Source of the DNA: the human T2T-CHM13v2.0 reference genome, Homo sapiens | Strand: one strand, 5' to 3' | NCBI RefSeq assembly: GCF_009914755.1 | Contig: NC_060940.1 | DNA: 64,000 nucleotides | Shown here: positions 1 to 64,000 of the stretch, in pieces | Layout: the number at the start of each line of letters is the position of its first letter | How positions within the stretch are numbered: position 1 is the stretch's first letter | The notes under the pieces: model-generated | Databases searched by the model: none | The model's input: the letters and a program-made list of their open reading frames with translations, nothing else | Told to the model about the DNA's origin: nothing | Program-made: the position numbers and the translations under genes

Positions 1-177
1 CCCACCTTCCCTCCCTCCCTCTTTTCCACCCTTCCTTTAACAAGCATTTATTGAGCATATATTATGTGCTAAACAATGTTCCAGGTGCCTTGGTGAACCA
101 AACAGCCAAGATCCCCTCAGGGAGCTTTCAGGCTGTTCAGGAAGCCAGACATTAAACAAACACACACCAGTGAATCA

Positions 178-1193
<1,016 letters not shown>

Positions 1194-1239
1194 AATTAAC
1201 ATTTGTAAAATCCTCTCTTAAATCCACAGTATGGATAAA

Positions 1240-2200
1240 ATGACAAATCATTATTGAAGGACATTAAAGAATGTGTAAATAAATGAAAAGCTGTCCTGTG
1301 TTTCTGATGGAATAGTCAACATTATCAAGATGTTCCAAAATGACTTCTGGAGTCAATGCAATTCCAAAGTCTCAACAGAGCTTTTCATAAAACCAGTTGG
1401 GTCTAAAGTGGATATGGAAGAACAAAGGGCCAAGAATATTCAAGATACTCCTTAACCACAACAGTATGGTATTGACAGGGATAGACATATTGACAAACGG
1501 AACTGAGGAGAGGGCAGAAAGGGACCCATACACTAGGTGAAGCTTGATTATGACAGCCTTGCCCCAGCAGGTCTGTGGGAAAAGAATGGGCTATTTAGTA
1601 AATGGTACTGGGACAATTGGTAACCCATATGGGTATAAAGAGAACTTGCATAAACGCCTGGTGTTAAAAGATTCAAAGTTTTAAAATTTTCTTTAGCAGA
1701 AAACTTTGTACAATATCTTTATGACCTCAGAAATGAGAATAATTTTTTAAACAAGATCCAAAAAATACTATAAAGGAAACTATTGACAAATTTGACTAAA
1801 TTAAAATTAAGAATTCTGTTCATCATCCTTTGCTGATAAAGGAAGTGAAAAAATAAGATATAAGCTGGGAGATGATATTTACATTAAATATAATCAATAA
1901 AATATTAGTATCCATGAAATACAAAGAACTTTAACAAATTGCGAAGACCAAAAATCCACTAATAAAATGGCAAAAGACATGGAAAGGCATTATCACTACA
2001 TCATAATGGGATATCATCTTACACCCACTGGACAGGCACAAATTAAGAAGTGAGGATGTAGAGCAAATGTCAATTCTCATTCTGGGTTGGGGAGGGGTCA
2101 ATTATTATAACTACATTGCAGAACCATTTGGCTTATCTGATAAAGATGAACATGTCCATATATACCCCATGGCTCAGCAATTCCACTCCTGTATATATGC
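1240..2200 (+). mobile_element. Old L1M ORF2/3' fragment
   Basis: Degenerate L1 motifs (aaatggtactgggacaattgg; aaaattaagaattctgttcatca; atatcatcttacaccc). Confidence 0.65.
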
Positions 2201-2311
2201 CCAAACTGCCCTATGCCTCACCATCTCTGTATGCGTACATATATGCACTCAAGATTTTTCACACTACGAATTTGTTAGTCATGAAATCCTTTCGTAACCT
2301 GTATCAGCTTC

Positions 2312-3960
<1,649 letters not shown>

Positions 3961-3965
<5 letters not shown>

Positions 3966-4064
3966 GAAAGAAAGAAGGAAGGAAGGAAGGAAGGGAAAGA
4001 AAGAAGGATGGAAGGAAGGAAGGAAGGAAGGAAGGAAGAGAAAGAAAGGAAGAAAGAGAGAGAG

Positions 4065-4099
<35 letters not shown>

Positions 4100-4100
4100 A
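3961..4100. repeat. GA-rich (GAAA/GGAA)n low-complexity tract
   Basis: Direct inspection; expanded Alu tail. Confidence 0.9.
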
Positions 4101-4126
4101 CCAGTTTCCAAGAGTATTGAGAAGGG

Positions 4127-4387
4127 CAAATGAGACATAAGAGGATTTGCTACTGTTCCATTTCCTAGGGTGCAAGGGGTGCTTACAGGGGCTGTTTAAT
4201 GGCCATGCCTCACCACCTCCATATGCTTACATGTATGTACTTAAATGTGTTTGTACATATTAATTATTTTGTCATTTTAAAAGGGATGAAAGGGGAACAT
4301 GCCCTCTTGGGTTGCACTATGGGGAAATACAGGGGGTGCAGGGGTTCCAGAGTGGAAGTGGGGAGTGGGAACCATCCCAACTGTCCA
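4127..4387 (-). repeat. Inverted duplicate of 2455-2715
   Basis: Colinear reverse-complement match over about 260 bp; the ORF track shows near-identical peptides on opposite strands. Confidence 0.9.
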
Positions 4388-4743
4388 GCTGAAAAATAAC
4401 AGCCATAAAAAAAGAACAAAATCTTGTTTTTTGTGGGAACATGGATGGAGCTGGAGGCTATTATCCTCAGCAAGCTAATGCAGGAAGAGAAAACCAAATA
4501 CCACATGTTCTCACTTATAAGTGCAAGCTAAATGATGAGAACTCATACATCAACACAGATGAATCTTAGAATTAATAATGGTAAACAAACCAATTTCAAA
4601 GGAATATTCACAATGTGACACTATTTTAATAAAATTAAAAACAAAGAAGGAAACAAGACACTGAAGTCTACTTGAGAGTGGAGAATGGGAGGAGGGAGAG
4701 GAGCAGAAAAGATAACTATTGGGTACTGGGCTTTATTCTTGGG

Positions 4744-7658
<2,915 letters not shown>

Positions 7659-7777
7659 CAGGGTGCTGAATTAATCTGTACAACAAACTCCCAAAACAAG
7701 AGTTCACCTGTGTAACAAACCTTCACATGTACCCCTGAACCTAAAATAAAAGTTTAAAAAGAAAAAGAACAGCAGTA

Positions 7778-9437
<1,660 letters not shown>

Positions 9438-9439
9438 AA

Positions 9440-9640
9440 AAATATTAATAATAATAGCTAATATTTATATAGCACTTGTGGGTGTAGGCCAGGCACTTTT
9501 CTAAACACTTTGCAGACACTATCCATTCAATCCTCACAGTCATCCTATGAGAAAGCTTCTCTTGCTATTTCACTCCACAGAGGAAGAACTGAAGCACAGG
9601 AGGGTTGCGTAACTTGCCTGAGATCACACAGCTGTCAACT
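9440..9640 (-). mobile_element. MIR element
   Basis: cacagaggaagaactgaagcacagg...aacttgcctgagatcacacagct MIR core. Confidence 0.65.
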
Positions 9641-10532
9641 GGCACAGCACTGATCAGCTGCAAAGACACCACAGTGGAAGAGTGACAACACCAGATGTGT
9701 GGAGCTCCGCCTGCTGTGGACACACCTGGACAGAGCACTTCAGCCTTGGCAGGGTCTCCTGGGATTTCCAGTCCCCACCTCCCCTGACCTCCTCAGGAAG
9801 GTGTGCACACCAATGAGAGGTCATGAAGAGAAGGGGTGTTATGTAAAACGAGTCCCAGAAAGCCACAAGGCCAGGCTGCGCCCTCTCTGAGCAGCTAATT
9901 CCTCCAAGAGTACCCAGACTTAGCTTCTTTCACTTTGCTTTAACCTAGGAAAGTTGTTAAATATTTATTATGGGACATCAGTGTGCTTTTTCATGGGGGT
10001 AAATATACACAACCTTAAAATACATATATAGCATAATTTCAACATTTTAGCCATTTTTACACATGCAATTCAGTGGTACATGTACATTCACAGTGCTGCG
10101 CAACCATTAAGTTTCATTCTCTGAACGCACACCTTGAGTTCCTGATATGTGTCAGGCATGGTTATAGTCACTGAGGAAAGCAAAATAGGTCTTTGCCCTA
10201 ATGCAGCTCACATTCTAGTTGGAGAGACAGACAATAAACATGGAAGAAATATCAATAAATACAATTGTCACATATTGACAGGTGCTAGAAAGAAAACAGA
10301 ACAGGGTAATTATGACCATATGTATGGAGCACTTTCTATGTTCCAGCAGTGATCCAAGGGCTTGGCAAGAATTATCTCACAGGATCCCTTCTGCAGTTCT
10401 TTGAGGACAGCACCTGCCTCAGTCACGGGTAAGAAAGTAAAGCACAGAGAGCTTCAAACTGCACAGCGAGTAAGCAGGATGCAGTGGTCCAGATGGTGAT
10501 GGCAGAGGAATACTTATGGCTGGGGGAGGGGT

Positions 10533-13410
<2,878 letters not shown>

Positions 13411-13957
13411 TTTTAAAACTGTAGTAAAATACTCATAAGTTTACCATCTTAGCCATTTTTAAATGTACAGCTCAATTCAGTTCAATATTAATACCTTCAT
13501 CCTGCTGTGCAATCATCACCACCATCCATGCATGAAACAAAACTCTTCATCTTGCAAAACTGAAACTCCATACCTATTAAACACTAACTCTCCATTCCCT
13601 CCACCCCCAGCCCCTGGAAGCCACCATTCTATTTTCCGTCTGTATGAGTTTGACTACTCTAGGTGCCTCATATAAGCGGACTCAGAGTATTTGTCTTTTT
13701 GTGACTGGCTGATTTCACTTAGCACAGTGGCCTCAAGGCCCATCTATGTTGTAGCATGTGGCTGAACTTCCTTCCCTTTTATTGCTGAATAATATTCCAT
13801 TGTACAGATATATTATCACCTTCTGCTTACCCATTCATCAGCTGGTAGACATTTGCTCCCATTTTTTTACTATTATAAATAATGCTGCTATGAACATTCA
13901 CATACAAGCCTTTTTATGGACATATGTTTTCATCTTTCTTAGGTACACGAGAGTTGA

Positions 13958-14394
<437 letters not shown>

Positions 14395-14833
14395 TAAGGA
14401 ACTGCCCAACTTCTTGCCAATGTGGCCACACCATTCTACATTCCCATAAGTAATAGATAAGGATTCTAATTTATATATATCTATCCTCTACAACAATTGT
14501 TACTATGTTTTATTATTATTATCATGATTACTATTATAATCATCCTAATAGATGTGAGGTAGTATTTCACTGTGGTGTGATTTTGACTTGCATTTCCTTG
14601 GTGGCTAATGATGAACATCTTTGTCTATGCTTCTTGGCCATTCATATGCCGTTTTTGCAGTAGTATTTATTCAGATCCTTTGTCCATTTTGTATTTTATT
14701 TTACTTTATTTATTTATTTATTTTTTTTCAGGTTCTCACTTTGTTGCCAAGGCTGGAGTGCAGTGGCACAATCATAGCTCACGGCAACCAAGACCTCCTG
14801 GGCACCACTGATCCTCCCACCTCAGCCTCCTGA

Positions 14834-15019
<186 letters not shown>

Positions 15020-15416
15020 TAAATTGGGTTACTTATATTTTTGGTTTTTTGTTGTACTTTTTTGTGGGTTTTTTTGTTTGTTTTTTGAGATGGAGTCTCA
15101 CTTTGTCGCTCAGGCTAGAGGCAGTGGCATAATGTTGGCTCACTGCAACCTCTGCTTCCCAGGTTCAAGCAATTCTCCTGCCTCAGCCTTCTGAGTAGCT
15201 GGAACTACAGGCACGCGCCACCACACCCAGCGAATTTTTGTATTTTTAGTAGAGATGGGTGTTCACCATGTTGGCCAGGCTAGTCTCAAATCCCTGACCT
15301 CAAGTGATCTGCCCGCCTCAGCCTCCCAAATGCTGGCATTACAGACGTGAGCAACCTGGTTACTTATATTTTTATTGTTGAGATATAAGAGGTTTTTTCT
15401 TTCAAAAAATAAATTC

Positions 15417-15740
15417 TGCCTCCTGTCAGATCAGCAGGGGCATTACATTCTCATAGGAGTGCAAACCCTATTGTGAATTGCGCATGCGAGGGATCTAGGA
15501 TGCACACTCCTTATGAGAATCTAACTAATGCCTGATGATCTGAGGTGGAACGGTTTCATCCGGAAACCATCCCCCCACCACCTCCCCAGTCCGTGGAAAA
15601 ATTGTCTTCCATAAAACTGGTCCCAGGCGGTAATGCTGCAATGCTTGCTTGCCTGTTAGTGACCTCCTGCTATGTGGCCCGGTTCCTAACAAGCATTAGA
15701 CCAGTACAGGTCCTTGGCCTGGGGTTTGGTGGCCCCCTGC
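15417..15740 (+). mobile_element. MER1 (hAT-Charlie) element
   Basis: MER1 consensus-like sequence ctcctgtcagatcagc...gaaccctattgtgaa...gcgagggatctagg...tccgtggaaaaattgtcttcc. Confidence 0.8.
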
Positions 15741-16031
15741 TCTAAAAGACTAACATGGTCTCCATCTTGTTACATTTTGTAGACACAGAAAACTTTTTTG
15801 GTATGTTTGTTTAATTTTACAAAAAAAATAAAAGGATAAAACTAAAAAATAAATAAATAAATAAATAAATTCTGGATACAAGTCCCTTACCAGATATATG
15901 ATTTGCAAATATTTCATTAAACTCTGTGTGTTGTCTTTTCACTTTCTCAGTGTTATGCTTTGATGCACAGAAGTTAATGATATATTTTAAAATTAAGATA
16001 TAATTTACGTGCCATAAAATTAACCATTTTA

Positions 16032-16675
<644 letters not shown>

Positions 16676-17338
16676 TCATCCCCATCTAATTCCACAACAT
16701 TTTCATCACCCTCATAAAGTATCCTGTATCTATTGTTAGTCACTCCTGATTTTCTTTTTCCCTGGCAACCAGAATTCTACTTTCTGCCTCTATGGATTTA
16801 CCTACTCTGAATATTTCATATGAATGGAAACATAGGGTTTATTCATTTTGTAACATTTCAGTACTTAATTCTTTTTCATTGTTGCAAAATAGAGTAATAG
16901 CCCATTGTGTATTTACCTCACATTTTGTTTATCCATTCATTATTTGATGGACATTTGAATTGTTTCCACTCTTAGGCTATTAGGAATAATGCTGCTATGC
17001 ACATTCATGCATAAGGTTTTACTTAAATGTATGTTTTCAATTCTCTTGGATATATACCTAAGAGAAGAATTGCTGGTTCATATAGCAACTGTATGTTTAT
17101 CTGATGTTCACCTTTTTGAGGAACTGCCAAACTATTCTCCAAAGTGGCTGCACCATTTTAAATTCCTACTAGCAATATATGAGTGCATCCTTATGAAATT
17201 GTGTGTTTTCTGTCCTTTTTTCTACTGATACGACATATTATATGAACTCATTTTCTGATGCTAAACTAACTTTGCATTCCTGGGATAAATCACATTTCAT
17301 CGTGGTGTATAATACTTTTGATATGTTGCTGAATTTGA

Positions 17339-17629
<291 letters not shown>

Positions 17630-19954
17630 TGATCTGCCCACCTTGGCCTCTCAAACTGCAGGGATTACAGGTGTGAGCCACCATGCCCAGCTGAGATATT
17701 CATATATTTTTTAAAGGATGGTGGTGAATATCAACCTGCCATGGTATTTCTATTCCATTGAATACATTTAAAAGAATGATGCAATGGGCCAGGTGCAGTG
17801 GCTCACGCCTGTAATCCCAGCACTTTGGGAGGCCAAGGTGGGCAGATCACCTGAGTTCAGAAGTTGGAGACCAGACTGGCCAACATGGCAAAACCCCATC
17901 TCTAGTAAAAATGGAAAAATTAGCCGGGCATGGTGGCATGTGCCTGTAGTCCCACTACTCAGGGAGGCCGAGGCAGGAGAATCGCTTGAACCGGGGAGGG
18001 AGAGGTTGTAGTGAGCCGAGGTCATGCCACTGCACTCCAGCCTGGGTGACAAAGTGAGACTCCATCTCAAAAAAAAAAAGAATGACGAAATAGCTTTCTT
18101 TCCAAATGTCAATACCTACAACTTACCAGAAATTACATCTTTTACAAGTATTTAAACCCATGATGAAAATTTGTGATATCATTTTACAAACATGTGACAT
18201 GGCATATAATCTTGTCAAAATTATTTTACAAGGTACAGCAAGAGAAACTGTATGAAGATCACTGTCACTGTTATAATCATTTTAGGGAGCCACCAGAGGG
18301 TTCTGAGCAGGAGAGCCATGCTATCTTTTAGTGTTTTACAAAGCACTGTTGGAGACGGAGTAGAAGCTGGAAGCCAGTTAGAGGCCACTGCAGTAATCAA
18401 GCCCAAATGGTGCTGTGGACCAGGTAGTAGTGAAGGTGGTGGGAAGTGATTCTTTGGTGTTGTTTTTGTTGTTTTTCAGACAAGGTCTTGCTGTCACCCA
18501 GGCTAGAGTGCAATGGTGTGATCATAGCTTACTGCAACTTCAACCTCCCAGGCTCAAGTAAGCCTCCTACCTCAGCCTTCCCAGTAGCTGGGACCACGTC
18601 CAAATATTATTTTTTTCAGAGACAGAGTCTCACTGTGTTGTCCAAACTGAAATATTTAATATATGTTGAGGGTAGAGCTAATAGGGTTTGCTATCTGATC
18701 TGATGTACCACGTGGAAAGAGAGAACGAGAGAGAAGGAATATATCTCCAGCTACAGGGTTCAGGGTTGAACAACTCATCTACTCATCTATAAACTCATCT
18801 CTGAAATGAATTTGATAGCACCCCTTGGCTCATAGAGCTGTTGTTGTGACGTTTAAAGAAGATTCAATGCTCCTGAACTAATAAAAGGCAGAGTGGCAAC
18901 CCCCTAGTAAAAGATAACCAACTTTAACTATTTTATAGGTGATCTCTCTTAGCAGCTGATCTTCATCTTATCATTGCTGTTTTAAGGGTCATTAGTGTTT
19001 TGTCTTCTTTTGTTTTTACACTAAACTCTACCTTCATAGACAGTAGGAGTGAGTCTTACAGATCTTTGCATCTTCAGCTCATACTCTAGTGCCTGGAACA
19101 CGTCTTCCTTAAATATGTGTTACTATCTCCTCCTTGCCAAGTCCCATGGATATGAAGTTCCGAAATCTGTTCCTTTTCATCTCCCCAACTACCTCATGGT
19201 CCAAATTCCTTAACCTGACTATGAGACCCTATTTTCCTGTCTCCCTCCCCTATGTCCCCCAATCCCTCTATCCATAAATGTAGACACCAATGACAGGCAA
19301 ATAACATGCACCCTTTCAAAAGCATGTTCAATATTTATTTTAACACAGTTGAGAGTGAAGGATAGCGAGGCAACACCCCAGGAGGTAGCCCTTACTGTTC
19401 CCTCTGTTGTCCCAAGCTCTTGCTAGAAACTTGCACACCCCCCTCAGGCAAACAAAAGCCCTGCAGTTAACAGAACTGTCCCTTTTGAAGGCAAGTCAGC
19501 AAAGCCTCCACTCACCACAATGCTTTGCAATGCCCTATTCATCAGTCTGTCTTCACTCCTCACCTCCCCAGGATCTAGCCCAGGAGAGCCTGTCATATAA
19601 CAGATGTTCAATAGCCATTCTCTAAGCACTGCTGTGTGCCGAAGGGAAATGTGATGAATTAGACTTGGAGATGGAGAAATGGAACATTGAGCAAGAAGTC
19701 AAAATGGGTAGTTTGACTTAGGGCTTAAAATCAGGCTATGACAATAATTGTGAGATCCGGGCAAACTGATTTTTACTTTCTCTGTTGTGAAATGGGCCGT
19801 GATGACTTTCGAACTTTCAAACTTTTTTTTAAAGTGGAACTCTCGGGTATATGCTTTGTACTGTGATGAGAACACGGTGAGCATGCACACACATCCACAC
19901 ACAACGGAAACAATAGGCCATGAAACCCCACATCCTTACTTCCAATTAGGTTTC

Positions 19955-20279
<325 letters not shown>

Positions 20280-20804
20280 TAAAAAAAAAATAGTCATCAT
20301 GTGCCCCATAAATATATACAGCTACCATGAACCCACAAAAAAATTAAAAATAATAATAATAGTCATGAATCAGTACATAGATTTTACAAACTTCTCTAGA
20401 TTTTGACCCACGGTTTAAAAAATATCACCTGAAAGGGTTAAGGGTGATAACACATGGAAAGGGTTTGGTCCCAAGGAAGGCTCCCTAAGTGGAAAACTGA
20501 AAAGTGCTATAGTAGAGGAACCTTCAAAATGAAGTAGTGGGTGGGGGTGTCAATTAATTCTGCTGACAAATGGGAAGGAGGAAGGTTGAGGATGAATTAA
20601 ATACACAAAATACCAATAGGGGAAAAACTGCAGTGCTGCTTAGAACCTTCTTAGCCCTCATCTTTGCATGGCTGGATTCTTCTCATCCATCTTTTCATTC
20701 TCAGCTCAAATGCCTGTGCCTCATGAAGCCCTCCCAAAGCATGAGATCCTGCTAACCTTCCTTTTTCTCACTGTATCCTATTACTGTTACTCCCTCCATA
20801 GAAC

Positions 20805-22176
<1,372 letters not shown>

Positions 22177-23060
22177 CAACTATTCTTATTTGAAATCAAT
22201 TACTTATTTGCATGTTTGTTGCCTGCTGTAGCCCTTCCTCTTTGCGGGCAGGAATCCTGTCTACCTGGCTCACACGCGTATCAATACAGTGTCTAGCATG
22301 TTAGGCAATAAAATGATTTTGAATGAAAGAATGCCACCAATAAATGAACAAGAAGGCCTTGTGATCAAATACAAATGTAGTCAATCCCTTACAGATCTCT
22401 TCTTAAGTTATAGGTATTTGGGCTTACACTTTGCCTCATTTAGGAATTATGAAAGCTGGGTGATGTGAGAGGAAAGTAACCAAGAGAGAAGTGTTTACTT
22501 AAGGGGTTGGTTATCTAGGATACCATAATTAAGGAAACTGGTTATTTAGGGTTCTAGTTAGTTCTGTACAGATTTCATTACTCCTTGAGATCCTTGAGGA
22601 CAGAACCAGCTCTTTGATTTCTGTATCCCTCGCTAGCGACCAGAATAATGCCTGGAAGGTAGTGGGCGCTCAATCAACATTTGACGAATGAAAGAACCAA
22701 GCGGGGAACGGGGGATAAATGAATGAACGAACTGGCTCCGGAGGGCTGCAGTTCCTCCCCGGGGCAGCAGGCGACGCCAGCGTTACGCCCGCCTGGCCGC
22801 CGGCAGTTCTTGGTCCCTCCGGCTGACCGTCCAACGCTAGGCGCCGAGGCCGGTGCAAGAGACAGCCAATAGAAAGCTGTCTTAGTTGGAGGTCTAGTAG
22901 AGGAATCCAATGAGCGTAGCGGGTCTAGGCAAGGGGCGGTGCGACGGGGAGGGGCAGCGGGGAGCGGTTAGAGGTGGGAGTTGGCGCTGCGGGCCGGGCG
23001 GGGGCCGCGGAAGCTGCGATGCGGACAGGGCAGCGGCGGTGACCCGAGCTGCCGCCCGAC

Positions 23061-23085
23061 ATGAACTCGCTGGAGCAGGCGGAAG
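23061..23085 (+). CDS. CNEP1R1: CNEP1R1 coding exon 1 (MNSLEQAE + 1 nt)
   Basis: cccgacATGaac start and GAAG|gtaggg donor. Splices in frame to downstream exons to give the recognised 125-aa CTDNEP1 regulatory subunit. Confidence 0.96.
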
Positions 23086-23395
23086 GTAGGGTGGGCCGCC
23101 CGGGCCCGTCCCACGTCTCCCCTCGGAAGCTGGCGGTGCTCCGGAGGGGCCGGCGTCGTGAAGACCCCCGCCCCGGGAGGAGGCCGCAGAGGATGGAGCT
23201 AGGGGCCCGGAGCTTGGGGGCGCGTAGGCGGCCGTACCTGGCCAGACGCGGGGGGCGGTGCCTCAGCTCCCTGAGTCCCCACAAACCTAGAGGGTCGACC
23301 TCCTCGCCAGCTTCTATTTTTATTTTCTTTTCATTGGCAGACACTTGCACTTCGTGCATTGCAGCCTGCTAATTCATTTCATTTCATTCTCACAG

Positions 23396-23446
23396 CCCCG
23401 CGAGTTGTATCCCTGATTCCTGCGGTGGTTTCCGGTAACTGCCAAG
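23396..23446 (+). CDS. CNEP1R1: CNEP1R1 alternative in-frame cassette exon (+17 aa, APRVVSLIPAVVSGNCQ)
   Basis: ctaat branch-like motif, ttcattctcacag| acceptor and CAAG|gttagg donor. 51 nt, phase 1-1, no stop codon. Inclusion gives 142 aa, consistent with my recollection of a longer isoform. Confidence 0.75.
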
Positions 23447-24140
23447 GTTAGGAAGTGCTGCTCGGTGTTTTAAAGTTTAAAGCACACCACTGCGGAAAGG
23501 ATACCCCACCACTCACTCGGAGCAGCTTAGACGCCCCTGTCTTCTAGAACTAGGCGCTGCCTGGGTGCCACGAAGATCACCTGTACCCCTTCGGAGGGGG
23601 CAAGGGGAATGTCTTTCCACACCCACTCGCTATCAGTGTCAAGAAGTCTAGTAAGGCCAGACGGCGTAGCCATTAATTAAATATAAGAGCTGGAAACCGG
23701 AGGCGGGTAATTGCAGTCAGGTAGACCTCGAAGACTTTGATGTTAGGCACTACGTGGTTCTAATAGGAAGTTCTTGGTTCCCAGAGAGCTAAAACTCGAC
23801 CTGATTTTAATTTTATTTGCAACCCTGAAAATGTTCGCTTTTGGCGCTGGCCGAGGCTGCTGCTTATTTCTCCCAATACCATTTATGAAGCTTCTAAAAG
23901 TAAATCAGCAAGTTTTCTTATATGAGAAATTGGAATTAAAGAGCCCTAATTTTTTGTCAAGTGCTTAAAAAGCTGTCATAGTAAATGAAATAAACAGTGC
24001 AGTGATACATGGAAGTTAGTGTGTAAGACCTGAAGCAGTTAAGAGTATCTCACATGTCGTCTTAATGTTAGGTAAATACTCTGACATTTCGTCAGACGAG
24101 TAAGAGTGGCTAATTAGAAAATTGACATCTTTATACCTAG

Positions 24141-24212
24141 ATCTCAAGGCTTTTGAGAGGAGACTTACTGAATATATTCATTGTTTGCAACCTGCTACTG
24201 GACGCTGGAGAA
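24141..24212 (+). CDS. CNEP1R1: CNEP1R1 coding exon 2 ([24 protein letters not shown])
   Basis: atacctag| acceptor, AGAA|gtaagt donor, 72 nt, in frame. Confidence 0.96.
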
Positions 24213-24611
24213 GTAAGTTCCTGAATGTTATTTTAAGGGAAAACTAACAATTGATACTTTTATCCTAATATAGGAATGATTTGCTTTTATGTAAAATGTT
24301 TGTTTAAATTTATTTAACATTGTAGACAATGCCTTATGAAGAAATTTTTAAGAAAAGGAAATTATAACTGGCCTTCTCAAAAGAACAGTCTATTTCGTGT
24401 GGTTGTTTTTGTTTTTCCATTAAAAAACATATTTTTTGGCCAGGCGCCGTAGCTCACGCCTGTAATCCCAGCACTTTAGGAAGCCCAGGCAGGCGGATCA
24501 CCTAAGGTCAGAAGTTCAAGACTAGCGTGGCCAACACGGTGAAACGCCGTCTCTACTAAAAATACGAAATTAGCCGGTCGTGGTGACGCTGCCTGTGATC
24601 CCAGCTACTCA

Positions 24612-24716
<105 letters not shown>

Positions 24717-25035
24717 TCAATAAATAAATAATAAAAATATTTAAATTTTTGAATTATTACAGTTTTGATAAAGACATACCTAGTAAAAATTTCAGTAGCC
24801 CGTTTAGCAGTTTTATAATTTGCCTACAAACTATTGGAATAAAATTTTAGTAAGAAGAGTCATATTAATAGGGCTCAGTGAGTCACGCATATAATCCCAG
24901 CACTTTGGGAGGCCGAGGCTGGAGTATTGCTTGAGCATGGGAGTTTGAGACCAGCCTGGGTAACATGGAGAGACCCCATCGCGGTGGCTCACGTCTGTAA
25001 TCCCAACACTTTGGTAGGCCGAGGCGGACGGATCA

Positions 25036-25482
<447 letters not shown>

Positions 25483-25599
25483 TTACCCTTAGTTGATTTT
25501 TAACAAAGCATAATTGTGCTGCTTTGAAGTCTGACCTAGAAAATTCACATTATTACTATCTATTCATAAGTATCATGAGTGCTACAAAATATAATTTGA

Positions 25600-25866
<267 letters not shown>

Positions 25867-27470
25867 TAATTTTTTTGTGTATTTTTAGTAGAGATAGGGT
25901 TTCTGCATTTTGGCCAGGCTGGTGTCAAACTCCTCACCTCAGGTGATCCTCCCATCCTGGCTTCCCAAAGTGCTAGGATTACAGGTGTGAGCCACCACGC
26001 TGGGCCAAATAGTTTTAATTTCCTAGATGGTCATTATTTAGATTTAATTCCTATCAAGAAGGAAGTGTAGTAGCACACATTGAGGATTTACTTTATTTCA
26101 AAGTGTAAATCAGTTTGCTGGACCAAAAAAGCACTATTGAAGCTAAGGATCTAAGGATCTGGCAAGATTTTTTTGTATAATTTTTATTAAATCTATTTGC
26201 AAAGTTTTATTAGTATGCTGTGAGAATTCTGGTTGGTCAGAATTTACAGGTAATGATTTTCCTAGGTTCTCTGGTTTACCTAGGAATTATCCCCAAAACC
26301 TATGTTTCACTGTTACTTGAAAATCTTTTAAAATGTATATGATACTGCCCTATCTTATAAAATGTGATATAAATATACTTTACTTTTTCTCTGACTCATG
26401 GTCTTAACACTTACTTGGTTAATGAACCAGTCAAATAAAGCATGTATATGAGGTCCTTTCTAGTGTATTGATTTTGCTTTTTCTTATTTTTTTAAAACAT
26501 ACATGTGTAATATAGTGCATTTCTGGAAATACAGAATTGTAAGAAATTGAGTTCAGTCTGTTCTGAGTTCAGAACATAGTTTTGATATTTTGATCCTATT
26601 TAATACCTAAAACAAGATTTTTTTTCTTTAGTTTATGTCTTCTAAAAGTACATCAAGGAATTCTAGATAATTAAGGTTTTACTATATTTGTATATTTGCT
26701 ATATTTCTGTTGTTCTTGGAAACTGAATTTCCACATTTGAAAAATGTATGCATCCTAGCTGAAAGACAGGCAACGGTCATCATCTCCAGAATATTAACTG
26801 GGTCTTGATGCCCCTTTATTATTTTTTACTAATACCATTCTTAAGTTTTACTTATGATTTATTTAGAATTTCTAAAATCATTCTAGCTTAGTGGAGAGAA
26901 AGACCTTTTCTAAGTTTTACTGGCAGTAATTTCTACCCTACCTTTCTTTAAGTCTCTTAAAGAAAATCCGATACTAACTGGTGTGCTCCATACTTCCTGC
27001 ACTGACTTTAATGTAACCATGGCAGTCATCTGCAAAGCAAAATCCTTTAGTCAGTCTTCTCAGTACATTCAAAAAGGAGTCTTTGATGGTTTGTTTACAG
27101 TAGAAAATGAGTTTGTTTTTTTAATTTGAGTTTACAAGATCTGCAAAATCTTCACTAAGCACAGTGAACGTTACATAGCGTAGACTCTTCTACTGAAGTG
27201 TCACCATCGAATTGCTTTTTATTTCATTGATCATCATAAGTTCTGACCAAATCATAAGAGAAACAGTATCCTTAATTACTAAGGTTCACAATGTTTAAGA
27301 GAATTCCTCGAAGCCAGATGGCAAGCCTTCTAATTCCTGAGTCTAGTTAGTGCATTTTCCATTTAATAAAGTGCTATATTCTTTGGTTGTCATTTAGTAG
27401 GAACTGGTGGTGATAGTATCACATATTAAGTATGTATTTGCTTACTAATTTCGTGTTTATCTTTCATCAG

Positions 27471-27544
27471 TGCTTCTTATAGTGGTATCTGTCTGTACAG
27501 CTACTGGTGCCTGGAACTGGTTAATAGACCCTGAGACACAAAAG
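27471..27544 (+). CDS. CNEP1R1: CNEP1R1 coding exon 3 ([25 protein letters not shown]; first hydrophobic/TM segment)
   Basis: ctttcatcag| acceptor, AAG|gtagaa donor, 74 nt, in frame. Confidence 0.96.
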
Positions 27545-28034
27545 GTAGAAGTTTTGTTTTAAAATCATTAGCATAATTAAATGAGATAATGGATATTGTA
27601 GTGCTTTGTTAATGATAAAGTATTCAAACACTACCTATTAACTACTACTAGTGATATTGTCATATTAAAAATATGCCTTTTATTAATTTGCTCAAGGAAG
27701 ATTTTGGCTGGCTATTGTGAATTAAGTATGTCTACAGGGAAAAGGTCTAAGAGATGCTATTATTTCTTAGACATTTATTTGTTATTTGTCATTCACTTCT
27801 GAATTTATCATTTTTACATTTTTTTTATATCTCTCATTTTTACTTCAGTGTGAGTATTATCTTCATTCTGCTTTGTTCATTGAGTGTCATCAGTGCCAGC
27901 TTTTAAAAGTTCTAAAATAGGCCAGGCATGGTGGCTCATACCTGGAATCCCAACACTTTGGGAGGCCAAGGGAGGAGTTCAAGACCAGCCTGGGCAATGT
28001 CATATAGCAAGACCCCATCTCTACAAAAAATTTA

Positions 28035-28253
<219 letters not shown>

Positions 28254-30444
28254 TCATCCCATAAAACACTGGAGATGACTTTACAGGAAACACACATGAT
28301 AAAATAGCAAAATACACATATAATAAAAAGTCAGGACTAGATAAAAACAAGTTGGACCATGAGGTCAAAACCAGAAAGGAAACCAGCTCACTGATGTATA
28401 GGCCATGTTTCCCAACACACTTGCCAGAATTGGATTATAAATTAGTCTCTGAGTTACCTAATCAGTGAAGTCACAGTTAATTCTGTGATTTTCATTGCCT
28501 GTAAGATAACACATATATCAATTCCTTGGGCTAGCAAAGCTTTTCTTTCCCAACATTTATCTCTGAAAAAAAATTTCTTGCCTGAAGTTTAATACAGGAA
28601 ACACTGAGGGATCTCCCACTGGGCACTGTGCAAGAATATCCCTATACCAAATGCAATAACTGATTTCATAATGTTATTCCTTGAAGCATCCTTTGATGAA
28701 AGCTGATAGCATGTTTCTCAAATTTCCACCTCTTTCTACTAATTTGTGCTTTAATTTCAAACTCAGGGCTTTTTTTTATTAGAGAAGTAGTTAGTCTCCA
28801 ATTTTTTAGTGAAGTTTCTTTCCCCCAGTGCAGTTTTATTTAGGGAGTAATGATGTAATTTTCACAAATCTTAAAAATCCCCTCCCCGCTTTAAGCTGCA
28901 ATTAAGTAGACTACTTTCAGTAGCTCTATTTGTACCTTTTAGGTTTTACAGAAGAAAAGCCTAAGAGAAGGCTTTTGTCATCAGTCTCCATGGCAATTCA
29001 GACAGCCAGAGAAGTTTATTTCGCATATAGTCTCCCTAACTTTATCTGCTGAGGTGGAGATATTTAAAAGGATAGGAAGCAAGGGGAGATTGGTGATGGA
29101 ATTTTATGTTAATAGAGGATTTTTATGGCAGACAGGAAACTCTCTTGTGTGTTCATTTATAAAAATCTGATCTTAAGGCTGCACTTGGTAGTCATCTTTA
29201 GGGGAAGAGTGGAAAGAGGCTGGCAAGAAGATTGAAAAAGATCCATCTTGGGAAATGAGTCTGACTTCTAATTGGGAAAAATATAAGCTGATCTCAGCTA
29301 GTTGAGATCTTAATAAAACACAGAATTAAATGTAATTTGAAATAGGCCCAAAACTATGTAGTTAATATAATTTTCTAAATTAGGTGAGAATATAACTATT
29401 CGCCTAAGGGTTGGCTCTTTATATTTCAGTATTTAATAACCCCAAACCTGACAGGAGTTTTAACCAGCAATTGTATCTGTAGCAAGAGTTGCAAACTCAG
29501 GAGCCAGTGGCTAGGTAGAAGAACCTAGGGAGAGAAAGAATATGGCAGACAGGAAGTACCTGACTGCCTGGCCTGGAGAGAACTGCTGTTTCAATGCATT
29601 GGAGTGTTGCCATGGAGGGAGGAAGGCTGAAACTGATGGCCTAATTAAAATGAAGACATAAAGCACTGTATATGCTAACCTGGTGCAGGCCACACACAAC
29701 AGAGCTGGCTTATGAGAAACTCCTCGGAGGTTTGAAGAAGACGTTCTTCTGGAATATTAACTTTTCCTTGGGTCATCATCTTTCTGGGAGCTTCTTTCCT
29801 GGTATTTTCAGCCTCTCATTTCTTCATCTGACAAACTTCTGTAACCAGTACCATGCTGAGCCATCTACCTGGTGCTTCTGTCTTGAAACACGTGCCTGCG
29901 CGTCTCCTGCTGTGAGAGTGGAGTGGGGATGTGCTTAACTTGATTCTCTTGCTCCCATCTAGTTACTAATCCACTTGATTTCTTTCTACACAGGCTCTAA
30001 ATGCTTGTCTTCTCTGTGTCTCCAGTCAACGTTTCCATTTCGGTGCCTATTCTTATTCCAGTCATGGATCCTGGACCCTTGTCCCTCTACATATTCTTAG
30101 ACTTGTGGATTGTCCTGTTTTCTGCTATCATTTGATATGTCCAGATCTGAAATCAGCCCTTTCTTTCTCCTTCGTTCTAGTTCTTTATGGATAGCTACTA
30201 ATCGTTTTTCCCTACTTGAATGTCCTGTGGTCATTTAGATCTCAGTAGCTTCAAAACCAAATTTGTTTTTTGCCTCTGCAGGGAGGAAGGGGTGATGCTG
30301 GAATTGAGTGTTATGAGGATATGTAAGAGTTAGCCAGGTGGAGGGAGAGAGGTGAACAAGGCAGCATATGTGTGGAAATATGGCAGGAGATGAAAATTAG
30401 ACTGGGATCAGGTTATGAATGGCAGAGTTTGCTCAACTCTTTTA

Positions 30445-30750
<306 letters not shown>

Positions 30751-31143
30751 TCAAAAAAAAAAAAAACAGGGAAGGTAACTAAATCAAGTTTGATTTGTGT
30801 TTTCATTGAGACCAGAGGCCTCATCTTCACTCATTCAATGCAGAGTTCAGTAAATATTTTTGATAGGGTTGTTTTTTGATTATAGGAATGAATTTGTAAT
30901 AGTTCAAGTATTTGAAATGAATGGAGGGAATACTGCTATATTTATCTTGCTTTATAGAAGATAGCCTATACATTTTTATTTTTACAACGCAGCAATACAG
31001 AGAACTAAGATTATTAGAAGTCTTCAAATCCTCATGGTTTATATGATAAAAAATATTATATATATTTATGTACAAGTGGGGAGGTAGGAATCAGCCATCC
31101 TAAGATTTTTAACATTTTTATATTTTCATCTCTTCTTTTACAG

Positions 31144-31253
31144 GTGTCCTTCTTCACATCATTATGGAATCACCCATTTTTCACCATTAGCTGTATCACT
31201 CTAATAGGCTTGTTCTTTGCTGGAATACACAAGAGAGTAGTTGCACCATCAAT
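31144..31253 (+). CDS. CNEP1R1: CNEP1R1 coding exon 4 ([36 protein letters not shown]; second TM segment)
   Basis: tcttcttttacag| acceptor; ends AT|gtatccttt (U12-type donor); 110 nt. Confidence 0.96.
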
Positions 31254-31848
<595 letters not shown>

Positions 31849-31903
31849 TATAGCTGCTCGATGTCGAACGGTATTAGCAGAATACAATATGTCTTGTGAT
31901 GAT
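31849..31903 (+). CDS. CNEP1R1: CNEP1R1 coding exon 5 ([19 protein letters not shown])
   Basis: gtattcag| acceptor, GAT|gtaagt donor, 55 nt, in frame. Confidence 0.96.
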
Positions 31904-32347
31904 GTAAGTATTTTTTTGGTTAGAAAATTATAGACCTGCATGAAAACACTGAAATTTTTGGCTTTAGAAAGGTAGACATTTTATTAGCAATAAATTTTCT
32001 CTGTGGAATGAATAGTGAGAATATACTTAGAGCATTGATTCTAAGGTACTTTTACATTTAACATCTTTGGCATTGAGATCCATCTTACAGTCAATGAGAT
32101 CTGACAAATTGGGAGAGTTGACAATTTAATCTTTCTTAATGACATAAAATCATGATGCATCTTATAACTGATGCATCTTAGATTCAGTGAAGTACAGTGG
32201 TTGTTTGTTATTGACCAAAAATGGCTCAGCGGATATTGGTTTTATAAACTACTGTTACTTATCAAGTGATATGCTATATACGTTATTTGTAAATAGAGTC
32301 ATAGATTAATTTGTGGACTATGGACATATGAACCTATTGTGTTTTTA

Positions 32348-32690
<343 letters not shown>

Positions 32691-33161
32691 TCACAATTTT
32701 GATAGGTAGCTTCTATTTTGATTTGCTTATTTTATTTATAAAAGTGTCTTAGCCTTCAATTTAAAAAGTTATTAAACAAGTAATACCTATTCATTACAGA
32801 AATTAGAATAAAGAGGCCAGGCATGGTGGTTCACACCTGTAATCCCAGCACTTTGGGAGGCCAAGGCAGGAGGATTGCTTGAGTCCAGCAGTTTGAGATG
32901 AACCTGGGCAACATAGCAAGACACCGTCTCTACAAAAAATGAAAAGAGGAGAAAAAAAGATGTATGTAGTATTTTAAAATAAAGAGCTCAGAAGGAAGCT
33001 CCACACAAAGGAAGCTCTGAAAGCATAACTATTAATTGTTTAATCTTGACTATAGAGAAGCGTTCTTATTCCTTGCACATACCCTTTAAGGTTTATAAAT
33101 AAGCAGTGGTATTTTTACTAGAACTGTGTATTGAAAAAATTCTGTGTTTTCATTTTTGCAG

Positions 33162-33203
33162 ACAGGAAAACTAATTTTGAAACCTAGGCCTCATGTTCAA
33201 TGA
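33162..33203 (+). CDS. CNEP1R1: CNEP1R1 last coding exon (TGKLILKPRPHVQ*)
   Basis: catttttgcag| acceptor; TGA at 33201-33203. Exon lengths 25+72+74+110+55+42 sum to 378 nt, which is 125 aa plus stop. Confidence 0.96.
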   Translation, partial: TGKLILKPRPHVQ

Positions 33204-33881
33204 CAATCTTCACTCATTGTTATGGGACTTAAAATAGCCTTTCTTCGAATAAGTGATACAGCAAAAAGCCATAAAGGATTCCTTTTGCGGTTGGATATGT
33301 AAAGGTCATAGCAGCAACTGACAAGAAGTGTGCAATATTTACCTGGATTATCTTGATGATGGTGACTCATTATCAGTGCTTTGGTACTTTTGATTACCTG
33401 TGTTTCAGTATTAGTGTCACTTTAGTACTTCAGATCCTGCAAATATTTTTGCAGATGAAGTATGTATGTATGTTACTAAGTTAAACTTAGAAACAGAACC
33501 TCATTCAGTTTTTATAATGTATTTTTGCAAACTACTGTAAATAGCAAATCAATGCCAATGTTAAACAAAGAGGAAAACGTTGTGTGGACTTTGTTCTCTT
33601 GCACCGGTATTTCAGGAACATCTGCTTGCCATCCCCACAGCTCTTTAAAACTGGCTATTATGTGTGCCTTTCATTCTTACATTTCTAATCATACTGCAGG
33701 AAAAACATTGGATTCAGCTTAGACTGAGGAAAACTCTCCATTATGTTGTAAGAAATTATAGATGTTTTGAGAGACACTTTTTGTTAAACCAGATATTGAA
33801 CTCCAGCAACTATTGTGGTTATATTTTTAGTTCATTGTTCTCATTTAATGCTAAATATCCTTTATATTGCTTTAATAATTT

Positions 33882-34183
<302 letters not shown>

Positions 34184-34800
34184 TCTTTAATAATTTTTAA
34201 AATACCCTAAAGGCTTGTGAATATACAAGTCTACTGATAAATTATGTATTGTCTGGGAATTTGATAGTCATTGTTTTAGATAACTGGATTTTACGCTGTG
34301 GTAGACAGGCTGTGACACTAGTGTTGCACAGGTGTAATTGGTCATCCTATGCCTTCACCAGAATAACTTGGGAGTGGTGCCAGAAACTAGAGTCTACAAT
34401 TCTCACTGTTTAGAGAGTGTTAATGACATACTGTGTATGCATAATAGCCGCATGTACTATAATAGCCCTTAAAATTAAACTATTGGGATTGCTGTAAATA
34501 TTTTAAAGTACTGGAGGTGCCTTTTACCTGTTTATTAGATTTTGAAAAGGTTTAAATTATTTCATGAGCAATCTTTTAAATTTCATTTAACATAAAGCTG
34601 AAAATTCAATAACAGGATAAAAAAGCTTTTTAACAAGGCTGCCATTTAACTTAAATGTGTTCATCTTAGCTTTCACTTGTATAAAATTTGATTCTTTGAA
34701 CTGCAGCAATAAAACCCTCAGCTCCTAAGAAGTCTTAAGAGGGTATTCTATATATTCTGCTTTGTTTTATTTTCTGTAAATTTTGTAGGTAAATATGTGC

Positions 34801-34812
34801 ATTAAAAATAAA
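34801..34812 (+). terminator. CNEP1R1: Poly(A) signal (adjacent ATTAAA and AATAAA); possible upstream alternative AATAAA at 34708-34713
   Basis: Hexamers are followed about 25 nt later by a U/GU-rich downstream element. Confidence 0.75.
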
Positions 34813-36479
34813 TACTTTATATATAACTCGTGATTGGACTTTTTCTTTAGTTTATTGTTAAGTTTGTAACTCTGAAAAAAATGTTAAAACATATTGTCTG
34901 TATCAGATATAAGCTAGTTCTAGATGAGATATTTTACTTTAGCTCTGTGTCCAAGACAGCAAATTTTAAGTAGCACGTGTAGGTACCCAGTTTATTAGGT
35001 TATGATTACTTTTAATATGTCTTATTCATCATAGTCTAATAACACTTGGCTGTTAATCAGGAAATACAAGTTTTGTCATATTGCTCTTTACAAACTTGGA
35101 TTGCCAGTTTCCTCCAAGAGCATAAAGCTGAAGAAGTATTTTACAGGCCCTTCATCTTTTTTGGAGTCATGAATTCCTTTGAGTGTTTAATAAAAGACTT
35201 GACTCCTCCTCTAGGAAAACCCACCTGTGTCTTTGCATGCACTTGGAGGGGACTTCCAGATGCCACATTACTTGGATTCCATGGGCTTCAAAAGAAAACA
35301 ATCTGTTATAGTCCAGAGATTTTTCATACCTTAACTTCTAGCAGAATAACTCATTTTCCTAAGGAGTATTTGTTCGGAATGGGCCAAGGATCCTTGTGAT
35401 GTTAGTTTCTAACCACCATCTCTACCTTCTCATCTCCTCTCTCACGTTGTTAGGAGGTGACTGATTGAATCCAATCATCTAATTTTACAGGTGGAGTAGA
35501 CAGTCTCAGATTTGCAAAGTGTCTACATGAAATCCCCACAACTTACTAAAGACAGAGCCAGCACCAAAATCCAAATCTCTGACTCAGATTGAATGGATCT
35601 TTATGTATGTGTGTGAAGTGAATTTATTCAAGAGCCATTATAATATTACTGTTAAGAATGTAGACTGTTAGGCCAAACTGCCTGGATTTGAATCTCAGAT
35701 CTGCTCCTTGGTAGTTTTGTAACTTCAGCTAAATTATGCAACCTTAGTTTCCTCATTTATTAAGTGGGCATAATGCCAGTTTCTTTGGTACAGAGAGATA
35801 ATATATAGGATACAGGCATAATGCTAATCTTCCAGGCTTATTTCAAGTCTTAAAGTGTTAATTCATGTAAAGCACTTAAATAGTGCCTAGCTGCAGAGTC
35901 AATACTCAGTAAGTGTGTTAACCCAAATCTTTAAGGGGGAAAAAAAAAACGTTGTTACAACTTTGCCCAAAGTCAACATCTTAGTTGAGATAACCATGAG
36001 GAAATTTTACCTAATCTTTTGAACCAAGCAAACTCCTGAAAACTGGACTAAAGGCAAAGAGAGGATATTTGGCCTCTCATTCTGAAAATGGTGTTTGGTG
36101 TTTTCCTGAAGAACCTCTCTGAAAACATTCAAGCTCGTGACTATCTGATAGTGCTGCTTTTTGAGACGCTCTTTTCTCCTTTAGAACTAGCCATCTTGAT
36201 TGGCATTTTATAAAGATTTAACAATCCTTCTAACTGACAAATACCCTGCCCTCAGCAACTGAGGTTTCTCTCGCTTCCTGTCCTGTTGAAACCATAGAAG
36301 TTTGAGTCTTATTCTTCAGCTCTAAACTTTCTCTATGCTTTTACAAAGGGTAAGTATAATTTCTTTTTTTCCCACCAAAGCTAGGAAGTGCGTCTTGTCT
36401 GCTTCATCATGGAACACATTAAAATCTGATGTTTTTAGTGTACCACTGATACCTGCTATGCCAGTCTGACTGTATGAGA

Positions 36480-36564
36480 GACAGAGAAAAATAAAAAGAT
36501 ATTTGTTACCATATTTTAAAGGGACAGAGAAAAATAAAAAGATATTTGTTACCCTATTTTAAAG
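36480..36564. repeat. 43-bp tandem duplication
   Basis: gacagagaaaaataaaaagatatttgttacc(a/c)tattttaaag occurs twice with one mismatch. Confidence 0.9.
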
Positions 36565-37323
36565 TGTGTTCATCACTTTATAGACTCACTTTTACATGGC
36601 AAGTGTTTTGCTGGGTATTAATGTGTAAGAAAATTAGCTGGGTGTAGCACACACCCACAGTCTCAGCTACTCAGGAGGCGAAGGTGGGAGGATTGCCTGA
36701 GCCTAGGAGTTCAAGGCTGCAGTGAGCTATGACTTGTGTGACTGGACTTCAGCCAGGGTGACAGAATAAGACTGTCTCCAAAAAAAAAAAAAAAAAAAAA
36801 TCAAAATGAATTTCTGCCTCTCAGAACCTCAGAACTTGTTATCTGGTGGGGAGTACAGACCAGTGGTCAAGTGGTCAAGCAGTTACCATGCGGTTTAAGT
36901 GCTATGAAAAGTAAAAATGTAGGATGCTACAGGAGTCCATGGGAAGAGGATCCAGCCAGACCAGCTTTCCAAAGTAGGTGATTAGCAAACATCTGGTTGC
37001 CCTTAGAGGGAGAAGTTTTGCGGGGGAGGGGGCTGTGACAAGAGAAAACGGGAAGGAAGTAGGAACCAGAACATGGCATTTCACGAGGGCAATGGGAAGC
37101 CATCAGAGTGTTTTCAGTTAAGGAAGTGACAACTGGATTTGCATTTGTGATGACAGGGCAGGACCTGGGAGGCCAGTTGGGAGTGGCTGCTATAGCCCAG
37201 ATGAGATATGTGGGCCCCAGAACTACAGTTCAGGGAGTGGAATCAGAACTAAAACCTTTAAAAAAAAAAAAAATCTTTGCCTGGGCTTACCCAAAAACCT
37301 CTTAGAGGGCAAATGATAGGTCA

Positions 37324-37512
<189 letters not shown>

Positions 37513-38955
37513 CTAACACCTGTAATCCCAGCTACTCAGGAGGCTGAAGCAAGAGAATCGCTTGAACTTGGGAGGAAGAGGTTGCAGTGAGCCAAGATCG
37601 CGCCATTGGACTCTAGCCTGGGCAACAAGAGCAAAACTCTGTCTCAAAAAAAAGGAAAAAAAAAAACTTTTAATGTCAAATGAATAGGACTTCGCAGAGG
37701 ACAAAAGAAGAAGCAATTGAGCATAAAGCCTACCACCAGCACCACTTTTTCCATCATATTTAGCCTGTTACAGAAATAAAAGTTCCATGATCACCAATAT
37801 TTGGGAACTACTACATCCTCCTCCTGGAGATTGTTCATGCTGTAAAGCATATTAAAAGCTCCATGTTGGCTGGGCACGATGGCTAATGCCTGTAATCCCA
37901 GCTGCTTGGGAAGCCAAGGCAGGCAGATCGCTTGAGCTCCGGAGGCCGGGGCTGCAGTGAGCTATGATTGCACCACTGCATTCCAGCCTGAGCGACAGCG
38001 TGACACTCTGCCTCAAACGAATGAATGAATGCATGCATGAATGTCCCGAGTGGCCCTGCAGTAGAGAAACCTGTTAAACTGCCTGCTTTTCTGCCATTTC
38101 ACCAAAGACTTGTTCACATTATTTGGGGGACAGAGAGTGTTTGTTGTGGTTTCTGTCTGTCCAGTTGCTCTTTTTTAATTGGAGAAGAGGCATGCAAATG
38201 TATTGAACATCCCACAGAGAGAATCACAGAGTGGTTGCCTTGCCCAGCTCCCTCTGAGCACCCGTGCTAGATTTGGGGAATGCTGGCTATGTCAGTCCAT
38301 CCTCTCTCAGGACAACCCAGAAAACTTTGGACTCCTGCATTTGGGACCCAGGCATGCGAGGAGGTGGTAAAGCTGTGTTTCCGTGGCAGGGCACTCAGTG
38401 GGACTCAGTGGTGGTGGCATCAGTTTCCTCATCCGACCAGTTCCGTAAGATGGGTTTGGGCATTTTTTTTCTTCTGGAACTTTAGCCTTGAACCAGTCTC
38501 TCTAGACCACTCCAAAATCCTGAAGTACCCAATATCCTTTAAATAATTGGCTTTCAGTTTACTCAAAGTCAGCTTCTCTTGCTTGCTTGACTGCTAGAGT
38601 GGTACACAGCAGTTGTGTTCCAGGAGCATGCTGTGGAGAGTTGATCTAACAGATGAGAGTGCTTCCAATCAAGCCTCATGCCATCCGGCAGGTAAGAGAG
38701 CTCAGGGCCACGTGCAGTGGAAGGACCCAGACTTGGCAGATCAATGTGGATTACAGTCCCATTTCCTCCATTAGCCAGTGGGGCAAGTGACTTATTCTCT
38801 CTGAACCTTAATTTCATTTAGGCCTATTAGATAGCTATCTTGCAGAATAGCTAGAAGGATGAAATGAAATAATGTATGTAAAAGATAGCTTTCCAGCTTT
38901 TTTTTTTTAAATCACAAACTAATTTTTGAGTCGCTATTCTGAGTACTTGTTATAG

Positions 38956-39306
<351 letters not shown>

Positions 39307-39630
39307 TGAACTCCTGAGCTCAAGTGATCGTCCCACTTCGGCCTCAGATTTGTAATTTAAGTAACGGTAGAGAAACTAAAATAACTAAATCTATTGTAAG
39401 TTCATTAAGTAAATTAAAAAAGAAATATATCCTTGCTAGAAGATGAGTTTTAAATTCTGTCTCCTACAATTATCAGATTTATTTTTTTTCCTGACCTACC
39501 CTGAAAACCATTTAAAAACAAATTGTTCTGGAATGTTTTAAACACATGCAAACATAGAGAGAGTGGTATAATGAACTCCCATCACCCAACTTGAGCAATT
39601 ATCAACATATAGCCAATCTTGTTTCTTATA

Positions 39631-40157
<527 letters not shown>

Positions 40158-41244
40158 CTATTTCAACTTGCTCCCTCACCCCCACAAAGGATTATTTTGA
40201 AGCAAATCACAGACATCACTTGATATAGAAATCTTCCAGTAACTATCTCCAAAAGTTAAGAAAAATTTTACATATAACTACAATACTATATCATACCTGA
40301 AACGCTAATAATTTTGTAGCAATTTTATACCAAATATTCTGCTTAAACTCCTCCAACTGTCCCATAAATGTATCCTTTAGAGTTGGGTTATTTGAATTGA
40401 GATCCAGAAAAGGATACTTGAATAGTAGCAATTGCACAACCTAGGACCTAGGTTTCTGAAATCCCTGTTTCTGAATTCTATCTGATTACATATGTGAACT
40501 CAATTTATGCATATGGAATACACTTTCAATAAATGACATACAGTTAGTGGATGGATGGGTACAGACATTTTTTTTAAAAAAAGGAGAGAGATAACAAAAT
40601 GACGTACAGTGACTTCTGCTGAGATCTTCCACAATAAACCAGCAGCATTATCATGGTGAACATCACTACCATCTCTTCACGTGCTAACAGCCACATGGGA
40701 AATGGGACTCCAGCATGCAAGGCACAACGCATCCTTAGAGAGCACCCAGTCCCGATGACAGCATGGGGTTAGGAAGGAGACCATGAGGAAGAAAGTGGAA
40801 TGGGTATGTTTAAATGTATGCAGCGATAGACAAAGATGTTGGACATTAGGGGAAAAATAATGACAAATTGATGGAAAACCAGGATAAGAAAAAAAAGGCG
40901 ATTACTAATTCCAAGAACAAAGAAAGGAATTGTGGTTTAGTGGGCTTCTTAGTTCAGCAGTGAGCAAAATTTGCATTGTCCTAGAAATTTAGAGTGATTT
41001 AATAGAGAATTCCGGTACAATTTTGTGGGGCAAAGGAGAAATGTGGGAGAGAGTTTTGGAGAGCTAAGTCCTTACCTATCAGGCCAGCAAATCAAAAGAT
41101 AATATATGATACTGATAAATCAGAAAGCGTGATAGCTTATCATTTGGGAATACAGAGATAATAACAGGAGAAACAGAAGGGGTCGGAGTGTTTACTTCCC
41201 ATAGAGGGCTTGGGATTCTAGAGAAGGCAAGAACCTGCTGTTCT

Positions 41245-41418
41245 GTTCTTTTCTTCTTTCTTTTCTTTTCTTTCTTTCCTTTCTTCCTTCTTTTTCTTCT
41301 TTCTTTTCTTTTCTTTCTTTCTTTCCTTTCTTTCTTCCTTCTTTTTCTTCTTTTTTTTCTTTCTTCCTTCCTTCCAGAATTTCTTTCCTTCTCTTCTCTT
41401 CTCTTCCTCTTCTCTTCG
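41245..41418. repeat. TC-rich polypyrimidine tract
   Basis: Direct inspection. Confidence 0.9.
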
Positions 41419-42033
41419 ACTGCGTCTTGTTATATTGCCCAGGATGGTCTTCAACTCCTGGATTCAAACGGTCCTCCTGCCTCTGCCCCCCAAGTACTGT
41501 GATTAGAGGCATGAGGCACCACACCTGGCCCTTAACTTTTTAAATCATGTATGCACGTGAAATACTTTTTTCTCAGTGAGGTGCCTAAGTGTGAGTTTGC
41601 TAGGTGGAGTAGTTTATTTCACAAGTGGGGAAACAGGTATAGAAAGCATATTGCCCAATTTGGGAACCCTTCCCCTGCTCTCATATTTAGTCATTTTTCT
41701 ATGTTCCTCCTTTTACCTGGTGTTATCTATTAATTAAAACTTTGATTTCCTTAATTTACTAGCTCTTAGGTATCTATCAGCAAATTCAGTAGGAGACAGT
41801 GTATTGCAATTATTACAAACTAAACTCTGGAGCCTGACTATGTAGGTTAAATTCTGTTTGTCACTTACAAAAATCACGTGCTGTGCTCTTAGGCAAGAGG
41901 CTTGCCCTCTCTGTGCCTCAGTTCTCCCATCTCTAACACGGAGCTGTTGACATTGTGTGGCATGGTTGGTAGATTTAGTAGCTTAATATATGCAAAGCTC
42001 TTAGAGCAGCATTTGGCACATATCGAGGGATCA

Positions 42034-42222
<189 letters not shown>

Positions 42223-42225
42223 TCA

Positions 42226-42693
<468 letters not shown>

Positions 42694-42815
42694 TCAAAAA
42701 AAGAAAAAAAACCAAAAACGAAAAAAAAAAACAACGAATCTGGGGAACTAATCAAAACAGAGACAGGTTCTGTGGGCTTTAAAAAAATCAACTTTAGGAT
42801 GGACGCAGTGGCTCA

Positions 42816-43082
<267 letters not shown>

Positions 43083-43105
43083 TCAAAAAAAAAAAAAAAA
43101 AAAAA

Positions 43106-43645
43106 ACTTTACATATAATAAAATGCATCCATTTAAGCTGTACAGTGTGAATTTTAGTAAATGTGGCACCTGTGTAACAATCACCATGAGCAAGATGCAG
43201 AATACTGTTATCCTCTTAAACGTTTCCTTTGCCAGGTCCCACCCCCAATTCCTGGCCTCGGGAAAATACTGTCCTGCTTCTATCACTGTAGATTTGTCTT
43301 TTCTAGATTTTCATGCAAATGACATCATAGTATAATAATGCAGTACAATAATCCTGTCTCTGGCTTCTTTTGTTCAACAGGCTTTTGATTTTTTTTTTTG
43401 TCAACATGCTTTTGAGATTTTATCTATGTTAACACGCATGTTGGCAATTTGTTCCTTTCTTTGTTTATCCATTTACGGATTGATGGGCATTTGGGTTGTT
43501 TTCAGTTTGGGGCTATAATTCATAAAGGTTCTATGAATAATCATGTACAAGTCTGTGTGGATATATCACTTCCCTTGGGAATGCCATGGAGTGGAATTGC
43601 TGGGTCATGAGCTGCCTATGTATGTAGCTTCATTAAAAACCATCA
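43106..43645 (-). mobile_element. Antisense L1M 3' fragment
   Basis: gatgggcatttgggttgttttcagtttggggcta...gagtggaattgctgggtca. Confidence 0.7.
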
Positions 43646-44130
43646 AGCTGGCCAGGCACAGTGGATCATGCCTGTAATCCCAGCACTTTGAGAGGCCGAG
43701 GCAGGAGGATCGCTTGAGACCAGGAGTTGGAGACCAGCCTGGGCAGCACAGAGAGACCTCATCTCTACAAAAAATTTTTAAAAACATTAGCCAGGCATGG
43801 TGGTGTGCGCCTGTAGTCCTAGCTACTCAAGAGGCTGAGATGGAAGGATCACTTGGGCACAGGAGTTCAAGGCTATGGTGACTATGGTGAGTATGATGGC
43901 GCCACTGCTCTCCAGCCTGGGCGGCAGAGTGAGACCTTGTCTCAAAAACAAACAAACAAACAAACAAATAAAACCAAAAGAATGTCCTTCAAATGTTTCT
44001 TAGCACACTGGAGCAAAAGAAGTTAATGCCTGTTTTAATCACAACCACTTAAGGTGTGTCACTTTCCAAAGTTCGGATGAGTTAGATGGGATTTTGGGTA
44101 ATATGTGTTAGGATTAAATCCTACCAAGCA

Positions 44131-46491
44131 GGGTGGTAGTGAGGGTGTGGAAAGGGTGAGTTGAGCGGGCGAGGCTGCGAGAGGGCAACTTAACTCTCCT
44201 CCTGTCACCCCAGTGTGGGACGGCGTGAATGTGGGGTGGAAGGGATGTCAGTCTTCTCTGAGGCGGCGCTGGAGAAGGAGCTGTCGGGGTTAAGCAATGC
44301 GCAGCAGAGCATGCAGACCTGGTCCCTGTGGCTCATTCATCACAGCAAGAAGCACCCGGGCCCGTGGTCACCGCATGGTAGCTGGAGCTGCAGAGAGCAA
44401 AGCCAAACAGGAAGCTTACTTTTCTTACCTTGCCAGTGAGACCACCTGGGCAACATGGTGAAACCTTGTCTCTACTAAAATACAAAGCAAAAGGAAGGGG
44501 CCGGAGCTTACAAAAGATTTGCACTGGTTATAGTGGAAGCTTTTAAGCATGTTTCAAGTGAAACTGATGAGAGTTGTAAGAAGCACAGAAGCACATTGGA
44601 AGAGTGTTGTCTATTTGGGAAGAAAGGTCTGTTTATGCAAATGATGTATTTAGAGGCCAGGCGTGGTGGCTCACGCCTATAATCTAAGCACTTTGGGAGG
44701 CCAAAGTGGGAGGATCACTCAAGCTCAGAAATTTGAGACCAGCCGGGGCAACATAGCTAGACTCCATCTCTAAAAAAAAAAAAAATCAGCTGGGCATGGT
44801 GGTGTGCTCCAGTGGTCCCAGCTACTCGGGAGGCTGAGGTGGGAGGATCACTTCCACCCAGGAGGTTGAGGCTTTAGTGAGCCATGATCGCACCACTGTA
44901 CTCCAGCCTGGGCGACAGAGCAAGACCCTGTCTCAAAAAAACCACAAACAAGCAAACAAACAAGAAACAATGAAACAATGTATTAGAGCAACTTAAGCTC
45001 TGTGTGGTGATAAGAAGCCTAGGAAGCAAATTTATAAACAGATAAAGATGAATGAAAATAAAAACTGTTCTTCTCTGGGATCTGCAAATGAGCCACCACC
45101 ACAGACTCTAAATCTCGTGACAGCATTACAAAATCTAGAAAATGCAGCCTTGGGTGATGCAGGAGTTCACTAGAGGATCACTTTTTTGCCTGCTGTAGAC
45201 CAAGAAGTATCTCTACTAGATAAAATAGCAGATAAAGAACCTGGAGAAAGGCTTTCTAAAATGATGGATGCATGTATGTTGCCAGCAGATTACAATGGCA
45301 GAATGGCAGCAGAAATAGATGAGGGGAAGCAACTCACTCGAATGTTAGCAGATTTTCTTCATTGTCCAATGGAAGCCCTCGCAGAGAAAGCATAAATTGG
45401 AAGAATACAAGTGCAAGTGAGCCAGAGTTTCCCTGGTGTGCAAAGAATTCAGGTCCCCGATCCAGAGCCTGTCAGATTAATCTTGACTACCCAATGTCAC
45501 TGGCAGCCGCATGCACCTGCCCTTTGCAGGGACATCTACAGTGAAGATTAATGGACCAGCCTCTTTCCCGGTCCCAAGACTGCAAGAGGTGGAGACAGGT
45601 GGATAGTCCTGTAGTGGTATTTTTGCATATTTTTGAGAGAGAAACACTAGCAAAATAAATGACAATTAGTAAAAATGTTTGAAATGTTGGTTTGTTTACT
45701 ATTTTCTTTATAAGTTAACATGAATTAGTTTTGGGGTGGTGGGGTTTTGACACAGTGTCTTGTTGTGTCATCCAGGCTGGAGTACAGTGGCATGCACCTG
45801 ACCTATGACTTCGTTTAAACAAAGTGATGGGCTGGGCCTGTAGTCCCAGAACTTTGAGAGGCCGAAGTGGGCAGATCACTTGTGGCCAGGAGTTAAAGAC
45901 CAGCCTGGGAAACATGGCAAAACACCATCTCTACTAAAAATACAAAAATTTGCTGGGCATGGTGGCACACACCTGTAGTCCCAGTTACTTCAGAGGCTGA
46001 GGAAGGAGAATCTCTTGAACCCAGGAGGTGGAGGTTGCAGTGAGCCAAGATGAGCCACTGCACTCTAGCCTGGGCAACAGAGCGAGACTCTGCCAAAAAA
46101 AAAAAAAGATGATCTCTGTGTATTAATCAGCTCACAAATAGTGATTATTTTCAAAAGGTCTTTTGGTAATTTTTTTTTTATCCAGGGCCTTGTGAGAAAT
46201 CTCATGTTTCTGTTTCCTCATATATTTTCAATTGTTTTTCTTTATTTTCTTCAGTGTCTAATCACTGTACACTATGTAATTCCTAAAGGGAAGGAACCAA
46301 TCAGAGTTGGTTGAGACTCTATTTTGGTATCGTTAGGACTGGATTGTAGATGAGACTAAATGTCCCAACATAATCTTATGTTGGAACAAAGATTATCCCT
46401 CTTTTCCCCAAACAAAATATGGATTCTGTCTCCATGCCTTTGATTCCATAATTCCCTAGAGATTGGTCATGTAACATTAAACATGGAGGTC
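44131..46491 (+). pseudogene. Processed pseudogene of RPRD1A (5' UTR, disrupted CDS 44245-45551, 3' UTR), interrupted by Alus
   Basis: Intronless. Translates to MSVFSEAALEKELSGLSNAQQSMQTWSLWLIHH...QEVSLLDKIADKEPGERLSKMMDACMLPADYNGRMAAEIDEGKQLTRMLADF...DIYSED*, which matches RPRD1A rather than RPRD1B. Has frameshifts and stops. TSD taaatcctaccaag at 44115 and 46672. Confidence 0.92.
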
Positions 46492-47331
46492 ATTAGCCGG
46501 TCATGGCAGCACGCACCTGTAGTCCCAGCTACTTGGGAGTCTGAGGCAAGAGAATCACTTGACCCCAGGAAACAAAGGTTGCAGTGAGCCAAGATCATGC
46601 CACTGCACTCCTAGCCTGGGTGACAGAGGGAGACACTGTCTCAAAAAAATAAAAAATAAAAAAATAAAAAATAAATCCTACCAAGTAGGTGTGACTTGTT
46701 GTTGTTGAAACCTAGGTGGTTTTTGTTTTTGTTTGTTTGTTTGCTTTTCAGTGTTCATCTTGGCTAAACAGCCAACAAAGCAGGTAATAGATTTCAAAGG
46801 TAAAGATGTAAATATTCTACAACACAAAATTGATCTGGCTCAAGCAAAGCTATCAGCTTTGTAAAAAAAAAAAAAAACCTTTTACTATCATATTTTTATT
46901 TTTATTTTTTAGAGATGGAATTTCTGTTGCCCAGGTTGGAGTGCAGTGGCACAATCATAGCTCTCTGCAGCCTTGAAATCCTGGGTTCAAATGATCCTCC
47001 TGCCTCAGCCTCCTGAGTACTTGGGACAACAAGTATGTGCCACCACACTGGCCTCTTTTTTTTTTTTTTTTTTTTTTTTTTGCATAGATACAGGGTCTTG
47101 TCATATAACCCAGGCTGCTCTCAAACTCTTGGCTTCAGATGACCCTTCCACCTTGGCCACCAAAAGTGCTGGGATTACAGGCATGAGCCACCACACCTGG
47201 CCAAAAAATTTTTTAAATATTAGTTCTCTATTTGAAAAAAGTTTTAACCTCTTAGTACAAAATAAATAATTGAAAGGCTATATCAGCAATTGGTTTATTT
47301 TTGTCCCTTTTGCTATTGGTTAAATAAGTGA

Positions 47332-47679
<348 letters not shown>

Positions 47680-47861
47680 TGAGCCACCGCGCCCAGCCAA
47701 GGTTATCTATTTCTTTTGCAAGTATAATGTGGCATCAACAGACATGATTCTTTAGAGTTTACCTAACTTTGCATGTTTTATCACATTTGACACAGATTCC
47801 CTAAGTAATCAATTGTAAACATTTTATTTATTTATTTGAGATACGTAAAACAAGCCATCTG

Positions 47862-47892
<31 letters not shown>

Positions 47893-48008
47893 AGATAGAG
47901 TCTTACTCTGTTGCCCAGGCTGGAGTGCAGTGGCAGGATCTCAGCTCACTGCAACCTCTGCCTCCTGGCATCAAGTGACTCGCCTGCCTCAGCCTCCTAA
48001 GTAGGTAG

Positions 48009-48236
<228 letters not shown>

Positions 48237-48760
48237 TAATCTCAGCACTTTGGGAGGCCAAGTTGGGAGGATCACTTGAGCCCAGGAGTTCGAGACCAGC
48301 CTGAGCAACATGGCAACACCCTGTCTCTACCAAAAATGCAAAAATTAGCCAGGCATGGTGGTGCCCACCTGTAGTTCCAGCTACTCAGGAGGGCTGAGGT
48401 GGAAGAATGGTTTCTGTCTGGCAGGTGGAAGCTGCAGTGAGCTGAGATCATGCCTTGCACTCCAGCCTGGGCAACAGAGTCAGACCCTGTCTCAAAAATA
48501 TTAATTAAAAAGAAAAAATAAATAAAAATTTCTTACCTCCATTGTTACCTGAAAATTTGATAAATCCTGATTTTGATGTAGCATGGAAGATAATGCAAAA
48601 ACAAAAATACATAATCACTAATATTAATAGTTACTTATTTAAAAACTGAAGTGATATTAGCCCATTGATCAGTTAAAAATAAATAAAACAAGTACAAAAA
48701 TAGAGTAACCTTTAGAGGAATCAGGGCTTGCCTTGACATAATTAAAACCAGATGGGAATG

Positions 48761-50923
<2,163 letters not shown>

Positions 50924-51126
50924 AAAACTAGATGGGAATGTACTAGCTCTTCAGCAGAGACTAGAAGTTCCTAGACGGAGAGTGGGGTCATTGATTGCTG
51001 AGCAAAGGAAACAAGAAACTACAAATAGAAAGGAAATGCTGCCCACCTGGGAGCAAAGAAAAGAAACTGCAATATTAAGTGAGTTTACCTGGAAAATGAT
51101 AATTTTTAATTTAATTAATTAATTAA

Positions 51127-51287
<161 letters not shown>

Positions 51288-51889
51288 TAAAATATATTTT
51301 TAGTAGAGATGGGGTTTCACCATGCTGGCCAGGCTGGTCTGGAACTCCTGACCTCAAGTGACCCACCTGCCTCAGCCTCCCAAAGTGCTACGATTACAGG
51401 CGTGAGCCACCGTGCCTGGCAGAAAATCATAATTTTTTTAAAGTGGAAAATTTTATAAGAATACTACAAATGTTGGCTGGGTGCGGTGGCTTATGCCTGT
51501 AATCCCAGCACTTTGGGAGGCCGAGGCAGGTGGATCACAAGGTCAGGAGTTCGAGACCAGCCTGGTCAATATTGTGAAACCCTGTCTCTACAAAAAAATC
51601 AAAAACTTAGCCAGGTGTGGTGGTGCACACCTGTGATCCTAGCTACATGGGAGGCTGAAGCAGGAGAAGTGCTTGAACCTGGGAGGTGGAGGTTGCAGTG
51701 AGCCTAGATTGCGCCACTGCACTCCAGCTTGGGCAACAGAGCGAGACTCTTTCTCAAAAAAAAAAAAAAGAAAAAAAAAGAATTCTACAAATGTCATTTT
51801 GGGAGTCTGAGGCAGGAGGATTGCTTCAGGCCAGGAGTTCAAGACCAGCCTGGGCAATAAAGAGAGATTCTGTCTCTACAAAAAAATCA

Positions 51890-52228
<339 letters not shown>

Positions 52229-52482
52229 CTACATGAAATACTTGTGCTGCAACTAACCTGGTGTCCAGATACCAAATGAGTCTTCTGAGAGCCAAAGGCA
52301 GCCACTGGGGGGTCACAGGTGGGCATGTGGGAAATAGAAAAGGATGGGGACTGTGTGGAGGAGGCCAGAATTGCATCGTATTTCTTCTAAAAAAATTTCA
52401 TAATTTAAAAAATTATGTAAGTACTACCCAATCATTTTGGAAAACCCAGAAAATACAAACAGGGCAATAATCAGACTTTTTA

Positions 52483-52988
<506 letters not shown>

Positions 52989-53600
52989 CTTTAATTCTGC
53001 CCAGAGGCAAACACAGGAAACATTTTGGTACATACGCTTTGTTTCGGTTTTTTTTTTTTTCCATTTTTACAAATGTGAAAGGTCCAGGTATATATACTTC
53101 CATGAGTTTTTCTCTGTTTTGTGTGTTTCCAAAAGTGTGATTATGCTATTTATGCTGCTTTGTAACCTGCCTTTTTACTTCATAGTGCCTGGTGAACACC
53201 TTTCTTTCCTTATGGATAAACAGTATCAAAGGATGGTTTTCAAGTTAAAATTTTGACCTTCGTATACACATAGGGTGAGCATGTACATGTTCTTTAATGA
53301 AGGAACTGGGAGGATGGTAAAACTGGTTCAACAGAGAAACAGAAATTTATATAGTCAGTGTGGAAAAATGTATTTAAATGGGATTTCTAGGTTAGATATG
53401 AAACTGGTTAATATTCTACAGGGCAACGAAATTCTATCCTTTGGGGTTATCTTTTCTGCTGGACAGAAATAATTTGCATCTCAACTGGACAAAATCAAAA
53501 TCATTTGCAATTTATTCATATATAAATTCACATCTAATTTCATAGAGTCTAGGCCCCTAAGTAAATGGTCAGTCAAACAAAAACATATATTTCTCTAGAG

Positions 53601-53948
53601 CAATGATTCTCAACTAAAGGTGATTTTGCCTCCCAGAGGACATTTGGCAATGGCCAAAGACATGTTTGGTTGTCACCACTGGGGAGTGTTAGTGGCATCT
53701 GGTGGGTAGAGGCCAGGGGTGCTGTTAAAACATTGTACAATGCACAGGACAGCCTCCACAACAAAGAATTATCCAGCCCAGACTGGCAACCTCCACAACA
53801 GAGAATTATCCAGCCCACACTGTCAGTGGTACCCACCTCTACCTATTAGATGCTAGTAGCACCCCCACAGTTGTGACAACCAAAATGTCTCCAGACATTG
53901 CCAAATGTCCCACAGGGAGGCAAAATTGCCCCCAGGTCAGACGCACTG
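53601..53948. mobile_element. MER20 followed by an inverted partial MER20 (palindromic composite)
   Basis: caatgattctcaac...ggacatttggcaatg...ggttgtcac occurs forward, and its reverse complement occurs at 53835-53948. Confidence 0.85.
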
Positions 53949-53956
53949 CTTTAGAG

Positions 53957-54692
53957 TTGCACTTTACAAATGCATCGCATCTAGTCACGTGTAGCTATTT
54001 ATTTTTATTTTTATTTTATTTTTATTTACTTTTTAATGTCATAATGTTAATGAACACCAGGGGTTCAGTCTAGGTCCTAGGCTTGATATACAGAAAGCCA
54101 ATCACTGAGACAACAAGTATTGCAGGGAAGAAAGCTTTCTTCAGGTGACATCACTGGGAGAGACCGGAAATAAACCTCAAATCCATTCCTCCTCCCTGAC
54201 TAAAGGTAGGTGTTTACACATCATGGGAGGATAACAGGAGCAGCAAGGAAGAGGAGTTGGTCAACAGGCAGCAGGGGCATCCCACAGAAGAAACGTACGT
54301 TTCTCAAGCTTCAGTTCTATGGACATCTGGCTTGTTGGAAAATTGGGCAGGCATCAACAACAAAAAATGTTTTTAATTAACCAAAATTGAAAATTTAGTT
54401 CCTAGCAGTAGCCTTACTTCAAGTGTTCAGTAGCCAATTGTGGGCCAAGTGCAGTGGCTCACTCCTGTAATCTCAGCACTTTGGTAGGTCAAGTCAGGAG
54501 GATTGCATGAGGGCAAAAGTTTAAGACCAGCTTGGGCAACAGGGTGAGAGACCTCATCTCTACAAAAAAAAAGAAAATAAAAAAATAAAACAACAACAAC
54601 AAAATAGCCATGTTTGGCTAGTAGCTACTCTACTGGGCAGGGCAGGCAGAGAACATTTTCCTCTTTGTGGAAAACTCTGCTTGATGGTACTG
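53957..54692. mobile_element. MER3/MER33-like hAT element interrupted by a MER31-like LTR fragment and an Alu
   Basis: agtcacgtgtagcta / atagccatgtttggctagtagctac / gaaaactctgcttgatggtactg motifs. Confidence 0.6.
54046..54355 (-). mobile_element. MER31-like ERV1 LTR fragment
   Basis: tgttaatgaacaccaggggttcagtctaggtcct...cagaaagccaatcactgagacaa. Confidence 0.7.
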
Positions 54693-54879
54693 CCTTAGAG
54701 AAATAATCATTTCATGGGTCTGTTAGACATTGGGACAATGTAATATTGAAAAAAATATGCAGGTCAGGTGCAGTGGCTCATGCCTTTAATCCCAGGACTT
54801 TGGGAGGCTGAGGCATGCAGATCAGTTGAACTCAGGAGTTCGAGACCAGTCTAGGCAACATGGTGAAACCCCATCTCTA

Positions 54880-55098
<219 letters not shown>

Positions 55099-55132
55099 CT
55101 ATCCTTTTTGCTTATTTCCAAGTTTTGGATAA

Positions 55133-57043
<1,911 letters not shown>

Positions 57044-57734
57044 AATAATTTCTTCTACAAGACCTTTATTAAAGGCAGCATAGAGCTGCAAGGCTAGGTA
57101 GACTGTAAACACCATGACATCATGGACTGGAGCTTGGTTCTCTCATTATCCCTAGCACCTGCTGCAGGGACTGATACCTGGCAAGCACTCAATTATAAAT
57201 ATCTGCTAAGTGAATGAATGAATGGGGTGAAATTCGGTGGGTAGCAGGTCCCTTTGCAGTGACTTCCTTGGGTTGGCTGTCAGCAGTTATGCAATTGTCA
57301 CACCTATCTCAGCAAGTTCTGAGGACCAAGTGGGGGATGACCAGCAACAGTGCCTATCCCAGGCTCTGACACCTGCTCAGGAGGCACCCAACCGGCGATT
57401 TTCCTTCCTTTCTTGAAATCATCAAAATGGTTCCCAGGCCTCTAATAGTTCAAAAACCCTTACCAAGTCTATGTAAATAAAGAAAACTTCCCTTGTTCAG
57501 ACAGCTTGTTAGTGGCAGAACTGGAACTAGAGACCCAGTGTCTAATCATCTTGCAGATGACTTTACCAGCAGTGACATTCCTTGTTGGTGACTACTGAGT
57601 CACTCTATGTAGGGCCAGCTGAGACAGAGGACAGTAACCACGAGGAGGGAGTGGACACACCAGGGACATTAATTCAGCGAAGTGCCAGGCACTGCTAATT
57701 CAGAGGCTAGTGTGGGCAGCTCACATGTATACAT

Positions 57735-64000
<6,266 letters not shown>

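What the first reader, a model, noticed from the sequence alone, without database searches (positions are those of the whole stretch)
44115..46689. RPRD1A retrocopy interleaved with two consecutive pieces of one Alu inside a single TSD (apparent repeated template switching)
Seen: one TSD (taaatcctaccaag[c/t]agg, 44115 and 46672) brackets the whole unit. The unit does not end in its own poly(A); it ends in an Alu right arm plus A-tail that starts at 'attagccgg' (46492). Separately, a 50-nt Alu piece with no tail and no TSD (tgagaccacctgggcaacatggtgaaaccttgtctctactaaaatacaaa, 44437-44486) sits in the CDS, replacing a few codons of the parental LANDVIQNSKRKG stretch. In the Alu consensus these two pieces are directly contiguous (...TACTAAAAATACAAAA|ATTAGCCGGG...). 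Inference: L1 reverse transcriptase primed on an Alu RNA tail, copied the right arm, jumped to RPRD1A mRNA, jumped back to the same Alu near where it left, then returned to the mRNA. Single-switch chimeras such as U6-L1 are established; a back-and-forth Alu/mRNA mosaic would be rarer and would imply two RNAs held in one RNP. By contrast, the Alu at 44655 has its own TSD and is a later insertion.
Basis: partly seen in the sequence, partly recalled or inferred. Interest (0 to 1): 0.8.

Follow-up and report, generated by a model that had tools for sequence, protein, structure and literature searches.

The report
RPRD1A retrocopy interleaved with split Alu
An old processed copy of the RPRD1A mRNA on chromosome 16 is interleaved with two adjoining pieces of an AluS element inside one target-site duplication, which is either a rare record of LINE-1 reverse transcriptase hopping back and forth between two RNAs or a simpler chimera that later picked up an unrelated Alu scrap.

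Summary
An 18-nt duplication (44115-44132 / 46672-46689) brackets four same-strand segments: RPRD1A 5' part, 46-50 nt of AluS left-arm end, RPRD1A 3' part, AluS right arm plus A-rich tail. The parent gene (chr18, this assembly) has no Alu at either junction. The internal piece lies inside exon 2, not at a splice junction, and replaces 13-14 nt. On a 282-position Alu profile the pieces cover 80-130 and 133-282, so they abut within 1-3 A's of the linker. Both are S-type. The arm's non-CpG divergence (9.7%) matches the retrocopy's (9.0-10.7%). Three further Alus inside the unit have their own duplications and tails and are absent from the parent; the two pieces have neither.

The A-rich linker is a breakpoint hot spot: 16 of 47 other 3'-truncated Alu hits in about 298 kb end there. 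The internal piece also fits every listed hallmark of a non-classical, endonuclease-independent Alu insertion. Against that, it is the only isolated, tail-less Alu fragment ending at the linker in the 298 kb sample.

My odds: one event with three template switches about 0.5; single-switch chimera plus a later unrelated fragment about 0.33. Primate orthologues would decide; none were available here.

The parts
44115..44132 (+). 5' copy of the target-site duplication (TAAATCCTACCAAGCAGG)
   Evidence: (D7), 52: two copies only in the window, 0.01 expected by chance
44133..44436 (+). RPRD1A segment 1: 5'UTR from near the parental promoter, exon 1, and the first about 44 nt of exon 2. 44437-44439 (TGA) could belong to the mRNA or to the Alu (2-3 nt microhomology).
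   Evidence: matches chr18 exon 1 (81%) and exon 2 (89%)
44437..44486 (+). AluS left-arm end plus first part of the A-rich linker (profile positions 80-130). No tail, no TSD. Replaces 13-14 nt of exon 2. The A at 44486 is ambiguous with the mRNA.
   Evidence: 4 of 4 S-type diagnostic states; 2/45 non-CpG differences from the S consensus, 7/48 from J
44487..46491 (+). RPRD1A segment 2: rest of exon 2, exons 3-6, the last exon and about 715 nt of it including 3'UTR. Interrupted by three later Alu insertions. Ends at an internal point of the parental 3'UTR.
44655..44973 (+). Later insertion 1: full-length J-type Alu with an A-rich tail and its own TSD (44638-44654 / 44974-44988). Absent from the parent.
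   Evidence: (13.3% from J, 16.5% from S)
45729..45804 (-). Later insertion 2: antisense, severely 5'-truncated Alu 3' end with a T-rich (tail) side and a short duplication ATGAMTT on both sides. Absent from the parent.
   Evidence: (profile 237-281, minus strand)
45830..46107 (+). Later insertion 3: S-type Alu with an A13 tail. Absent from the parent.
   Evidence: (10.9% non-CpG from S)
46492..46643 (+). AluS right arm (profile positions 133-282), joined directly to 3'UTR sequence with no A-run in front. The A at 46492 is ambiguous with the mRNA.
   Evidence: 3 of 5 S states, 0 of 5 J states; 12/124 = 9.7% non-CpG from S, 16.4% from J; sub-threshold Metazoa_SRP match 46496-46643
46644..46671 (+). 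A-rich tail of the Alu arm (A runs broken by single T's). The only tail of the whole unit.
46672..46689 (+). 3' copy of the target-site duplication (TAAATCCTACCAAGTAGG)

Best explanation
I read this as one LINE-1-mediated target-primed reverse transcription event that used two RNAs alternately.

The proposed order of steps is as follows. Steps 1 to 5 are inferred from the product.
1. The nick at ...GGATT/AAATCC primed on the A-tail of an AluS RNA.
2. The enzyme copied the right arm and left the Alu on entering the A-rich linker.
3. It continued on an RPRD1A mRNA at an internal 3'UTR point and copied about 1.6 kb of mRNA, up to the middle of exon 2.
4. It made a 46-nt excursion onto the Alu RNA, entering 1-3 nt upstream of where it had left. 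This could be the same molecule or another AluS RNA cut at the linker.
5. It stopped near Alu position 80-83 and returned to the mRNA 13-14 nt upstream of its departure point, then ran to the mRNA 5' end.

Junction overlaps are only 1-3 nt, as expected for template jumping rather than homology-driven transfer.

What is shown: the anatomy, the single TSD, the absence of both Alu pieces from the parent, the matching subfamily class, and the matching age of arm and retrocopy.

What is only my inference: that each donor RNA stays close because it is still hybridised to the nascent cDNA, or that cellular RNase H leaves a fresh 3' end at the departure point that serves as acceptor.
For: - One TSD encloses everything.
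- The mRNA part has no poly(A) of its own. It abuts the arm at GGAGGTCA|TTAGCC, and the parent continues without Alu.
- The parent has no AATAAA or ATTAAA before that point; the next ones lie at +109, +280 and +710.
- The 7 of 16 other right-arm-only elements that follow a retroelement's A-tail keep the A-run in front of them. This one has none.
- The internal piece has no TSD and no tail, and lies inside exon 2. The three undisputed later Alus in the same 2.5 kb each have a duplication and a tail.
- The pieces cover profile positions 80-130 and 133-282, same strand.
- Both are S-type.
- Non-CpG divergence: arm 12/124 = 9.7%; retrocopy versus parent 157/1472 = 10.7%, with CDS exons 2-6 at 53/589 = 9.0%.
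- The piece's 5' end at position 80 falls in a 5'-truncation cluster: 10 of 68 other truncated hits start at 80-91. That suits a reverse-transcription stop.
- In 298,384 bases searched, only 5 short Alu hits are isolated from other Alus. This is the only one that is tail-less and ends at the linker.
- ORF2p adds non-templated bases and jumps templates in vitro, and RNase H2 is recruited during first-strand synthesis (PMC10830420, passages).
- Double switches giving tripartite chimeras within one TSD are reported in fungus and mouse (PMC2104539, sections 3 and 8).
Against: - Nothing shows that the segments arrived together, because orthologues could not be examined.
- The linker is a breakpoint hot spot. 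16 of 47 other 3'-truncated hits end at 125-137, and 3 of 5 S-type ones end at 132-134. Contiguity is therefore only moderate evidence.
- The internal piece meets all listed hallmarks of a non-classical Alu insertion: truncated at both ends, no TSD, no endonuclease site, and a target deletion (PMC5402677).
- Chimeras in which reverse transcription starts on an Alu are described as very rare and were not reproduced experimentally (PMC4476161, passages).
- In published chimeras the 5' part is a full-length RNA copy (PMC2104539). Here the mRNA stops inside its 3'UTR.
- The piece is too short to date (2/45 differences) or to subtype. Only 6 S-type copies in my sample share its G at position 94, so there is no power.
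- A J-type Alu inserted after the retrocopy formed, so J and S sources must have been active at the same time.
- The locus was picked out by a scan, so some coincidences are expected.
Confidence: 0.48

Rival explanations
1. Two events. First, a bipartite chimera formed with a single template switch from the AluS right arm to RPRD1A mRNA. Later, an unrelated small AluS fragment entered the retrocopy DNA. That second step was either a non-classical, endonuclease-independent Alu insertion at a double-strand break with loss of 13 nt, or a classical 5'-truncated Alu insertion followed by one deletion of about 200 bp that removed its right arm, tail, 3' TSD and 13 nt of flank. On this reading the fragment ends at the linker only because the linker is a hot spot.
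For: - The internal piece has all the hallmarks listed for non-classical Alu insertions: truncated at both ends, no tail, no TSD, no endonuclease site, and a target deletion. [quoted passage not shown]
- The linker is a common end point: 16 of 47 other 3'-truncated hits, and 3 of 5 S-type ones.
- The region took at least three other Alu insertions in about the same period.
- The piece's low divergence (2/45) allows a younger age.
Against: - Such fragments are rare locally. This is the only isolated, tail-less Alu piece ending at the linker in 298,384 bases.
- The other two short pieces ending at the linker (43-130 and 59-132) are followed by A-rich tails, i.e. they look like ordinary insertions.
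- Most half-Alus ending at the linker are J/monomer-type. Only 3 of 16 are S-type, and those three are whole left arms.
- The fragment must also happen to have the same strand and the same subfamily class, and to stop within 1-3 nt of where the terminal arm begins.
Confidence: 0.33
2. No template switching at all. An ordinary RPRD1A processed pseudogene was polyadenylated at a proximal site just after GGAGGTCA. A 5'-truncated AluS then inserted at the start of its poly(A) tail, or a full Alu inserted in the tail and a deletion followed. The internal fragment arrived separately. The outer TSD is simply that of the original pseudogene.
For: - The retrocopy has ATTAAA at 46476-46481, 10 nt before the junction.
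- Right arms sitting directly behind the A-tail of another retroelement are common: 7 of 16 other right-arm-only elements.
Against: - No A-run separates the 3'UTR from the arm (at most one A), unlike all 7 local examples.
- The parent reads CATAAA, not ATTAAA, at that place and has no canonical signal upstream of the junction.
- This reading needs three separate non-standard steps.
Confidence: 0.1
3. The mosaic was made at the RNA level. Fragments of a cleaved Alu RNA and a cleaved RPRD1A mRNA were ligated in alternating order before a single, uninterrupted reverse transcription.
For: - RNA ligation via RtcB is one of two accepted routes to U6/LINE-1 chimeras (PMC13174262, passages citing Moldovan 2019).
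- The junctions have almost no microhomology.
- Both RNAs are split at single points.
Against: - It needs three ligations in one particular order and orientation.
- It also needs loss of 13 nt from the mRNA.
- No precedent for multi-fragment ligation products turned up in my searches.
Confidence: 0.05

Closest known systems
Bipartite chimeric retrogenes made by L1 template switching (Buzdin/Gogvadze type; U6/L1, Alu/L1)
   Same: Parts from different RNAs are fused directly in the same orientation. The 3' part is a 5'-truncated retroelement copy carrying the only A-tail. One TSD surrounds the whole, at an endonuclease-like site (features as listed in PMC2104539; 452 Alu/L1 cases in PMC13174262).
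   Different: Here the primary template is an Alu, not L1, which is said to be very rare (PMC4476161). The 5' part is an mRNA that ends inside its 3'UTR rather than a complete RNA. There are four segments, not two.
Tripartite chimeric retroelements (double template switch; M. grisea WEIRD/Mg-SINE/MGL, mouse B2/U6/L1)
   Same: More than one switch within a single TSD-flanked insertion (PMC2104539, section 8).
   Different: Those join three different RNAs in series (A-B-C). This one alternates between two RNAs (A-B-A-B), and each return lands within 1-14 nt of the earlier departure point.
Non-classical (endonuclease-independent) Alu insertions
   Same: The internal 46-50 nt piece is truncated at both ends, has no tail, no TSD and no endonuclease motif, and comes with a small target deletion and 1-3 nt junction overlaps (criteria in PMC5402677; the L1 counterpart is in PMC1920257, abstract only).
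   Different: Such insertions are unrelated to their surroundings. This fragment continues, in Alu coordinates, strand and subfamily class, the Alu arm that ends the same TSD-bounded unit.
Ordinary L1-mediated processed pseudogene (annotated LOC100130602)
   Same: An intronless copy of seven RPRD1A exon blocks starting near the parental promoter, with a TSD and many stop codons.
   Different: It has no poly(A) of its own. The annotated span (44208-45612) leaves out the 5'UTR start, the rest of the 3'UTR and the Alu arm that complete the TSD-bounded unit.

Membership tests
L1-mediated processed pseudogene | Intronless copy of the parental mRNA | tested here: met
   Seven chr18 exon blocks lie contiguous in the retrocopy once the later Alus are removed
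L1-mediated processed pseudogene | Target-site duplication at an endonuclease-like site | tested here: met
   18-nt duplication with 1 mismatch, 0.01 expected by chance. The site GGATT/AAATCC was read.
L1-mediated processed pseudogene | The mRNA's own poly(A) tail sits next to the 3' TSD | tested here: not met
   The mRNA part ends at 46491 inside the 3'UTR and is followed by an Alu right arm. The only tail is the Alu's.
Template-switch chimeric retrogene (bipartite or multipartite) | 3' part is a 5'-truncated retroelement copy carrying the A-tail | tested here: met
   AluS profile positions 133-282 plus a 28-nt A-rich tail
Template-switch chimeric retrogene (bipartite or multipartite) | Parts are joined directly, in the same orientation, inside one pair of direct repeats | tested here: met
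   All four segments are on the + strand. Junction overlaps are 1-3 nt. There is a single TSD.
Template-switch chimeric retrogene (bipartite or multipartite) | 5' part is a full-length copy of a cellular RNA | tested here: inconclusive
   The 5' end reaches the parental promoter region. The 3' end stops about 715 nt into the last exon, where the parent has no canonical poly(A) signal. Whether a transcript ended there is unknown.
Template-switch chimeric retrogene (bipartite or multipartite) | All parts arrive at the same time in the phylogeny | not testable with these tools
   No primate genomes are held. Only divergences could be compared: arm 9.7%, retrocopy 9.0-10.7%, piece 2/45.
Non-classical (endonuclease-independent) Alu insertion, internal piece only | Alu fragment truncated at both ends, without poly(A) and without TSD | tested here: met
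   Profile positions 80-130 only. The flanks are exon 2 sequence with no duplication.
Non-classical (endonuclease-independent) Alu insertion, internal piece only | Deletion of target DNA and no L1 endonuclease motif at the site | tested here: met
   13-14 nt of exon 2 are missing. The pre-insertion sequence ...CAGAACA|GCAAGAGG does not resemble TT/AAAA.
Non-classical (endonuclease-independent) Alu insertion, internal piece only | An orthologous allele or species shows the filled site as a later change to an already present retrocopy | not testable with these tools
   No orthologous sequence is available

The most novel reading that the evidence does not exclude
A single TPRT event in which L1 ORF2p switched three times between just two RNAs, an AluS RNA and the RPRD1A mRNA. 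Each time it re-entered the earlier template within 1-14 nt of where it had left it. That would mean abandoned templates stay tethered to the nascent cDNA, or are trimmed to a new 3' end at the departure point and reused as acceptors. It would be copy-choice 'ping-pong' of the kind known for retroviral co-packaged genomes, and my literature searches found no description of it for LINE-1.
Probability: 0.45. Interest if true: 0.65.

Novelty: new variant of a known kind. Interest (0 to 1): 0.5.

Why it matters
L1 template switching is known from two-part and a few three-part chimeras that join different RNAs in series. An A-B-A-B mosaic with near-exact returns would show that two RNAs can be held in one integration complex throughout cDNA synthesis, and that abandoned templates remain usable. 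That bears on how Alu and mRNAs gain access to ORF2p in trans, on how 5' junctions are resolved, and on how composite retroelements arise.

It would also mean that some small 'orphan' repeat fragments inside retrocopies and L1s are excursions of the same event rather than later insertions. If the rival explanation is right instead, the locus is an ordinary Alu-primed chimera plus a textbook non-classical Alu insertion, and is of little wider interest.

Tried and rejected
- **Parental Alu in the 3'UTR or an Alu-derived exon.** Rejected. The chr18 parent has no Alu at either junction and the internal piece lies inside exon 2. An intronic Alu near exon 2 that resembles both pieces lies on the opposite strand to the gene (L007 815-1121).
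- **Copying of the internal piece from a neighbouring Alu in the unit.** Rejected. The Alu at 44655 is J-type, and the Alu at 45830 matches at only 81% (D2, 30).
- **7SL RNA rather than Alu as source.** Rejected, because the piece includes the Alu linker.
- **Finer subfamily test** (does G at position 94 of the piece predict right-arm states?). No power: only 6 of 94 S-type copies carry it.
- **RNA-RNA complementarity between the mRNA junction regions and Alu** (RNAduplex against shuffles). Exon 2 showed no excess, with 30 of 40 shuffles as good. For the 3'UTR, 1 of 40 was as good, but the 'duplex' is a long, loop-ridden artefact. I treat this test as uninformative (one search timed out).
- **Buzdin et al. 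2003** (PMC169886) is not held. Its list of mRNA/Alu chimeras, and Srikanta et al. 2009 on non-classical Alu insertions, were seen only as cited by others.
- **A search for the RNA-ligation paper** failed on term format. I used the account of it in PMC13174262 instead.
Full report
**What is there.** The window sequence shows TAAATCCTACCAAGCAGG at 44115-44132 and TAAATCCTACCAAGTAGG at 46672-46689. With up to two mismatches allowed, these are the only two matches in 64 kb, against 0.01 expected from shuffles (family D7). The upstream flank reads ...GGATT/AAATCC, which is close to the L1 endonuclease motif TT/AAAA as quoted in PMC13174262. Between the repeats, all on the + strand, lie:
- RPRD1A 5'UTR, exon 1 and the start of exon 2 (44133-44436);
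- a 46-50 nt Alu piece (44437-44486);
- the rest of the RPRD1A mRNA up to an internal 3'UTR point (44487-46491);
- an Alu right arm (46492-46643) with a 28-nt A-rich tail (46644-46671).

**The parent.** The window's genome can be searched. The only other matches to the non-repeat parts are seven blocks on chr18, minus strand: exon 1 at 36258786-36259050, through to the last exon at 36184082-36184796. There is also one 77% match on chr20, which I take from memory to be the paralogue RPRD1B. So this is the only RPRD1A retrocopy in the assembly.

Alignment to the parent shows that the internal Alu piece lies inside exon 2, not at a splice junction. The parent reads CTAGCCAATGA[TGTCATACAGAAC]AGCAAGAGG, and the retrocopy reads CTTGCCAGTGA[GACC...ATACAA]AGCAAAAGG. 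Thus 13-14 nt are replaced.

At the 3' end the parent continues ...GGGATGTCA|CTTTGAGGGGCAG... with no Alu, while the retrocopy reads ...GGAGGTCA|TTAGCCGG. The parent has no AATAAA or ATTAAA in the roughly 715 nt of its last exon before that point; the next ones are at +109, +280 and +710. The retrocopy does have ATTAAA 10 nt before the junction, where the parent reads CATAAA. I cannot tell which state is ancestral.

The retrocopy's 5' end maps next to the parental promoter region. Its reading frame is full of stops.

**Later insertions.** Three further Alus inside the unit are absent from the parent, and each has an ordinary signature:
- a full J-type Alu at 44655-44973, with duplication 44638-44654 / 44974-44988;
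- an antisense, severely truncated Alu 3' end at 45729-45804, flanked by ATGAMTT;
- an S-type Alu at 45830-46107 with an A13 tail.

The two pieces in question have no such signatures.

**Alu coordinates and class.** I built a 282-position Alu profile from 60 near-full copies found in the window and loci. I searched 298,384 bases with it: 264 kb of contiguous chr16 including the window, plus 11 loci. That gave 273 hits.
- The internal piece covers profile positions 80-130 (E 1.7e-9) and the arm covers 133-282 (E 4e-39).
- The second linker A-run is at 129-133. The piece keeps three A's and the arm one, and one A at each junction could instead be mRNA. So 1-3 A's are missing.
- At positions that separate the S-like and J-like groups of full-length copies, the piece has 4 of 4 S states. 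The arm has 3 of 5 S states and 0 of 5 J states; the other two are private changes.
- Non-CpG divergence from the S majority consensus is 2/45 for the piece and 12/124 (9.7%) for the arm.
- The retrocopy differs from the parent at 157/1472 (10.7%) non-CpG sites, and at 53/589 (9.0%) in CDS exons 2-6.

The arm and the retrocopy therefore look equally old. The piece is too short to date. The names J and S for my two groups rest on recalled diagnostic motifs.

**Is the contiguity more than chance?** Less so than a uniform model suggests.
- Of 68 other 5'-truncated hits, 19 start at 116-137 (4 at 129-137). Of 47 other 3'-truncated hits, 16 end at 125-137 (10 at 128-133).
- Most of these half-Alus are J/monomer-like. 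Only 2 (a third is borderline) of 16 right-arm-only elements and 3 of 16 left-only elements are S-type.
- Among S-type hits alone, 2 of 16 5'-truncated ones start at 110-140 and 3 of 5 3'-truncated ones end at 132-134.

Given that the arm starts at the linker, an independent fragment would end there with a probability of roughly 0.1-0.2. Contiguity is therefore worth a likelihood ratio of about 5-12.

Context matters, however.
- Seven of the 16 other right-arm-only elements sit behind another Alu's A-tail and keep that A-run. Ours has none in front of it.
- The two other short pieces that end at the linker (43-130 and 59-132) are followed by A-rich tails.
- Only 5 short hits (100 nt or less, E 1e-4 or better) are isolated from other Alus. 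Ours is the only one that is tail-less and ends at the linker.
- The piece's 5' end at position 80 lies in a cluster of 5'-truncation points: 10 of 68 start at 80-91.

**Mechanism.** The simplest single-event reading runs as follows.
1. TPRT primes on an AluS tail and copies the right arm.
2. The enzyme leaves at the linker and continues on RPRD1A mRNA at an internal 3'UTR point, up to mid exon 2.
3. It makes a 46-nt excursion on Alu RNA, entering 1-3 nt from the earlier exit.
4. It returns to the mRNA 13-14 nt upstream and completes to the 5' end.

Junction overlaps are 1-3 nt.

ORF2p has non-templated addition and template-jumping activity in vitro, and RNase H2 is proposed to act during first-strand synthesis (PMC10830420, passages). 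My inference, which is not shown, is that each abandoned RNA remains hybridised to the cDNA, or is trimmed to a new 3' end at the exit point. Either would explain the near-exact returns. The two Alu pieces could also come from two AluS RNAs cut at the linker.

**Rivals.**
- **(a) Single-switch chimera plus a later, unrelated fragment.** The piece meets every hallmark listed for non-classical Alu insertions: truncated at both ends, no tail, no TSD, no endonuclease site, and a target deletion. [quoted passage not shown] Alternatively, a classical 5'-truncated Alu followed by one deletion of about 200 bp gives the same product.
- **(b) No switching at all.** A pseudogene polyadenylated after GGAGGTCA later received a truncated Alu at the start of its tail. 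This is the alternative voiced for triple chimeras in PMC4476161. The complete lack of A's before the arm argues against it.
- **(c) Ligation of RNA fragments before reverse transcription** (the route described for U6/L1 in PMC13174262).

From the local frequency of comparable orphan fragments, I estimate (a) at roughly 1e-4 to 1e-3 per retrocopy of this size. The rate of excursions under the one-event model is unknown. My odds are about 0.48 for one event, 0.33 for (a), 0.10 for (b) and 0.05 for (c).

**Comparison with what is known.** Bipartite L1 chimeras, including 452 Alu/L1 cases, and a few tripartite ones are in print (PMC2104539, sections 3 and 8; PMC13174262, section 12). Chimeras primed on an Alu are called very rare (PMC4476161). 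My searches found no description of an A-B-A-B mosaic of two RNAs in an L1-mediated insertion. That is the limit of the claim, because Buzdin 2003 and Gogvadze 2005 could not be read.

**What remains open.** The decisive data are primate orthologues and a genome-wide count of abutting fragment pairs. 

Noticed in passing
window 5338-5499 and 25261-25422; also 52048-52190: Extra Alu right arms sit directly behind the A-tail of a full Alu. In all, 7 of 16 right-arm-only elements in about 298 kb have this layout. They could come from insertion into tails with truncation at the linker, or from template switching at the linker onto another Alu's poly(A).
   Followed up: partly
window 46476-46481: There is an ATTAAA hexamer 10 nt before the mRNA/Alu-arm junction in the retrocopy, where the parent reads CATAAA. 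If it is ancestral, the mRNA may have ended at a proximal cleavage site.
   Followed up: partly
Alu profile positions 80-91, 298 kb sample: 5'-truncation points cluster here: 10 of 68 truncated Alu hits start at 80-91, against about 3 expected if starts were uniform. This is the same place as the 5' end of the internal piece. Some of these may be right-arm ends mis-aligned to the left arm.
   Followed up: partly
window 41592-44387 (-) and 44318-44818: According to the hub's annotation, the terminal exon of HEATR3-AS1 overlaps the retrocopy's 5' part on the opposite strand, and a RefSeq 'enhancer' element covers the internal Alu piece and the start of the later J-type Alu.
   Followed up: no
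L011 1503-1632 (chr1, minus strand): An S-type Alu left arm ends ...CTACTAAAATACAAAGA in the linker and abuts a 5'-truncated Alu that begins at about position 36. This is another S-type break at the linker without an A-tail.
   Followed up: no
window 44787-44838, 46494-46545 and others: Sub-threshold Rfam matches to mir-1268, mir-3135 and Metazoa_SRP fall on the Alu arms. These families are Alu/7SL-like, and the matches are not evidence of miRNA genes.
   Followed up: no
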